In this document: positions 1-49,902 of the stretch, piece by piece
Numbering within the stretch: position 1 is the stretch's first letter
How the letters are laid out: the number at the start of each line of letters is the position of its first letter
Source of the DNA: Escherichia phage Tls
Strand: one strand, 5' to 3'
Sequence record: AY308796.1
Length of the DNA stretch: 49,902 nt
Made by a program: the position numbers and the translations under genes
Notes under the pieces: model-generated
What the model was told of the DNA's origin: nothing
The model's database searches: none
Seen by the model: only the letters and a program-made list of their open reading frames with translations

Positions 1-60
1 AGATTTTGTGATTGAAATTGATTTGATTTGATTAGATTTGAGTAGTGAGTGAGTAGAAAT
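1..60. repeat. short iterated GATT/GAGT units at window start (gattgaaattgatttgatttgattagatttgagtagtgagtgagtag)
   Basis: Read directly; low-complexity tandem 4-6 nt units in non-coding DNA, continuous with GAT-rich window end if the genome is circular or terminally redundant. Confidence 0.5.
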
Positions 61-129
61 AATCACACCTTGCCGATCTCGTGAAAACTTTCCTGCAAAA
101 CAATCCTCCCTGGCTGGCGCTTGTATCTT

Positions 130-450
130 TTCGTTCTCGACCGTTCACGAATCCATCCGGCGTAGTTCTCCGACGGTGTTTCGCGTTAGCCACACAAAAA
201 GAACAAAATTATACCCTATATAATAATAATTAAAACAATAGGTTAGTTATATATATTAATTTATATGTTCTTTTATGTATAGCGTGTTCCATAGGGTATG
301 TGGTAGGGTGTGTATGATTGATATTGCTGTCTGTATATTATTTAGCCAATTGGGATTGATTTTGGTATTTGGCTTCAAAAATGTATATATGTATATAAAC
401 CCGCGAAAAATCGTGAACACGTGAACAGCGATGGAACAAGAATTTATTTT
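130..450. repeat. AT-rich non-coding element, copy A (homologous to 28760-29020)
   Basis: Shares ordered blocks with copy B: gttcac..gaatccggcgta, acaaaaagaacaaaatta, GT-rich gtgg tract, gtatatatg, cgtgaaca(x2), atggaaca; no credible ORF or RBS. Confidence 0.6.
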
Positions 451-522
451 CAGGAAAATCATCGACTTGAAATTTAATTTTGTGTGAGCGTGGGTATGGA
501 ACGTTAGCACACAAAAAACTAC

Positions 523-551
523 TTGACGAGAACAAACGGCGGCGATAATAT
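523..551 (+). promoter_or_regulatory. sigma70-like promoter TTGACG-N17-TAATAT
   Basis: -35 TTGACG at 523-528, 17-nt spacer, -10 TAATAT at 546-551, about 40 nt upstream of first gene. Confidence 0.55.
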
Positions 552-588
552 GCCTCCACCAACTAACCAAACAGGAGGATAACCAATC

Positions 589-1038
589 ATGGCAACTACC
601 AAAGAGTTTTGCGACAGCTTGCGGTTGCTGGCTAAAAAGCTGGCAGACGGAGAGCTACAGGAATTCGTCATCACTGACGCAACCATTACCGATAACCTGG
701 ATGAAGATGACCAGAAGAAGATTAACGCTTCATACATCCGCACGATCATGAATCGTGTTCCAGAGGTGAAGGAGATCGGAACGGTTTCAATTACTCGCAC
801 TGATCCGGTTGAGGAAGCGCCAGGTTTTAAGGTGGCAATCAACCGCGAGGCAAAGCGACAGGTATTCACAAAAAATGATATTCCGGCACTGGAAAAGCGG
901 ATCGGTGAGCGAATCGCCAAACGACTGCTAAACACAATGCCAAATATCACGGATCTGGAAGGTGAACAACTCCAGGGCGCGGCAATCGGAATTAAGCGTT
1001 ATCAGGATCTGATTAAGTCATTTGCAACGGGGGAATAA
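589..1038 (+). CDS. hypothetical early protein (149 aa)
   Basis: ATG with SD aggagg 8 nt upstream; first gene after promoter. Confidence 0.6.
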   Translation: MATTKEFCDSLRLLAKKLADGELQEFVITDATITDNLDEDDQKKINASYIRTIMNRVPEVKEIGTVSITRTDPVEEAPGFKVAINREAKRQVFTKNDIPALEKRIGERIAKRLLNTMPNITDLEGEQLQGAAIGIKRYQDLIKSFATGE

Positions 1039-1041
1039 GCC

Positions 1042-1290
1042 ATGAAATACGAAACCAAAGAGAAGATCGCAAAGGTTATTGTTGATGAGTTTGGACGCGT
1101 CGAACTAACACAGGAACAATGGGAGGAAATCAAAGAGGCACACAGACACATGATTTCACCACGCGTGATTGTCAGATCTGGAGGCAGTGAATTTAAATAC
1201 GTGGCTGATTCTCCAGCGCTTAAAACGGCTGTTAACGTACTGCTTAATAGTGGCGAAGAATTCGAAGTTGTCAAGGAGCGCGTAGATTGA
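1042..1290 (+). CDS. hypothetical protein (82 aa)
   Basis: ATG 3 nt after previous stop; ORF-track ORF. Confidence 0.55.
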   Translation: MKYETKEKIAKVIVDEFGRVELTQEQWEEIKEAHRHMISPRVIVRSGGSEFKYVADSPALKTAVNVLLNSGEEFEVVKERVD

Positions 1291-1302
1291 AAGCATTCGC
1301 CT

Positions 1303-1500
1303 TTGTCGCCGCAATGTGGTGTGTTGTTATTGATAGTCCTGGCGTGGCGCTGGTTGTGTTGGGTCTTATTTTATTGGGGGTGTTTGATGAATAAGAAACT
1401 TTTAGATCATGCCGTGGTGTTCTTTATCGCTGCTGCTGGATTTTCGCTGTTGTCAATTGCTTTTTCAATCCTTGCTTTTGCCGTGTCAATGCTGAAATGA
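1303..1500 (+). CDS. small hydrophobic membrane protein; start uncertain (TTG 1303 or ATG 1387)
   Basis: ORF-track start is TTG; in-frame ATG at 1387 has SD ggggg; product is almost entirely hydrophobic. Confidence 0.4.
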   Translation: MSPQCGVLLLIVLAWRWLCWVLFYWGCLMNKKLLDHAVVFFIAAAGFSLLSIAFSILAFAVSMLK

Positions 1501-1520
1501 CGGATTACATCCTGATTGGT

Positions 1521-1566
1521 AAATAGCACTTTTTGTTAAAACTCAATTGGGGTGGTTTGACATAAT
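1521..1566 (+). promoter_or_regulatory. motif promoter: AAATAGCACTTTTTGTTAAAAC + 18 nt + TGaCATAAT
   Basis: 22-nt conserved motif 1521-1542; TGn-extended -10 CATAAT at 1561-1566. Confidence 0.55.
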
Positions 1567-1597
1567 TACCCCATTGAAACGAAATGAGGAAAATAAA

Positions 1598-1855
1598 ATG
1601 TTTGAACTGAAACGCGTAACTGTTGAGATCCTGAATGATGGCTCTTATGACGGCATGAAACACTTAACCTTCCCGATCCGCATTGAGAATTGCATTGATT
1701 ATGGGATTGAAGTTGGAATGGTTGACGTTCCGCTTGATGCACTTATCGCGGCTGGCTATGACAAAGAGAAAGGCCAATGTGCCGATATACCGGATAGCTA
1801 TGAAAGCGACACACATTTCCCGTTCACATATGGCGAATGCCGGATTGTTGATTGA
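1598..1855 (+). CDS. hypothetical protein (85 aa)
   Basis: In-frame ATG with SD gagga; ORF-track start 1547 is TTG lying inside the promoter. Confidence 0.55.
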   Translation: MFELKRVTVEILNDGSYDGMKHLTFPIRIENCIDYGIEVGMVDVPLDALIAAGYDKEKGQCADIPDSYESDTHFPFTYGECRIVD

Positions 1856-1864
1856 GGTTATAAA

Positions 1865-1945
1865 ATGAGCAGTTGGCACAATGAGCACGTAATGCAATTC
1901 TACCGACACAGAATAAAGAAAATGCTAAATAGCACGAATTGCTAA
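1865..1945 (+). CDS. possible micro-ORF (26 aa) ending ...NSTNC inside promoter motif
   Basis: ATG 1865 with SD gagg; stop TAA is the TTGCTAA of the motif; below ORF-track size cutoff. Confidence 0.25.
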   Translation: MSSWHNEHVMQFYRHRIKKMLNSTNC

Positions 1946-1972
1946 AACTAAATCAGGGGCATTTGTTATAGT
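1927..1972 (+). promoter_or_regulatory. motif promoter: AAATAGCACGAATTGCTAAAAC + 18 nt + TGtTATAGT
   Basis: Motif 1927-1948; -10 TATAGT 1967-1972. Confidence 0.55.
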
Positions 1973-2006
1973 GTCCCTAGTTTAGTTAAGCAAAGGAGAA
2001 TCAACA

Positions 2007-2573
2007 ATGTTAAGCATCGAAAAAATCAACTTCCCGATCACCTTTAAATTCTATCAGCCTGACATGCAAGTTACCTTCACCAGTAAAACGCGCGGAGAGT
2101 GGAAAGGTGGTGGAATAACAGGATTTAAACTTGAGTATTTCGTTAACAAGCACAACAACAAAAATCCAGATAATATCCCTGGCAAAGATGGGTATTACAT
2201 AATGGCGGCTTGTGGCAAAGAAGAAAAACGCGAGGATAACGATCTGTTAGACGCTTTGAAATATTTAAATATCAAGCCTGGCCAGGTCAATTTAAACGGT
2301 GCTGTATTCACTGCGTCAGTAGGTGCTAAAGATTACGATTACATTTGCAATGTTGAAAATATGCCAGTTGGCGCAACGCTGTTAGGTGTTCAGCGTGAAA
2401 ATGGCGAATGGGACGAGTTGAAATTTAAACCGCGCCGCATTGAAGTACACGACGATGTTATTTGCTTGCTTTCCGGTTATGCTGGTGGCTACAAGAGCGG
2501 TAATAATTACGGCGCTGAAATCAACATTAAGATCGGTACTAACGTAAAAATCAAAAACAGCACGAATTGCTAA
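2007..2573 (+). CDS. hypothetical protein (188 aa)
   Basis: ATG with SD aaaggag; stop codon TAA lies inside next motif copy. Confidence 0.6.
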   Translation: MLSIEKINFPITFKFYQPDMQVTFTSKTRGEWKGGGITGFKLEYFVNKHNNKNPDNIPGKDGYYIMAACGKEEKREDNDLLDALKYLNIKPGQVNLNGAVFTASVGAKDYDYICNVENMPVGATLLGVQRENGEWDELKFKPRRIEVHDDVICLLSGYAGGYKSGNNYGAEINIKIGTNVKIKNSTNC

Positions 2574-2600
2574 AACAGAATTTTGGGCTTGCTGTATAGT
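2555..2600 (+). promoter_or_regulatory. motif promoter (variant AAACAGCACGAATTGCTAAAAC) + 18 nt + TGTATAGT
   Basis: Motif 2555-2576 overlapping stop of upstream gene; -10 TATAGT 2595-2600. Confidence 0.5.
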
Positions 2601-2633
2601 AAGCTCATACCAAACAACGAAAGGGATCAAAAA

Positions 2634-2948
2634 ATGGAATTAGCACGTAACGCGGTTTATGGCTTACACCTCAAAGGCGGTAAAGGTTCAACATATGCGC
2701 ACCTGTTTCATGTTAACGAGCGCGGCCAGGTTGATATCGCAATGCATGTTGACCAACTGGTTAAAGGTAGTGAGTCCGACAAATTCAGACCGGATTTAAT
2801 TGAATATGATCACGCGTACAGCCACGACCACTGGCTATATGGTTATAAGTTTACAATGCTGGATAGCCATGTTATTGACACAAGCAAGTTAACAAAACGA
2901 GACTATAAGCGCATGGCTCGCAAAATCTTGAAGCAGAAAGCGCAATAG
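2634..2948 (+). CDS. hypothetical protein (104 aa)
   Basis: In-frame ATG with SD aaaggga; ORF-track start 2583 is TTG. Confidence 0.55.
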   Translation: MELARNAVYGLHLKGGKGSTYAHLFHVNERGQVDIAMHVDQLVKGSESDKFRPDLIEYDHAYSHDHWLYGYKFTMLDSHVIDTSKLTKRDYKRMARKILKQKAQ

Positions 2949-2988
2949 CACGAAATGTTAAGCGGTCATGTGTGCTGATTGGTACAAT
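2944..2988 (+). promoter_or_regulatory. degenerate motif promoter (AATAGCACGAAATGTTAAG) + TACAAT
   Basis: Partial motif overlapping stop of upstream gene; -10-like TACAAT 2983-2988. Confidence 0.4.
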
Positions 2989-3020
2989 GACCGCATCAAC
3001 CAACAAGAGAGGATAGAAAA

Positions 3021-3128
3021 ATGTCAAAAGAATCAATTAAGCAGTTTCTGAAATACGGCTCTATGATTGTGCTCGCTACCGTTGTGCTGGCTGGCATCGC
3101 GTATAGCATTATTGAGTTTGCGGGGTAA
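3021..3128 (+). CDS. small membrane protein (35 aa)
   Basis: ATG with SD gagagga; hydrophobic core IVLATVVLAGIAY; stop abuts next start. Confidence 0.4.
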   Translation: MSKESIKQFLKYGSMIVLATVVLAGIAYSIIEFAG

Positions 3129-3131
3129 TTG

Positions 3132-3695
3132 ATGTTTACGATCAACTTGTGGGGAAGGGATTATGTTAATCCCTATGTTGCGACAAAACAGCGTTTCGTT
3201 ATTTTCGACCTAGACGGCACATTGTCAAATGGTGAGCACCGCTTGCACCTGTTGCCAACAGTTGATTTGCATCTTACTGAAAGCTGGAGTGAGTTTAATC
3301 GCGCCGCAAAGGATGATTTACCATTCATGGATAACATAGCCGTTTGCAATGCCATGTTTGATGCCGGATACCTGGTTATCATCCTAACTGGTCGGAGTGA
3401 TGAAGTTGAGGCAGAAACGCGAGCATGGTTAGCTGAAAACGGCGTTTCTTTCGATTGGCTGATTATGCGCCGCGCGGAGGACAACCGGAAAGATACCGTG
3501 ATCAAAGAGGAAGTTTTACGGACTATCGGACTTGATCGCATTGTCGCATGTTGGGATGACTCACCAAACGTTATTTCACACCTGCGCGGCCTGGGCTTGA
3601 CTGTTTACCAGGTCATTGAATACGGCGAGCAGTTACACGATCACTTAAAGTCTCACGGCGTGGAGGAATTGAGCAATGACAGCAAAGTTAATTGA
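3132..3695 (+). CDS. HAD-family phosphatase resembling the 3'-phosphatase domain of T4 polynucleotide kinase
   Basis: HAD motif I FDLDGTL; downstream blocks ILTGR, RKDTVIKEE, WDDSPNV resemble Pnk phosphatase domain (from memory, not searched). Confidence 0.65.
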   Translation: MFTINLWGRDYVNPYVATKQRFVIFDLDGTLSNGEHRLHLLPTVDLHLTESWSEFNRAAKDDLPFMDNIAVCNAMFDAGYLVIILTGRSDEVEAETRAWLAENGVSFDWLIMRRAEDNRKDTVIKEEVLRTIGLDRIVACWDDSPNVISHLRGLGLTVYQVIEYGEQLHDHLKSHGVEELSNDSKVN

Positions 3696-3864
3696 AGATC
3701 GGCATGGTGATAATGTGCTGATTTACAAAAAAGGTGAATCAGTGTGGATTGATTGCAAACATTGGGATGATACAAATTTGCAGTTTCGCGGAATCTTTGA
3801 CAAGAAAGGCGCGTTGGAGTTAGCGGAGCACATCAAGCGGATTGCGGAAGAATTACCAGAATAG
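3676..3864 (+). CDS. hypothetical protein (62 aa)
   Basis: ATG overlapping previous gene end. Confidence 0.5.
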   Translation: MTAKLIEDRHGDNVLIYKKGESVWIDCKHWDDTNLQFRGIFDKKGALELAEHIKRIAEELPE

Positions 3865-3874
3865 AGGGTTTATT

Positions 3875-4060
3875 ATGTTGACTTTTATCTTGATCGCTAT
3901 CGTTTTAATTCTGTATGTTTGCGGCGCTTTCCTGATGCGAGCGCTACTAAAAGAGGCTGACGCTGATGATAAGGATAGTTGGAAGCCGATTGTTTTGTGG
4001 CCTGGCTATATCATCGTGCCGATTTACGAACTAATCCGCGATGGTGAGTTTAAGTGGTAA
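3875..4060 (+). CDS. small membrane protein (61 aa)
   Basis: In-frame ATG with SD agaggg; TM segment LTFILIAIVLILYVCGAFL. Confidence 0.5.
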   Translation: MLTFILIAIVLILYVCGAFLMRALLKEADADDKDSWKPIVLWPGYIIVPIYELIRDGEFKW

Positions 4061-4104
4061 ATAGCACTTTTTGCTAAAACTTGCTAAGGCACATTTGATA
4101 AAGT
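4059..4104 (+). promoter_or_regulatory. motif promoter: AAATAGCACTTTTTGCTAAAAC + 18 nt + TGaTAAAGT in hairpin loop
   Basis: Motif 4059-4080; perfect 8-bp inverted repeat aaggcaca/tgtgcctt (4086-4111) flanks -10 TAAAGT 4099-4104. Confidence 0.55.
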
Positions 4105-4137
4105 GTGCCTTGTCGAGACAAGCAAGGAGAATGACAC

Positions 4138-4392
4138 ATGAAACATTACAGGTGCGGCAGTCTTATTTATCGTGACGATGGGGTTAATATTTTTGTTGCA
4201 TATTATGACAAGATGGAATTTTTTGAATCCATTTACACAAGGCGCGTTTTTAATTCAATGGTTGATGCCGGATTCATGAAAGAGTGCGAGCCACCAAAAG
4301 CGAAGCCGTTTTATAAAAATGTTGATTTCTGGCATAACGCCGTATTGATCACAATTCTGTTAATTCTTTCTATGGTGTTTATTTTCTTATGA
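4138..4392 (+). CDS. hypothetical protein with C-terminal TM segment (84 aa)
   Basis: ATG with SD aaggaga; C-terminal hydrophobic tail. Confidence 0.55.
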   Translation: MKHYRCGSLIYRDDGVNIFVAYYDKMEFFESIYTRRVFNSMVDAGFMKECEPPKAKPFYKNVDFWHNAVLITILLILSMVFIFL

Positions 4393-4571
4393 TGCTTGAT
4401 AACCGTAAAGAGACTGAAAAAACGATCAGCTATCTGCGTGAGCTTGCCGATAGACTGGAAAACGGCGAAGTTGGATTAAATGATATTACTATTGAAGCGC
4501 GTAATATTTGTTGGAACGTTGAAGAAGAAACATTAACACTACAAACTGTTAAGGCGGTAAACAATGGCTAA
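4389..4571 (+). CDS. hypothetical protein (60 aa)
   Basis: ATGA start-stop overlap with upstream gene. Confidence 0.45.
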   Translation: MMLDNRKETEKTISYLRELADRLENGEVGLNDITIEARNICWNVEEETLTLQTVKAVNNG

Positions 4572-5139
4572 AATTATCATCCTAAATGCGCCTCCTGGTG
4601 CTGGTAAAGACACTATCGGCAAGATGATTTCTTTCTATTCGCCTGGTGAGCAATGCCGAATCATTAGCTTTAAAGAGCCAATGTTTGATATTGCATTGGC
4701 TATCCTGGGTAAAGAGAACTATCAGCGTTTCATGTTGGCTTATAATGACAGAGGGAAAAAAGAAAGGCCGCAAACATTCCTGATGGGTATGTCACCGCGT
4801 GAGTTCATGATCTGGATTAGCGAGGATGTAATCAAACCTAAATTCGGCAAGGATTATTTCGGCGTAAGGTTTAACCAGAAAGTAAAAGAGTGTGATGCTC
4901 CTGTTGTTTGCACTGATGGTGGTTTTCCAGATGAAATTATCGCTCTAATCAATGCTGGTAATGAGGTGAAGCTATGCCGCTTGCATCGCGACGGGTTCAC
5001 GTTTGCAGGTGATAGCCGCAACTACATTCGAATCAACCCCTATTACCATAAAAACGGATATAGCGAGCACGATTTTTATTTGACCGATAACAAGCCAATG
5101 GGAACCGTTAACACGATTATCAACATGTTCCTAAAATAG
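4564..5139 (+). CDS. P-loop kinase, dNMP-kinase-like
   Basis: Walker A NAPPGAGKDT near N-terminus, resembling phage deoxynucleotide monophosphate kinases; stop TAG inside next motif. Confidence 0.55.
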   Translation: MAKIIILNAPPGAGKDTIGKMISFYSPGEQCRIISFKEPMFDIALAILGKENYQRFMLAYNDRGKKERPQTFLMGMSPREFMIWISEDVIKPKFGKDYFGVRFNQKVKECDAPVVCTDGGFPDEIIALINAGNEVKLCRLHRDGFTFAGDSRNYIRINPYYHKNGYSEHDFYLTDNKPMGTVNTIINMFLK

Positions 5140-5179
5140 CACGAATTGCTAAAAATTACGCAAGGCCATTTGATATAGT
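5134..5179 (+). promoter_or_regulatory. motif promoter: AAATAGCACGAATTGCTAAAAA + 18 nt + TGaTATAGT in hairpin loop
   Basis: Motif 5134-5155; hairpin aaggcca/tggcctt; -10 TATAGT 5174-5179. Confidence 0.55.
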
Positions 5180-5219
5180 GGCCTTATTCAAGAGAAGCAA
5201 CCAATCAGAGGAATAAGCG

Positions 5220-5417
5220 ATGAAAATTAAATGCACAAAATCAAACACCATGAATCTGACAGTTGGCGCGATTTACCATATGGAAGAAGGTGTAAACGGG
5301 TTTAGCCCAACTGTTACGCATGAATACGGCGGTCAATTCTTCTTAAACGGTAAAGACGGATTATCTGTAAATGTTGGCTCTTTCGTACTTGCAGAGTTTG
5401 AGATCATGGAGGAATAA
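5220..5417 (+). CDS. hypothetical protein (65 aa)
   Basis: ATG with SD gaggaa. Confidence 0.5.
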   Translation: MKIKCTKSNTMNLTVGAIYHMEEGVNGFSPTVTHEYGGQFFLNGKDGLSVNVGSFVLAEFEIMEE

Positions 5418-5418
5418 A

Positions 5419-5583
5419 ATGTTCTGGATTCATTCGCCGCAAGGATTGCTTTATGTGCCTGGCGTTGAATTGGAAGAACGACGCGACGGCGACACGGTAA
5501 ACATCATAACGAAGGATTCAAAAGGCCATACGCTTAAAACGTATGTTTTTAACACTCCGGTTAAGGTTGAAAAAGATGATTAA
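5419..5583 (+). CDS. hypothetical protein (54 aa)
   Basis: In-frame ATG with SD ggagg directly after previous stop; ORF-track start is an upstream extension. Confidence 0.45.
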   Translation: MFWIHSPQGLLYVPGVELEERRDGDTVNIITKDSKGHTLKTYVFNTPVKVEKDD

Positions 5584-5719
5584 GATGTGGTTAATATTTA
5601 TCCTGCTTGTCATAATTGGCAATATTTTGATTGTCGCTGATTGTGTTCCTTTTGGTGGCACTGTTTTGGGTATGGCTGGTTATTACGTTGGGTATAAAGG
5701 GAATAAATTAGATGAATAG
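5576..5719 (+). CDS. possible small membrane protein (47 aa)
   Basis: ATG 5576; strongly hydrophobic; overlaps neighbours by 8 nt each; not in ORF track. Confidence 0.3.
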   Translation: MIKMWLIFILLVIIGNILIVADCVPFGGTVLGMAGYYVGYKGNKLDE

Positions 5720-5957
5720 AAAAATGCTGGTACGCGCATTCGCAAAGATTGCTAAAAGATGGGGTGATTCAGCTAAAACGCCTTACACGTTTAGCATGTA
5801 CGGTTACAAGAATGCTCGCGCATGGGGTCGCATCATTGCAGATAACTATGAATCCGAAATGCTGGAGGATTACGCAAGCTTGATTGATACGCCGCTAAAT
5901 GAATGGGGCCAGGCTGAATATGATTGTTTCGCAGAAGAAGAAATTTCTTGTTGGTAA
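5712..5957 (+). CDS. hypothetical protein (81 aa)
   Basis: ORF-track ORF with ATG. Confidence 0.5.
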   Translation: MNRKMLVRAFAKIAKRWGDSAKTPYTFSMYGYKNARAWGRIIADNYESEMLEDYASLIDTPLNEWGQAEYDCFAEEEISCW

Positions 5958-5968
5958 GGAGAATTAAC

Positions 5969-6481
5969 ATGATTGCTAAAAATAACCTTCACAACCTTTT
6001 AACTAGTGGTAATGATTATCAGGTACTGAATAGCACAAAAGACCGTTATTTTATAGAATGTGATAATGGTGATCGCATGTGGTTGCGTAAGGATTTTTTC
6101 GAAAGCGAACACCTAAGCAATGCAAAGCGGATCGCAGATGAAGCAAGCGCATTAGCAGAGCGTGAACGAATTCGCGATATAGTAGCGGAGCAGGTTAGAA
6201 ATTCTTGCTTGCCTGGTGGCGATATCTTCAAATCAATGCGCGGTGAAATGACGGTTGGAATTCAAGATCGCGTAATTGAAAAATCAGTTGATTATGTAAT
6301 TGAGAATGCGAAATTCAATGCGTTGATTGACTCAGAGCATAACGAATACGTCAAAGTATTAGAGCAACTGCGTGAAGTGCTGCGAGTGCCGGAAGGTGAA
6401 AATATTGTGACTCATGCAAAGGTTGTAAGAGCGTTGGCTGATGCTTTGCTTGACGTTTACCCAGGAATGAAGTGCAAATAG
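5969..6481 (+). CDS. hypothetical protein (170 aa)
   Basis: In-frame ATG with SD aaggag; stop TAG inside next motif. Confidence 0.55.
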   Translation: MIAKNNLHNLLTSGNDYQVLNSTKDRYFIECDNGDRMWLRKDFFESEHLSNAKRIADEASALAERERIRDIVAEQVRNSCLPGGDIFKSMRGEMTVGIQDRVIEKSVDYVIENAKFNALIDSEHNEYVKVLEQLREVLRVPEGENIVTHAKVVRALADALLDVYPGMKCK

Positions 6482-6521
6482 CACTTTTTGTTAAAACTTC
6501 CGCGAGGGCATTTGTTAAAGT
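6476..6521 (+). promoter_or_regulatory. motif promoter: AAATAGCACTTTTTGTTAAAAC + 18 nt + TGtTAAAGT
   Basis: Motif 6476-6497; hairpin gagggca/tgtcctc; -10 TAAAGT 6516-6521. Confidence 0.55.
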
Positions 6522-6555
6522 GTCCTCATTGAAGCGAAACACGGAGATTTAGAAA

Positions 6556-6765
6556 ATGGCTGTATACACTGGAAAGATGTTTGAAAGCGAAAACCCTATT
6601 TACGGCGGCACTTATGAGCTAATCATTGATGAAGATCGCGTAATTCTGGCTGATGACGATAACCAGGAATATTACGAAGTAGAAGCCGATAAATGGGATA
6701 ACGACGTTATGTTTCTTGTTGATAATAGTCGCATCAAGTTTTATGCAGTGGAGGAGGAAGAATGA
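6556..6765 (+). CDS. hypothetical acidic protein (69 aa)
   Basis: ATG with SD ggag. Confidence 0.5.
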   Translation: MAVYTGKMFESENPIYGGTYELIIDEDRVILADDDNQEYYEVEADKWDNDVMFLVDNSRIKFYAVEEEE

Positions 6766-7013
6766 TCACAATTAACCTATCAGAAGAACAAGCGAAATCA
6801 TTGTTGCGCGGCCTTGGCTGGCGAATGGGTAGCGGTAGCGAGGCGGTTGTAAACATCAAAGAGGAAGTAGCAAGAGAGCTTTTTGCACAGCTTGAGCATA
6901 AACTGATGCCAGCCTCAACAAGCGCGGCGGAGTTGGCTGTGTGGAGGCATGAAAACGGCCTTAATGAAATGGATGTTGAGAAGTGGAAGCGTAAAAACGA
7001 GGTGTTAGCATGA
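6762..7013 (+). CDS. hypothetical protein (83 aa)
   Basis: ATGA overlap with upstream gene. Confidence 0.5.
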   Translation: MITINLSEEQAKSLLRGLGWRMGSGSEAVVNIKEEVARELFAQLEHKLMPASTSAAELAVWRHENGLNEMDVEKWKRKNEVLA

Positions 7014-7348
7014 TTTACATTCACTCTTACGGAGTTGGCAAGTTTGGCAACAAACAGATCCGAAATATTCACGACACGCTCGATGAAGCAATTTCACAGC
7101 AACGCGTTTCAGGTGGAGTGGTTCAGGCGTTTGAGTCAGTGGAAAACTTAGAAAGCGAATGGATGGATCGCGAGCATATAAAGGATCTGATTGTTGATGA
7201 GGTGTCATGCCTGATTGACGATCTCACAACTGACTCGCCAGGGTCGCCGAGAAACTATGAGCCAGGCTCAACGCAATGGGATTGCTGGAAGGTCAAAACG
7301 CTAAGCAACATCCGTGATATTCTGGACGGAAAATTTAACGAAAATTGA
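7010..7348 (+). CDS. hypothetical protein (112 aa)
   Basis: ATGA overlap with upstream gene; followed by terminator. Confidence 0.55.
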   Translation: MIYIHSYGVGKFGNKQIRNIHDTLDEAISQQRVSGGVVQAFESVENLESEWMDREHIKDLIVDEVSCLIDDLTTDSPGSPRNYEPGSTQWDCWKVKTLSNIRDILDGKFNEN

Positions 7349-7357
7349 TAGCTTTTA

Positions 7358-7394
7358 AAGCGCCTCAATCGCATTCTAAGAGGCGCATTTTTTG
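7358..7394 (+). terminator. rho-independent terminator
   Basis: Stem aagcgcctc/gaggcgc followed by ATTTTTT. Confidence 0.6.
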
Positions 7395-7407
7395 GAAAGG
7401 TGATTCT

Positions 7408-7536
7408 ATGCCTGAATACATAAAACCGTCGCAGTGGTGCGCACAGAAGCAAGAGGAAGCGTTAGAGCGCGGCGACACTGACACGGCGTTGCACTACTTT
7501 GAAATGTTTCAACTTTGGAAATCAAGAGGACTGTAA
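7408..7536 (+). CDS. small hypothetical protein (42 aa)
   Basis: In-frame ATG with SD aaagg; ORF-track N-terminal extension would run through the terminator. Confidence 0.35.
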   Translation: MPEYIKPSQWCAQKQEEALERGDTDTALHYFEMFQLWKSRGL

Positions 7537-7537
7537 A

Positions 7538-7765
7538 ATGTTTGGACTTAATGAGGCTGAATATAACATTGTTAAACGTGCTGCAAAAGAGTGCATGAAG
7601 GATCTGAAAGTTGAAGTGACAAGCGGCAACAAATACGATCATATTGCGGCTGGAATTATCACCAAACATCACACGCCAATTTCTACCCTAATCACTCGAA
7701 CAAAGTTTGTATGGCTTGCTGGCTATATTGCTGGTCGATGGGGTAAGCCTGGCGAGTATGAATAA
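7538..7765 (+). CDS. hypothetical protein (75 aa)
   Basis: ATG with SD agagga, 1 nt after previous stop. Confidence 0.5.
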   Translation: MFGLNEAEYNIVKRAAKECMKDLKVEVTSGNKYDHIAAGIITKHHTPISTLITRTKFVWLAGYIAGRWGKPGEYE

Positions 7766-7787
7766 TAAGCACTTGAATCAATGAAGG

Positions 7788-7816
7788 TTGACGGCGTGTT
7801 GTCTGATTGGTAGATT
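7788..7816 (+). promoter_or_regulatory. sigma70-like promoter TTGACG-N17-TAGATT
   Basis: Read directly; followed by CGTGAACA box and a GC-rich ~130-nt leader before gene at 7948. Confidence 0.45.
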
Positions 7817-7947
7817 AAACGCCGTGAACATAAGAGACTCAATAGAGCAAAGCGCGGCGCGTTAGCCGTAAAGCCAAATCGGATGGGATTGCATTGCAAA
7901 TGACCGTCGCGGGAGCCGTAACCCGCAACCACTCAGGAGATTAATTT

Positions 7948-8157
7948 ATGAAATACACTTTGCTTTTCAAAGAAAGAGTTTTGCACCCTGGTAGCGAACT
8001 TCTTGTTAATCGCGTCATTGTTTCAGAAAAAGATTTCGATATTGATGTTCAAAGGAATGGTGTCATAATCTCAAACAAAGAAGATACAAAGGCGTTTTCA
8101 TTCCCCAAACACAACATCATCCAGATTATCGCAGAGGAAGAAAATAATGCAGAATAA
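7948..8157 (+). CDS. hypothetical protein (69 aa)
   Basis: ATG with SD aggaga. Confidence 0.5.
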   Translation: MKYTLLFKERVLHPGSELLVNRVIVSEKDFDIDVQRNGVIISNKEDTKAFSFPKHNIIQIIAEEENNAE

Positions 8158-8308
8158 AGAGATTGCAAAGGTAACTATCATCATTGAACGTGACGGCAAG
8201 AAAACGCGATACAAAAAGCGTTTTGCAAAAGGCGAGGCGGTATTAGGCAGGATCGGTGATTTTATGGTGAAATTGCAAGAGGATAAGCCGGATGGTGTTC
8301 AAAGTTAA
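8147..8308 (+). CDS. small basic protein (53 aa)
   Basis: ATG with SD gaggaag; not in ORF track (below 60 aa). Confidence 0.4.
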   Translation: MQNKEIAKVTIIIERDGKKTRYKKRFAKGEAVLGRIGDFMVKLQEDKPDGVQS

Positions 8309-8474
8309 TTTAACTATCAGGCGCATGGGTCGCAATTGCGGATCATGTAAGCAAGAATTTGAAACGGTTGTTACAGCATGTAGCGCTGAAATGGCTGTAA
8401 GATTTGCTAAAGAATATTCTGGAGCAGATCCAGAAACGCACCAATTTTCAATCAATTATGTGAGGGCTATATAA
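8292..8474 (+). CDS. hypothetical protein (60 aa)
   Basis: ORF-track ORF with ATG. Confidence 0.45.
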   Translation: MVFKVNLTIRRMGRNCGSCKQEFETVVTACSAEMAVRFAKEYSGADPETHQFSINYVRAI

Positions 8475-8704
8475 TGCTGATGTTTATTGCTGGTTTTGGT
8501 TTTTGTGCGCTGATTTGTTTTGTTCTTTACCTTTGCTTTTCGTGGTGTGCTCTTGGAAGAATTAAAGAAAACGAGCTTGTGATCGCGTCTTACAAAAACA
8601 AAAGCGATGTTTGGGAAATTACACGAAATTACGAAAAGATTGCTGATGAAATTGCATTCAGTCGCAAGTTTGGCAAGCCTGGAAGCATCAAGTATATTGA
8701 TTGA
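8474..8704 (+). CDS. membrane protein (76 aa)
   Basis: N-terminal TM segment MLMFIAGFGFCALICFVLYL; last gene of early block. Confidence 0.5.
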   Translation: MLMFIAGFGFCALICFVLYLCFSWCALGRIKENELVIASYKNKSDVWEITRNYEKIADEIAFSRKFGKPGSIKYID

Positions 8705-8721
8705 TTCAACGCAAAAAGATA

Positions 8722-8746
8722 ACCCGCCTTGCGCGGGTTTTTTTGT
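8722..8746 (+). terminator. rho-independent terminator (aacccgccttgcgcgggttttttt)
   Basis: GC stem plus T7 tract; near-identical paralogue at 24857-24880. Confidence 0.7.
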
Positions 8747-8791
8747 GTCTGCAATTTAGCTATAATCACGCCTCAACAGGAGGATTTTATT

Positions 8792-9316
8792 ATGGCTAAA
8801 AAAACAGAAGCGCCAGCGGCGGAAAGTCTAAACTTTAAAAAGTTATGGAATAAGCGATATTCCGATCTGGTAGGTAGTGAGATTGATAAACGCGCAACGC
8901 TAACGCCGGAACAAGTCATGAACCTGATTGTTCAGTATTTTGAGTGGGCGGAGCTAAACGCCATTAAAGCAGGTGAAACGGCATCATTTCAGGGTCGAGT
9001 GTATCAGGATACGATTCACAAGCCGCGTATTTTTACATGGGAAGGGTTAAAGCTGTTTTGCGGTTTTTCCGGCACAGCACTAGCAAAGTGGAAACTTAAA
9101 CCAGGCTATGATGTTGTTATTGAGTTTGCGGAATCGGTAATCAAAGAACAAAAATACCAGTTAGCTGCAAACGGAATGATTAACAGCACCATGATCGCAA
9201 AAGAGCTTGGCATTGATAAAGGCGACACGTTCAATATTAGCGCCAACGCAAAAGAGCAAGACAATACAGAAGAAGCGATGAAAAACGCAGTCGCAAGCGT
9301 CCTAAGCAAGATTTAA
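8792..9316 (+). CDS. terminase small subunit (putative)
   Basis: 174-aa gene immediately upstream of terminase large subunit; ATG with SD aggagg; ORF-track start is an extension into the terminator. Confidence 0.55.
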   Translation: MAKKTEAPAAESLNFKKLWNKRYSDLVGSEIDKRATLTPEQVMNLIVQYFEWAELNAIKAGETASFQGRVYQDTIHKPRIFTWEGLKLFCGFSGTALAKWKLKPGYDVVIEFAESVIKEQKYQLAANGMINSTMIAKELGIDKGDTFNISANAKEQDNTEEAMKNAVASVLSKI

Positions 9317-9327
9317 AGGTGAATGCT

Positions 9328-10899
9328 ATGTTGATTTGGGAAGATTTAACAAAACTTGAAAAGCTGGCTATTAAGGAATTAAGCACACACGATTTTGATA
9401 CTTTCGTTAAAATCTGGTTCCCGATCCAGCAGGGCGAAAAATGGATTCCTAACTGGCATCACCTTTATATTGCAAGGGCAATTGATGAAATTATTGAAGG
9501 TGTGCGCAAAGATACCATTTTTAACGTAACGCCAGGCTCAGGCAAAACCGAATTGCTTTCGATCCACTTTCCGCCTTATTCATATTTGAAATTGAACAAG
9601 GTGCGAAATCTGAATATTTCTTTTGCTGATACACTGGTTAAACGTAACAGCAAGCGTGTGCGAGATCTGGTTAACTCGCGAGAATGGCAAGAGCTTTACC
9701 CCGCAAAAACTGGTACAAGCAAGGATGATGAATTCCAGATCCTTAATGACGCTGGCAAAGTTCGCCTGGAAATGATTAGTAAATCAATGGGAGGTCAGAT
9801 TACTGGTAGCCGTGGCGGTTACATCACGCCTGGCGTTTATTCCGGTTGTGTGACGCTTGATGATCCAGAAAAGCCGGATGATATGTTTTCGAAGGTGAAG
9901 CGTGAGCGCGGTCAAATGATCGCAAAGAACACCATTCGATCACGTCGCGCACATTCAGAAACGCCGATTATCGTTATTCAGCAGCGTCTACACGCGCAGG
10001 ATATGACCTGGTTTCTGATGAATGGCGGAATGGGTATTGAATTTGATCAGATATCAATTCCGGCGATGGTTACAGAGGAATACGGGAAATCGCTTCCTGA
10101 TTGGTTACAGCCTCATTTTGAAAAAGATGTGCTTTCGTCTGAATACATCGTTATTGACGGCGTGAAGTATTATTCTTTTTGGCCTAGCAAGGAAAGCATT
10201 CATGATCTTAAAGCGCTACGCGATGCGGATTTGTACACGTTCCTTTCTCAGTATCAGCAAGAGCCAATTGCTCTTGGCGGTAACGCAATTAACGTTGGAT
10301 GGTTCCAGTATTACGGAACCGGAGAAAAATCAACGATGCCAAAACCGGATCGCTTTGATTATACGTTTATTACAGCAGATACCGCTCAGAAAGAAGGTGA
10401 GCTAAACGACTACAGCGTTTTATGTTATTGGGGCATGTTCAAAGGCCGTATATATTTTATTGACGGTGTGCGCGGAAAATGGGAAGCGCCAATGTTAGAA
10501 ACGCAGTTTAAAGCGTTTGTTAAACAGTGCTGGAACCGTAACAAAGAATGCGGAAACTTGCGTAAAATTTACGTGGAAGATAAAGCGAGCGGTACAGGTT
10601 TGATCCAGAATTGCCGCAAAGCATTTCCGATAGAAATTACGCCAGTGCAACGCGATAAAGACAAAGTAACGCGCTGCATGGACGCACAGCCAGTGATCAA
10701 GAATGGTTATGTTGTATTGCCTGAATCGCATCACATGCTTGCTGAATTTCTGGCAGAGGCGGCGGCATTCACTTATGATGATAGCCATCCTCATGATGAT
10801 ATTATGGATAACCTTTTTGATGCGGTTAATATTGAGCTTAACCTTGCTGATAATGCGGTTGATAGAATGAAGCGTTTAGCTGGATTAGCGAAGCGTTAA
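9328..10899 (+). CDS. terminase large subunit
   Basis: About 520 aa; Walker A TPGSGKTEL; acidic nuclease-like C-terminal region; position before portal; start ATG 9328 (or GTG 9319). Confidence 0.85.
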   Translation: MLIWEDLTKLEKLAIKELSTHDFDTFVKIWFPIQQGEKWIPNWHHLYIARAIDEIIEGVRKDTIFNVTPGSGKTELLSIHFPPYSYLKLNKVRNLNISFADTLVKRNSKRVRDLVNSREWQELYPAKTGTSKDDEFQILNDAGKVRLEMISKSMGGQITGSRGGYITPGVYSGCVTLDDPEKPDDMFSKVKRERGQMIAKNTIRSRRAHSETPIIVIQQRLHAQDMTWFLMNGGMGIEFDQISIPAMVTEEYGKSLPDWLQPHFEKDVLSSEYIVIDGVKYYSFWPSKESIHDLKALRDADLYTFLSQYQQEPIALGGNAINVGWFQYYGTGEKSTMPKPDRFDYTFITADTAQKEGELNDYSVLCYWGMFKGRIYFIDGVRGKWEAPMLETQFKAFVKQCWNRNKECGNLRKIYVEDKASGTGLIQNCRKAFPIEITPVQRDKDKVTRCMDAQPVIKNGYVVLPESHHMLAEFLAEAAAFTYDDSHPHDDIMDNLFDAVNIELNLADNAVDRMKRLAGLAKR

Positions 10900-10911
10900 T
10901 GTGTAAAATCA

Positions 10912-10938
10912 AAGGCTGGAATATTCCGGCCTTTTTAT
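10912..10938 (+). terminator. hairpin plus T-tract (aggctggaatattccggccttttt)
   Basis: Read directly; paralogous element at 14520-14546. Confidence 0.5.
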
Positions 10939-10951
10939 TATGGGGGTATTT

Positions 10952-12247
10952 ATGAGCGACAAGGTAAAGGCCATTACTAAAGAAGATGGTTACAACGAAA
11001 TTTTCGGATCTAAAGATGGAACGTTTAGGCCAAATGCTTTTTACATGCAAAGAGCGGCATTTAAAGCGTTATCGCAATTTTATGAAGAAGATGGAATGGC
11101 GCGGCGCATTGTCGATGTTATTCCCGAAGAAATGGTAACGCCTGGTTTTAAAGTTGACGGCGTGAAAAATGAAAAGTCTTTTAAATCTCGTTGGGATGAA
11201 TTGCGATTAAACGCTAAAATTATTGATGCGCTTTCATGGTCGCGTTTATTTGGCGGTTCTGCAATTCTTGCTGTTGTTGCTGATAACAAAATGCTGAAAT
11301 CACCTGTAAAGCCTGGTGCACAACTTGAAGATATTCGCGTATATGATCGCTATCAGATCACCATTCATGAACGTGAAACTAATGCGCGGAGTGTTCGTTA
11401 CGGTGAGCCAAAACTTTATAAGATCTCACCTGGCGGAGATATACCGGAATTCTTTGTTCATTACTCGCGTATTTGCATCATTGATGGTGAGCGCGTATCG
11501 AATGAAAAACGCCGTCAAAATGATGGTTGGGGCGCAAGTATTTTAAACAAGCGTTTGATTGAGGCGATTGTTGATTATAACTATTGCCAGGAATTAGCAA
11601 CGCAATTGCTACGCCGAAAACAACAAGCAGTATGGAAAGCGCGTGATCTGGCTTTGATGTGCGACGATGAAGAAGGGCGCTATGCGGCGCGTTTGCGTTT
11701 GGCTCAGGTTGATGACGAAAGCGGAGTTGGTAAGGCAATTGGTATTGATGCCACCGATGAAGAATATGAGGTTCTCAATTCTGACGTTTCCGGCGTTCCA
11801 GAGTTCTTACAGGAAAAGATTGATCGAATTGTTGCACTAACTGGCATTCATGAAATCATCATCAAAAATAAGAACACTGGCGGCGTTTCAGCGAGTCAAA
11901 ACACGGCGCTAGAGACTTTCTATAAGTTGATTGATCGCAAGCGCGTAGAGGATTACAAGCCGATTCTTGAATTCCTTTTGCCGTTCATGATCTCAGAAAC
12001 AGAATGGTCTATTGAATTCGAACCGTTAAGCGTTCCGAGTGATAAGGACAAAGCTGAAATTATGGCTAAGAACGTTGAATCTGTTGTAAAATTGAAAGCT
12101 GAACAGGCAATTAATCTCAAAGAAACAAGAGACACTTTGCGATCCATTTGTCCAGATCTTAAAATTATGGACAATGACAACATTGAATTGCCAGAGCCGG
12201 AAGATTTAGATCCAGAGCCAGGGCAGGAGGGAGGATTGAATAAATGA
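10952..12247 (+). CDS. portal protein
   Basis: About 430 aa directly after TerL; acidic C-terminus; ATG 10952 with SD ggggg (alternative ATG 10940). Confidence 0.8.
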   Translation: MSDKVKAITKEDGYNEIFGSKDGTFRPNAFYMQRAAFKALSQFYEEDGMARRIVDVIPEEMVTPGFKVDGVKNEKSFKSRWDELRLNAKIIDALSWSRLFGGSAILAVVADNKMLKSPVKPGAQLEDIRVYDRYQITIHERETNARSVRYGEPKLYKISPGGDIPEFFVHYSRICIIDGERVSNEKRRQNDGWGASILNKRLIEAIVDYNYCQELATQLLRRKQQAVWKARDLALMCDDEEGRYAARLRLAQVDDESGVGKAIGIDATDEEYEVLNSDVSGVPEFLQEKIDRIVALTGIHEIIIKNKNTGGVSASQNTALETFYKLIDRKRVEDYKPILEFLLPFMISETEWSIEFEPLSVPSDKDKAEIMAKNVESVVKLKAEQAINLKETRDTLRSICPDLKIMDNDNIELPEPEDLDPEPGQEGGLNK

Positions 12248-12915
12248 TGTTTCCCGATATGACAGAGAGCGACGTTGAAAAGGCGCTTAATGATCTGGCG
12301 GTTGATATCACTGAAAACAATGCTGATGTAGAGGCGGCAATTGCCGCCTTTATGTTGCTGGTTTACGGGTTCGCCGTTAGTGCATACAAATACCACACTC
12401 GCCAATTTATCAGAATGGCAAAGCAAACAGGAGGAGCAAATAATCGATCCGTTATCCTTCTGATTGGTGGCGTTTACGGAAATATGAATGAACGTTGGTT
12501 CAATTCAAAATACATAACCTGGCGATCACTTATTGAGGCATCCGTAAGGAAATTTGCGTATAATGTGCTTGATGATTGGGAAGTGCAACAGCGTTTAAAT
12601 GAGTTACGCGAGCAAGCAGAAACAAGAGCGCAGATCCGAAAGCGCCTAAGAAAATATAAGGCGTGGGCTAAAAATAGGGCGTCTGGTTTTGTTGGTTCGT
12701 GGTATTCCGTGTTAATGTATCAACGCGTGGTTGATACCGGAGTTACCCATTATATTTGGCGAACTCAGGAAGATAACAGGGTTAGACCTGAACACGCTAA
12801 ATTGGACATGAAACGGATCTCATTGGCAATAAAGCACATATTCCCAGGGCAGGAATATAATTGTCGTTGTTGGGCGCAACCGGATTGGGAAACAGAGCAA
12901 GAGGTATATTTATGA
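12244..12915 (+). CDS. head morphogenesis / minor head protein
   Basis: ATGA overlap with portal; conserved position after portal. Confidence 0.6.
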   Translation: MMFPDMTESDVEKALNDLAVDITENNADVEAAIAAFMLLVYGFAVSAYKYHTRQFIRMAKQTGGANNRSVILLIGGVYGNMNERWFNSKYITWRSLIEASVRKFAYNVLDDWEVQQRLNELREQAETRAQIRKRLRKYKAWAKNRASGFVGSWYSVLMYQRVVDTGVTHYIWRTQEDNRVRPEHAKLDMKRISLAIKHIFPGQEYNCRCWAQPDWETEQEVYL

Positions 12916-14021
12916 AGAAGGTGCAACGTTTTGATAGTGTCAGAGTAAAGGCGCATTTTGATGAACACGGCTTTTTAGTGGATCGGCCTATTGTGGCGCG
13001 AATTGGTTTGCAGATTTATCAAACGCCATACGGCGAGCGTAGAGAATTTAGGCCAGCAAGTGAAGTGTTTAAAGCTGATAGCCTGGCGACTTACGCAGGG
13101 AAACCAATCACAGTAGGTCACGTCACCGTAACGCCGGAAAATGCGCGTGATGTTGTAGTTGGTACTTGTTCAGGCGCTGGCATTCCAAATGGGATCGGAG
13201 TTGAAGCACCTTTGAATATTTACGCAAAGGATGCAATTGAAAGCGCGAAGAAAAAACAAACGGCTGAAATTAGCGTTGGTTATACGTCGATTGATATTGA
13301 TAAGCCTGGTTATGGATCTAATGAAAATGGTGAATACATCTTTGAAGAAGATCTAAAAGAAGATGAACAGCCGCCTGAAGGATGGGTAAAATTTGATGCG
13401 CTGCAAACAAGCATTAGTGTTAACCATATTGCGTTAGTGTTTAAGGGTCGCGCTGGCATTGCAAAATTGAATCTTGATAGCGAGCAAGAATTCCCGTATG
13501 ATATCGACGTTAAATTAAATAAAGAGGACGAGGTTATGACCGTTAAAATTAAACTTGATGGTGCTGTTGAATTTGACGTACCAAAAGAAGTTGCTACTTT
13601 TATCGAAACCGTGAAAGCAGACGCTACAGCGGCAAAAACTAAAGCCGATAGCCTGGAAGCAGAGCGCGATGCTCTACAGGCGAAAGTTGACGGCATTCCG
13701 GCGCAGATTGAAGAAGCCGTGAAAAAAGCAAAAGCTGACGCTGATGAACATGCCGCACTGGTAGCTACCGCTTCCGAAGTTGGCGTAAAATGCGACGGCC
13801 TAACAGCCAAAGAAATTAAGATCGCATATGTGAAAGAGGTCATGGGTAATGACATTAGCGCAAAGGCTGATGCATATATTGATACCGCTTTTGATATCGC
13901 AAAAGAATCTGATAAAATGGCGGCTCAACGTATCGCATTAAAAGGCGATGCAGCAAAAAACAAACAGGATGCAGCGGAAACCGCTCTTGATCCTTCCGCA
14001 CGTCTGAATAAAGCTAAGTAA
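12912..14021 (+). CDS. putative prohead protease / scaffolding protein
   Basis: Position before capsid gene; Ala/Lys/Glu-rich predicted coiled-coil C-terminal half; ATGA overlap with upstream gene. Confidence 0.55.
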   Translation: MKKVQRFDSVRVKAHFDEHGFLVDRPIVARIGLQIYQTPYGERREFRPASEVFKADSLATYAGKPITVGHVTVTPENARDVVVGTCSGAGIPNGIGVEAPLNIYAKDAIESAKKKQTAEISVGYTSIDIDKPGYGSNENGEYIFEEDLKEDEQPPEGWVKFDALQTSISVNHIALVFKGRAGIAKLNLDSEQEFPYDIDVKLNKEDEVMTVKIKLDGAVEFDVPKEVATFIETVKADATAAKTKADSLEAERDALQAKVDGIPAQIEEAVKKAKADADEHAALVATASEVGVKCDGLTAKEIKIAYVKEVMGNDISAKADAYIDTAFDIAKESDKMAAQRIALKGDAAKNKQDAAETALDPSARLNKAK

Positions 14022-14033
14022 GGAGAAAATATT

Positions 14034-14513
14034 ATGGCTCAGATTTCAGCAAGTTATCATGTTGCAATGGCTCGCGCCTTGCCTGGTCAAGTTTCTGACA
14101 CTTCCGCGTATAACATCGACGGCGCTTGTGTTCTTGATGGTGATGCCGGATCAACAATTTATGTTGGCGTTGGTGTTCAACATGGCGGAGTTAGCGCAAG
14201 CGGTGAGAAATTAATTAAGGCTATGGCGGAGTCTGGTAATGCTTATGGTGTTGCTATTCGATCCAACTTCCAGACCACATCTAAAGATGGTCGCATGGTT
14301 TATGAGGCTGGTAGCGGAATTAACGTAATGACTAAAGGGCGCGTTTGGATGTTATCTGTAGAATCAGAAGCGCCAGCATTCAAAACACCTATCAAACTTG
14401 ATAATTCAGGACAGGTTGATTTAACGTCTGGATCAATTGAAACTACTTGGATCGCAACTGGAGACTTTACGGAATTCCAAGGTCTAAAACTCGTTGAGGT
14501 TCAACTGGTATAA
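14034..14513 (+). CDS. structural protein, paralogue 1 (possible decoration protein)
   Basis: Shares YNIDG...G[RK][IV]W...SG...W..TGE[FY] pattern with the next gene; strong SD aaggag. Confidence 0.5.
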   Translation: MAQISASYHVAMARALPGQVSDTSAYNIDGACVLDGDAGSTIYVGVGVQHGGVSASGEKLIKAMAESGNAYGVAIRSNFQTTSKDGRMVYEAGSGINVMTKGRVWMLSVESEAPAFKTPIKLDNSGQVDLTSGSIETTWIATGDFTEFQGLKLVEVQLV

Positions 14514-14519
14514 TAATAA

Positions 14520-14546
14520 GGCCGGATTATTCCGGCCTTTTATATA
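14520..14546 (+). terminator. hairpin plus T-tract (aaggccggattattccggcctttt)
   Basis: Read directly; paralogue of 10912-10938. Confidence 0.5.
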
Positions 14547-14556
14547 TGGTGGTTTT

Positions 14557-14997
14557 ATGTCTGATTACGGTTCTATAATAGGTATAGTTGAAAATGGGTG
14601 CTTGGTAGATTCAAGCCTTTATAATATAGATGGCTCGCCAGTTATGGATGTTTCAGCCGTGATAGGTAAGGCCGTATGTGTTGATCGCATATCTTGCGGT
14701 TACAAAATAATCAGCCACAATTTTAATGAAAAATCAAAGCATTACGGAATCGTTACGCGTGATTATATGGATTTTTGCAAAGAATATTACGACGCCGGAG
14801 ATCCGGTTAACGTAATAACTCATGGTCGAATTTGGGTAATCACTCAGGACGAACATGATATTCCATCGTATAAAGATCCTGTTTTTGTTAAAGACAATGG
14901 CTCTATATCAACAAGTGGATTTCCTACCAGTTGGTTTTTTACTGGCGAATACGTAAGATATTCACACGGATATATTTTACTATCAGTTCAGTTGTAG
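14557..14997 (+). CDS. structural protein, paralogue 2
   Basis: In-frame ATG with SD ggtgg; sequence similarity to 14034-14513. Confidence 0.5.
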   Translation: MSDYGSIIGIVENGCLVDSSLYNIDGSPVMDVSAVIGKAVCVDRISCGYKIISHNFNEKSKHYGIVTRDYMDFCKEYYDAGDPVNVITHGRIWVITQDEHDIPSYKDPVFVKDNGSISTSGFPTSWFFTGEYVRYSHGYILLSVQL

Positions 14998-15020
14998 CGT
15001 GCTAACACAAAAAACACTTG

Positions 15021-15043
15021 AACGTTTAACAAAAAATGCTATA
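15021..15043 (-). promoter_or_regulatory. degenerate reverse-oriented copy of the 22-nt motif inside the late region
   Basis: Plus strand cgtttaacaaaaaatgctatatt resembles the reverse complement of AAATAGCACTTTTTGTTAAAAC; no clear -10. Confidence 0.3.
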
Positions 15044-15046
15044 TTA

Positions 15047-15070
15047 AAGCCGTTATTATGACGGCTTTTC
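15047..15070 (+). terminator. weak hairpin (aagccgt/acggctt) with short T run
   Basis: Read directly. Confidence 0.35.
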
Positions 15071-15086
15071 TATGAGGGGAAATATT

Positions 15087-16061
15087 ATGTCTAAAGAAAT
15101 GAAATATGATGAGTTTGAAGCAAACGTGATCGCCAACCATATGCAGTTACGCGGCGCTAAAAACGACGCATCTGATATGGGTATTTGGACGTCTCAAGAG
15201 CTTCATAAAATTAAGGCTCAAGCCTATGAGAAAGAATATCCGGCAGGTTCCGCGCTGCGTGTATTCCCTGTAACGTCCGAACTTTCTGATACAGATAAAA
15301 CCTTTGAATATCAGACTTTCGACAAAGTAGGACACGCAAAAATCATCGCTGATTACACTGATGATCTGTCAACTGTTGACGCGCTGATGACTTCTGAATT
15401 CGGTAAAGTGTTCCGCCTTGGTAATGCGTTCCTTATTTCCATTGACGAAATCAAAGCAGGTCAACGCACTGGCAAGAGCCTTTCCACTCGCAAGGCCAAC
15501 GCCGCACAGAATGCGCATGATCAGCTTGTAAATCACCTGGTTTTCAAAGGTTCTAAACCGCATAAAATTATCAGCGTGTTTGAACATCCAAACCTGACAA
15601 CTATCAACTCCGCAGGTTGGAACAACGCCGCAGGTACTGGTAAAAAGCCGGAAACCGCACAGGATGAATTAGAGCAAGCGATTGAAAAAATCGAAACGCT
15701 GACAAACGGGCAGCACCGCGCTAATATGATCCTGATTCCGCCGTCAATGCGTAAAGTTCTGATGGTTCGTATGCCGGAAACCACCATGAGCTATCTTGAT
15801 TATTTCAAGCAGCAGAATGGCGGTATCACTATCGAATCCATTTCCGAGCTTGAGGATATCGACGGTGCAGGCACTAAAGCGGCGCTGGTTTACGAAAAAG
15901 ATCCGATGAACATGAGCATTGAGATTCCAGAAGCGTTTAACATGCTTACCGCTCAACCTAAAGACCTGCATTTCAAAGTGCCTTGCACCTCTAAATGTAC
16001 TGGCCTGACGATTTACCGTCCGTTGACGCTTGTTCTGATTAAAGGTCTTGTAGTAGGCTGA
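15087..16061 (+). CDS. major capsid protein (putative)
   Basis: 324 aa; strong SD gagggg; position after protease/scaffold; followed by strong terminator. Confidence 0.65.
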   Translation: MSKEMKYDEFEANVIANHMQLRGAKNDASDMGIWTSQELHKIKAQAYEKEYPAGSALRVFPVTSELSDTDKTFEYQTFDKVGHAKIIADYTDDLSTVDALMTSEFGKVFRLGNAFLISIDEIKAGQRTGKSLSTRKANAAQNAHDQLVNHLVFKGSKPHKIISVFEHPNLTTINSAGWNNAAGTGKKPETAQDELEQAIEKIETLTNGQHRANMILIPPSMRKVLMVRMPETTMSYLDYFKQQNGGITIESISELEDIDGAGTKAALVYEKDPMNMSIEIPEAFNMLTAQPKDLHFKVPCTSKCTGLTIYRPLTLVLIKGLVVG

Positions 16062-16077
16062 TAATTCAATTAATATA

Positions 16078-16104
16078 GGGAACCGTTAAAGGTTCCCTTT
16101 TTTA
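16078..16104 (+). terminator. rho-independent terminator (gggaacc gttaaa ggttccc ttttttat)
   Basis: Perfect 7-bp stem plus T6. Confidence 0.75.
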
Positions 16105-16121
16105 TATCTGGAGAAAAGCAA

Positions 16122-16394
16122 ATGGCTAAAGAAAAAGAAATTACACTGGTAAACACTGGCGTTGCACTGATTATTATTGATCGCGTTGACGTTATGCCAG
16201 GTAAAGAAATTACCGTTTCGGAAAGCGTGTTAGAACGGCAGGGTACAAAATCGCTGGTTGCCCAGGGCAAGCTAACCGTAAAAGATAACAGCGAGCTAAA
16301 CGATAAGATCATTGAAGCGTTCAACGAAAAACGCAAGCCAAACCCAACCGAAGGCAAAAGCAAGGCACAGCTTGAGGAAGGCGGCGAGTATTAA
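16122..16394 (+). CDS. hypothetical structural protein (90 aa) flanked by terminators
   Basis: ATG with SD ggagaaaag; single-gene unit. Confidence 0.5.
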   Translation: MAKEKEITLVNTGVALIIIDRVDVMPGKEITVSESVLERQGTKSLVAQGKLTVKDNSELNDKIIEAFNEKRKPNPTEGKSKAQLEEGGEY

Positions 16395-16401
16395 TTAGAA
16401 A

Positions 16402-16427
16402 GGGCGCTCATGTAGCGCCTTTTTTAT
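16402..16427 (+). terminator. rho-independent terminator (ggcgct catgt agcgcc tttttt)
   Basis: Read directly. Confidence 0.7.
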
Positions 16428-16442
16428 TATGGAGAATACACC

Positions 16443-16847
16443 ATGAATGATATTGAGATCCTAGAGCAAATTTATAAAATCGCGCCAGCATTCAAGAAAG
16501 TTGATCCTGAATTGATTCAGGCATGGATTGAACTGGCTAAAGATTTCGTTTGCGAAAAGCATTTCAAAGACAAATATTTCCGCGCTGTTGCTCTTTACAC
16601 TTTGCACCTTATGACTCTTGACGGAGCTATGAAACAGGAAAGTGAGAGCGTAGAAAGCTACTCGCACCGTATAGCGTCATTTTCCCTGACTGGTGAGTTT
16701 TCGCAAACGTTCAGCAAAGTTAGCGACGACACAAGCGGTAACACGTTGCGCCAAACTCCGTGGGGTAAAATGTACGAAGTTCTCAACAAGAAAAAAGGCG
16801 GCGGATTTGGCCTTACAACTGCATTTCATCGGAGGTGCTCACGATGA
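16443..16847 (+). CDS. putative head-tail connector / head completion protein
   Basis: Position between capsid and tail genes; ATG with SD ggag. Confidence 0.45.
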
Positions 16848-17215
16848 ATTATGAACAAATCAGATCTATGGCATCGGCTGGAATTAATTTTTTTAGCGAT
16901 GGAACGGGTGAATTTGATTGCATTACTCAACCTGGAAGCGTTGAAATTGTTGGCGGTATTGAGGTTGAAAAACCCGAAATAAAGGTGAAGATTAAAGGTC
17001 TTGTGAGAGCACCACGGACGCGAGAAGTTGACGGAGAGGTAATTAGAGTTACCGACAAGTTAGGCGTTTTTAATGCTGATGTAGAGCTTAAAAACGGATA
17101 TCAGATTGATATAGACGGCGAGCGTTATGTTATGGTTGAAACAAGACCAATCAGACCAACAAGCATTACCGTTGCTTACCGTCCAATAATGCGGAGGGTT
17201 GCGGTTCATGGCTGA
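16844..17215 (+). CDS. putative head-tail joining protein
   Basis: ATG with SD ggagg; overlaps neighbours. Confidence 0.45.
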
Positions 17216-17648
17216 TTATTCGATCCGAGAATTTCATGGAAATGTTGACAAATGGATCGAGCAAGTAGAAAGCGGATTGAATGACGTGATTCAGATTTTT
17301 GGTGAAAAGGTTCACGGCGCATTAGTTGATATTGCGCCAGTGGACACAGGACGATTCAAAGCCAATATGCAGATCACAGCAAACAAGCCGCCTCTTTACG
17401 CGCTCAATCAATATGATCCTGATGGTGAGAAAATAAAGGCGGAAGGTCGCAGGACGCTTTATGCTTTATTGCATGGCGGCGGCGCTATTAAATCAATATA
17501 CTTTTCAAATATGCTGATTTACGCTAATGCTCTTGAATATGGTCATTCAAAGCAAGCGCCAGCGGGGGTATTTGGTATCGTTGCGATCCGGTTGCGCTCT
17601 TACATGGCGGAAGCGATAAGGGAGGCGAGAAAGAAAAATGCACTATGA
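17208..17648 (+). CDS. putative neck / tail completion protein
   Basis: Position; overlapping starts typical of morphogenetic modules. Confidence 0.45.
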   Translation: MADYSIREFHGNVDKWIEQVESGLNDVIQIFGEKVHGALVDIAPVDTGRFKANMQITANKPPLYALNQYDPDGEKIKAEGRRTLYALLHGGGAIKSIYFSNMLIYANALEYGHSKQAPAGVFGIVAIRLRSYMAEAIREARKKNAL

Positions 17649-18030
17649 ATTATCTGTTGCGGCAAGAATGGCGCTGGCTCAAGAATATGAAAGCGAATAT
17701 ATGATCGCTTATGAAAACGTTGAATTTACGCCACCAAAAGGCGGCGGCATTTGGCTGAAATATGACTACAAAGAAGCAGATACAATAATTCATGATCTTA
17801 AAAGGAAATGCATTAGCTATATTGGAATGGTTCAGATCGGAATTGAATTCCCACCAGGATCAGGAATTGATAAGGCTCGCAAGCTGGCAAAAAATATTGC
17901 TGATTTCTTTGAAGATGGTAAAATGCTTTCGAATGGCTATATTTCAGAAGGTGCAAAAGTGCATCAAGTTCAGAAATCAGAATCAGGCTGGTTTTATCCA
18001 GTACGTTTTTATGTTCGTTATGATGGTTAA
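17638..18030 (+). CDS. putative tail completion protein
   Basis: Position upstream of major tail gene. Confidence 0.45.
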   Translation: MHYELSVAARMALAQEYESEYMIAYENVEFTPPKGGGIWLKYDYKEADTIIHDLKRKCISYIGMVQIGIEFPPGSGIDKARKLAKNIADFFEDGKMLSNGYISEGAKVHQVQKSESGWFYPVRFYVRYDG

Positions 18031-18044
18031 TAAAGGGGGCTATT

Positions 18045-18707
18045 ATGCACTTACCTAACGGAGCACAGATTTTTATTGAGAATACTCGCGCACAGGCAGT
18101 AAGCGCAACCAACGTAAGCAATGCAACCAAACCTGAATTCACGCTTGAAAGCGGCGGCGATGCATTCAATAAAGGTGATTACATTATCGTTACCGCATCA
18201 AGTTGGGGTAAATTGCTTGATCGCGTTCTACGTGTGACGGAGGCTGAATCAACTAAGGTTACTGTTGAAGGTATCGACACAACCGATACTAACGTTTTTC
18301 CGGCTGGATCTGTAACTGCGAGCTTTGCAAAAATCAACGGTTGGACAGAGATTCCATGCGTACAGGACTTGGGGCAGGACGGCGGCGAGCAGCAGTATTA
18401 CAATTACCAGTGCTTAAGCGATGACCAGGAGCAGCAGTTACCAACCTATAAAAGCGCGGTATCACTGACTTACACATTTGCGCATGAATACGATAACCCG
18501 ATTTATCCGCTCTTGCGTAAGGCTGACGAATCCGGCGACGTTAAAGCATTGCGCATGTATGTACCAAAAGCGAAAGAAATGCGCCTTTGGGCTGGTGTGC
18601 TTTCTTTCAACGAGATCCCACAAACGGCGGTAAACGAAATGGAAACCGTTTCTTTGTCGGTATCCCTGAAAGGTCGCTTTACTTTCCTCCCTGCTAACCA
18701 GGATTAA
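18045..18707 (+). CDS. major tail protein (putative)
   Basis: 220 aa; strong SD aaaggggg; immediately upstream of chaperone and tape-measure genes; followed by terminator. Confidence 0.6.
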   Translation: MHLPNGAQIFIENTRAQAVSATNVSNATKPEFTLESGGDAFNKGDYIIVTASSWGKLLDRVLRVTEAESTKVTVEGIDTTDTNVFPAGSVTASFAKINGWTEIPCVQDLGQDGGEQQYYNYQCLSDDQEQQLPTYKSAVSLTYTFAHEYDNPIYPLLRKADESGDVKALRMYVPKAKEMRLWAGVLSFNEIPQTAVNEMETVSLSVSLKGRFTFLPANQD

Positions 18708-18712
18708 TATTA

Positions 18713-18738
18713 AGGGGCGCATTGCGTCCCTTTTTTAT
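18713..18738 (+). terminator. rho-independent terminator (aaggggcgc attgc gtccc ttttttat)
   Basis: Read directly. Confidence 0.65.
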
Positions 18739-18778
18739 TTGATGTAATATCACCTCAATATTTAACCACTCAGGAGAA

Positions 18779-19099
18779 ATGACAATGGCTAAAATGAAAT
18801 TGACTCTTGCCCCGCTTCCAGATTTCAAACTTCCAGTTAAATTTGTATTGCCGGATGGTAACGAGCAGAAAATTGTGTTACCGTTTAAGCATAAAAAGGC
18901 CAGCGAGATTCAAGAGCTTTACCAGAAAGAAGGTATTAAAGATCCTGAATTCATCATGAATGTTGCCGTTGGTTGGGATCTGGAAGAAGAATTCAACGAA
19001 GAAAACGCTCAACTGTTAGTTGATTATTATCCTGGCGCGGCGCTGGCTCTTATGGGATCTTATTTAAGTGCGCTGGCAGGGCAACGCGTAAAAAACTAA
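18779..19099 (+). CDS. tail assembly chaperone (lambda gpG-like)
   Basis: Position before tape measure; ends at slippery heptamer A AAA AAC followed by hairpin. Confidence 0.65.
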   Translation: MTMAKMKLTLAPLPDFKLPVKFVLPDGNEQKIVLPFKHKKASEIQELYQKEGIKDPEFIMNVAVGWDLEEEFNEENAQLLVDYYPGAALALMGSYLSALAGQRVKN

Positions 19100-19416
19100 A
19101 ACGGGCGGTTTATCTGTATTACCAGAAACCGCCGACAGATGCAGAATTGCAAGCCGTAGGATTAACCCGCGCAGACTATGAAGGAGAAGATCCGCCAGAG
19201 GTCATATTTGATGAAAGTATGATGCAATCATGGGATATATTTTGCGCGATGGGTACACAGTGGCGTAGTGCTGGCGCTGGTGCTTACGGTTTTGATTATA
19301 ATGTTTTGCCTATGTTATTCAGAATCTATAAAATAGACGATGAAGAAATGGCCTTAAATGACTTGCGCATCATGGAACAAAAAGCACTGGAAATGATGCA
19401 AGCAAATAACAAATAA
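18779..19416 (+). CDS. tail assembly chaperone, frameshift-extended isoform (gpGT-like)
   Basis: A -1 slip at 19090-19096 continues in the frame of ORF 19147-19416, which has only a TTG start. Confidence 0.5.
19090..19133 (+). other. programmed -1 ribosomal frameshift signal (slippery A_AAA_AAC 19090-19096 plus hairpin 19104-19133)
   Basis: X_XXY_YYZ heptamer in zero frame 6 nt before stop; 8-bp stem ggcggttt/aaaccgcc; -1 frame opens into ORF 19147-19416 with no stop. Confidence 0.6.
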
Positions 19417-19440
19417 AGCGCCTACGGGCGCTTTTTTTAT
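19417..19440 (+). terminator. rho-independent terminator (agcgcc tac gggcgct ttttttat)
   Basis: Read directly. Confidence 0.65.
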
Positions 19441-19526
19441 GAGGGTAAAATATATGGCTGAACAATTTGCAGGTTTAACACTTGGCGTTAACGTCGAGCA
19501 GTTAAACAGGGCTGTAAAGTCATTGC

Positions 19527-22364
19527 ATGACTTTTAAAAAAGCAAACGACGAAGCAAAGAAAGGCGTTGAGAGCTTTGTTAATGAGGAAGAAATTGCAAA
19601 GCAAAGAGCAAAACAATTAGCTGATGAATTGGCGAAACAGAGCCGTGAATTTAAACGCATTCAGGACACTGTTGATCCGACAGCGGCGAAAATGCGCAAG
19701 CTATCCCAGGCCGCAAGTGATCTTGATAAGCTATGGCAAAAGGGAATTGTTCCCGATGAAACGTTTTTCCAGTTGGGGAGTATGCTGGAAACTCAGATCA
19801 GTAAGCTGGAGCGTAATAAAAAGGCGTTAACGGAAGAAGGCCGCGCAGCACTTGAGGAATCAAAAGCCAAAGAGAAAGCAGCGTTAGCCGGAAAAACTTT
19901 CCTTGCGGATCTGGAATCGCAAGCCGCCGCTCTTGGAAAAACAAAAGCCGAATTGCTGGAAATGAAAGCGGCGCAACTTGGCGTAAGTGCTCAGGCAGCG
20001 CCATTTATCGCACAGCTTAAAGCGCAAGAAAAACAGATGAAGTTAACCGGAATTAGCGCGGGGCAATATAACCAGGCCATGCGAATGCTTCCGGCTCAGA
20101 TCACTGACGTTGTAACGTCGCTGGCTTCCGGTATGCCTGTTTGGTTGGTTGCAATCCAGCAGGGTGGACAGATTAAAGATTCTTTCGGCGGTGTTGGTAA
20201 TACGTTTAAAGCGCTGTTGTCGTTTCTGAATCCGGTAAACGTTGGCCTTGCCGCATTAGCCGTTTCAATGGGTGCTCTTGTTAAGGCTGGTTATGATGCG
20301 TATAAATCGCAACGTGACTTGCAAGAGGCGTTGGTGCTGACTGGTGGATATGCTGGCACAAGCGGCGCACAGTTCGATAAGCTGGCGCAGGACATTAATA
20401 ACAGCACTGATGCGACGATAGGAAACATCCGATCTATCGCAACAGAGCTTGCAAAATCCGGCAAGTTCACGATTGATCAGATTAAAGCAATCACGAAGAC
20501 TACCGCTCAGTGGTCAACTGTAACTGGTGAATCAAGCGACAAGATAACCGATTACTTTAATAAGATTGCTGGCGATCCGGTTAAAGGTCTTGCAGAGCTA
20601 AACGAGCAATTCAACTTTTTAAGCGAAGGGCAGTTAACTTATATTGCAGACCTGGAGAAAACGAAAGGCAAAACGGAAGCGGTAACGGCGGCGACAAAGT
20701 TATTTGCTGATGTTATGGATCAGAGATTAGCTAAACTGGCAGACTCCGCAACGCCATTAGAAAAGATGTGGACGAACATTAAAAAATGGGCGTCAGATGC
20801 ATGGGGTTGGGTTGGGGATCATACGCTGGCGGCGCTTAACCTGATTATTGACGTTGTAGCCGGAACCGTTGAGCAGGTTCGTTACTTGCTTAATCAGGGT
20901 GATATTCTCATTGGTGAGTTTATCGTGTCTGCAACAAAGGCTATGCAAAAAATACCTGGTCTTGATGGAGTTGGTGATTCAGTAATTGCACAGCAGCAAC
21001 AGATCATTAATAAATCAAAAGAGCAAAACAAGGAGTTATTAAAATCAATTGCCGAACGTAACGAGCGAGTCAAAAAAGGCGAGCAAGGTTACATTGACAT
21101 GATGAAAAATCGTGCGGCGGTTGAACAGCAATATGCTACTAAAACAAAGGAGAATATCAGGAAGGAAGCCGAGGAATTAGCCAAACGCGATAAAAAGCAA
21201 AAGGCTGAAAAAGTTAAAGTATCGGCTGGCGATAAGCTGGAAGAACAATATCAGCGTGATATCCTGGCTTTAGAAACTCAATTAAGAGTTTTGAAAGAGC
21301 ATAAGACGATCACTGATACCATAAGCCAGCAACGTAAATCTTTATGGGCTGAACAAGCTAAAATTCAGATTTTGCAAGAAGCCTCAACAAAGCGGCAACT
21401 TACTGATGAAGAAAAAAGCATTTTAGCCAACAAAGATAAGATCCTGGCGATGGCTGAACAAAAAGCCATTTTAGGCGATCAGATTGTTGCACAAACGCGC
21501 CTTAATCAGTTGCAAGATAGCTCAATCAAGTTTATCCAGCAGCAGAAAGCAGCAACGGAAGCACTAGCAAAAACCAGAGGGTTAAGCGAGCGTGAAGCAG
21601 CAAGAGAGGCGGAACGTGCAAAGGTTGAATCTGATTATCTTGCTAAGGGAGGACAGAAAGAAGATCCGCAACTTAAAGCCATGATGGATGCCTTAGACAA
21701 CCGATATAAAGAGGAAGATGCTAAACGCGCTGATTGGTTATCTGGCGCTAAAAATGCCTTTGCGGAGTATGGCGAGGAAGCAATGAACATGTATGATAAT
21801 ATCGGCAACATTGCGAGCCAGGCGCTAAACGGCCTATCGCAACAAATGGCTGACTTTTTGACTACTGGACAAGCCAACTTTAAAGACTTTGCAAAATCGA
21901 TCATTAGCCTTATTGTTCAGATGATCACAAAGATGATTATCTTCAATAGCATTTCCGGCATGATGGGCGGCTCAACCTGGACGCTTGGAAGCCTTTTAAG
22001 CGGTGCTGGTTTTGCTGGGGGCGGTTATACTGGCGACGGTGGCAAATATGATCCGGCTGGCGTTGTTCATAAGGGTGAGTTTGTTTTCACCAAAGAGGCA
22101 ACGCAAAGAATCGGAGCTAAAAACCTGTATCGCATGATGCGAGGTTATGCAAACGGCGGTCAAGTAGGAAGCGTGACAACTGGCGGCGCTGGCATCAATC
22201 GCGGCGCATCTCAATTTGCGTTTGGTGATATCAACGTTAACATTGACAACGGTCAAGATCCAAAAGGGATGGAAACTGGTATTAAGATGATTTTCACCGA
22301 AATGATTCAACGTTCATGCTCGCAAGGTGGCGAGGTTTATAATTTTGTTCATGGGAGGGCTTAA
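19527..22364 (+). CDS. tail tape measure protein
   Basis: 945 aa; Ala/Gln/Lys-rich helical N-terminal two thirds; Gly-rich hydrophobic C-terminal region; follows G/GT chaperones. Confidence 0.85.
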   Translation: MTFKKANDEAKKGVESFVNEEEIAKQRAKQLADELAKQSREFKRIQDTVDPTAAKMRKLSQAASDLDKLWQKGIVPDETFFQLGSMLETQISKLERNKKALTEEGRAALEESKAKEKAALAGKTFLADLESQAAALGKTKAELLEMKAAQLGVSAQAAPFIAQLKAQEKQMKLTGISAGQYNQAMRMLPAQITDVVTSLASGMPVWLVAIQQGGQIKDSFGGVGNTFKALLSFLNPVNVGLAALAVSMGALVKAGYDAYKSQRDLQEALVLTGGYAGTSGAQFDKLAQDINNSTDATIGNIRSIATELAKSGKFTIDQIKAITKTTAQWSTVTGESSDKITDYFNKIAGDPVKGLAELNEQFNFLSEGQLTYIADLEKTKGKTEAVTAATKLFADVMDQRLAKLADSATPLEKMWTNIKKWASDAWGWVGDHTLAALNLIIDVVAGTVEQVRYLLNQGDILIGEFIVSATKAMQKIPGLDGVGDSVIAQQQQIINKSKEQNKELLKSIAERNERVKKGEQGYIDMMKNRAAVEQQYATKTKENIRKEAEELAKRDKKQKAEKVKVSAGDKLEEQYQRDILALETQLRVLKEHKTITDTISQQRKSLWAEQAKIQILQEASTKRQLTDEEKSILANKDKILAMAEQKAILGDQIVAQTRLNQLQDSSIKFIQQQKAATEALAKTRGLSEREAAREAERAKVESDYLAKGGQKEDPQLKAMMDALDNRYKEEDAKRADWLSGAKNAFAEYGEEAMNMYDNIGNIASQALNGLSQQMADFLTTGQANFKDFAKSIISLIVQMITKMIIFNSISGMMGGSTWTLGSLLSGAGFAGGGYTGDGGKYDPAGVVHKGEFVFTKEATQRIGAKNLYRMMRGYANGGQVGSVTTGGAGINRGASQFAFGDINVNIDNGQDPKGMETGIKMIFTEMIQRSCSQGGEVYNFVHGRA

Positions 22365-22711
22365 TGTTAGATGAATTTACTTGGTGTACGCAGATTCAGA
22401 GCGGCGGCGGTGTAATGACAACCACCAATAACGACAGGGAAGTTGTTTTTGGTAACGGTTATCGCCAAAAGGCATCTTCTGGATTTAACACGGAGCGGAG
22501 GGAGTTTTCTATTGTTTACGCTGGCACTGATTATAAAAAAGTGAAAGCGTTCATGACGGATCACAGATTAAAGCCTTTCTTGTGGAGGATGCCGGATGGT
22601 GATTTAGGGTTGTTTACGGTTAAAGCCGGAACGGTAGGGCTAACGCCAATAAGCCCAACCGCTCAGGAAGTCAAAGCAACATTCACGGAAGAATTTACAT
22701 CCATGCGATAA
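22364..22711 (+). CDS. minor tail protein, lambda gpM-like
   Basis: 115 aa; FxW...VVFGNGYRQKA pattern matches the gpM family as I recall it; directly after tape measure. Confidence 0.75.
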   Translation: MLDEFTWCTQIQSGGGVMTTTNNDREVVFGNGYRQKASSGFNTERREFSIVYAGTDYKKVKAFMTDHRLKPFLWRMPDGDLGLFTVKAGTVGLTPISPTAQEVKATFTEEFTSMR

Positions 22712-22716
22712 ATCAA

Positions 22717-22741
22717 AGCCGCCATTGTGCGGCTTTTTTAT
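22717..22741 (+). terminator. rho-independent terminator (aagccgc cattgt gcggctt ttttat)
   Basis: Read directly. Confidence 0.65.
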
Positions 22742-22778
22742 TGTGTCTATAATGGTGCTTTATTGGAGGGCATAGAAT

Positions 22779-23537
22779 ATGGCTGAAAAACAGATCAAAA
22801 AGACTTTTGAAAATTGTCTGCAATCGCTTTTCCCTGGTGAAATAATTACGCTTGTTGAGGTTGACGGCACAAAATTTGGTGCGCAGGTTTACCGCTTTCA
22901 TGCTGAAAATATCGCGTACACTCCAGAGGAATTAATGCAAGCGCGTGAAACTGGAATATTGCCTCCGAAAGATATTAAATTTCGTGGCGAGGTTTACGGG
23001 GCGCGGCCTTTTGGGATTACTGGTATTGGCTTTACAAGTAACGGAAAGGCAGAGAAACCACAATTAGCGCTTTCAAATTTAGATAGCCGCGTATCTGCAT
23101 TAATCAGATCATATAATGGAATGATGCAAGCCAAAGTAACAATTTGGGTTACATCGGGTGATTTAATTGATGAAGAAGGAAACGTGGAGGACGGCGCATA
23201 TAGAAAGTTTGTTTATTATATTGAGCGTCCAAATTTTGTTAATCAGACAGTTGCACGTTTTGAATTAACATCACCTTATGATATGGATGGAATTATGATC
23301 CCGCCACGACTCACGCAAAGCGTTTGTTATTGGGCGCAAAGGGGATGGTATAGAAGCGGGAAAGGTTGCGGATATAACGGATCGGCAATGTTCGATAAAG
23401 ACAATAATCCGGTAACAGATCCGAGCAAGGATTATTGCGCCGGAACAGTGACAGCCTGTAAATTGCGCTTTGGCGCTCAAAATGAATTAGATTTCGGCGG
23501 TTGCGCGGTTGCATCACTATTGAGGAAAAACCAATGA
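22779..23537 (+). CDS. minor tail protein, lambda gpL-like
   Basis: 252 aa; C-terminal Cys cluster (CYW...CGYNG...C...C) as in gpL; synteny. Confidence 0.75.
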   Translation: MAEKQIKKTFENCLQSLFPGEIITLVEVDGTKFGAQVYRFHAENIAYTPEELMQARETGILPPKDIKFRGEVYGARPFGITGIGFTSNGKAEKPQLALSNLDSRVSALIRSYNGMMQAKVTIWVTSGDLIDEEGNVEDGAYRKFVYYIERPNFVNQTVARFELTSPYDMDGIMIPPRLTQSVCYWAQRGWYRSGKGCGYNGSAMFDKDNNPVTDPSKDYCAGTVTACKLRFGAQNELDFGGCAVASLLRKNQ

Positions 23538-24256
23538 TTAACGCAAAAATTAAACTTGAAATTATGCGCCATGCCAATGACGTTTACCCTAATGAATGTT
23601 GCGGCCTGGTAACTCAAAAATCACGCGTACAGAAATATCACCGGATCGACAACGTAAGCAAGGAGCCGGAAAAACATTTTGAAATGGACGCTGAACAATA
23701 TGCGGAAGTTGAGGACGGCGGCGCTGATATCATAGCGATAGTTCACAGCCACACAGGGGAAGGGGCAACAACAATCCCTAGCGCACACGATTTGTGCATG
23801 TGTGATGAAACTTGTGTTTCTTGGGTTATCGTTTCGATACCAGAAGGAGACATGAGAATCATAGAGCCACAATCACGGCCTTTGATTGGTCGCCCCTGGT
23901 CGCTTGGCGCTTATGATTGTTGGGGTCTTATTATGGCCTGGCATAAAGAGCAAGGCGTGATCCTGAATGATTTCAGAAAGCCTTATGAATGGTGGAAACC
24001 TGAATTTGGTGAAAACCTATATCAAGACAATTATTTGAAAGAGGGTTTTGTTGAAACTGGCGAACAACCAAAACACGGAGATATGATCATAATGCAGCTT
24101 CAAGCGCCAGTATGGAACCATGCCGGAATTTATTTAGGCAACAATCAACTATTACATCATGCATTCGGCAAGTTGTCGCGGGTTGATTTATATTCTGGAT
24201 GGTATCAGGAACACACAACAATGATTTGCAGACATAAGGATCTTAAAAATGAATAA
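23534..24256 (+). CDS. tail assembly protein, lambda gpK-like (JAB/MPN plus NlpC/P60)
   Basis: JAMM-like HSHTGEGATTIPSAHD; C-terminal Cys-containing DCWGL; ATGA overlap with gpL. Confidence 0.8.
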   Translation: MINAKIKLEIMRHANDVYPNECCGLVTQKSRVQKYHRIDNVSKEPEKHFEMDAEQYAEVEDGGADIIAIVHSHTGEGATTIPSAHDLCMCDETCVSWVIVSIPEGDMRIIEPQSRPLIGRPWSLGAYDCWGLIMAWHKEQGVILNDFRKPYEWWKPEFGENLYQDNYLKEGFVETGEQPKHGDMIIMQLQAPVWNHAGIYLGNNQLLHHAFGKLSRVDLYSGWYQEHTTMICRHKDLKNE

Positions 24257-24848
24257 TGTGATTAACGTAAAATTATCTGGCTCATTGGGTCGCCGCTTTG
24301 GTGTTTTCCATAAATATGCTGTTGATAGTTGGCCTGAATGCGTAAGGGCATTATCAAGCCAGGTTGAAGGATTCAAAGAATTTATGCAAAGTGAAATCGG
24401 ATCAAAGATGAAATTTGCAATTTTCGTTGATGGTAAAAATGTTGGCCTGAATAATGATAGCGAATGGCGTTGCGCTCGTGAGGTTAGAATCGTTCCAGTT
24501 CCAACCGGTTCAAAATCTGGAGGCTTATTTCAAGTTGTATTAGGAGCTGTAATTATGGTTGCTGCATTCTATACTGGTGGCGCTTCACTTGCTGCAATGG
24601 GGGCTTTTTCTTCATCAGCTTTTATGATGGGCGGTGCTATGGTTCTTGGCGGAGTAATGCAGATGATTAGCCCACAACAGGGAGGCATAAGAATGGAGAG
24701 TCAAAGCGCTGAAAATAAACCATCATATGCGTTTGGTGGTGCTGTTAATACTACGGCGGCAGGTTATCCGGTATGTTTACCATATGGTTATAGAACGGTT
24801 GGCGGCGCTGTATTCAGTGCTGGCTCATACGCAGAAGATAAACTTTAA
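24249..24848 (+). CDS. tail assembly protein, lambda gpI-like
   Basis: Position between K and J; Gly/Ala-rich hydrophobic C-terminal half. Confidence 0.6.
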   Translation: MNNVINVKLSGSLGRRFGVFHKYAVDSWPECVRALSSQVEGFKEFMQSEIGSKMKFAIFVDGKNVGLNNDSEWRCAREVRIVPVPTGSKSGGLFQVVLGAVIMVAAFYTGGASLAAMGAFSSSAFMMGGAMVLGGVMQMISPQQGGIRMESQSAENKPSYAFGGAVNTTAAGYPVCLPYGYRTVGGAVFSAGSYAEDKL

Positions 24849-24856
24849 TTATATAA

Positions 24857-24880
24857 ACCCGCCGTTGCGCGGGTTTTTTG
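24857..24880 (+). terminator. rho-independent terminator (aacccgccgttgcgcgggtttttt)
   Basis: Read directly; paralogue of 8722-8746. Confidence 0.7.
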
Positions 24881-24905
24881 TTACATGTACAATGGCAGCA
24901 CGTTT

Positions 24906-24927
24906 AAATAGCACAAAAGGTTAAAAG
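24906..24927 (+). promoter_or_regulatory. motif-like sequence AAATAGCACAAAAGGTTAAAAG overlapping the RBS of the J gene
   Basis: Matches the 22-nt motif in both half-sites but lies 3 nt from the start codon, so cannot be a promoter for J. Confidence 0.3.
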
Positions 24928-24929
24928 CT

Positions 24930-27900
24930 ATGATCAAAAATATGATAACTGGCAGTAAGGGCGGTTCTTCAAAGCCTCATACACCTGTTGAAATGGAAGA
25001 TAACCTAATTTCAATCAACAGGATCAGAATTCTTTTAGCCGTTTCTGATGGTGAAGTTGATCCAAACTTTTCATTGAAAGATTTATATTTTGATGACGTT
25101 CCGGTTATGAATCAGGATGGTTCACTAAACTTTCAGAATGTTAAGGCAGAATTCAGACCAGGGACGCAAACGCAGGATTATATTCAGGGCTTTACTGATA
25201 CAGCCAGCGAAGTTACTGTTGCTCGCGATCTGACAGCCGCAACGCCTTATATTATTTCTGTTACCAATAAAAACCTTTCTGCGATCCGTATTAAAATTTT
25301 AATGCCTCGCGGGGTTACTCAGGAAGATAACGGAGATCTAACAGGTGTTCGCGTTGAATATGCTGTTGATATGGCTGTTGATGGTGCTGAATATAAAGAG
25401 GTTTTGCATGATGTAATTGAAGGTAAAACAATGAGCGGTTACGACAGAAGCCGCAGAATTGATTTACCTGCTTTTAATGAGCGTGTTTTATTGCGCGTCC
25501 GTCGCCTGACAGATAGCACGTCAGCAAGGGTAACGGATCTGATTAAAATGCAAAGCTATGCGGAAGTTGTAGACGCTAAATTTCGTTACCCACTGACTGG
25601 TTTAGTCTACGTTGAATTTGATAGCGAATTATTCCCTAATGCGTTACCGAATATCAGCATTAAAAAGAAATGGAACATCATAAATGTTACGTCGAATTAC
25701 GATCCGATTAGCCGCACCTATTCAGGGGCATGGGATGGAACCTGGAAAAAAGCCTGGTCTAATAATCCGGCTTTTGTACTGTATGATTTAATTACCAATC
25801 AGCGTTACGGACTCGATCAAAGAGAGTTAGGCATCGCGCTTGATAAATGGAGCATTTACGAATGTGCGCAGTATTGCGATCAGATGGTTCCAGACGGTAA
25901 AGGCGGAACAGAGCCGCGATATCTTTGCGACGTTGTGATCCAGAGCCAAGTAGAAGCGTATCAGCTTGTGCGTGATATTTGTTCAATCTTCCGTGGCATG
26001 AGCTTTTGGAATGGTGAGAGCCTTTCAATCGTGATCGATAAGCCTCGCGATGCGTCATACATCTTTACTAATGACAACGTGGTTAACGGTGAATTCACTT
26101 ACACGTTTGCCAGCGAAAAAAGCATGTACACGCAATGCAACGTGACTTTCGACGACGAACAAAACATGTATCAACAGGATGTTGAGGGAGTTTTCGAAAC
26201 GGAGGCGGCGTTACGCTTTGGCTATAACAGCACGTCAATTACTGCGATTGGATGCACACGACGCAGCGAAGCCAACCGCCGTGGACGCTGGATTTTAAAA
26301 ACCAACGTCAAGAGCACAACGGTAAACTTTGCTACAGGTCTGGAAGGTATGATCCCAACCGTAGGAGATGTGATTGTTGTATCTGATAACTTTTGGTCAA
26401 GTGCTCTAACGCTGAATCTATCAGGTCGCTTGATGGAGGTTAGCGGGTTGCAGGTGTTCACGCCGTTTAAGGTAGACGCAAGAGCAGGTGATCGCATTCT
26501 GGTAAATAAGCCGGATGGTAAGCCAGTTGGTCGAACCATTGCGCGTGTGAGTGATGACGGTAAAACGCTAACGCTAAACACGACATTTGGTTTTGACGTT
26601 CAGCCGGATACCATTTTTGCAATTGAGCGAACCGATATTGCACAGCAACGATATGTTGTAACCGGAATCACTAAGGGTGACGGTGATGAAGAATTTACCT
26701 ACAACATAACGGCTGTTGAATACGATCCGAACAAATACGATGAAATTGATTATGGCGTAAACATTGATGACCGTCCGACTTCAATCGTGCAGCCTGACAT
26801 TTTGCCAGCACCGCAAAACGTCAAGATCGAATCTTATTCGCGAGTTGTCCAAGGCGCGAGCGTGGAAACAATGCATGTTTCATGGGATAAGGTTGAATAT
26901 GCAAGCCTTTATGAAATGCAGTGGAGAAAAGACAATGGCAACTGGAACAACACGCCGCGCACAGCCAACAAGGAAACGGAAGTTGAAGGAATTTATGCTG
27001 GTAACTATCACGTAAGGGTTAGATCTGTTGCAGCGAATGGTTCAGCGTCTGGATGGTCTGCAATCGTAAGTGCAGGATTAACCGGAAAAGTTGGAGAGCC
27101 GGAAAAGCCAATTAACCTTACAGCGTCTGACAATGAAGTTTTCGGAATTCGCGTAAAATGGGGTATGCCAGAAGGAAGCGGAGACACGGCCTATATAGAG
27201 TTGCATCAAGCGCCAAACGGTTCTGATGGTCATCCTATTGTTGATGAAGCAACGCTCTTAACGCTGATACCGTTCCCGCAATATGAGTATTGGCATTCAA
27301 TACTGCCAGCGGGTCATGTTGTCTGGTACAAGGCAAGGGCAGTTGACAAAATCGGTAACGTTTCTGATTGGACTGATTTTGTGCGCGGCATGGCTTCCGA
27401 CGATACGAGCATTATCACGGATCATATTAAGGTCGATATTGAAAATTCTGATGGCTATAAGTGGTTGCAGGAAAACGCAATAAAGACCAATGATAAGATC
27501 CACAGCACAGCGGAATCAGTGATTGAAAACGCATTAGCTAATGATAAAGATGTTCGACGTATGCGAGTTGAAAACGGAAAGCGTAAAGCGGAGTTCTTGC
27601 AATCGCTGAAACTCATTGCAGACGAAACAGAAGCCAGGGTAACACAGGTCACTCAAATGAGTGCGCAATTTGACGAGAAATTAACGGCTCAAAATAGCGA
27701 GTTGAGAGAGGTAATTGCTAACAGCACTGAAACCATTAGCCAAAGGATTAATCAGCTTACAGCTACGTTTGAGAGTGAAATTGATGGGGTTAAGCAGGAT
27801 ATCAAAGCACAGATAACTGATGTTAACCAGGCAATCACTAATGAAGCGGAAGCGCGAGCGTCAGCGGATAGGGCGTTATCAACTCAAATTGGAGATACCC

Positions 27901-28706
27901 AATCAGCAGTGAATCAGAAACTTGATTCTTGGGTTAATGCCGATAGCGTTGGTGCGATGTACGGCGTTAAGTTGGGGATCAGGTATAACGGGCAGGAATA
28001 TAGCGCAGGTATGGCGCTTTCTCTTGTCGCTGATGGTGGCGGAGTTAAATCACAATTCCTGTTTGATGCAGGACGATTCGCGATCATCAACAATGCTCAA
28101 AGCGGAGCCTTTACATTGCCGTTTGTTGTTGAAAATAATCAGGTGTTTATCAATAGTTTGCTTGTTAAAAATGGTTCTATCGGTAATGCACAGATTGCTA
28201 ACTTCATCAACTCTAACAACTGGCAGAGCGGGGTTGCAGGATGGGCTATTAACAAAGATGGTTACGCAGAATTTAACCAGATAACGGTAAGGGGTACTGT
28301 TTACGCAAACGCCGGTTCATTCACTGGTAACGTTTACGCTACTGATGGTTGGTTTAGGGGTACTGTTTACGCTGAAAAAATTGAGGGTGACGTTGCAAAG
28401 GCTGTTGTCCTTCCGTTTAACGGATCGGTTCACATTCCGGCGGTTAACTACAACAGACATCTTGTGATCCCTTATGTTGGTATTCACGGGTACACATATT
28501 CAGGTGGTACATGGGGCAGAGGTACTGTTTGGGTTGATTCAACATATGGCGGTCGCCTTGCTAACGTTCAGGCAACTGCAATGCATGGCGGATCAAGTGG
28601 TTATGTTCTGTTGCCAGCAGGTAACGCAACCACGCTTTCATATGGTGGAGATCTAAACCACGCAAACGCAGTACCGATCTTAACAGTTCTGCTATTCAAA
28701 GCATAA
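24930..28706 (+). CDS. central tail fibre / host specificity protein, lambda gpJ-like
   Basis: 1258 aa; N-terminus GSKGGSSKPHTPVEMEDNL resembles gpJ; FN3-like segment; position after gpI. Confidence 0.85.
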   Translation: MIKNMITGSKGGSSKPHTPVEMEDNLISINRIRILLAVSDGEVDPNFSLKDLYFDDVPVMNQDGSLNFQNVKAEFRPGTQTQDYIQGFTDTASEVTVARDLTAATPYIISVTNKNLSAIRIKILMPRGVTQEDNGDLTGVRVEYAVDMAVDGAEYKEVLHDVIEGKTMSGYDRSRRIDLPAFNERVLLRVRRLTDSTSARVTDLIKMQSYAEVVDAKFRYPLTGLVYVEFDSELFPNALPNISIKKKWNIINVTSNYDPISRTYSGAWDGTWKKAWSNNPAFVLYDLITNQRYGLDQRELGIALDKWSIYECAQYCDQMVPDGKGGTEPRYLCDVVIQSQVEAYQLVRDICSIFRGMSFWNGESLSIVIDKPRDASYIFTNDNVVNGEFTYTFASEKSMYTQCNVTFDDEQNMYQQDVEGVFETEAALRFGYNSTSITAIGCTRRSEANRRGRWILKTNVKSTTVNFATGLEGMIPTVGDVIVVSDNFWSSALTLNLSGRLMEVSGLQVFTPFKVDARAGDRILVNKPDGKPVGRTIARVSDDGKTLTLNTTFGFDVQPDTIFAIERTDIAQQRYVVTGITKGDGDEEFTYNITAVEYDPNKYDEIDYGVNIDDRPTSIVQPDILPAPQNVKIESYSRVVQGASVETMHVSWDKVEYASLYEMQWRKDNGNWNNTPRTANKETEVEGIYAGNYHVRVRSVAANGSASGWSAIVSAGLTGKVGEPEKPINLTASDNEVFGIRVKWGMPEGSGDTAYIELHQAPNGSDGHPIVDEATLLTLIPFPQYEYWHSILPAGHVVWYKARAVDKIGNVSDWTDFVRGMASDDTSIITDHIKVDIENSDGYKWLQENAIKTNDKIHSTAESVIENALANDKDVRRMRVENGKRKAEFLQSLKLIADETEARVTQVTQMSAQFDEKLTAQNSELREVIANSTETISQRINQLTATFESEIDGVKQDIKAQITDVNQAITNEAEARASADRALSTQIGDTQSAVNQKLDSWVNADSVGAMYGVKLGIRYNGQEYSAGMALSLVADGGGVKSQFLFDAGRFAIINNAQSGAFTLPFVVENNQVFINSLLVKNGSIGNAQIANFINSNNWQSGVAGWAINKDGYAEFNQITVRGTVYANAGSFTGNVYATDGWFRGTVYAEKIEGDVAKAVVLPFNGSVHIPAVNYNRHLVIPYVGIHGYTYSGGTWGRGTVWVDSTYGGRLANVQATAMHGGSSGYVLLPAGNATTLSYGGDLNHANAVPILTVLLFKA

Positions 28707-28719
28707 AAGGAGGTAAATC

Positions 28720-28760
28720 AATGCCCTGGCTTAACGGTCGGGGCATTTTGTTTTCTTTTG
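28720..28760 (+). terminator. hairpin plus T-rich tract after J
   Basis: Stem aatgccc/gggcatt with 14-nt loop, then TTTGTTTTCTTTTG. Confidence 0.5.
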
Positions 28761-29020
28761 TTCCACGATGTTCACAACCGAATCCGGCGTAAAATTGAAA
28801 ACGTCTTGATAACAAAAAGAACAAATTAAATATCTATATAATACATACACTTAGAGTTAATTATTATTATATATATCTATTTGTATCCTTATTGTTTCCA
28901 TTGTTCTATATGGTTTGTGGTGGTTGTGTGTTTTGTATTGGTTGATGGTTATATATCACATGGTATGTATTTATATATGGTATGCAGCGTAAATGCGTGA
29001 ACAATGGAACACAAAAACAA
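28760..29020. repeat. AT-rich non-coding element, copy B (homologous to 130-450)
   Basis: Shares the same ordered sequence blocks as copy A. Confidence 0.6.
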
Positions 29021-29109
29021 CAATTAGTAAAATCATAAACTTACGATGTGATTTTGTTTTCAATGCTAGTTGTAAACGTATTCAAAACAAAAAGAATACT
29101 TAAATGGTA

Positions 29110-29137
29110 TTGACTACATGAAACAAAGACATATAAT
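29110..29137 (+). promoter_or_regulatory. near-consensus sigma70 promoter TTGACT-N16-TATAAT
   Basis: -35 TTGACT 29110-29115; -10 TATAAT 29132-29137; about 30 nt upstream of exonuclease gene. Confidence 0.65.
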
Positions 29138-29165
29138 GCAGACATACCAACGAGAGGATGACAAA

Positions 29166-30221
29166 ATGAGCGATTTTAAAGTTTACACCTTTGACCAGTT
29201 AACCAATTATGAATATCACGATCCTAAAGGTTGGGCGGCTGAATACGTTAGCGGTTCAAGCCTGGCAGAAATCTTTGCAAGTTGTCCGGCAGCATGGAAA
29301 TACAGACCACGCGAGGAAAGCAAAGCGCTTGTTTTCGGTACGCAGTCACATACAAACTTTCAAAGCAGTGAGTTGTTCGCAAAAGAGTACCGACGAGCGC
29401 CAGCGCCGGAAGATTACGAAAACTTAATCACAAGCCAAACGGCATTAGCCAGCAAGTTAAAATCTTTTGGCCTGACTGGTGCAAGCGGGAAAACTTATCC
29501 AGACCTGATAAAAATGATGGTTGATTGTGGTGAGGATCTTAATGTTCAGTGGCTTATTGAAATGATCGCAGAGAGCCAGGCGCGAGCGGATAACGTTGAA
29601 TTGGTTCCGGCTAAAGATTACGACGCTTGCGTTACCATGCGCCGCGTACTGGAAAACATACCGGAACACAACGCTTGCATGAATAGCCCAACAGCACAAC
29701 GCGAGCTATCAATTTTCGGCACTATCAAAGGCGTGAAAGTCAAAGTAAGGATTGACCATGTTGATATTTGCAAGGATGTGCTTGCAACAGTGATTTCCGG
29801 CTATGATGGTGATGGTAATCCGGTATATGAAACAACGCGATTTGATGAAGCGATTGTGATCACGGATTATAAAACAACGTCAAGCGCTAACCCGTCAGAG
29901 TTTGCAAGGCTGGCATTCAATCATGGCTACTACTTGAAAATGGCATTGCAGCATGACCTATTCAAGAAAGCGTATCCAGAAGAAACACGCCCCGTAGTAG
30001 TCAGATTGCTGGCGCAGGAAAAGAAAGAGCCTTATTTACCGATTGCATACCGCATGACGGATGAACAATTGAAGATCGGACGGCTTCAATACATGAGTGT
30101 GATAAACCAGTTTGCAGAATGCCAGGCAAATGACAGTTGGCCTTCATACGCAAACGGAGAGCCTGAAATTGATCTTCAAACGCCTGATTGGGTTCGTCGT
30201 CAATACAAAGGTTTTTTATAA
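29166..30221 (+). CDS. PD-(D/E)XK-family recombination exonuclease (putative)
   Basis: ITDYKTT block consistent with a D/E..K nuclease core; followed by Erf and SSB; ATG with SD gagagg. Confidence 0.55.
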   Translation: MSDFKVYTFDQLTNYEYHDPKGWAAEYVSGSSLAEIFASCPAAWKYRPREESKALVFGTQSHTNFQSSELFAKEYRRAPAPEDYENLITSQTALASKLKSFGLTGASGKTYPDLIKMMVDCGEDLNVQWLIEMIAESQARADNVELVPAKDYDACVTMRRVLENIPEHNACMNSPTAQRELSIFGTIKGVKVKVRIDHVDICKDVLATVISGYDGDGNPVYETTRFDEAIVITDYKTTSSANPSEFARLAFNHGYYLKMALQHDLFKKAYPEETRPVVVRLLAQEKKEPYLPIAYRMTDEQLKIGRLQYMSVINQFAECQANDSWPSYANGEPEIDLQTPDWVRRQYKGFL

Positions 30222-30264
30222 ATAGCACTTTTTGCTAAAAAAGCCATTCGATGCGTGGTATACT
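30220..30264 (+). promoter_or_regulatory. motif promoter: AAATAGCACTTTTTGCTAAAAAAG + TATACT in hairpin loop
   Basis: Motif 30220-30241; hairpin gatgcgtg/cacgcatc; -10 TATACT 30259-30264. Confidence 0.5.
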
Positions 30265-30298
30265 ACACGCATCAACCAACGAGAGAGAGGAAATAAAA

Positions 30299-30589
30299 AT
30301 GGAACAGCAATTCAATGAACAAGAAATTCAAGATGTGCGCGATCACGTAGGCGGATTTGTAAACGCATTAGGAATTATGCAACGCCAGTTCTTGCGCGTA
30401 ATTGATCCAAGCGAATCACCGGAAACTCTTGAATATGTTCGCAAGGTTGCATATTCGATTGATAACGTTGTGTTAACGGTTCTTCAAATGGAAAATAACG
30501 AAGAACATCGCAAGATGATTAATCAGGCAAGTGAAATCATGATCCAGAATTTGATTGATTATCACAACGAGAACGAAGAAAAGCATTAA
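30299..30589 (+). CDS. hypothetical protein (96 aa)
   Basis: In-frame ATG with SD gagagagg. Confidence 0.5.
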   Translation: MEQQFNEQEIQDVRDHVGGFVNALGIMQRQFLRVIDPSESPETLEYVRKVAYSIDNVVLTVLQMENNEEHRKMINQASEIMIQNLIDYHNENEEKH

Positions 30590-30635
30590 TTAACACGGCG
30601 GCGCAAGCCGCCATTATTAAACCGGAGTCAATGAA

Positions 30636-31298
30636 ATGAAATTTTCCGAACAAAACGCAAACGTAATTAAGGCATTGTTTGAGGCGCGTCAATTATTCAC
30701 CAAAGTAAAAAAGGATAAGCAAAACACGCACCTGAAAAATAAATATGCAACTCTTGACAGCGTTCTTGATGCTATCATGCCTGGCCTTACTGATAAGGGT
30801 TTATTCCTTACTCAAGATCAGAAAGTTGGCGAAGATTTGAAATCAATGACGGTTTTAACTCGCTTCATTCACGTTGAATCAAATGAATGGGTTGAATATA
30901 GTTTCACGTTGCCAATGCAGAAATTAGATCCACAAGGCGGCGGCTCAACAAACAGCTATGCGCGACGTTATGCTCTTTGCACGGCTCTTGGCCTGGCAAC
31001 GGCTGACGATGACGCAAATCTTGCCACCAAAAACGCGCAGGATTGGAAAAAAGATCTTGATGCTTGCGATAACCTTACAGACTTGCAAGAAACGTTTAAA
31101 ACTGCTTACAAGCAATCTGACGCAGCAAACCGCCGAATCATTAAAGAGCATTACGACAAGCTGAAAGCTAAAATGGAAATCGGAAAGGCTCGCGGCTTTA
31201 ATCCGGCTGAACCAGCGGCGAATGTTGCAAAGAATGAAAAGGTTGAAAAGGAACCGCAACAGGAAGTAAAATCACAGTCTATCACTGACTTTGAATAA
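30636..31298 (+). CDS. erf: Erf-like single-strand annealing protein
   Basis: N-terminal KYATLDSVLDAI block typical of Erf-family recombinases; next to SSB and exonuclease. Confidence 0.65.
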   Translation: MKFSEQNANVIKALFEARQLFTKVKKDKQNTHLKNKYATLDSVLDAIMPGLTDKGLFLTQDQKVGEDLKSMTVLTRFIHVESNEWVEYSFTLPMQKLDPQGGGSTNSYARRYALCTALGLATADDDANLATKNAQDWKKDLDACDNLTDLQETFKTAYKQSDAANRRIIKEHYDKLKAKMEIGKARGFNPAEPAANVAKNEKVEKEPQQEVKSQSITDFE

Positions 31299-31335
31299 TA
31301 ATTTGCGGGGCGTAATGCCCCGATAAGGAAAAATA

Positions 31336-31761
31336 ATGCACGTTATCACTGGTGAAATTCGCAAAGAGCCTTTTGTTAAGCAAGGGCAAAACGGCACACT
31401 TTATATTGTTGAGCTTTCAGAATCATATAAAGATCGAGAGGGTAACAGACAATACACAAATTACAAATTCTTCTTTAATGCAAAAAGCGAGGGAATGAAT
31501 AATTGGTATCGTGAGGCATTCCAGCAGGGTAAAATTATTTCTGTATCTTGCGACCAGTTGCGCATTGATAGCAGCGAATATAACGGGCAGATTTATAACA
31601 CTCTAACAAGTGCCGGATTTGCTAACTTGCAATTTAGCCAGCGCGGTGAAAGTCAAGCACCACAACAGCAACGACCACCTCAGCAACAGCCACAACCGAA
31701 ACAACAAGCACCACAAAACAACGAGCCTCCAATGGATTTTGACGACGATATTCCATTCTAA
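31336..31761 (+). CDS. ssb: single-stranded DNA-binding protein
   Basis: Gln/Pro-rich linker and acidic C-terminal tail MDFDDDIPF characteristic of bacterial-type SSB. Confidence 0.85.
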   Translation: MHVITGEIRKEPFVKQGQNGTLYIVELSESYKDREGNRQYTNYKFFFNAKSEGMNNWYREAFQQGKIISVSCDQLRIDSSEYNGQIYNTLTSAGFANLQFSQRGESQAPQQQRPPQQQPQPKQQAPQNNEPPMDFDDDIPF

Positions 31762-31766
31762 AAATA

Positions 31767-31788
31767 AAGGGGCTTGCGCCCCTTTTCC
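31767..31788 (+). terminator. rho-independent terminator (aaggggc ttgc gcccctt tt)
   Basis: Read directly. Confidence 0.6.
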
Positions 31789-32017
31789 ACTTTCTTTGAT
31801 ACCCAAAACAGCAATTACCTTAACTGCGATCCGGCTTGCAAGTTCAAGCTGTTGTGCGTTAAGCGTTCCTGTATTCATGATAGACAACAGTCCAGACATA
31901 GAGCCAAGAGCTTTAAAATCAGTAAAGGCTGATTTCATAATATCCATTTGTTGATGACCATCATTCACAATCGCTTGTGCGCCTTATTCACGCAATAGAT
32001 ATTGGTTCATTGTAAAG

Positions 32018-32044
32018 AATTGGTAAATAAAAAAAGGAGGCGTT
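32018..32044 (-). terminator. rho-independent terminator for the minus-strand tail fibre gene
   Basis: Minus strand reads ggaggcg caa cgcctcc followed by TTTTTTT. Confidence 0.7.
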
Positions 32045-32059
32045 GCGCCTCCCTTTGTA

Positions 32060-34084
32060 TTATGGTAGTTCTGGAATCGTTTCGGCATTACCTCCAGCCA
32101 ATCCAGCAACCATTTTTTTTAATTGTTCAATATCAGCTTTTAAACTTGAAACTTCACTTTCTAACGCTTCATTTTTACCCTGCAACTCTTGAACAACAAC
32201 AATAAGATCAGAAATAACGGCGCGATCATTAACGTTCATGATTTCGAATTCATCACCGTTTTCATCTGTTGCAGTGCCGCCAAAGAAAACGTAAGTGTCG
32301 TCTATTTCAGCCATTTGTTGCGCAAGGTATCCACGCTGCAAAACATGGTTTCCCTTATAATAAAACTCCATAACACCAATCTGTTTAACGCGATCCCATG
32401 CGCCAGGCTTAGGAGGTTCAAATCTATCCTTAATGCGAACATCAGATCCTTGAATAGCGCATCGCCCCTCTGGTGTATAGAATCCATTATCGTTTCTCAT
32501 TGAATACCATACGACATTACCGCCGAATGTGTTAAAAGACCAAACATATTGATACGCCTGCCCAGGAGTACCAACCAAATAATTTTGAATTCCGAACCAT
32601 GAGTTCTCAATATACGTAAGAAGGTTTGAGCCATCGCTTGCTTGCTGTGATTTCTCCTTTATTACAGCAGCAGTCCAAGCGCCGCCTTGACCGTAATAAG
32701 CCTTAGCCCATACCGCATTAAATGTAACATCCTGATCAATTCCAACCCCTAAATTTCGTCTTGCTTGAGCTACATTATCAGCACCAGTGCCACCAGATAC
32801 GATTGGTAGCGCCTTTCTTACTCCAGCGGAGCGATCAAAAACCCCCCAATCACCAGCGCTGTAAACGAAGAAATAAGTGTCTTTATCAGGTGCCCAAAGT
32901 AACGTTTGTTCTCCAAGTCTATCAACCTGGTCAACAAGCAGGTTTTCACGAGCTTTTGCAACAGTTGTTGCACCAGTACCACCTTGCTCAATACCTAGAG
33001 CCGACCAACCTTTTAGATCGCGATTGAACATACCCCATGTGCCATCATTCCTTACAGATATCTCTTTTAAACCATCTGGAGAAAGCATTGACGTAAAAAC
33101 AGAATCCTGAATTATTCTATCAACTTGCAAATTTATTTTTGCTTGCGTAACGTTTTCAGCACCAGTTCCGCCAGCGCCAATAGAAAGTGCCGATGTGCTG
33201 TTGTTGTCATTACGTGCAACTCGCCATTCTCCATTGTTAGCGATCCGCAATTCATAAGTCCATGCAGGATTTCGGAAAGAGTTGTAAGCGCCAGTATCTT
33301 GATCTTTTACAGAATTAACAGCCTCAACTTTCAAAGCTTCCCTTGCAAGGTCTTTGTTTGCAAGATCATTAAGGTTTTGATCCTTATGCAGCAGATTTTC
33401 AGGTTGCACCTGTTGCGCCCATTGGCGAGCTTCATCACGCGCGTCTAACGCTTCATTTTTAATTACGGTTATCTCAGTAACGGCAGAATCCTTAATCTGT
33501 TGCGTTTGGTTTTTTATTGCGTCCGTGTCTGCCTTAATCTGATTGGTTTCAGCAACAGCGGCATCTTTAATCCGTTGCGTTTCATTAACAGCGGTATCCT
33601 TAATCTGTTGCGTTTCAGTAACAGCGTCATCCTTTATTGTTTGCGTGTCGTTTTTTAATTGTTCAGTCGCGGCTCGGTCTGCATCAGTTTTTTGCGCGGA
33701 AGCCTCAGCGCGAGCAACAAGATCCTGTATTGTTTTTAAATCAAAGTTTTTGAAAAATTCAATCGCTTCCTCAATAACAGTTTCTTTACTTTGGTAATAA
33801 CGCAGCGTTTCCGCTACATCTTGCGCCATTCCATCGACAGTTAGCGAGTCATTCAACAGGATCACATAATTTCCGTTTTCTACTGGCTCGCCGTCAGTCT
33901 GGATCGCTTTCATTTCCGTGTCGCTTACAATATCGCTAATCACAGCCAATTTAAGAGGCGATGTGAGAAATACGATTGTTGCGCCAGTACGGATAAGAGA
34001 AAGAGGATCACGCCATTTTGTGCCAGTACCAATAATAACGCCTTGCGCGTCCATTGCAGCCGTACCAGTTCGATATAAAGCCAT
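32060..34084 (-). CDS. side tail fibre with repeated GGTGA motifs and C-terminal intramolecular-chaperone-like domain
   Basis: 674 aa; five GGTGA..A.AR.NL repeats; C-terminal DRAVISDLIVVVQELQ... coiled-coil tail; SD gaggtg. Confidence 0.7.
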   Translation of the reverse strand: MALYRTGTAAMDAQGVIIGTGTKWRDPLSLIRTGATIVFLTSPLKLAVISDIVSDTEMKAIQTDGEPVENGNYVILLNDSLTVDGMAQDVAETLRYYQSKETVIEEAIEFFKNFDLKTIQDLVARAEASAQKTDADRAATEQLKNDTQTIKDDAVTETQQIKDTAVNETQRIKDAAVAETNQIKADTDAIKNQTQQIKDSAVTEITVIKNEALDARDEARQWAQQVQPENLLHKDQNLNDLANKDLAREALKVEAVNSVKDQDTGAYNSFRNPAWTYELRIANNGEWRVARNDNNSTSALSIGAGGTGAENVTQAKINLQVDRIIQDSVFTSMLSPDGLKEISVRNDGTWGMFNRDLKGWSALGIEQGGTGATTVAKARENLLVDQVDRLGEQTLLWAPDKDTYFFVYSAGDWGVFDRSAGVRKALPIVSGGTGADNVAQARRNLGVGIDQDVTFNAVWAKAYYGQGGAWTAAVIKEKSQQASDGSNLLTYIENSWFGIQNYLVGTPGQAYQYVWSFNTFGGNVVWYSMRNDNGFYTPEGRCAIQGSDVRIKDRFEPPKPGAWDRVKQIGVMEFYYKGNHVLQRGYLAQQMAEIDDTYVFFGGTATDENGDEFEIMNVNDRAVISDLIVVVQELQGKNEALESEVSSLKADIEQLKKMVAGLAGGNAETIPELP

Positions 34085-34150
34085 AATTACACCTCATTTT
34101 ATTCATTGAAACAGTGTAGTGATTATGCGATATTGCTATGTTACATGCAA

Positions 34151-34173
34151 TAAAAACCCCGCCTTAGCGGGGT
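34151..34173 (-). terminator. rho-independent terminator after primase gene
   Basis: Minus strand ccccgc taag gcgggg followed by TTTTT. Confidence 0.6.
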
Positions 34174-34238
34174 TCGTCAACTACAACGAGAAGTCAATGA
34201 AACAGATTCATCGAAAAGTGTTAGTAGCAGGATTAATA

Positions 34239-35165
34239 TTATAATAAGTCACTTGCCTTGTAAAGTCTCCGCTCTATTCCATTTTTGAATTTACCGTTAA
34301 CTGGTAACATTACGTCTAATTCGCGATCATCGGCAGCAATCAAAGTATCGCGATCATTAGCATGGCACACAACGCGCATTTTACGATCTCCTTTGTATCT
34401 GTATGCAACAATTTCAAGATTTGAAGGTGAGAAACACGCCCATACTTCTTGCCCCGTCGCCAGGTGTATATGTTGCGCATCAATCCAATCAACGCAAAGG
34501 TAAATTGTTTTGTCAGTCTTGCCAGTTACCGCAACGCTTCCTCGCGTGTAATCTTTCGCGTAAAAACTGCTTTTACCTTCCTCGTTGACGAAAAGAATAT
34601 TGCACATATCATCATCCAATTCATCACTATGCACCAGGTGGCAAGGAATGGCGTGTATATGCTCGCAATATCCATTGTCATGAGTTTTTACGCCAACTTG
34701 ATACGATTCGCCGTCTAATGGATAAAACGCCTCAAAAACGCTTAGATTTGTTATTTCCATGCGTTCAGTTTTATCCATCACCTCAACACATTTTTCATGT
34801 GGTGCTTGCGATCCGAAATTGTAACCTGAGTCACGTTTTGCCGCTTTGTTAGCCTTGTTGACAACCTCAACAGGAACCAAGTTTAACCATTCGCCTAGAG
34901 TGTCGATTGCTTCACTGTAATTTTCACCACGTATGCGCATGAATAATCCGATCCCTGAATCATTCCCGCATTGGTTGCAAATGTTGCCGCCGTCGCCTTT
35001 CTCGTTGATTTTGTCAGTCCAACGAAAGCGATCTTTACCGCCGCAATAAGGGCAAGGCTGATGCTTTCCGTTAAAGGTTAATTGAGGAATATCGCAAAGT
35101 TTCATTAATGCCGCTTGCCACATGCCGCGCATCTTTGGGATTACTTCTTCTTTTTGATAATGCAT
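34239..35165 (-). CDS. DNA primase (zinc-ribbon type)
   Basis: N-terminal CPYCGG...CNQCG zinc-binding motif; acidic core; SD ggagg; adjacent to helicase. Confidence 0.6.
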   Translation of the reverse strand: MHYQKEEVIPKMRGMWQAALMKLCDIPQLTFNGKHQPCPYCGGKDRFRWTDKINEKGDGGNICNQCGNDSGIGLFMRIRGENYSEAIDTLGEWLNLVPVEVVNKANKAAKRDSGYNFGSQAPHEKCVEVMDKTERMEITNLSVFEAFYPLDGESYQVGVKTHDNGYCEHIHAIPCHLVHSDELDDDMCNILFVNEEGKSSFYAKDYTRGSVAVTGKTDKTIYLCVDWIDAQHIHLATGQEVWACFSPSNLEIVAYRYKGDRKMRVVCHANDRDTLIAADDRELDVMLPVNGKFKNGIERRLYKASDLL

Positions 35166-35181
35166 TTCTCAACCTCCAAAT

Positions 35182-35214
35182 AAAAAACCTGGCACGATGA
35201 TAAACCATGCCAGG
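35182..35214 (-). terminator. hairpin plus T-tract between regulator and primase genes
   Basis: Stem cctggca/tgccagg with T6 on minus strand. Confidence 0.5.
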
Positions 35215-35223
35215 CCGGAATTT

Positions 35224-35832
35224 TTAGCAATCAGTGCTATCGACGGAAATCACAACGCGTTTCTTCTGATTGGCTTCCTTTGCTTTGCGCCGTTCTTCTT
35301 TCGCCTTTTCGCGTTCAGCTTTGCGCCGCGCTTTCTCCTTCTCGCGTTCTTCTGGACTCATAGACCGCAACGGATCGTAAGGCCGCACAAATCCTCTTGC
35401 TTCCGCTTCCTCTTTGGTTACAAATCGCATCAGCTTTCTGTTGCTGCAACGATTCTCTAATGGCTTGCCGTTATTATCAAATTTGATATCTGGACGGCAA
35501 TATGAAGCGCGGAAGCCGTTAAAACCTTTGCGTCGGTAATCTTTCTGGATCAGTTCAGCGCCTTTAGTTGAAATCATTCCGCGCTCTTTCCATCCCCATA
35601 CTGTTTTAAGGTTAACGCCAATTTCACGAGCCAGGGCAGCGCAACCGCCGTAAGCGTTGACAACTTCATCAAGCCGCGCTTTTAATCCTGCTCTTACTTC
35701 TTCCTTTAATACAAGATAACCGCTAACAGGTGCGCGACGTTTACGATCTTTACCACGTCTTACGCCGTTGTTACCATTGATTGTGCGTTTGTCGATTTCG
35801 CCAGTTGAGGAAGCAATTTTGATTTCGCTCAT
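35224..35832 (-). CDS. HTH DNA-binding protein (putative transcriptional regulator) with Lys/Glu/Arg-rich C-terminal tail
   Basis: Helix-turn-helix-like AALAREIGVNLKTVWGWKERG; divergent from helicase operon; SD aggtga. Confidence 0.55.
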   Translation of the reverse strand: MSEIKIASSTGEIDKRTINGNNGVRRGKDRKRRAPVSGYLVLKEEVRAGLKARLDEVVNAYGGCAALAREIGVNLKTVWGWKERGMISTKGAELIQKDYRRKGFNGFRASYCRPDIKFDNNGKPLENRCSNRKLMRFVTKEEAEARGFVRPYDPLRSMSPEEREKEKARRKAEREKAKEERRKAKEANQKKRVVISVDSTDC

Positions 35833-35840
35833 ATTTTCAC

Positions 35841-35885
35841 CTATAGCACTTTTTGCTAAAAAACTTGATTAAGTTTGTGTATGAT
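35841..35885 (+). promoter_or_regulatory. motif promoter: TATAGCACTTTTTGCTAAAAAAC + TATGAT
   Basis: Motif 35841-35864; -10 TATGAT 35880-35885, which overlaps the -10 of the divergent minus-strand promoter. Confidence 0.5.
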
Positions 35886-35909
35886 ATGCCGCAAATGGCA
35901 TTTAGTCAA
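35881..35909 (-). promoter_or_regulatory. sigma70-like promoter on minus strand TTGACT-N17-TATCAT for the HTH regulator gene
   Basis: Minus-strand -35 at 35904-35909 and -10 at 35881-35886. Confidence 0.45.
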
Positions 35910-35920
35910 AAGGATAAAAA

Positions 35921-37894
35921 ATGATTCCTAACATTGAAAAGCAGATTGCAGATCTGGGAGAGGAAAGAATTAAGGCAATCCAGAAGCGTTTCACGGTTGG
36001 TGAGATTGTCCCGTATGAATACCAATGCGTTGCTTACGCTGAAATTGCAAAGCGCTTGAGCAAGTATGTTGATCCGTTTTTCGTTAAAGCGGCGGTGTCG
36101 GCAGGTAAAACAATCATCTTTGCTATGGTTGCGGCTCAGTGCAGGAAAATGGGATTGAAAGCGTTATTTCTGGCGCGTCAATCTGAAATTGTGGATCAGG
36201 ATTCAAAAGAGATTAGCGCCTTTGGTGTTCCGAATTCCGTTTATTGCGCTGGCCTGAATACCAAAAGCGCTTATTTCCCGATTGTTGTCGGATCGGAAGG
36301 TACTGTAATTGGCGGATTGAATAAGGCGTTAGGTGATTACGTCCCACAGGTTTTAGGTATAGATGAATGTCATCAAGTCAACTGGAATGATATTGTTGAA
36401 GCCGAGGAAAACGGCGAAAGCATAGAGCAGATGATGACGCCGAAAGGTGAACCAGTTGAAGGGAATCCGTTGCTGATTGGTTCAGGCCGCGCACAATACA
36501 CCATTATCATTGCAGAAATGCGCCGCCGTTGTCTTGAGACTTACGGTCATCAGTTGCGTATATTTGGAATGACCGGATCGGAATATCGCGGAATTGAGCC
36601 GATACTTGTCGAAGATAAAAGAATTCCTGGGTTTTGGCGTGAGCAGATCACAAACATTGATACTGATTACCTGGTAAAATTTGGTTCAGTTGTTCCCACT
36701 TATTTTGGCAATGTTGGTGATTTGGGTTACGACTTATCAGAATTTACGCCAGTGCATGAATTTGGCGTTGCTGATTATGACCAGAAGCAATTAAAGGCCA
36801 TGAGTGACAAGATTCACCAATCAGGAACAATGACGCAGAAAATAATGCAGATGGTTCACGAGGTGATGAAAAACCGCTTGTGCGCTCTTGTTACTTGCGC
36901 TGACGAAAGGCACTGCAAAGAGGCGGCGGCGGCGCTTCCGTCTGGCACGAAATATCACATTATTACCGGAAAAACTGGAGAGAAACAGCGGCGCTTATGG
37001 CTTGATGATGCCTATGAAGGGCGAGTGAAATATATTTTCCAGGTTCAGGCGCTAACAACTGGCGTTAACGTTCCGCCGTGGGATACCTCTGTTATTTTGC
37101 GCAAGATCGGAAGTCTTACGCTATTAACTCAGCTTTTGGGTCGTGGTATGCGTCAATTAAAGACTTACCACAAAGAAGTTTTGGGAATGCACAAAACAGA
37201 TCATCTTGTTTTGGACTTTTCCGGCACGATGTTTGAAATGGGTAATTTGTATTTCGATCCAATGCTTGAGCAAGCGCAATTCCAGTTGCGTAAATCGCAG
37301 GATAAAGATCCGAAATTTTGCCCGATTTGCGGAACGGAAAATTCATTCTATGCGCGGCGTTGCATTAATGAGGATGAAAACGGAAATCGTTGTGAGCACT
37401 TTTGGACGTTCCAGGAATGTGAGGATCAGATTGATGAACGTACAAAGAAAGTTATTGTAAAAGGTTGCGGCGCAAAAAATGACGTTGCGGCGCGTGTATG
37501 CCGTTGCTGTAATGTTCAGTTACGAGATCCAAATGATAACTTATCCGGCAAGATGTACCGTAAAAACGATTGGTGCGACGTGTTAGATTTTAATGTGACG
37601 CTGACAAAAAACCAGGCTGGCGTAATATTCTGCTACACGTTGCGTGATAGTGGCGGCGTAGAATTCAGAGCATACGAAAAATATTTCCCTGAATCAGAAC
37701 ACAAGATATGCAAAACGCTTTGGACAAAGGCGGTTAGAACTCACGTTGTAGATCGACAGGCTGCAAACTATATGATCACTTGCCGCAACGCAATTAAGAT
37801 CATGAGTTATGCGGCGCAAATATTGCCACCGAATCGCGTTACGCATCGCAAGAACACAAAGAAAGAAGATTTAATAGCACAGAAGGAATTTTAA
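35921..37894 (+). CDS. SF2 DNA helicase (DEAH-box)
   Basis: Walker A SAGKTII, DEAH box GIDECHQV, C-terminal Cys clusters; 657 aa. Confidence 0.8.
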   Translation: MIPNIEKQIADLGEERIKAIQKRFTVGEIVPYEYQCVAYAEIAKRLSKYVDPFFVKAAVSAGKTIIFAMVAAQCRKMGLKALFLARQSEIVDQDSKEISAFGVPNSVYCAGLNTKSAYFPIVVGSEGTVIGGLNKALGDYVPQVLGIDECHQVNWNDIVEAEENGESIEQMMTPKGEPVEGNPLLIGSGRAQYTIIIAEMRRRCLETYGHQLRIFGMTGSEYRGIEPILVEDKRIPGFWREQITNIDTDYLVKFGSVVPTYFGNVGDLGYDLSEFTPVHEFGVADYDQKQLKAMSDKIHQSGTMTQKIMQMVHEVMKNRLCALVTCADERHCKEAAAALPSGTKYHIITGKTGEKQRRLWLDDAYEGRVKYIFQVQALTTGVNVPPWDTSVILRKIGSLTLLTQLLGRGMRQLKTYHKEVLGMHKTDHLVLDFSGTMFEMGNLYFDPMLEQAQFQLRKSQDKDPKFCPICGTENSFYARRCINEDENGNRCEHFWTFQECEDQIDERTKKVIVKGCGAKNDVAARVCRCCNVQLRDPNDNLSGKMYRKNDWCDVLDFNVTLTKNQAGVIFCYTLRDSGGVEFRAYEKYFPESEHKICKTLWTKAVRTHVVDRQAANYMITCRNAIKIMSYAAQILPPNRVTHRKNTKKEDLIAQKEF

Positions 37895-37895
37895 T

Positions 37896-38303
37896 ATGGT
37901 TACTGATAAAGGTGATTATCTGGAGTATTACGACAAGTCAGATCCAGACGATAGAAAGGAGGAATCGCACCAGGTTGATTCTTATTCATGGCTAACATAT
38001 GAGTTTCCCATGTGGCTTGTTTGGCACACTAAAAACGAGGGGAAGAAAACCATAGGCACAGCCGTAAAGGATCAGCAAGCGGGTGTGAAGAAGGGAGTTA
38101 GCGACATTCTAATCCTGACTGGTTTTATTGGCTGCAAGTATTCATTTATAGCCATTGAGCTTAAACGCGCCAACAAGAAAGGCACGAAGGTAAGCGACGA
38201 ACAAAAGGAATTCTTGCGACGTGTCAGAGAGTGCGGAGGATTTGCCGCCGTATGCTATGGAGTAGAGCAAGTAAAATTGGCTATCGCAGACGCTACAAAA
38301 TAG
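37896..38303 (+). CDS. VRR-NUC domain nuclease
   Basis: Pattern DILILTG...IAIELKRANKKGTKVSDEQKEFLRRV...GGFAAVCYG typical of VRR-NUC (D..E.K core); stop TAG inside next motif. Confidence 0.6.
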   Translation: MVTDKGDYLEYYDKSDPDDRKEESHQVDSYSWLTYEFPMWLVWHTKNEGKKTIGTAVKDQQAGVKKGVSDILILTGFIGCKYSFIAIELKRANKKGTKVSDEQKEFLRRVRECGGFAAVCYGVEQVKLAIADATK

Positions 38304-38343
38304 CACTTTTTGTTAAAACAGGCGCAACGGAATGCGCCATAAT
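38298..38343 (+). promoter_or_regulatory. motif promoter: AAATAGCACTTTTTGTTAAAAC + 18 nt + CATAAT
   Basis: Motif 38298-38319; hairpin ggcgca/tgcgcc; -10 CATAAT 38338-38343. Confidence 0.55.
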
Positions 38344-38374
38344 GCACCCATCAGAACGAAACGGAGAATTAACC

Positions 38375-38653
38375 ATGAAAAAGATGTTATCAGTAGTTGC
38401 TTTATCACTTGCTCTTGTCGGTTGCATGGATAAACCCAAAACATATATTTGCGGAAATGAAGCGTTTGAGGTTACAAGCGACTATATGAAAGTTGTGCAA
38501 GGCAAAAGCACAGGCGTTGTAATGGATAATATCAGCAAAAATCAATATAAGTTGTTTACGCCAATTGGAACGGCTTTCTACACAGTTAATGAAAACACAA
38601 TTGATATTAAAGTTGGCGTTTATCAGAACACTCTAACTTGCGAGGTAAAATAA
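38375..38653 (+). CDS. small lipoprotein (92 aa); candidate superinfection-exclusion protein
   Basis: Signal peptide MKKMLSVVALSLALVGC with lipobox LVGC; SD ggagaa; ORF-track start 38231 is an extension. Confidence 0.6.
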   Translation: MKKMLSVVALSLALVGCMDKPKTYICGNEAFEVTSDYMKVVQGKSTGVVMDNISKNQYKLFTPIGTAFYTVNENTIDIKVGVYQNTLTCEVK

Positions 38654-38654
38654 A

Positions 38655-39395
38655 ATGGCTAAAGATATTCAGGACAAAACCACAATTGACACTTTCGCAC
38701 AGGAAATGGATTTTCATGAACTGCAACACGGCAGATATTCAGATATTGCGTTGCGTTCAGGTGGTCATTATCAGCCAGTTAGAGAAAACCCAATGTTCAA
38801 GGTTAGCGGCAACCGTTATGCAGGAAGTAAAACGCCGGACGTTGTGCGCGACTTGTGGGAAACTCCAGATGAAATTGTTGAATACCTTGCTGAACGTTAC
38901 GGCAAATATGATCTTGACGCAGCAGCAACGGAAGATAATAAAAAATGCGATAAATTTTACAGCAAAGAAACAAACTGCTTAAAGCGTTGGTGGGGTAGCA
39001 ATAAGCACGTTTGGTTAAATCCACCATACAGCAATCCAGATCCATTTATCAAAAAAGCAATTGAGCAGATGGAACACGGAAACCAGATTGATATTTTACT
39101 TCCGGCTGATAATTCAACTGCATGGTTTAGTGACGCACAAAAACACGCGGCAGAAATTATCTGGATTACTGGTGAAACCTGGAAGGATGAAGAAGGTCGC
39201 GAATATTCCCGAACTGGTCGAGTAGCGTTTATTTCTGGCATGACAGGTGAGCCAGTTAGCGGAAACAATAAAGGTAGTGTAATTTTTATCATGCGCCAAT
39301 TGGAAGAAGGTGAGCAACAGCAAACGCACTATGTGAAGATTAGCGACATTTGCCCTTCCGTAAAAAATAAACGAGCCAAAGCGCGGAGTATTTAA
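38655..39395 (+). CDS. dam: DNA N6-adenine methyltransferase (Dam-like)
   Basis: Catalytic motif WLNPPYS (motif IV D/NPPY); 246 aa. Confidence 0.75.
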   Translation: MAKDIQDKTTIDTFAQEMDFHELQHGRYSDIALRSGGHYQPVRENPMFKVSGNRYAGSKTPDVVRDLWETPDEIVEYLAERYGKYDLDAAATEDNKKCDKFYSKETNCLKRWWGSNKHVWLNPPYSNPDPFIKKAIEQMEHGNQIDILLPADNSTAWFSDAQKHAAEIIWITGETWKDEEGREYSRTGRVAFISGMTGEPVSGNNKGSVIFIMRQLEEGEQQQTHYVKISDICPSVKNKRAKARSI

Positions 39396-39396
39396 A

Positions 39397-39627
39397 ATGA
39401 GCATTCGATTAGCCGATCACATGAAATGGGATTTATTTGTCGGTATGACAATTCGCTTACTTGATAAGCATGGTTATAACGCTGATAAAATGGAGTTGAT
39501 AAACTGCCTGGATATGACATTTGACGAAATCAAAGTTGCTCCTTTGTACATGTGGGAAAGAAAAATTGAGCACGACCTGATACAATACAAACGCAGAGAG
39601 GGCGCACGATTTTTTAATGTGAAATAG
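39397..39627 (+). CDS. hypothetical protein (76 aa)
   Basis: ATG 1 nt after Dam stop; stop TAG inside next motif. Confidence 0.5.
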   Translation: MSIRLADHMKWDLFVGMTIRLLDKHGYNADKMELINCLDMTFDEIKVAPLYMWERKIEHDLIQYKRREGARFFNVK

Positions 39628-39667
39628 CACTTTTTGTTAAAACCCGCTACGGCGGGTTTTGTATTAT
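39622..39667 (+). promoter_or_regulatory. motif promoter: AAATAGCACTTTTTGTTAAAAC + terminator-like hairpin + TATTAT
   Basis: Motif 39622-39643; hairpin cccgc tac ggcggg TTTT (39644-39660); -10-like TATTAT 39662-39667. Confidence 0.5.
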
Positions 39668-39698
39668 GTTCTTAACGGAAAACAAGAGGATTTCAAAA

Positions 39699-39863
39699 AT
39701 GAAAATCGTAAACGTCGAATACTTCAAAGATGCGCAATGGCTGGCTAAAGAATCATTATTTATGCTTGATCGCAAAAATCCAAAGGTTATTGCACAAATA
39801 CTTTGGAATGACGCAATGGAGTTACTTAAAAAGGCTTACGGTTATGAAAGTGACAAAAGGTAA
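39699..39863 (+). CDS. hypothetical protein (54 aa)
   Basis: In-frame ATG with SD aagagga. Confidence 0.45.
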   Translation: MKIVNVEYFKDAQWLAKESLFMLDRKNPKVIAQILWNDAMELLKKAYGYESDKR

Positions 39864-40086
39864 AAAGGAAACTTGGGAGTTAGCGAAAAAAGGCGGTCTT
39901 GATGAGGGGATCGCCAAAATAGCGCAATATTTCGATATCAAAGACGTGTGCGTTATTGTCGGTAATGAAATGGCATATGTGGAAGAAAAGCCGCGCAAGG
40001 TTCATCGCGTTCCGGCAATTCCGACAACAATCGACTATAAAGAAGTTATTAACAAAACTAAAGAGCAAAAGAAATATTTCAAATGA
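39844..40086 (+). CDS. hypothetical protein (80 aa)
   Basis: In-frame ATG; ORF-track start is an upstream extension. Confidence 0.4.
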   Translation: MKVTKGKKETWELAKKGGLDEGIAKIAQYFDIKDVCVIVGNEMAYVEEKPRKVHRVPAIPTTIDYKEVINKTKEQKKYFK

Positions 40087-40159
40087 GATACATTTACGTT
40101 ATTATATTTCCTCCTGTTATAGCTTGGGTTATTGTTTATTTTTTAGTTATGGGGTTGTC

Positions 40160-40636
40160 ATGAACTATAATGATTTATTTTCATATGAAAATGGAGCGCT
40201 TACAAGAAAGGTGGCGAAATCTAAAAGATGTAGGATTGGCGATCCTGTTGGATGGATCAACGGAAATGGTTACTTGCAAACAAGTGTATCAGGTAAAAAT
40301 GTTCTTGTTCATCGTATAATATGGGAAATGCACAACGGGAAAATTCCAAATGGAATGGAAATTGATCATATAAATCACGATAGAACTGATAACAGGATTG
40401 AAAATCTAAGAATTGTTAATCACAAAGATAATCATAAAAACGTATCAATGCAATCAAATAATAAAACTGGGGTTTGTGGGGTCTGCTTTATAGAAAGATG
40501 CAATAAGTTCAGAGCATCAATAAAGGTTGACGGGGTAACTATATATTTGGGATACTTTAGCAGCATTGATGATGCTAAAAATGCAAGAAAGAAAGCAAAT
40601 GATAGATTTAATTTTCACAAAAACCACGGAGTTTAA
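40160..40636 (+). CDS. HNH homing endonuclease with AP2-like DNA-binding domain
   Basis: HNH core EIDHINHDRTDNRIENLRIVNHKDNHKN plus C-terminal GV.GV......KF.A.I AP2-like region; SD ggggt; paralogue of 47608-48120. Confidence 0.8.
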   Translation: MNYNDLFSYENGALTRKVAKSKRCRIGDPVGWINGNGYLQTSVSGKNVLVHRIIWEMHNGKIPNGMEIDHINHDRTDNRIENLRIVNHKDNHKNVSMQSNNKTGVCGVCFIERCNKFRASIKVDGVTIYLGYFSSIDDAKNARKKANDRFNFHKNHGV

Positions 40637-40639
40637 TAA

Positions 40640-41755
40640 ATGACTGCTAAAAAAATTACGGATGAGCAATTGATTGCAGAGCGCGAAGCGGGTTTAAAGT
40701 TGCGAGAGATTGCTGAAAAGTACGGAATGAGCTTACGCCAGGTTGAGCACCGTCACAGCAAATTGGCTAAGCGTGGCGAAATCTCAACTATCGGATCACC
40801 TGGCTTTGCGGTAATTGGTGAATCGCAGCTTAAACGTGCTAATGGTGAGGTTGTAATTACTTGGACCAAAACGCATAAGGATAAAGAGCAATTAGAAGCA
40901 ATTATGCAAGCGGCTATGGATGCATTTTCGGAAGAAGTGCCGCGCATTAAGCCGCAACCGGAAAAAATTACTGATTACTCGCAAACGCTGGCGCTATATC
41001 CGATCTTTGATATTCACATTGGCGCAATGGCTCATAAGCATGAAAGCGGTGAGAATTACGACACGGCAACGGCGGAAAACGTCATGAATGAGTTTTTCGA
41101 TTATGCAGTTGATAAAGCGCCCAATAGCGAAAAGGCTGTATTGCTGATTGGTGGTGATATGATTCACAGTGACGGTCTGGAGGCTGTAACACCTGCAAGC
41201 GGTCACGTTTTGGATCAAGATAGCCGTTACGCAAAACTTGTTTATGTTGCTATCCGCGCCACGCGTCGAGCAGTAAGCAGAATGCTGGAAAAACATAAAG
41301 AGGTTGAATTGCAGATCATTGAAGGTAATCACGACCAATCAGGAATGATCTGGCTGCGTGCTGCAATGGCGGCGGCGTATGAGAATGAGCCACGCGTAAA
41401 GGTTGATGTTTCTCCGCGTGTCGTGCATCACACGCAATATGGAAAAACGTTCCTGGCTTATCATCATGGTCACACTGTACGCAAGCCAGAAACGCTTTTA
41501 ATGATGTGTGCAGCGGATTGGCGGGAAGATTTCGGAAACTCCAATTCAATGTATGCGCATGTAGGGCATTGGCATCACCAGACTGTTACAGAAACGAGCC
41601 TTGGCATTGTTGAGGTGCATAGCACTATGGCGGCTAAAGATGCTTATGCCGCGCGTGGCGGTTGGCGTTCACGCCGTCGAGCGGCGGTAATTATCTATGA
41701 TAAGGAATATGGCGAGATAGGGCGCTTTATGTTCTACCCTGAAATGATTGCATAA
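40640..41755 (+). CDS. HTH-domain plus calcineurin-like metallophosphoesterase fusion protein
   Basis: N-terminal HTH-like LKLREIAEKYGMSLRQV; phosphoesterase motifs DIHIG, GGDMIHSD, EGNHDQ, GHWHH. Confidence 0.6.
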   Translation: MTAKKITDEQLIAEREAGLKLREIAEKYGMSLRQVEHRHSKLAKRGEISTIGSPGFAVIGESQLKRANGEVVITWTKTHKDKEQLEAIMQAAMDAFSEEVPRIKPQPEKITDYSQTLALYPIFDIHIGAMAHKHESGENYDTATAENVMNEFFDYAVDKAPNSEKAVLLIGGDMIHSDGLEAVTPASGHVLDQDSRYAKLVYVAIRATRRAVSRMLEKHKEVELQIIEGNHDQSGMIWLRAAMAAAYENEPRVKVDVSPRVVHHTQYGKTFLAYHHGHTVRKPETLLMMCAADWREDFGNSNSMYAHVGHWHHQTVTETSLGIVEVHSTMAAKDAYAARGGWRSRRRAAVIIYDKEYGEIGRFMFYPEMIA

Positions 41756-41772
41756 TTAAATTATCACCTAAA

Positions 41773-41802
41773 AAGGCTAGCTAAATGCTAGCCTTTTTTT
41801 GT
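41773..41802 (+). terminator. rho-independent terminator (ggctagc taaat gctagcc ttttttt)
   Basis: Read directly. Confidence 0.7.
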
Positions 41803-41867
41803 TTTTGTCGTTAACATAATCAGACTATTTTTGACATTGACATTTTAATTAAACTGAGGATCAGATC

Positions 41868-42092
41868 ATGAGGGACTTTCTTTTAATGGCGCAAAACTCT
41901 TTCGGAGGTGCAACGGTAGTTGGAACTTTTACTGGTGAGTTTTTGCTTGCACTTGCTACGTTTATTTTGTTCGCTATTTTCGGCTGTTGGGGCGCATGGC
42001 TGAAATGGCGTGATAGTAAAGCGATCCGAGAGGCTTTAGATTCAGGGGATTTAAAAACGGCGCTTAATCTACGGCAGAAAGAGAGGGTGTAA
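41868..42092 (+). CDS. holin (probable pinholin)
   Basis: 74 aa with TM segments and charged C-terminus; immediately upstream of SAR endolysin; SD gagga. Confidence 0.6.
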
Positions 42093-42586
42093 TGACAATC
42101 AAGAAAGGTATAGCCGCCACCGTCACAGGGGCGGCTTTAATGTTGGCATCGCCTTTGATTGAAGAAATTGAAGGCGTAAAGTATAAGCCTTACAAGGATA
42201 TTGCTGGTATCTGGACTGTATGCCACGGCATCACAGGAAATGATGTGATTCTTGGAAAGGAATATACCAGGCGAGAGTGTGACGCGCTATTAGCAAAGCA
42301 TATGAAAGTAGCGGCTGACGCTGTTGATAAAGCTGTTAAGGTTGATATTCCTATTTCTATGCGAGCGGCTTTGTACTCATTCACATTCAACGCCGGAACA
42401 GGGGCATTCAGGAAATCAACCATGTTGAAGAAGATCAATAATGGTGATCTGTATGGTGGTTGTGGCGAGCTTTGGAACTGGACATATTACCGGAACCCGA
42501 AAACGGGCAAAAAGGAAAAATCAAAGGGATTGAAGAATCGCCGCGCTGTTGAATATAAATATTGTGTAATGGATCTGAATAAATGA
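42092..42586 (+). CDS. SAR endolysin (T4-type lysozyme, GH24-like)
   Basis: N-terminal signal-anchor-release segment [18 protein letters not shown]; catalytic E/D/T pattern [21 protein letters not shown]. Confidence 0.75.
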
Positions 42587-42972
42587 AAAGAAAATTACTG
42601 GCTATTATGATGTGCATTGCTCTTTCTGGTTGTTCAGCTTCAAGCGTGTTACCTGGTCTGATTGGTAGCAAGCCTGATATAACGGCACAGGCTGGAGCGG
42701 AGAATGTGAAACAGACTGTTGGTGTAACCGCAAAGCAGGATACATCAAGCAAGCAGGAAACCACATTCAAAGAATCGGAAGTTGGTCAAGTTGACACATC
42801 CAATAAAAAGCAGGTGAGTACCTCAAGCATCAAGGCTGATAACATTACGGCGGAAAGAATAGAAATTCGCAATAATGACGGCCTTAACGTTCCGGCAATC
42901 GCAATGGGTATATTGATGTTCATTGCTGGTATGCTGGCAGGTTGGACGCTAAAACGTAATAAGGCGGCATAA
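42583..42972 (+). CDS. unimolecular spanin (u-spanin)
   Basis: N-terminal lipoprotein signal with lipobox LSGC and C-terminal TM anchor [17 protein letters not shown]; overlaps endolysin stop. Confidence 0.65.
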
Positions 42973-42989
42973 GCCGCCTTTTCTTTTAC
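42961..42989 (+). terminator. rho-independent terminator containing the spanin stop codon
   Basis: Stem aaggcggc/gccgcctt followed by TTCTTTT. Confidence 0.55.
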
Positions 42990-43123
42990 TCAAATTTTCT
43001 AACATGAATTAGCAATTCACCATCATGATTTGTCAGTTGATGCTCTTGATCCAAAAATGCTCGCATATCGCTGTAAAGCAACAGCATTAACGCATAGACA
43101 AAATCATCATGCGGAATTTGCAT
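42986..43123 (-). CDS. small hypothetical protein (45 aa; ORF track extends to 43183)
   Basis: In-frame ATG 17 nt before upstream stop; the longer 65-aa version would overlap 43107-43499 by 77 nt in another frame. Confidence 0.3.
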   Translation of the reverse strand: MQIPHDDFVYALMLLLYSDMRAFLDQEHQLTNHDGELLIHVRKFE

Positions 43124-43499
43124 TGCTGAACTTTCTTTCAAAATAAGATCTATCAAATGCTGGCTTGCTGAATAATTCTTCATCGCTCATTTTCTCAATG
43201 TTCATCATCTCCCACACATAACGATTGGAATCACCTTCCAGGCTATGCAACTCAAAATTAAACGGCCTTTTCATCTTGTTTTTGCACCAGTACACGCAAT
43301 GAACGCCGTCAAGATATCCATAACCCATCATTCGCGCTATAAACTCTTTGCTTGAGCTTGAAGCGAAATAGCGGGGCGTTACCCCCGCATTTTTGGCGAG
43401 CCTTTCACATTCACGGTGACGGAATATAAATCTTGCTAACTCCTGGCGGTTGAATTTCTCGCGAGACTCGCAAAAGCGATACAGATCTAATAAGAACAT
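43107..43499 (-). CDS. hypothetical protein (130 aa)
   Basis: ATG with SD ggggt. Confidence 0.5.
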   Translation of the reverse strand: MFLLDLYRFCESREKFNRQELARFIFRHRECERLAKNAGVTPRYFASSSSKEFIARMMGYGYLDGVHCVYWCKNKMKRPFNFELHSLEGDSNRYVWEMMNIEKMSDEELFSKPAFDRSYFERKFSNANSA

Positions 43500-43501
43500 G
43501 A

Positions 43502-45082
43502 TTACCCCATTAACGCCGGATTTACATAAACAAATTTACCAACGCTGCAAACATAATTCTTTTCTTCAAGCATTGGCAATAATTGTTCCTCAATTCGTTT
43601 CATCACGCCTGATTGACCTGTAAACGGCTTAACCTTACGCGCACTTTCATAGATAGCTCTTGCATTGGTAACGCCTTTATTTTGACGTGAGATCTTAATG
43701 ATGATTTCAATTAACTTGCTCATTTCGGCATCATCGCCAGCGTGACCGGAAGCATTCGCGGCGTTGATATATGTTTTGCTTAATTCGCTGAACATCACCA
43801 AAGCCTCTTGCATTGTCTCAACTTCAATTTCTCGCGACTTTTGCGGCGTACCGTTTGGATTAAACCAATTGCGGATCGTGTGCAATACTGACGCAATGCG
43901 GATCACTTGCTTATCCATTTTACCCAAAGCACCACGCAACATTGTATGTGAATATTTCCCGCCGTCTGCTAAATCTGGCTCTAATTGCTGGCGAGCAATA
44001 TTAAGAACACGCATTGCAGACCGTGACGGCTTCAATACAACATTTTGCTCAGTCATGATGTTATGAATCAACTGGAAATATTGCGCCTTTAATTCTTTAT
44101 CAACTGGCGTGTAATCAAGATCACCATTTTCATCAATAAATACACGCTCGCCTAACATTGTTTTTTCACGTACAAGCAAGAAACGTTCACTAACACCGAT
44201 ACCCCGCGCCCCTGCATCCATGATCCCTTTTATCGTTTCATCCTGGGCAATTACGCTCATGCAGCCCAACGCAACAAAACTCATATTGTTTTCAGAGTTG
44301 GCGCGAGCTATTGAAACGTGTCCGGCGTCCCATGCTTTTAGAACCAATTCGCTGTTAGTCTTGCGATCACTATTAGCGTAAGTCAATCCGAGTAAGCTGT
44401 TGATGCTTGTTGCTTCATCGGAAATGACAGCAAAGTTACCCTGGCGATTGTTGATCTTTGCTAACCCTTCCGGCGTGGTGTCTGATACCGGAAAAACGAT
44501 ATCGCACATTTTTTCTAACTTTTCCTCTAATTCCTCCTTTTCCTCAAACAACGCCGCTAACTCAGTGCCGGAACGTTCAGCTTTCAATTCCTTTTCAACG
44601 CCTTTTAATTTAGCTGCGATCTTCTTTCGCTCTTTCTTGCGTTGTTCGTTGATTCGCTCAACTTCACAGACCATTGGCGCAATAGCAAGGCTGTTGATTG
44701 CTGATTTACCAGTTGACGGAGGCTGACTGGTTACAACATAAAGCGCAGTTGGTTGTTCAGTGCCGTGGTACTCAACCTGGAAACGTCCAACCATAGCGGC
44801 GGAAACGCAACCAATGAAATGCATATAGGCCGATGATTCAGGAAATTGAACAGATTGCGCAATGCTACGTGACAGTTTACCCACAACATCAACATCATTA
44901 CCCAAAGAGATCACAGGATAGCGGTCATTAGCGCCGTTGATATCCTTTACAGGTTCCCAAAAGCTGGACGATTGGCGGTATCCGTTAGACTGAATAGCAA
45001 CGCGAAGCGGCGATGTTCCCTGCGATTCTGCAATGGCTATAACTTGTTGAGGTGTCAATTTGTTGGTGTCAAAGTCAAACAT
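43502..45082 (-). CDS. large P-loop NTPase-like protein of unknown function (526 aa)
   Basis: Walker A-like QPPSTGKSA; Lys/Glu-rich coiled-coil insert; perfect SD aaggag; first gene after a motif promoter. Confidence 0.6.
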   Translation of the reverse strand: MFDFDTNKLTPQQVIAIAESQGTSPLRVAIQSNGYRQSSSFWEPVKDINGANDRYPVISLGNDVDVVGKLSRSIAQSVQFPESSAYMHFIGCVSAAMVGRFQVEYHGTEQPTALYVVTSQPPSTGKSAINSLAIAPMVCEVERINEQRKKERKKIAAKLKGVEKELKAERSGTELAALFEEKEELEEKLEKMCDIVFPVSDTTPEGLAKINNRQGNFAVISDEATSINSLLGLTYANSDRKTNSELVLKAWDAGHVSIARANSENNMSFVALGCMSVIAQDETIKGIMDAGARGIGVSERFLLVREKTMLGERVFIDENGDLDYTPVDKELKAQYFQLIHNIMTEQNVVLKPSRSAMRVLNIARQQLEPDLADGGKYSHTMLRGALGKMDKQVIRIASVLHTIRNWFNPNGTPQKSREIEVETMQEALVMFSELSKTYINAANASGHAGDDAEMSKLIEIIIKISRQNKGVTNARAIYESARKVKPFTGQSGVMKRIEEQLLPMLEEKNYVCSVGKFVYVNPALMG

Positions 45083-45109
45083 CTAAAAATCTCCTTCTTG
45101 TTGCCGCTA

Positions 45110-45155
45110 ATTATAACGGCAACATTCTACAGCCTTTTAGCAATTCGTGCTATTT
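45110..45155 (-). promoter_or_regulatory. motif promoter (minus): AAATAGCACGAATTGCTAAAAG + 18 nt + TATAAT in hairpin loop
   Basis: Motif reverse complement at 45135-45155; -10 at 45110-45115; hairpin gttgccg/cggcaac. Confidence 0.55.
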
Positions 45156-45395
45156 GATCGGCTCAACCCTGGCTAATAACTTTCCGTCTATAATGCTATG
45201 ACATTCAAGAGTTTTAGGATCGAATGCAAGCGAACGATGGAACGTATGACCAATCAGCAACTTACCAGGCTTTTCCCTCACCTTGTAAACCTCATCGCCA
45301 GGTTTAAACATTGCCGAGTCGCTGTAAACGACTTTATACCGGAATTCGCGCATCGCTTTTGGGATGTGCCTTGTATATTCAACGCCTTTAATCAT
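45150..45395 (-). CDS. hypothetical protein (81 aa)
   Basis: ATG with SD aagga. Confidence 0.5.
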   Translation of the reverse strand: MIKGVEYTRHIPKAMREFRYKVVYSDSAMFKPGDEVYKVREKPGKLLIGHTFHRSLAFDPKTLECHSIIDGKLLARVEPIK

Positions 45396-45754
45396 TTGTA
45401 AAGTCCTTCAAACAGATAAGCGCCACCAGCGGCAGAGAATCCGACTTCCTCACGATACAGCGTGAAACGGTCGCCGTTTTCGTCGAACACATATCCAGCA
45501 ACAGCACCTAACACTCGGCCTTGTTCGATTTGGTAACGCTTATCAGCTTTGAAAGTTTTCTTGATCTGCATGGAATGGTTTACCCATGTGCATTTAATGG
45601 TTTTGGTCTTAACATTTCGGAATGTTAATCCGGTTAAGTTGGCGTGAATCCATTTCCCATCTAACTTAACGAAAGTATCATCATTTTCGTCTACCCGCGC
45701 TTTGTATAGGCGGTTATCAGATCCGATAAGTTTGATTGATTTGAATTTAGCCAT
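45392..45754 (-). CDS. hypothetical protein (120 aa)
   Basis: ATG with SD aaggag; ATGA overlap with downstream gene. Confidence 0.5.
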   Translation of the reverse strand: MAKFKSIKLIGSDNRLYKARVDENDDTFVKLDGKWIHANLTGLTFRNVKTKTIKCTWVNHSMQIKKTFKADKRYQIEQGRVLGAVAGYVFDENGDRFTLYREEVGFSAAGGAYLFEGLYK

Positions 45755-45786
45755 TTGATTTATCTCCTTTTGTTTTCGTTGAAAGC

Positions 45787-45832
45787 ATTATGCCGGATAC
45801 GTGATCCGGCGTTTTAACAAAAAGTGCTATTT
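45787..45832 (-). promoter_or_regulatory. motif promoter (minus): AAATAGCACTTTTTGTTAAAAC + 18 nt + CATAAT
   Basis: Motif reverse complement 45811-45832; hairpin gccggat/atccggc; -10 at 45787-45792. Confidence 0.55.
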
Positions 45833-46522
45833 CTGATTTGCCAGGCATACAGCAAGCGCAAAGCCGCGCGGAGTGAGTGAGCGGATCAGCTTTGTTCGCT
45901 TAGACTTACCTCCTAGCTTTTGCCAGCCTGGATTGTTGTTCCCTGTTGGCAATACTGCGTTTGTATCCGGCATCACAAAACCGTTACCCGTCCAAAGGCA
46001 AGTTTTTTTGGTGTACGCATCGCGAGCAGGAATGATTTCAGGAAAGTGAGGATGTTTATCATCTTCCGGCAACAGACCGCCAAACGCGCAAGGATGAAAT
46101 ATAAAATCGGGTTGCCGCCACATCGACGACAGGACGCTAACAGGATTCTCGATCACGTATGGCACATTGAACCAATCCGCAATTTCAGCCGCAATCTTGC
46201 ATGTTGAAACTGCCTTATCCTGGAATAGCGGATCACGTTCACGCTTTGCGGAAAAGTGACGCGAACCGCTAACAGCTAAATCAGTGCATGGAGGAAACGC
46301 GATCACAAAATCAGGCTTGCCGTAAACCTCATTGCGAGCCTTAAAGCTGAAATCTGAATCAATCCAAACGTTCACATACTCAATGTTGGGATGACTTACG
46401 CGCACTGAATGGTAATCACCATGATCGGCATCATCATAATTGAAACAGATTACTTTGTGACCACGTTCAGCCCACGGCAACGCATCATAACCGGAACCGC
46501 TAAAAAGAGAAAAAACTAACAT
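45827..46522 (-). CDS. compact DNA cytosine-5 methyltransferase-like protein
   Basis: Motif I-like FSLFSGSGYD, motif IV-like FPPCTDLAVSG (Pro-Cys), motif VI-like YVIENP; ATG 46522 with SD aaagga; ORF-track start 46606 is an extension. Confidence 0.55.
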   Translation of the reverse strand: MLVFSLFSGSGYDALPWAERGHKVICFNYDDADHGDYHSVRVSHPNIEYVNVWIDSDFSFKARNEVYGKPDFVIAFPPCTDLAVSGSRHFSAKRERDPLFQDKAVSTCKIAAEIADWFNVPYVIENPVSVLSSMWRQPDFIFHPCAFGGLLPEDDKHPHFPEIIPARDAYTKKTCLWTGNGFVMPDTNAVLPTGNNNPGWQKLGGKSKRTKLIRSLTPRGFALAVCLANQK

Positions 46523-46630
46523 ACTTAAATCCTTTGTGTATGGCCTTGTGAGGCGTTTTGTTTGTGGTGTCGCAACTGTATTGGCTACGGCCTGAAATCG
46601 CGCCATAATGCGAAACAGGCCGCTATTTTT

Positions 46631-46708
46631 TTACTTACAGAATGGGCATGTTGTTTTATCCCCGCTTCCGCCGTGTTTTGGACAGCAAATTTTTTCGATA
46701 GGTGTCAT
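46631..46708 (-). CDS. micro-ORF, 25-aa Cys-rich peptide (MTPIEKICCPKHGGSGDKTTCPFCK)
   Basis: Perfect SD aaggag 7 nt upstream of ATG; CC...CPFC spacing resembles a zinc ribbon; not in ORF track. Confidence 0.35.
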   Translation of the reverse strand: MTPIEKICCPKHGGSGDKTTCPFCK

Positions 46709-46720
46709 TTTAAATACTCC

Positions 46721-46945
46721 TTAGAATGGGAAACAACGCTTGCAAGATGGATCGAAGTTACAACCGCAATCATTGATTATTGCGTTAGGATCAGCAAGCA
46801 TCACGCTACTTTCTTGATCCATATCCATAGCGCCTAATGCATCATCAAGCGTCATTTCAAGATAGGCAACTTTAAGCGCCCATTCCTTGTTGAGTCCAGC
46901 CGCCTCCGCTTCATGTAGGCGAGCAAAGAAAGCATCTTGAACCAT
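46721..46945 (-). CDS. hypothetical protein with Cys-rich C-terminus (74 aa)
   Basis: In-frame ATG; C-terminal DCGCNFDPSCKRCF. Confidence 0.45.
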   Translation of the reverse strand: MVQDAFFARLHEAEAAGLNKEWALKVAYLEMTLDDALGAMDMDQESSVMLADPNAIINDCGCNFDPSCKRCFPF

Positions 46946-46946
46946 A

Positions 46947-47168
46947 TCAACCCCACTTCTCAATAAACATGCTCATTTCGTCAATCATCGCGTAAGCATC
47001 GCTTTCAGTCATGCGGCGTATTTTTCCGCCTGGGTGTTCGCCAACAGCGTAACCAGTTTTTACGCGGGTAATCGTTAACTGATGGAATCCAGAAGCGCGA
47101 TCCATTTTCAAAACTACTTTCCCGTGAGCTTTGACAATGTTCATGATGGATTCAGTTTTCAGTTTCAT
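46947..47168 (-). CDS. hypothetical protein (73 aa)
   Basis: ATG with SD ggaga; first gene after motif promoter. Confidence 0.5.
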   Translation of the reverse strand: MKLKTESIMNIVKAHGKVVLKMDRASGFHQLTITRVKTGYAVGEHPGGKIRRMTESDAYAMIDEMSMFIEKWG

Positions 47169-47199
47169 TTTTGATTCTCCATTTTGTTTATGTGAAAGT

Positions 47200-47245
47200 A
47201 TGATACCAATCAGAGCGATATCGTTTTTAGCAATTCGTGCTATTT
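47200..47245 (-). promoter_or_regulatory. motif promoter (minus): AAATAGCACGAATTGCTAAAAAC + TATCAT
   Basis: Motif reverse complement 47224-47245; -10 at 47200-47205. Confidence 0.5.
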
Positions 47246-47394
47246 ACGGCGATAAACGGATATCCTGTTAAATCTGCATTTCTATAACGTGCAGACCTAA
47301 CCCAACAGCCGCCTTTGCTCATAATTAAAGCGTTTTTATTGCGAATGTTCACGCGGTAAATTCTTCCGGTTTTTATGTTTTTGAAATATGTCAT
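47227..47394 (-). CDS. small hypothetical protein (55 aa) ending ...NSTNC inside promoter motif
   Basis: ATGA overlap with upstream gene; stop codon is the TTGCTAA of the motif; not in ORF track. Confidence 0.4.
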   Translation of the reverse strand: MTYFKNIKTGRIYRVNIRNKNALIMSKGGCWVRSARYRNADLTGYPFIAVNSTNC

Positions 47395-47636
47395 AATTTA
47401 ACCTCATGATATTCTATGAATTCTTGCACATATGCGCATTCGCGCGGCGACTCCTGGACTTTTAGGACTTCACAGCCACCATTAAACAGATAGCAATGAT
47501 GGCAAAGGTTGCCGCCTACGTTTTCCTCAGCGATCTGAATTCCGGTACACAAACCGCCACCAAACCTATGAACGAAATGATAAGCGGAACACCTGCAATT
47601 AATTTGCCTACGCTTTCTTTTTGCCGTGGTTTTCAT
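47391..47636 (-). CDS. Cys-rich hypothetical protein (81 aa)
   Basis: Cys pairs CRC...C and CHHC...C; overlaps HNH gene end. Confidence 0.5.
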   Translation of the reverse strand: MKTTAKRKRRQINCRCSAYHFVHRFGGGLCTGIQIAEENVGGNLCHHCYLFNGGCEVLKVQESPRECAYVQEFIEYHEVKL

Positions 47637-48120
47637 GAAAACCCCTGTTTATTTTTTCTCTCTCAATAGCCATGCCAGCTAATTCAGAAGAATCAAAAAG
47701 ACCAATATGGATTTCTTTTCCGTCTACTTTTAATCTTGCTCTCCATTTTTTAGCTACGGAATGCCACGACACACCGTTAAACCCTGATTTATTTGCTTTG
47801 CAATATGATTGATTTTTCCCGTTTTCATTTGCACTAACAAGGCGTAGATTTTCTATCCTGTTATCAGTTCTATCGTGGTTTATATGATCAATCTGCATTC
47901 CATCTGGAATTTTGCCATTATGCATTTCCCAAACGATTCGATGCGCAAGATAACTTTTATCATTCAGAGATATCTCTATGTATCCATCATTTCTTATGCT
48001 TCCGGCAACCTTTCCAGCCCATTTTTTATTCCATGCAGAGTCCCTATATGATCTTATGTTTGTGCGCGGCTTTCTTATAAGATTTCCGCAATCATATATA
48101 AAAAAGTCGTGCCAATTCAT
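47608..48120 (-). CDS. HNH homing endonuclease with AP2-like domain (second copy)
   Basis: Core QIDHINHDRTDNRIENLRLVSANENGKN and AP2-like GVSWH....KWRARLKVDG; SD ggag; paralogue of 40160-40636. Confidence 0.8.
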   Translation of the reverse strand: MNWHDFFIYDCGNLIRKPRTNIRSYRDSAWNKKWAGKVAGSIRNDGYIEISLNDKSYLAHRIVWEMHNGKIPDGMQIDHINHDRTDNRIENLRLVSANENGKNQSYCKANKSGFNGVSWHSVAKKWRARLKVDGKEIHIGLFDSSELAGMAIEREKINRGFHENHGKKKA

Positions 48121-48151
48121 TTCAAATTCTCCGGTTAGTTTCGATGAATGT

Positions 48152-48197
48152 ATTATGCCAAAACAAACCGGATCGCTTTTAACAAAAAGTGCTATTT
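48152..48197 (-). promoter_or_regulatory. motif promoter (minus): AAATAGCACTTTTTGTTAAAAG + CATAAT
   Basis: Motif reverse complement 48177-48197; -10 at 48152-48157. Confidence 0.55.
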
Positions 48198-48390
48198 AGT
48201 CAGATTCCATTACGATTACTGGTTCCAAACGCTCTAGCACAACCTTGAAATCTGCAAAGAAAGTCGGACGTCGCTTTGTCAATTCCTCATAGGTATCAGT
48301 TGCAATGCAAGCGCGATCACCTTCATAGCACACAACGCGTTTACTATTTGCGCGACTAATTGCAACAACTCGATAAGTATTCTTGATCAT
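48196..48390 (-). CDS. hypothetical protein (64 aa)
   Basis: ORF-track ORF with ATG; ATGA overlap with upstream gene. Confidence 0.45.
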   Translation of the reverse strand: MIKNTYRVVAISRANSKRVVCYEGDRACIATDTYEELTKRRPTFFADFKVVLERLEPVIVMESD

Positions 48391-48623
48391 TTCATCACCT
48401 CAATTGAATAAACATGTTCAACGCCTGGCGCGTATACCCGATTTTTATCATCAGTTACGCAAAGGCAAAGAGGCAAGCCGCGATTGTCTGTAATATGCAA
48501 GTGATTTTGTTTATCCATCAAAATTTCATATTCGCGATCTTCATCAAAGCGCCAAACGCTCAACATACCATCGCCCAGCATTTTTATTTTTGCTTTCTTG
48601 CCTACAAATTTTTGACCGATCAT
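48387..48623 (-). CDS. hypothetical protein (78 aa)
   Basis: ATG directly after upstream stop. Confidence 0.5.
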   Translation of the reverse strand: MIGQKFVGKKAKIKMLGDGMLSVWRFDEDREYEILMDKQNHLHITDNRGLPLCLCVTDDKNRVYAPGVEHVYSIEVMK

Positions 48624-48845
48624 TTATTTATCCTCCACAGTTTCAAATACGGTATTAAATGCCAGAAGTTTAAATTTCTTTCCAGGCTCAACCACTGCGA
48701 TATTCCAGGTAATTCCGCTGTGATATGCAACCATATCATCAATATCGACGGTGATTTGTGCGCCCTTCTTGAATAAGCCTTTTTCATGGCTCGCATCGCG
48801 TACAGTAACCACAGTTTCGAATTGCGTTTGTTGTTCAAAGTTCAT
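48624..48845 (-). CDS. hypothetical protein (73 aa)
   Basis: ATG with SD aggag; first gene after motif promoter. Confidence 0.5.
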   Translation of the reverse strand: MNFEQQTQFETVVTVRDASHEKGLFKKGAQITVDIDDMVAYHSGITWNIAVVEPGKKFKLLAFNTVFETVEDK

Positions 48846-48875
48846 CGTTGATTCTCCTGATTGGTTGATGTGTGT

Positions 48876-48921
48876 ATTATGCCGGAATAAGATCAGGCAC
48901 GTTTAACAAAAAGTGCTATTT
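48876..48921 (-). promoter_or_regulatory. motif promoter (minus): AAATAGCACTTTTTGTTAAAC + CATAAT
   Basis: Motif reverse complement 48901-48921; -10 at 48876-48881. Confidence 0.55.
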
Positions 48922-49060
48922 CAAAACACAAAAGCCCTGGCGCTAAAAGTATTATCTTTGACTATTTGCCGCGCCTCCAGGCAACGAGCTTTGCTGTGAA
49001 ATTCTTGCGTTGTTACCGCCTCACCTTGCATTGTTTGAAGCGCAATAATTAGCACGTAAA

Positions 49061-49279
49061 TCATTTTTCCTTTCCTTCATTGTATGCAAGGTTAATGTGA
49101 ATTGATGCACTTCCGACAATTTCAGCGGTTCCAATCTCAACCATGTATATCAATTCATGGCGGCTAAATGATGTGTATGCATGGAATCCGTTAACAATGC
49201 GCATAACCGGAAGTTCACTGTATTTTGTGTTAGGCACTGCATATTCATTGCCAGTGCTCTTAATGCGTATAAGAATCAT
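49061..49279 (-). CDS. hypothetical protein (72 aa)
   Basis: In-frame ATG with SD gggaga; ORF-track start 49300 is TTG. Confidence 0.45.
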   Translation of the reverse strand: MILIRIKSTGNEYAVPNTKYSELPVMRIVNGFHAYTSFSRHELIYMVEIGTAEIVGSASIHINLAYNEGKEK

Positions 49280-49280
49280 T

Positions 49281-49565
49281 TTATTCTCCCACGATCCCAA
49301 AGATAGAAATTATTGAGTTTGTACGACTCCGGCGATACTTGCGAATAACAACCGTTAAGTTTTCGCCTTGCTGATGACCTAACGTGATCGGCATTTCAGA
49401 ACCATCACCGAATTCATCACCAACCTTTTTGGGCTTTTCTCGCCACGCGCAAATGAAACCAAATTTATCACGCGTGATATAGCGGTATATGTTAGGAAGG
49501 GGAATCTTAACCCCTTCAAAGTCTACCGTTTGCGTGTAACTGCGGAAACTAAGCGTGGAATTCAT
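49281..49565 (-). CDS. hypothetical protein (94 aa)
   Basis: ATG with SD ggagagg. Confidence 0.5.
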   Translation of the reverse strand: MNSTLSFRSYTQTVDFEGVKIPLPNIYRYITRDKFGFICAWREKPKKVGDEFGDGSEMPITLGHQQGENLTVVIRKYRRSRTNSIISIFGIVGE

Positions 49566-49707
49566 AAATCACCTCTCCAAATTCTCCGATTACTTGCGCC
49601 TTGTAATATCCTCCGCGATTAGCCAACAAATACGCCTGGCTCAGTGTTTCAAGCGAGCGGGTTACTGGCTGGCTGTTTTCGTGTTCCCAGGTAATCAAGG
49701 TAGTCAT
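49549..49707 (-). CDS. small hypothetical protein (52 aa)
   Basis: ATG with SD gagga; first gene after motif promoter; not in ORF track. Confidence 0.4.
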   Translation of the reverse strand: MTTLITWEHENSQPVTRSLETLSQAYLLANRGGYYKAQVIGEFGEVIYEFHA

Positions 49708-49738
49708 TGCTAAATCCTCAGTTCATTTCAATGAAGTA

Positions 49739-49784
49739 ATCATAGCAATTCGTGGCTGATTGGTTTTAGCAAAAAATGCTATTC
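49739..49784 (-). promoter_or_regulatory. motif promoter (minus, variant): GAATAGCATTTTTTGCTAAAAC + 18 nt + TATGAT
   Basis: Motif reverse complement 49763-49784; -10 at 49739-49744. Confidence 0.5.
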
Positions 49785-49794
49785 ATGCGATAGA

Positions 49795-49902
49795 CCGATT
49801 GGTCTAGACCGATTGGTCTAATGAACACATCGTTTTCTGTATCGAACGCATTCACGATCCTGTTACGTGATCGTTATATGATCAGATGATGATTGATGTG
49901 TG
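49795..49902. repeat. non-coding window end with tandem direct repeat gaccgattggtcta x2 and GAT-rich tail
   Basis: Read directly: tagaccgattggtctagaccgattggtcta at about 49795-49822, then gatcagatgatgattgatgtgtg. Confidence 0.5.

Follow-up and report, generated by a model that had tools for sequence, protein, structure and literature searches.

What is the function of gp66, the last gene of the replication operon of Escherichia phage TLS, and could its product be the enzyme with which T1-like phages break down the host chromosome? The T1-like phages are classic models; they are also notorious as contaminants of laboratories and are candidates for use in phage therapy. Both T1 and TLS degrade the genome of the host and build its nucleotides into their own DNA, and the TLS re-annotation paper states that the gene behind this has not been identified (PMC11447400). 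Here we describe the structural features of gp66 and its relatives and the genes that accompany them. The window analysed is the whole TLS genome of 49,902 bp. A preliminary description of the locus had read it as a helix-turn-helix (HTH) segment fused to a metallophosphoesterase (MPE). Three functions were offered for it: a DNA nuclease, a protein phosphatase, or an enzyme degrading host immune signals. The existing gene annotation, the linkage to dNMP enzymes and the parallel with A1 of phage T5 were missed in that description. The gene and its signals are as follows.

40640..41755, + strand: TLS gp66, HTH-metallophosphoesterase CDS of PHROG 704, ATG start, 371 aa (from the list of open reading frames)
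40628..40631, + strand: ribosome-binding site GGAG of gp66, 8 nt 5' of the ATG (read from the sequence)
41770..41808, + strand: intrinsic terminator 3' of gp66, a hairpin at 41770-41798 with a 12-pair stem, then a T-run

The reading frame lies exactly where it had been placed, flanked by the GGAG site and the terminator. The HNH gene 5' of gp66 has its stop codon at 40634-40636. The terminator (fold energy -18.8 kcal/mol, z = -5.0) closes a rightward replication/recombination operon at 35921-41755, before the lysis cassette, where the holin starts at 41868. As the last gene of this operon gp66 is not among the earliest genes, which counts against a role in the degradation of host DNA.

The gene is already catalogued and annotated. 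The phrog_704 profile matches gp66 over its full length (E 1.6e-150; residues 4-370 on profile positions 2-389 of 390), and phrog_704 and phrog_284 are its only PHROG matches. Distant homologues from Campylobacter, Vibrio and Rhodobacter phages also match phrog_704. The product of FSL SP-126 gp72, labelled 'DNA repair exonuclease', is 98.9% identical to gp66. Labels across the family records include 'DNA repair exonuclease', 'phosphoesterase', 'proof-reading exonuclease', 'DNA polymerase II small subunit', 'oxidoreductase' and 'winged-helix protein'. The T1 counterpart of gp66 may be 'gene 2.5' of the old T1 genetic map. No functional study of the PHROG 704 family was found in the literature on Drexlerviridae phosphoesterases and metallophosphoesterases, defence escape mutants and T1 gene 2.5. 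A block of exonuclease, holin, endolysin and spanin genes is present in 508 of 522 Drexlerviridae, which makes this a core gene (PMC13164509).

Three parts can be recognised in the AlphaFold2 (AF2) model of gp66, which has a mean pLDDT of 92.4.

40661..40771, + strand: three-helix HTH, residues 8-44 (AF2 helices 8-16, 21-28 and 32-44, pLDDT 94-96)
40808..40936, + strand: family-specific beta-hairpin (residues 57-79) and helix (82-99), 5' of the catalytic core (AF2 secondary structure)
40976..41752, + strand: metallophosphoesterase core, residues 113-371, with motifs I-V

Conservation was assessed in 147 representatives with pairwise identity of at most 50%. The HTH region is present in 142 of them, and relatives match the HTH families Sigma70_r4_2 (E 1.5e-9), GerE (2.4e-8) and HTH_1, so the HTH segment of the preliminary description is borne out. 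The best HTH match of TLS gp66 itself is HTH_23 (E 0.005), and phmmer against solved structures gave only a marginal match to an IscR-type HTH. The linker between the HTH and the hairpin (45-56) is predicted with lower confidence, and insertions occur in relatives between these two parts. The hairpin has two near-invariant residues, W75 (138/147) and G69 (134/147).

The core holds the complete motif set of the superfamily (DxH, GD, GNH(D/E), H, GHxH; seven metal ligands and the catalytic His). The four motifs quoted at the outset are all found, DIHIG at 124-128, GGDMIHSD at 171-178, EGNHDQ at 228-233 and GHWHH at 309-313, and to these is added HHGH at 275-278. The corresponding residues are D124 and H126 (motif I), D173, plus H176 (II), N230 and H231 (III), H276 (IV), and H310 and H312 (V). 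The ligands are kept in at least 140 of the 147 representatives: H310 in 140, and D124, H126, D173, N230, H231, H276 and H312 in 146 or all 147. Conservation of the motifs is far above chance, and the strong purifying selection on the metal ligands indicates active enzymes rather than scaffolds. An insert peculiar to the family, VTPxSGHxLDxDxR, lies at 183-196, and its T184 is invariant (147/147). The predicted structure has both the metal ligands and the four-layer alpha/beta-beta/alpha sandwich of metallophosphoesterases; a capping domain after the core is absent. Pfam Metallophos and Metallophos_2 gave no match to TLS gp66 at E up to 1, Metallophos is matched weakly by 9-10 of 50 relatives (best E 5.8e-5), and neither NCBIfam nor PADLOC returned anything above cutoff for gp66.

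The substrate does not follow from the MPE fold by itself. The closest solved folds to gp66 are PolD DP1, then Mre11 and SbcD, and protein phosphatases score far lower. Profile scores of the gp66 family against three references follow the order T5 A1 (32.5), SbcD (24.7) and NinI of phage lambda (17.1, E 0.12). A Ser/Thr/Tyr protein phosphatase like NinI is extremely improbable. An MPE protein phosphatase is indeed found in lambda-type phages, and NinI shares with gp66 the superfamily motifs and a two-metal site. NinI has 221 aa, lacks an HTH and is the least like gp66 by both profile and fold. The PPP motifs (GDxHG, GDxVDRG, GNHE and a phosphate-binding Arg) also differ, the GDMIHSD of gp66 motif II being without the Arg of GDxVDRG, and both the HTH and the neighbouring genes suggest that the enzyme acts on nucleic acid.

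The position of DP1 at the head of the fold neighbours recalls the names given to the family. DP1 is the archaeal 3'-5' proofreading exonuclease; gp66 might likewise proofread, recruited to the host replisome as it copies phage DNA. Relatives labelled 'DNA polymerase II small subunit' and the DnaB gene that adjoins the lambdoid homologues would fit such a role, as would the 'proof-reading exonuclease' of the TLS re-annotation (PMC11447400). The lead of DP1 over Mre11 in fold Z is small, however, and sequence identity between DP1 and gp66 is 14%. DP1 has an OB-fold domain and a DP2 partner; gp66 is without both, and TLS encodes no polymerase. The host Pol III has a proofreading subunit of its own, and we know of no precedent for a fusion of an HTH to a proofreader. 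We regard this function as very unlikely.

The Mre11 and SbcD neighbours suggest another role, that of a recombination or replication nuclease working without Rad50. Such an enzyme would trim blocked ends, hairpins and branched intermediates and so enable RecE/Erf-driven recombination-dependent replication and the formation of concatemers, with host DNA breakdown a side effect or absent. Genes for a RecE-like exonuclease, Erf, SSB and VRR-NUC lie in or near the gp66 module of TLS. Elsewhere genes for EndoVII, a FEN-like exonuclease and DNA ligase are among the neighbours (locus L079, Campylobacter phage), as is DnaB in lambdoid prophages, and end processing would suit temperate phages too. Against it stands the lack in gp66 of the capping domain, the Rad50-binding tail and a Rad50/SbcC gene. 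The preliminary description had noted no such partner nearby, and this holds for the entire 49.9-kb genome: the TLS ORFs of at least 400 aa are all terminase, portal, tape measure, tail tip, tail fibre or helicase. Nor was a Rad50/SbcC gene seen beside gp66 homologues at any locus inspected. The sequence relation to Mre11 and SbcD is also insignificant. The family profile gave only insignificant Mre11 and MPE matches among solved structures (Mre11 E 0.26-0.77), and hhalign against E. coli SbcD gave E 0.015 at a probability of 3%. End processing further leaves unexplained the gene linkage described below and the displacement of a HAD by an HD phosphatase within it. We consider it rather unlikely as the main function. 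It overlaps with the reading that we prefer, and gp46/47 of phage T4 serve both in end processing and in host DNA breakdown.

The linkage came from a survey of 162 loci of gp66 homologues. A dNMP kinase gene is present in 37 of them, and in 36 of the 37 it lies 3' of the MPE gene on the same strand, at a distance of 0-3.7 kb. The gene order in the surveyed loci is always MPE, phosphatase, kinase. Several unrelated phage and prophage lineages share this order, with two kinds of phosphatase. Enterobacterial phages have a HAD enzyme (phrog_415); its place is taken in alpha- and beta-proteobacterial prophages by an HD enzyme that is not homologous to it (phrog_318, 'dNMP 5'-phosphatase'). The HAD gene follows the MPE gene in Webervirus-like Drexlerviridae, in Kagunavirus and at loci L079 and L088, although not in TLS itself. 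In many Drexlerviridae, Pnk and dNMP kinase genes directly follow the core block (PMC13164509). The linkage to the kinase is found in 8 of 48 lineages at 70% identity, or about 1/6, and this small share counts against a role in host DNA breakdown. Clustering of the neighbours at 78 bacterial loci, a noisy procedure given crude ORF calls in GC-rich DNA and small BLAST clusters, found only dNMP kinase, HD phosphatase, and lysis and packaging genes to be recurrent. Linkage to a DNA methyltransferase was rejected as a general feature; its occurrence at 27 of 80 viral and 3 of 78 genomic loci reflects Drexlerviridae synteny only.

TLS encodes counterparts of both enzymes.

3129..3695, + strand: TLS Gp09, HAD_PNKP-type phosphatase, a putative pathway partner (Pfam HAD_PNKP, E 6.9e-19)
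4564..5139, + strand: TLS Gp14, dNMP kinase, a putative pathway partner (phrog_139, E 5.9e-49)

Gp09 is annotated as 'polynucleotide kinase', and the kinase domain is absent. Its true start codon may be 3' of 3129. Both Gp09 (E 5.6e-69) and the 5'-deoxyribonucleotidase Dmp of T5 (E 1.1e-56) match phrog_415, and BLASTP aligns the two with E 5e-6. In K1ind3 the homologue of Gp09 lies directly 3' of the MPE gene. In TLS, Gp09 and Gp14 are about 12 kb from gp66 across the genome ends and not adjacent to it, which counts against a partnership. The HAD and P-loop pair could also be read as a split Pnkp for end healing. This reading was down-weighted because the kinase belongs to a dNMP-kinase PHROG, the HAD protein shares the PHROG of T5 Dmp, and an HD enzyme replaces the HAD elsewhere.

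The wider surroundings of the homologues vary. Locus L079 has a row of FEN-like exonuclease, EndoVII, MPE, HAD, dNMP kinase and ATP-dependent DNA ligase genes. The MPE gene follows DNA ligase in a Campylobacter phage and an OB-fold gene in a Vibrio phage, and it precedes DnaB in lambdoid prophages. Some homologues close late or tail operons. Destruction of host DNA is less expected in these late and tail settings and in temperate lambdoid prophages.

Recurrent neighbours that act on mononucleotides might also indicate a small substrate. The enzyme would then be a phosphodiesterase or pyrophosphatase of dNTP/dNDP, NAD, Ap4A or cyclic and oligonucleotide immune signals, and it would reshape nucleotide pools or blunt host defence. 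Calcineurin-type enzymes of defence systems do hydrolyse NAD or dADP. The near-universal DNA-binding HTH and the nucleases among the best fold matches speak against such a substrate; so does the status of gp66 as a core gene and not variable anti-defence cargo. PADLOC gave no match to gp66, and none of the known anti-defence genes was seen linked to it. We judge this role clearly improbable. For the degradation of immune signals in particular, put forward in the preliminary description, no positive evidence emerged; the frequency of 508 in 522 Drexlerviridae, the DNA-binding domain and the dNMP-handling neighbours weigh against it. Among the three functions first offered it is the DNA nuclease that is favoured, by the PolD DP1, Mre11 and SbcD folds and the DNA-metabolic contexts, while the immune-signal and protein phosphatase proposals find no such backing.

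We tentatively propose that gp66 is a stand-alone, divalent-metal-dependent DNA phosphodiesterase which chiefly degrades the host chromosome and is the T1/TLS counterpart of T5 A1; to our minds this falls somewhat short of probable. The N-terminal HTH would tether the protein to duplex DNA, and the MPE core would hydrolyse phosphodiester bonds at its two-metal site, H231 acting as general acid. Unlike Mre11 and SbcD, gp66 would not need a Rad50-type ATPase. It would degrade the host chromosome and perhaps process DNA ends as well. The 5'-dNMPs set free would pass to Gp14, the dNMP kinase of the phage, for re-phosphorylation, with the Dmp-like dNMP phosphatase Gp09 trimming the dNMP pool. The recycled nucleotides would feed the replication of a phage that is without its own DNA polymerase. 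The gene, its domains, the intact catalytic site, the nuclease-like fold, the lack of a partner ATPase and the gene linkage are observed; that DNA is the substrate, the host chromosome the target and the kinase the recipient of the dNMPs is what we infer.

As a single, conserved and easily mutated gene, gp66 is the best candidate for the host-chromosome-breakdown enzyme of T1-like phages. It is thereby linked to A1 of T5, a system dissected only recently, and to a layout of three genes for nucleotide recycling that recurs among its relatives. If the proposal is correct, the gp66 and A1 families define a widespread module in which a DNA-tethered MPE DNase is followed by a dNMP phosphatase (HAD or HD) and a dNMP kinase, and which turns the host genome into phage nucleotides. 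The frequency of generalised transduction by T1 would then also be controlled by gp66; the T1 mutants of Roberts and Drexler, defective in host DNA degradation, show better transduction. The methylated dNMPs that Metis and PUA-Cal-HAD sense as a danger signal would, in T1-like infections, stem from gp66; the papers on these two systems deal with denA of T-even phages and not with T1-like phages. The question bears on the dNTP supply of polymerase-less phages and on which phages trigger defences that sense degradation of the host genome. It also bears on annotation, given the thousands of records with differing labels for the gp66 family and a HAD neighbour called 'polynucleotide kinase'. Should gp66 be a recombination nuclease only, it would simply be one more representative of a class of enzymes already known.

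Comparison with characterised enzymes places gp66 apart from the Rad50-dependent nucleases. Mre11, SbcD and T4 gp47 have a capping domain and C-terminal Rad50-binding helices that are both missing from gp66, which adds the N-terminal HTH, the hairpin and the VTPxSGHxLDxDxR insert. A precedent for a small stand-alone MPE is MPE/PdeM of Pseudomonas putida (PDB 6nvo), a DNA endonuclease that does not need an ATPase partner. Its gene lies beside that of an ATP-dependent DNA ligase, as do the genes of two gp66 relatives. Matches of the ligase-associated MPE to gp66 are weak and sub-threshold (E 0.00096).

The system most like that of gp66 is A1 of T5. A1 is a putative metallophosphatase, necessary and sufficient for host DNA degradation, and reportedly resembles nucleases of double-strand break repair and polymerase proofreading; it also governs the second-step DNA transfer and binds RNA polymerase (bioRxiv 10.64898/2026.04.02.716235). 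The two proteins differ in several respects. The 556-aa A1 carries a long N-terminal half that is unrelated, and it has no fused HTH. BLASTP of gp66 against A1 was not significant, HMMER found no significant similarity, and A1 matches phrog_1745 only, so that no PHROG is common to both. Alignment of the two families by hhalign gave E 0.0012 over 220 columns, with a probability of only about 20%. A fold search of BFVD listed many viral MPE proteins of 400-500 aa, mostly nameless entries among which A1 could not be picked out. The products of breakdown are excreted by T5 and reused by T1 and TLS (bioRxiv 10.64898/2026.04.02.716235; PMC11447400). The gp66 HTH was also compared with the T5 DNA-binding protein A2, and no similarity was found.

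Both A1 and gp66 are putative MPEs without a Rad50-type ATPase, and the structural neighbours reported for A1 belong to the same classes as those of gp66. In both, motif III is followed by 'E(G/S)NHDxxxSxWL', motifs II and III are similarly spaced, and a strand near the C-terminus reads 'G..SW...ITY'. In T5 the genes for A2, A1 and dmp form one operon, as they do in Vibrio and Klebsiella relatives. The DNA-binding part is a separate protein, A2, in T5 and a fused HTH in the gp66 family, and a Dmp-type HAD of the same PHROG stands 3' of A1 in T5 and 3' of the MPE gene in some gp66 relatives. It is possible, although we hold it with some doubt, that gp66 is a remote homologue and functional equivalent of A1, the chromosome-destroying enzyme of T1 and TLS, and that the two share one module of MPE, phosphatase and kinase.

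In the window, the ORF at 40640-41755 (+) encodes a protein of 371 aa, as the preliminary description had proposed. It was identified as TLS gp66 because gp66 directly precedes the holin, Gp67, in the published annotation, where it is named 'proof-reading exonuclease' (PMC11447400). A GGAG site lies 8 nt 5' of the gene, which starts 3 nt after an HNH homing-endonuclease gene ends. The rightward operon has the order SF2 helicase, VRR-NUC, Dam methylase, small ORFs, HNH and gp66. Terminator and fold analysis placed a strong terminator after gp66, which makes it the last gene of this operon; next comes the cassette of holin, endolysin and spanin. The features of the region are as follows.

38655-39395, Dam-type methyltransferase, same operon as gp66 and approximately 1.2 kb 5' of it
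40160-40636 (+), HNH/AP2-type homing endonuclease (phrog_99, E 3.5e-62)
40640-41755 (+), gp66
41770-41798, strong intrinsic terminator directly 3' of gp66
41810-41867, direct repeat ttgacattgacatt between the gp66 terminator and the holin start
42961-42980, both strands, bidirectional terminator-like GC-rich hairpin
43502-45082, DUF3987-type helicase in the leftward operon
45827-46606, second methyltransferase, in the leftward operon

The direct repeat is a possible promoter of the lysis cassette; a consensus scan made no promoter call there. The hairpin separates the rightward spanin gene from the leftward operon. By megablast, positions 38000-44000 are approximately 95% identical to Tlsvirus phages of the family Drexlerviridae, such as Salmonella phage FSL SP-126 and Citrobacter phage Stevie. 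Most close relatives align to approximately 91% of this region in two to three pieces, a pattern that an indel at or near the HNH gene would fit. The same region is approximately 95% identical in OR786094, named 'Streptococcus phage MBBL140' (host S. agalactiae), whose metallophosphoesterase (MPE) protein is 97% identical to gp66. This host label looks doubtful and may reflect contamination or mislabelling.

The gp66 family is large. An exhaustive HMMER search gave 4,613 cluster representatives at E <=0.001 and 1,003 at <=1e-30, and tblastn found the gene in 2,035 phage records. With few exceptions, the best 150 of the 4,613 matches are 370-420 aa long. The MPE motifs noticed earlier are present at 124-128, 171-178, 228-233 and 309-313, with an additional HHGH at 275-278. 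Of 147 representatives, 140-147 retain each of the seven metal ligands and the catalytic His, which indicates that family members are active enzymes, unlike degenerate scaffolds such as the B-subunits of eukaryotic polymerases. Invariant residues specific to the family are W75 of a beta-hairpin together with T184, D192 and R196, which belong to an insert (VTPxSGHxLDxDxR) separating motifs II and III. Pfam Metallophos does not match TLS gp66 and gives weak matches in only one fifth of relatives. The suspected HTH is supported by a Pfam scan in which relatives match Sigma70_r4_2 (1.5e-9) and GerE (2.4e-8). An N-terminal extension occurs in 142 of the 147 representatives; the homologue of Campylobacter phage F361 has no N-terminal HTH.

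An AlphaFold2 model built with a 50-sequence alignment (mean pLDDT 92.4, pTM 0.81) predicts the following arrangement.

Residues 8-44, three-helix HTH, followed by a linker of lower confidence
Residues 57-79, hairpin, and 82-99, helix
Residues 113-371, MPE sandwich, with which the protein ends

The proposed MPE fold is recovered in the predicted structure. The family is distant in sequence from all solved structures, and the top Foldseek neighbours are MjMre11-DNA and DP1.

Structural neighbours of gp66, with the value for each
PolD DP1, 16.1
T. maritima Mre11, 14.9
S. aureus SbcD, 14.6
MJ0936, 14.1
LpxH, 13.5
Rv0805, 12.3
P. putida MPE, 9.8
PP5, 9.6

The main alternative to a host-DNA nuclease is that gp66 is an Mre11-like end-processing nuclease in RecE/Erf-dependent replication. 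Every large TLS ORF could be assigned (terminase, portal, protease, capsid, tape measure, tail tip, tail fibre and two helicases) and none is Rad50/SbcC, in agreement with the preliminary description. Nor was a Rad50/SbcC gene found next to MPE homologues at any locus inspected. Proofreading, small-nucleotide hydrolysis and a protein phosphatase activity are progressively less supported, in that order. TLS has no DNA polymerase and does have a dNMP kinase.

T1 and TLS break down the host genome and recycle its nucleotides (PMC11447400, citing Roberts and Drexler 1981 and Christensen et al. 1981), and the TLS authors were 'unable to identify' the gene product behind this degradation (PMC11447400). 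A DNA-tethered MPE nuclease that degrades the host chromosome would fit this gap because gp66 is a core gene, recurs in linkage with dNMP-handling enzymes and mirrors T5 A1. That gp66 acts as a nuclease on DNA in general is fairly probable, the MPE fold alone not setting the substrate. By analogy it may be the missing T1/TLS host-DNA nuclease, an identification that we put tentatively, at somewhat below an even chance.

The dNMP-handling partners are visible in TLS itself. Gp09 (3129-3695, +), annotated 'polynucleotide kinase', has a HAD_PNKP phosphatase domain as its sole domain (phrog_415), and no kinase domain was found in it. T5 Dmp, a 5'-deoxyribonucleotidase that by its annotation degrades 5'-dNMPs to deoxynucleosides, likewise matches phrog_415 (E 1.1e-56); pairwise BLASTP of the two gives E 5e-6. 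'Polynucleotide kinase' is probably the wrong name for Gp09 and in many phage records. The gene after A1 in Vibrio phage D232 is likewise so labelled. The 2026 pangenome study reports an exonuclease-holin-endolysin-spanin block in 508/522 Drexlerviridae, with 'polynucleotide kinase' and dNMP kinase as the commonest genes directly after the exonuclease (PMC13164509).

For the wider context, 80 viral and 78 bacterial loci were fetched and searched with home-made HMMs. A dNMP kinase occurs in 37/162 MPE loci, and in 36 of these 37 it is encoded 0-3.7 kb downstream on the same strand. The phosphatase, where found, sits between the two. In Kagunavirus K1ind3 the cassette of MPE, phosphatase and kinase sits amid tail genes, and the TLS homologues of its partners lie at 3195-3668 (57% identity) and 4564-5082 (46%). 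An unclassified phage contig (L079, IMG/VR UViG_2974653390) carries a compact DNA-processing cluster at genes -2 to +3: FEN-like exonuclease (phrog_107), EndoVII, MPE, HAD phosphatase, dNMP kinase and ATP-dependent DNA ligase. In prophages of Rhizobium, Agrobacterium, Ensifer, Devosia and others, an HD-domain enzyme unrelated to HAD takes its place (phrog_318, 'deoxyribonucleoside 5'-monophosphate phosphatase'). This non-orthologous displacement with kept gene order is the strongest contextual signal.

Against the host-DNA nuclease reading, the three module genes are not adjacent in TLS and the linkage is found in a minority of lineages (8/48 at 70% identity), so that it is recurrent, not universal. 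In lambdoid E. coli prophages the order is cI, cro, Lin1244_N, ANT, MPE, DnaB, and no dNMP kinase was found near the MPE (L005/L006, L019-L031). Such a setting is more in keeping with a role linked to replication than with destruction of host DNA. The lambdoid homologues are 64-66% identical and lie within the replication module, after an ANT/Bro gene and 18 nt 5' of the DnaB-family helicase. Elsewhere, the MPE follows an OB-fold gene in a Vibrio phage and, in its HTH-less form, a DNA ligase in phage F361. It ends a tail/lysis operon in a Chi-like Rhodobacter phage and two similar metagenomic phage contigs, sits amid tail genes in one podovirus-like contig, and directly precedes the terminase genes in a phage lineage of about 44-45 kb. 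End processing would suit the temperate and late-operon contexts better than host-DNA degradation; the two roles are not mutually exclusive. A methyltransferase is near the MPE gene at 27/80 viral versus 3/78 bacterial loci. Being common in Drexlerviridae and rare in bacterial loci, this looks like lineage synteny, and it could bear on how a host-DNA nuclease would distinguish self from non-self.

The gene, its family (PHROG 704) and the superfamily are already known, and many records annotate the family, inconsistently. New are the predicted architecture (HTH, hairpin, MPE and specific insert, with neither capping domain nor ATPase partner), the module that joins MPE, dNMP phosphatase and dNMP kinase across lineages, and the proposal that gp66 may be the missing T1/TLS host-DNA nuclease, an analogue of T5 A1. 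As an enzyme class gp66 is unsurprising; it makes an old question directly testable.

The operon of T5, like that of Demerecviridae of Vibrio and Klebsiella, has the order A2 (DNA-binding), A1, dmp. T5 A1, a putative metallophosphatase reported to be necessary and sufficient for breakdown of host DNA, has been likened to DSB-repair nucleases and polymerase proofreading subunits (bioRxiv 10.64898/2026.04.02.716235), the same structural neighbours as those of gp66. A1 catalysis is itself putative, which weakens the host-DNA nuclease reading. A1-like proteins are found outside Demerecviridae too, in Agrobacterium phage Atu_ph03 (Autographiviridae), Caulobacter phage Magneto, Flavobacterium elemo phages and Vibrio phage RYC, where many lie amid replication or nucleotide-metabolism genes (L170-L173), at odds with the statement of the T5 preprint (bioRxiv 10.64898/2026.04.02.716235). 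gp66 and T5 A1 belong to different PHROGs and show no significant similarity by BLASTP; hhalign of the families gives E 0.0012 at only 20% probability over 220 columns. Against the gp66 profile A1 scores 32.5, E. coli SbcD 24.7 and lambda NinI 17.1. Both families have 'E(G/S)NHDxxxSxWL', the motif II-III spacing and a C-terminal 'G..SW...ITY' segment. Because direct homology is not established, yet A1 has the best profile score and these common motifs, we treat it as the closest functional analogue of gp66 and a possible remote relative.

Follow-up and report, generated by a model that had tools for sequence, protein, structure and literature searches.

A 25-codon gene in the early region of Escherichia phage TLS, shared with unrelated enterobacterial phages and predicted to encode a minimal zinc-knuckle peptide

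The window is the whole 49,902-nt stretch of Escherichia phage TLS DNA (AY308796.1) that was analysed. The region is 92–98% identical to T1-like phages of the genus Tlsvirus, the closest being U136B, FSL SP-126, and Stevie. The genes and features that surround the 25-codon gene are all on the minus strand, and are given here in the 5′ to 3′ direction of that strand.

47608–48120, minus strand: gp79, HNH endonuclease gene, an insertion with respect to Stevie-like relatives, overlapping the start of gp78 by 29 nt
47391–47636, minus strand: gp78, 81 aa, phrog_5016
47227–47394, minus strand: gp77, 55 aa, phrog_16768, with two Cys and no metal-site pattern
47225–47245, minus strand: DR15, a 21-nt direct repeat, aaatagcacgaattgctaaaa, upstream of gp76, gp75, the 25-codon gene, and gp74 (PMC11447400)
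46947–47168, minus strand: gp76, 73 aa, phrog_4344, without Cys, the first gene of the module bounded by DR15
46721–46945, minus strand: gp75, 74 aa, phrog_9323, with the C-terminal end DCGCNFDPSCKRCFPF
46717–46722, minus strand: AAGGAG, Shine-Dalgarno sequence of the 25-codon gene, 8 nt 5′ of the ATG at 46708
46631–46708, minus strand: the 25-codon gene (plus stop), product MTPIEKICCPKHGGSGDKTTCPFCK, unannotated in TLS
46523–46630, minus strand: spacer of 108 nt that separates the 25-codon gene from the methylase start conserved in relatives
45827–46522, minus strand: gp74, Dcm-like methyltransferase gene in its conserved 231-aa form; the start annotated in TLS is at 46606
45812–45832, minus strand: DR14, a 21-nt direct repeat that closes the module

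Three products of this early region are rich in cysteine, namely gp78, gp75, and the 25-aa peptide, and they are mutually unrelated. gp75 is composed of a conserved N-terminal region of helical type, an acidic linker, and the C-terminal cluster C60-x-C62-x5-C68-x2-C71 (46733–46768), in agreement with the Cys-rich C-terminal end described in the initial annotation. The four cysteines are at least 90% conserved over 68 homologue clusters, with one divergent member lacking the cluster, and gp75 has no match in Pfam, NCBIfam, or PDB. The description of gp78 as Cys-rich is also borne out, as it has seven cysteines, including those of its CRC and CHHC motifs. The invariant or nearly invariant residues of gp78 are C14, C16, Y19, F21, P22, H23, R24, G27, G28, C30, C45, C48, C55, and C67. 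Seven cysteines and one histidine make eight ligands, which are enough for two predicted zinc sites. The gp78 family is wide and comprises 84 representative clusters (E < 1e-3); none of 50 members has a Pfam match. The AF2 model of gp78 has a pLDDT of 83; searches of PDB gave neither a sequence match nor a structural neighbour, and the protein was not assigned to a known zinc-finger fold. As the Cys patterns of both families are kept, the metal-binding-type reading of these two larger proteins is a reasonable one. Neither family has a known fold or function, and the pair may make this early region a place to look for further host-directed proteins that await characterisation.

The published TLS repeat table lists no repeat between DR15 and DR14 (PMC11447400). 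Hence, gp76, gp75, the 25-codon gene, and the methylase gene constitute one repeat-bounded module. The module before it holds gp77, gp78, and the HNH gene, with gp78 lying in DR16–DR15. The region had been described as a cluster of small Cys-rich ORFs in one operon with the methyltransferase gene. Three Cys-rich genes are indeed present, but they are distributed over two repeat-bounded modules, with the 81-aa product encoded in DR16–DR15 and the 74-aa and 25-aa products in DR15–DR14. The operon part of the description agrees with the location of the 25-codon gene, gp75, gp76, and the methylase gene between consecutive 21-nt repeats; it is at odds with the 108-nt spacer and its hairpin, with the permuted gene order in Henuseptimavirus, and with the absence of the methylase from Skate. 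Co-transcription of the 25-codon gene and the methylase gene in TLS is possible, and their tie is local rather than general. The spacer contains a conserved hairpin (46587–46623), together with ATAGC, which is left over from the repeat. The hairpin is conserved in sequence, lacks a T-run, and shows no covariation or compensatory changes. A simple scan for promoters and terminators missed the early promoters and gave no terminator 3′ of the 25-aa ORF.

The AAGGAG of the 25-codon gene overlaps the TAA stop codon of gp75 (46721–46723). A minus-strand ORF of 25 codons with this ribosome-binding site at good spacing, as initially proposed, is thus confirmed in the sequence. The segment 46631–46708 has no entry in the gene table of the 2024 TLS re-annotation, whose coordinates are otherwise identical to the ORFs used here. 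The annotations of U136B, Stevie, and UTK0006 likewise leave the ORF out, and in Punny and Henu4_2 an opposite-strand ORF is annotated where the gene belongs. Short ORFs arise abundantly by chance, with 94 ORFs of at least 20 aa overlapping 44000–49902, so within this 5.9-kb stretch a 25-codon ORF alone is weak evidence for a gene. Missing from the re-annotation of the type phage and from most relatives, it is a concrete, checkable example of a functional gene too short to pass the length threshold of gene callers.

We then inspected the conservation of the ORF. The peptide was found by tblastn in 137 phage records with 72–100% identity, many of these records being genome-reduced mutants of Salmonella phage seszw. 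Scans with a degenerate DNA pattern located the gene in a further set of sequences, comprising 20 IMG/VR contigs and 8 metagenome contigs. The ORF occurs in 22 distinct nucleotide versions, every one of exactly 25 codons, with all three stop codons (TAA, TAG, and TGA) in use. Variable sites number 8/25, 10/25, and 24/25 at codon positions 1, 2, and 3, respectively (Fisher p = 3e-7, position 3 compared with the other two). The mean pairwise pS is 0.76, which is near saturation, versus a pN of 0.10. Only frame +1 is open throughout; the frames +2, +3, −1, −2, and −3 are interrupted by stops in 4–12 of 12 diverse versions. In every genomic context, the gene is preceded by an SD-like sequence or has a stop/start overlap. 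The overlap is TGATG in Skate and TAATG in the T4-like phages, where an in-frame MKILT extension lengthens the product to 30 aa. These comparisons strongly support 46631–46708 as a protein-coding gene under purifying selection, which appears to be translated from its own Shine-Dalgarno sequence immediately after gp75. The initial annotation had named, beside a lack of translation, a lack of conservation of the ORFs or their Cys spacing in related phages as evidence against its reading. The micro-ORF and its Cys/His spacing are both kept, in unrelated phages as well as in related ones, so the objection from conservation falls away.

Among 17 distinct peptides, the invariant residues are M1, T2, P3, E5, K6, C9, H12, G13, G14, S15, G16, C21, P22, and C24. 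The cysteine at position 8 is variable, being replaced by Ala or Ile in the T4-like versions. The candidate zinc ligands are C9, H12, C21, and C24, which are arranged as C9-x2-H12-x8-C21-x2-C24 around the invariant GGSG and hence form two x2-spaced pairs. For the T4-like version of 30 aa, an AF2 model built on a 5-sequence alignment has a moderate pLDDT of 74 and displays short turns at both knuckles. Foldseek found no structural match of this model in PDB. In addition, the peptide has no match in Pfam (even at E = 10), PHROGs, NCBIfam, or PADLOC, nor in PDB by sequence or profile. A literature search for the string MTPIEK gave nothing, and the literature on phage zinc micro-proteins yielded only analogues. 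The peptide is most likely a minimal single-zinc CHCC knuckle pair, as predicted from the ligand pattern. Its lack of database matches and its conservation characterise it as a putative new, unannotated family of very small zinc-finger-type accessory proteins, of a known general kind and with unusually high conservation across phage families. Its size of 2.6 kDa suits direct use of the synthetic peptide in metal-binding, pull-down, and structural work.

The gene occurs in three groups of phages (Drexlerviridae, Skatevirus, and the T4-like Pseudotevenvirus), in which five contexts of neighbouring genes can be told apart; its distribution within Drexlerviridae is patchy. The gene orders are as follows.

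Tlsvirus: gp76, gp75, 25-aa gene, spacer, methylase gene
Henuseptimavirus and related Klebsiella phages: gp75 homologue, methylase gene, 25-aa gene
Tunavirinae (Sfin-5, BrunoManser): 25-aa gene with unrelated neighbours
Skatevirus: ParB-HTH protein gene, 25-aa gene, 57-aa gene, clamp-like gene
RB43-like T4 phages: NMN-adenylyltransferase/Nudix gene, 25-aa gene, terminator hairpin

Between the Henuseptimavirus-type locus and TLS, the methylases are 69% and the gp75 proteins 72% identical. Homologues of the methylase, gp75, gp76, gp77, and gp78 are all missing from the Skate genome. In a whole-genome protein comparison, TLS and Skate otherwise have in common only replication genes (34–41% identity) and HNH endonucleases (35–50%), whereas their 25-aa peptides are 84% identical. 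Taken with the horizontal spread, this difference (84% for the peptide, at most 50% for the replication and HNH proteins in common) speaks for one conserved target in the host. Outside phages, the gene pattern was found in none of 185,579 species-representative bacterial and archaeal genomes, its DNA in none of 5,426 complete E. coli genomes, and the peptide in none of the PLSDB plasmids. The gene is thus a small, horizontally moving cassette that is confined to, and exchanged among, unrelated virulent enterobacterial phages.

The seszw mutants are viable, genome-reduced derivatives of a Salmonella phage generated by CRISPR (CiPGr), and they are generally less fit (PMC9825161). In viable mutants of this series, a 173-bp deletion begins directly after codon 20 of the 25-aa gene and takes C21, C24, and the next gene, leaving the peptide MTPIEKICCPRHGGSGTKSTKQHMIKVK. 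Plaques on the laboratory host therefore form without an intact knuckle pair; as the deletion was aimed at the neighbouring gene and the mutants have lower fitness, the peptide may still contribute quantitatively. Judged from these genomes, the gene is an accessory one, dispensable on the laboratory host.

Taken together, these data lead us to favour, with moderate confidence, a reading in which the 25-aa gene is a real, conserved, and mobile accessory gene, whose single-zinc CHCC product would bind a conserved host macromolecule stoichiometrically. One zinc would be coordinated by C9, H12, C21, and C24. As 25 residues are too few for an enzyme, and the sequence is kept while the neighbouring phage genes change, the peptide is better understood as a stoichiometric binder of a host macromolecule than as a catalyst. 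Binding would take place early in infection, and the peptide may thereby serve as a host-takeover or anti-defence effector. The roles put forward in the initial annotation for the Cys-rich peptides, as regulators or host-factor inhibitors, are likewise putative. An anti-defence role is suggested only by the gene neighbourhood, which contains the orphan methylase in Tempevirinae and the NMN-adenylyltransferase in RB43-like phages. An NMN adenylyltransferase of this kind forms the NARP2 NAD+-reconstitution pathway of counter-defence (10.1101/2024.02.11.579819). A more specific version is that T1-like, Skate-like, and T4-like phages exchange a portable CHCC effector that neutralises one highly conserved host protein, most plausibly a component of an anti-phage defence or restriction system; we put this forward tentatively, as a possibility that is rather doubtful in so definite a form. 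If it is true, the peptide would be among the smallest stand-alone zinc-finger effectors known, and it would represent a class of genes systematically missed by standard phage annotation.

It is unlikely that the peptide acts on a phage process instead, as a small, zinc-requiring cofactor that would assist proteins common to these phages in replication, recombination, or packaging. The Skate gene lies between those of the ParB-HTH protein and a sliding-clamp-like protein, and helicase, primase, and exonuclease homologues are common to TLS and Skate, as would suit such a cofactor. However, those shared proteins have diverged to 34–41% identity while the peptide has stayed at 84%, and the RB43-like T4 phages possess a different replication machinery. 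Moreover, a cofactor of this kind is hard to reconcile with the patchy occurrence of the peptide in Drexlerviridae and with the viable seszw mutants in which it is truncated.

The peptide was compared with known small proteins, among them the Lar/RalR-type restriction-alleviation proteins acting on type I restriction enzymes. NR, searched with a tandem query of two natural peptide variants, names P0003, an extended 38-aa version, a "restriction alleviation protein". The CPFC knuckle of the peptide matches the first knuckle of Lar from the Rac prophage, which is itself small, derived from a phage, and equipped with a CPFC zinc-ribbon knuckle, and an orphan methylase adjoins the 25-aa gene in some phages. 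Rac Lar differs in that it has 64 aa, contains a second CxxC, and continues into a helical C-terminal tail, which the peptide lacks. The hhalign alignment covers 8 columns (KxxCPFCx), and these are C-terminal in the peptide but correspond to the N-terminal knuckle in Lar, so that the topology differs. Pfam, in which the Lar/RalR family is named Lar_restr_allev, gave no hit at E ≤ 10. With 8 aligned columns at opposite ends, membership in the Lar/RalR family is rejected and the identification as such a protein is improbable; the peptide may nonetheless have an anti-restriction function as such.

The DnaJ-type zinc finger is also rejected as the family of the peptide. The first knuckle, CPKHGGSG, fits the DnaJ CxxCxGxG motif with His replacing the second Cys, and hhalign pairs it with DnaJ residues 160–169 (TCPTCHGSGQ) over 10 columns at 8.5% probability. 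The peptide differs in that it has a single, unrepeated CxxHxGxG motif, its second knuckle has no GxG tail, and there is no Pfam hit. A small protein built from the DnaJ-type CxxCxGxG motif is exemplified by Bacillus anti-TRAP.

We also give little credence to the peptide being a partner or regulator of the Dcm-like methylase, such as a zinc-finger specificity or control subunit, with the Cys-rich cluster as a methylase operon. In Tempevirinae, the two genes always touch, the peptide gene being upstream in Tlsvirus and 10 nt directly downstream of the methylase gene in Henuseptimavirus and related Klebsiella phages. In TLS both are located between the same pair of 21-nt repeats, and the methylase is unusually compact (231 aa) and below the Pfam cut-off. 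Against this, the methylase family is present in 1486 phage records versus 137 with the peptide, so the two do not co-occur as partners would. Skate possesses the peptide with no methylase homologue genome-wide, and an obligate partnership is rejected on these two grounds. The neighbours in Tunavirinae and RB43-like phages are unrelated, and the peptide is 84% identical in phages that share no methylase, which argues for a target that is not phage-encoded.

That the ORF has no function as a protein, and is a chance ORF, a coupling or leader peptide, or a trace of some conserved element of RNA or DNA (repeat or hairpin), is very improbable: short ORFs are common by chance, the ORF end adjoins repeat or terminator elements in several phages, and most records leave it unannotated, but the near-saturated synonymous sites, kept amino acids, fixed length, and three stop codons all speak for a protein. 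A leader or upstream ORF peptide is rejected since there is no fixed downstream gene, five different genes or terminators following in the five contexts. A conserved RNA or DNA element is rejected by the codon-position pattern, pS versus pN, and the closed alternative frames, and the nucleotide identity across contexts is too low for an RNA element.

For the favoured reading, a stoichiometric peptide effector acting on the host, T4 Stp provides a precedent, being a phage peptide of about 26 residues. It illustrates how so short a phage product, of ~25 residues, can work as a specific effector and counter a protein of host defence; unlike the TLS peptide, it has no Cys/His metal site, and the two have no sequence similarity. 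Stp inhibits the type Ic restriction enzyme EcoprrI (PMC1484252). With respect to architecture, the peptide resembles HVO_0758 of Haloferax volcanii and its relatives, which are very small stand-alone proteins in which nothing is recognisable but an x2-spaced Cys knuckle pair with one predicted zinc. These archaeal proteins have two C(P)XCG knuckles, and most have unknown partners (PMC10716476, PMC11241148, PMC6562870). No sequence homology between zinc-finger micro-proteins of the HVO_0758 type and the peptide was detected. The HVO_0758-type proteins are cellular, roughly 40–70 aa long, and mostly Cys4, whereas the TLS peptide is phage-borne, has 25 aa in the pattern C-x2-H/C-x2-C with 8 residues between the knuckles, and carries an invariant N-terminal hexapeptide.

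The window is phage TLS itself: its coordinates for gp72-gp79 are those of the published TLS genome table; the TLS record itself was not among the matches in the phage collection searched. The 25-codon micro-ORF (46631-46708, minus strand; peptide beginning MTPIEK) is absent from that annotation. In some GenBank records, a 'hypothetical protein' called on the wrong strand takes up what looks like empty sequence separating gp75 from the methylase gene, as follows:

46562-46837, plus strand: wrong-strand 'hypothetical protein' in window coordinates, overlapping the real 25-codon gene
L043:285-488: wrong-strand ORF PUNNY_50 of phage Punny, GenBank record, between gp75 and the methylase
L044:172-489: wrong-strand ORF Gp65 of phage Henu4_2, GenBank record, between gp75 and the methylase

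The 3' flank of the micro-ORF and its variants in other phages include the following features:

46587-46623, minus strand: hairpin GCGGCCUG...CAGGCCGU, just 3' of the 25-codon gene
L005:1986-2078 and L006:1986-2078: possible extended version of the micro-ORF in RB43-like T4 phages

The hairpin is preceded by ATAGC, a remnant of the 21-nt direct repeat that bounds gene modules, and its sequence is kept among Tlsvirus phages, among which it has no compensatory changes; it has no T-run. In Henuseptimavirus, a full copy of the repeat opens with AAA TAG, the final sense codon and stop codon of the micro-ORF. In the RB43-like T4 phages, the sequence 3' of the micro-ORF contains a terminator hairpin as well as a TATATT box resembling a promoter element. 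At its 5' side, an in-frame ATG lies five codons upstream and overlaps the stop codon of the NMN-adenylyltransferase/Nudix gene (TAATG), and the product in these phages may hence be a 30-aa peptide, MKILT-MTPIEK.... A 173-bp deletion common to the genome-reduced mutants of Salmonella phage seszw has its left end within the micro-ORF, after codon 20 (L041:1501-1590 versus L042:1480-1800). The published deletion design considered the neighbouring annotated gene as its sole target.

Three genes near the micro-ORF are the following:

45827-46522, minus strand: gp74, Dcm-like methylase, 231-aa form
47391-47636, minus strand: gp78, member of a broad family of ~75-115 aa
47608-48120, minus strand: gp79, HNH endonuclease, its 3' end overlapping the gp78 start by 29 nt

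The TLS annotation starts the methylase at the ATG at 46606 (259 aa). The start sites in relatives correspond to 46522 (231 aa) or lie at other codons upstream (249 aa). In the alignment with the BubbaBully methylase, residue 2 of the 231-aa version is the first one aligned. The 28-aa N-terminal extension (46523-46606, minus strand) is probably not real. Very compact at 231 aa, the methylase does not reach the Pfam PF00145 cut-off (E = 0.029), despite visible PPC- and ENP-type motifs. It belongs to a widespread family, large myoviruses being among its 1486 phage records.

The gene gp79 is found in TLS, U136B, and FSL SP-126, and Stevie-like relatives have a ~93-aa gene in its position. Its overlap alters the N-terminus of gp78 (MKTTAKRKR versus MKRKR). 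The gp78 family has the invariant signature CxC-x2-Y-x-FPHR-x2-GG-x-C ... CxxC ... C ... C. As it has neither a Pfam model nor a structural neighbour, gp78 may represent an undescribed two-zinc fold.

Homologues of gp75 and gp76 are named 'putative cytosine DNA methylase' and 'polyribonucleotide nucleotidyltransferase' in U136B (U136B_078 and U136B_079), FSL SP-126, YSP2, and Motto. These names look like propagated mis-annotations, because searches of Pfam, NCBIfam, and PHROGs gave no backing for them. Separately, OR786094.1, labelled 'Streptococcus phage MBBL140' with Streptococcus agalactiae given as host, shares 97% identity with this enterobacterial Tlsvirus region; its host label or sample is probably wrong.
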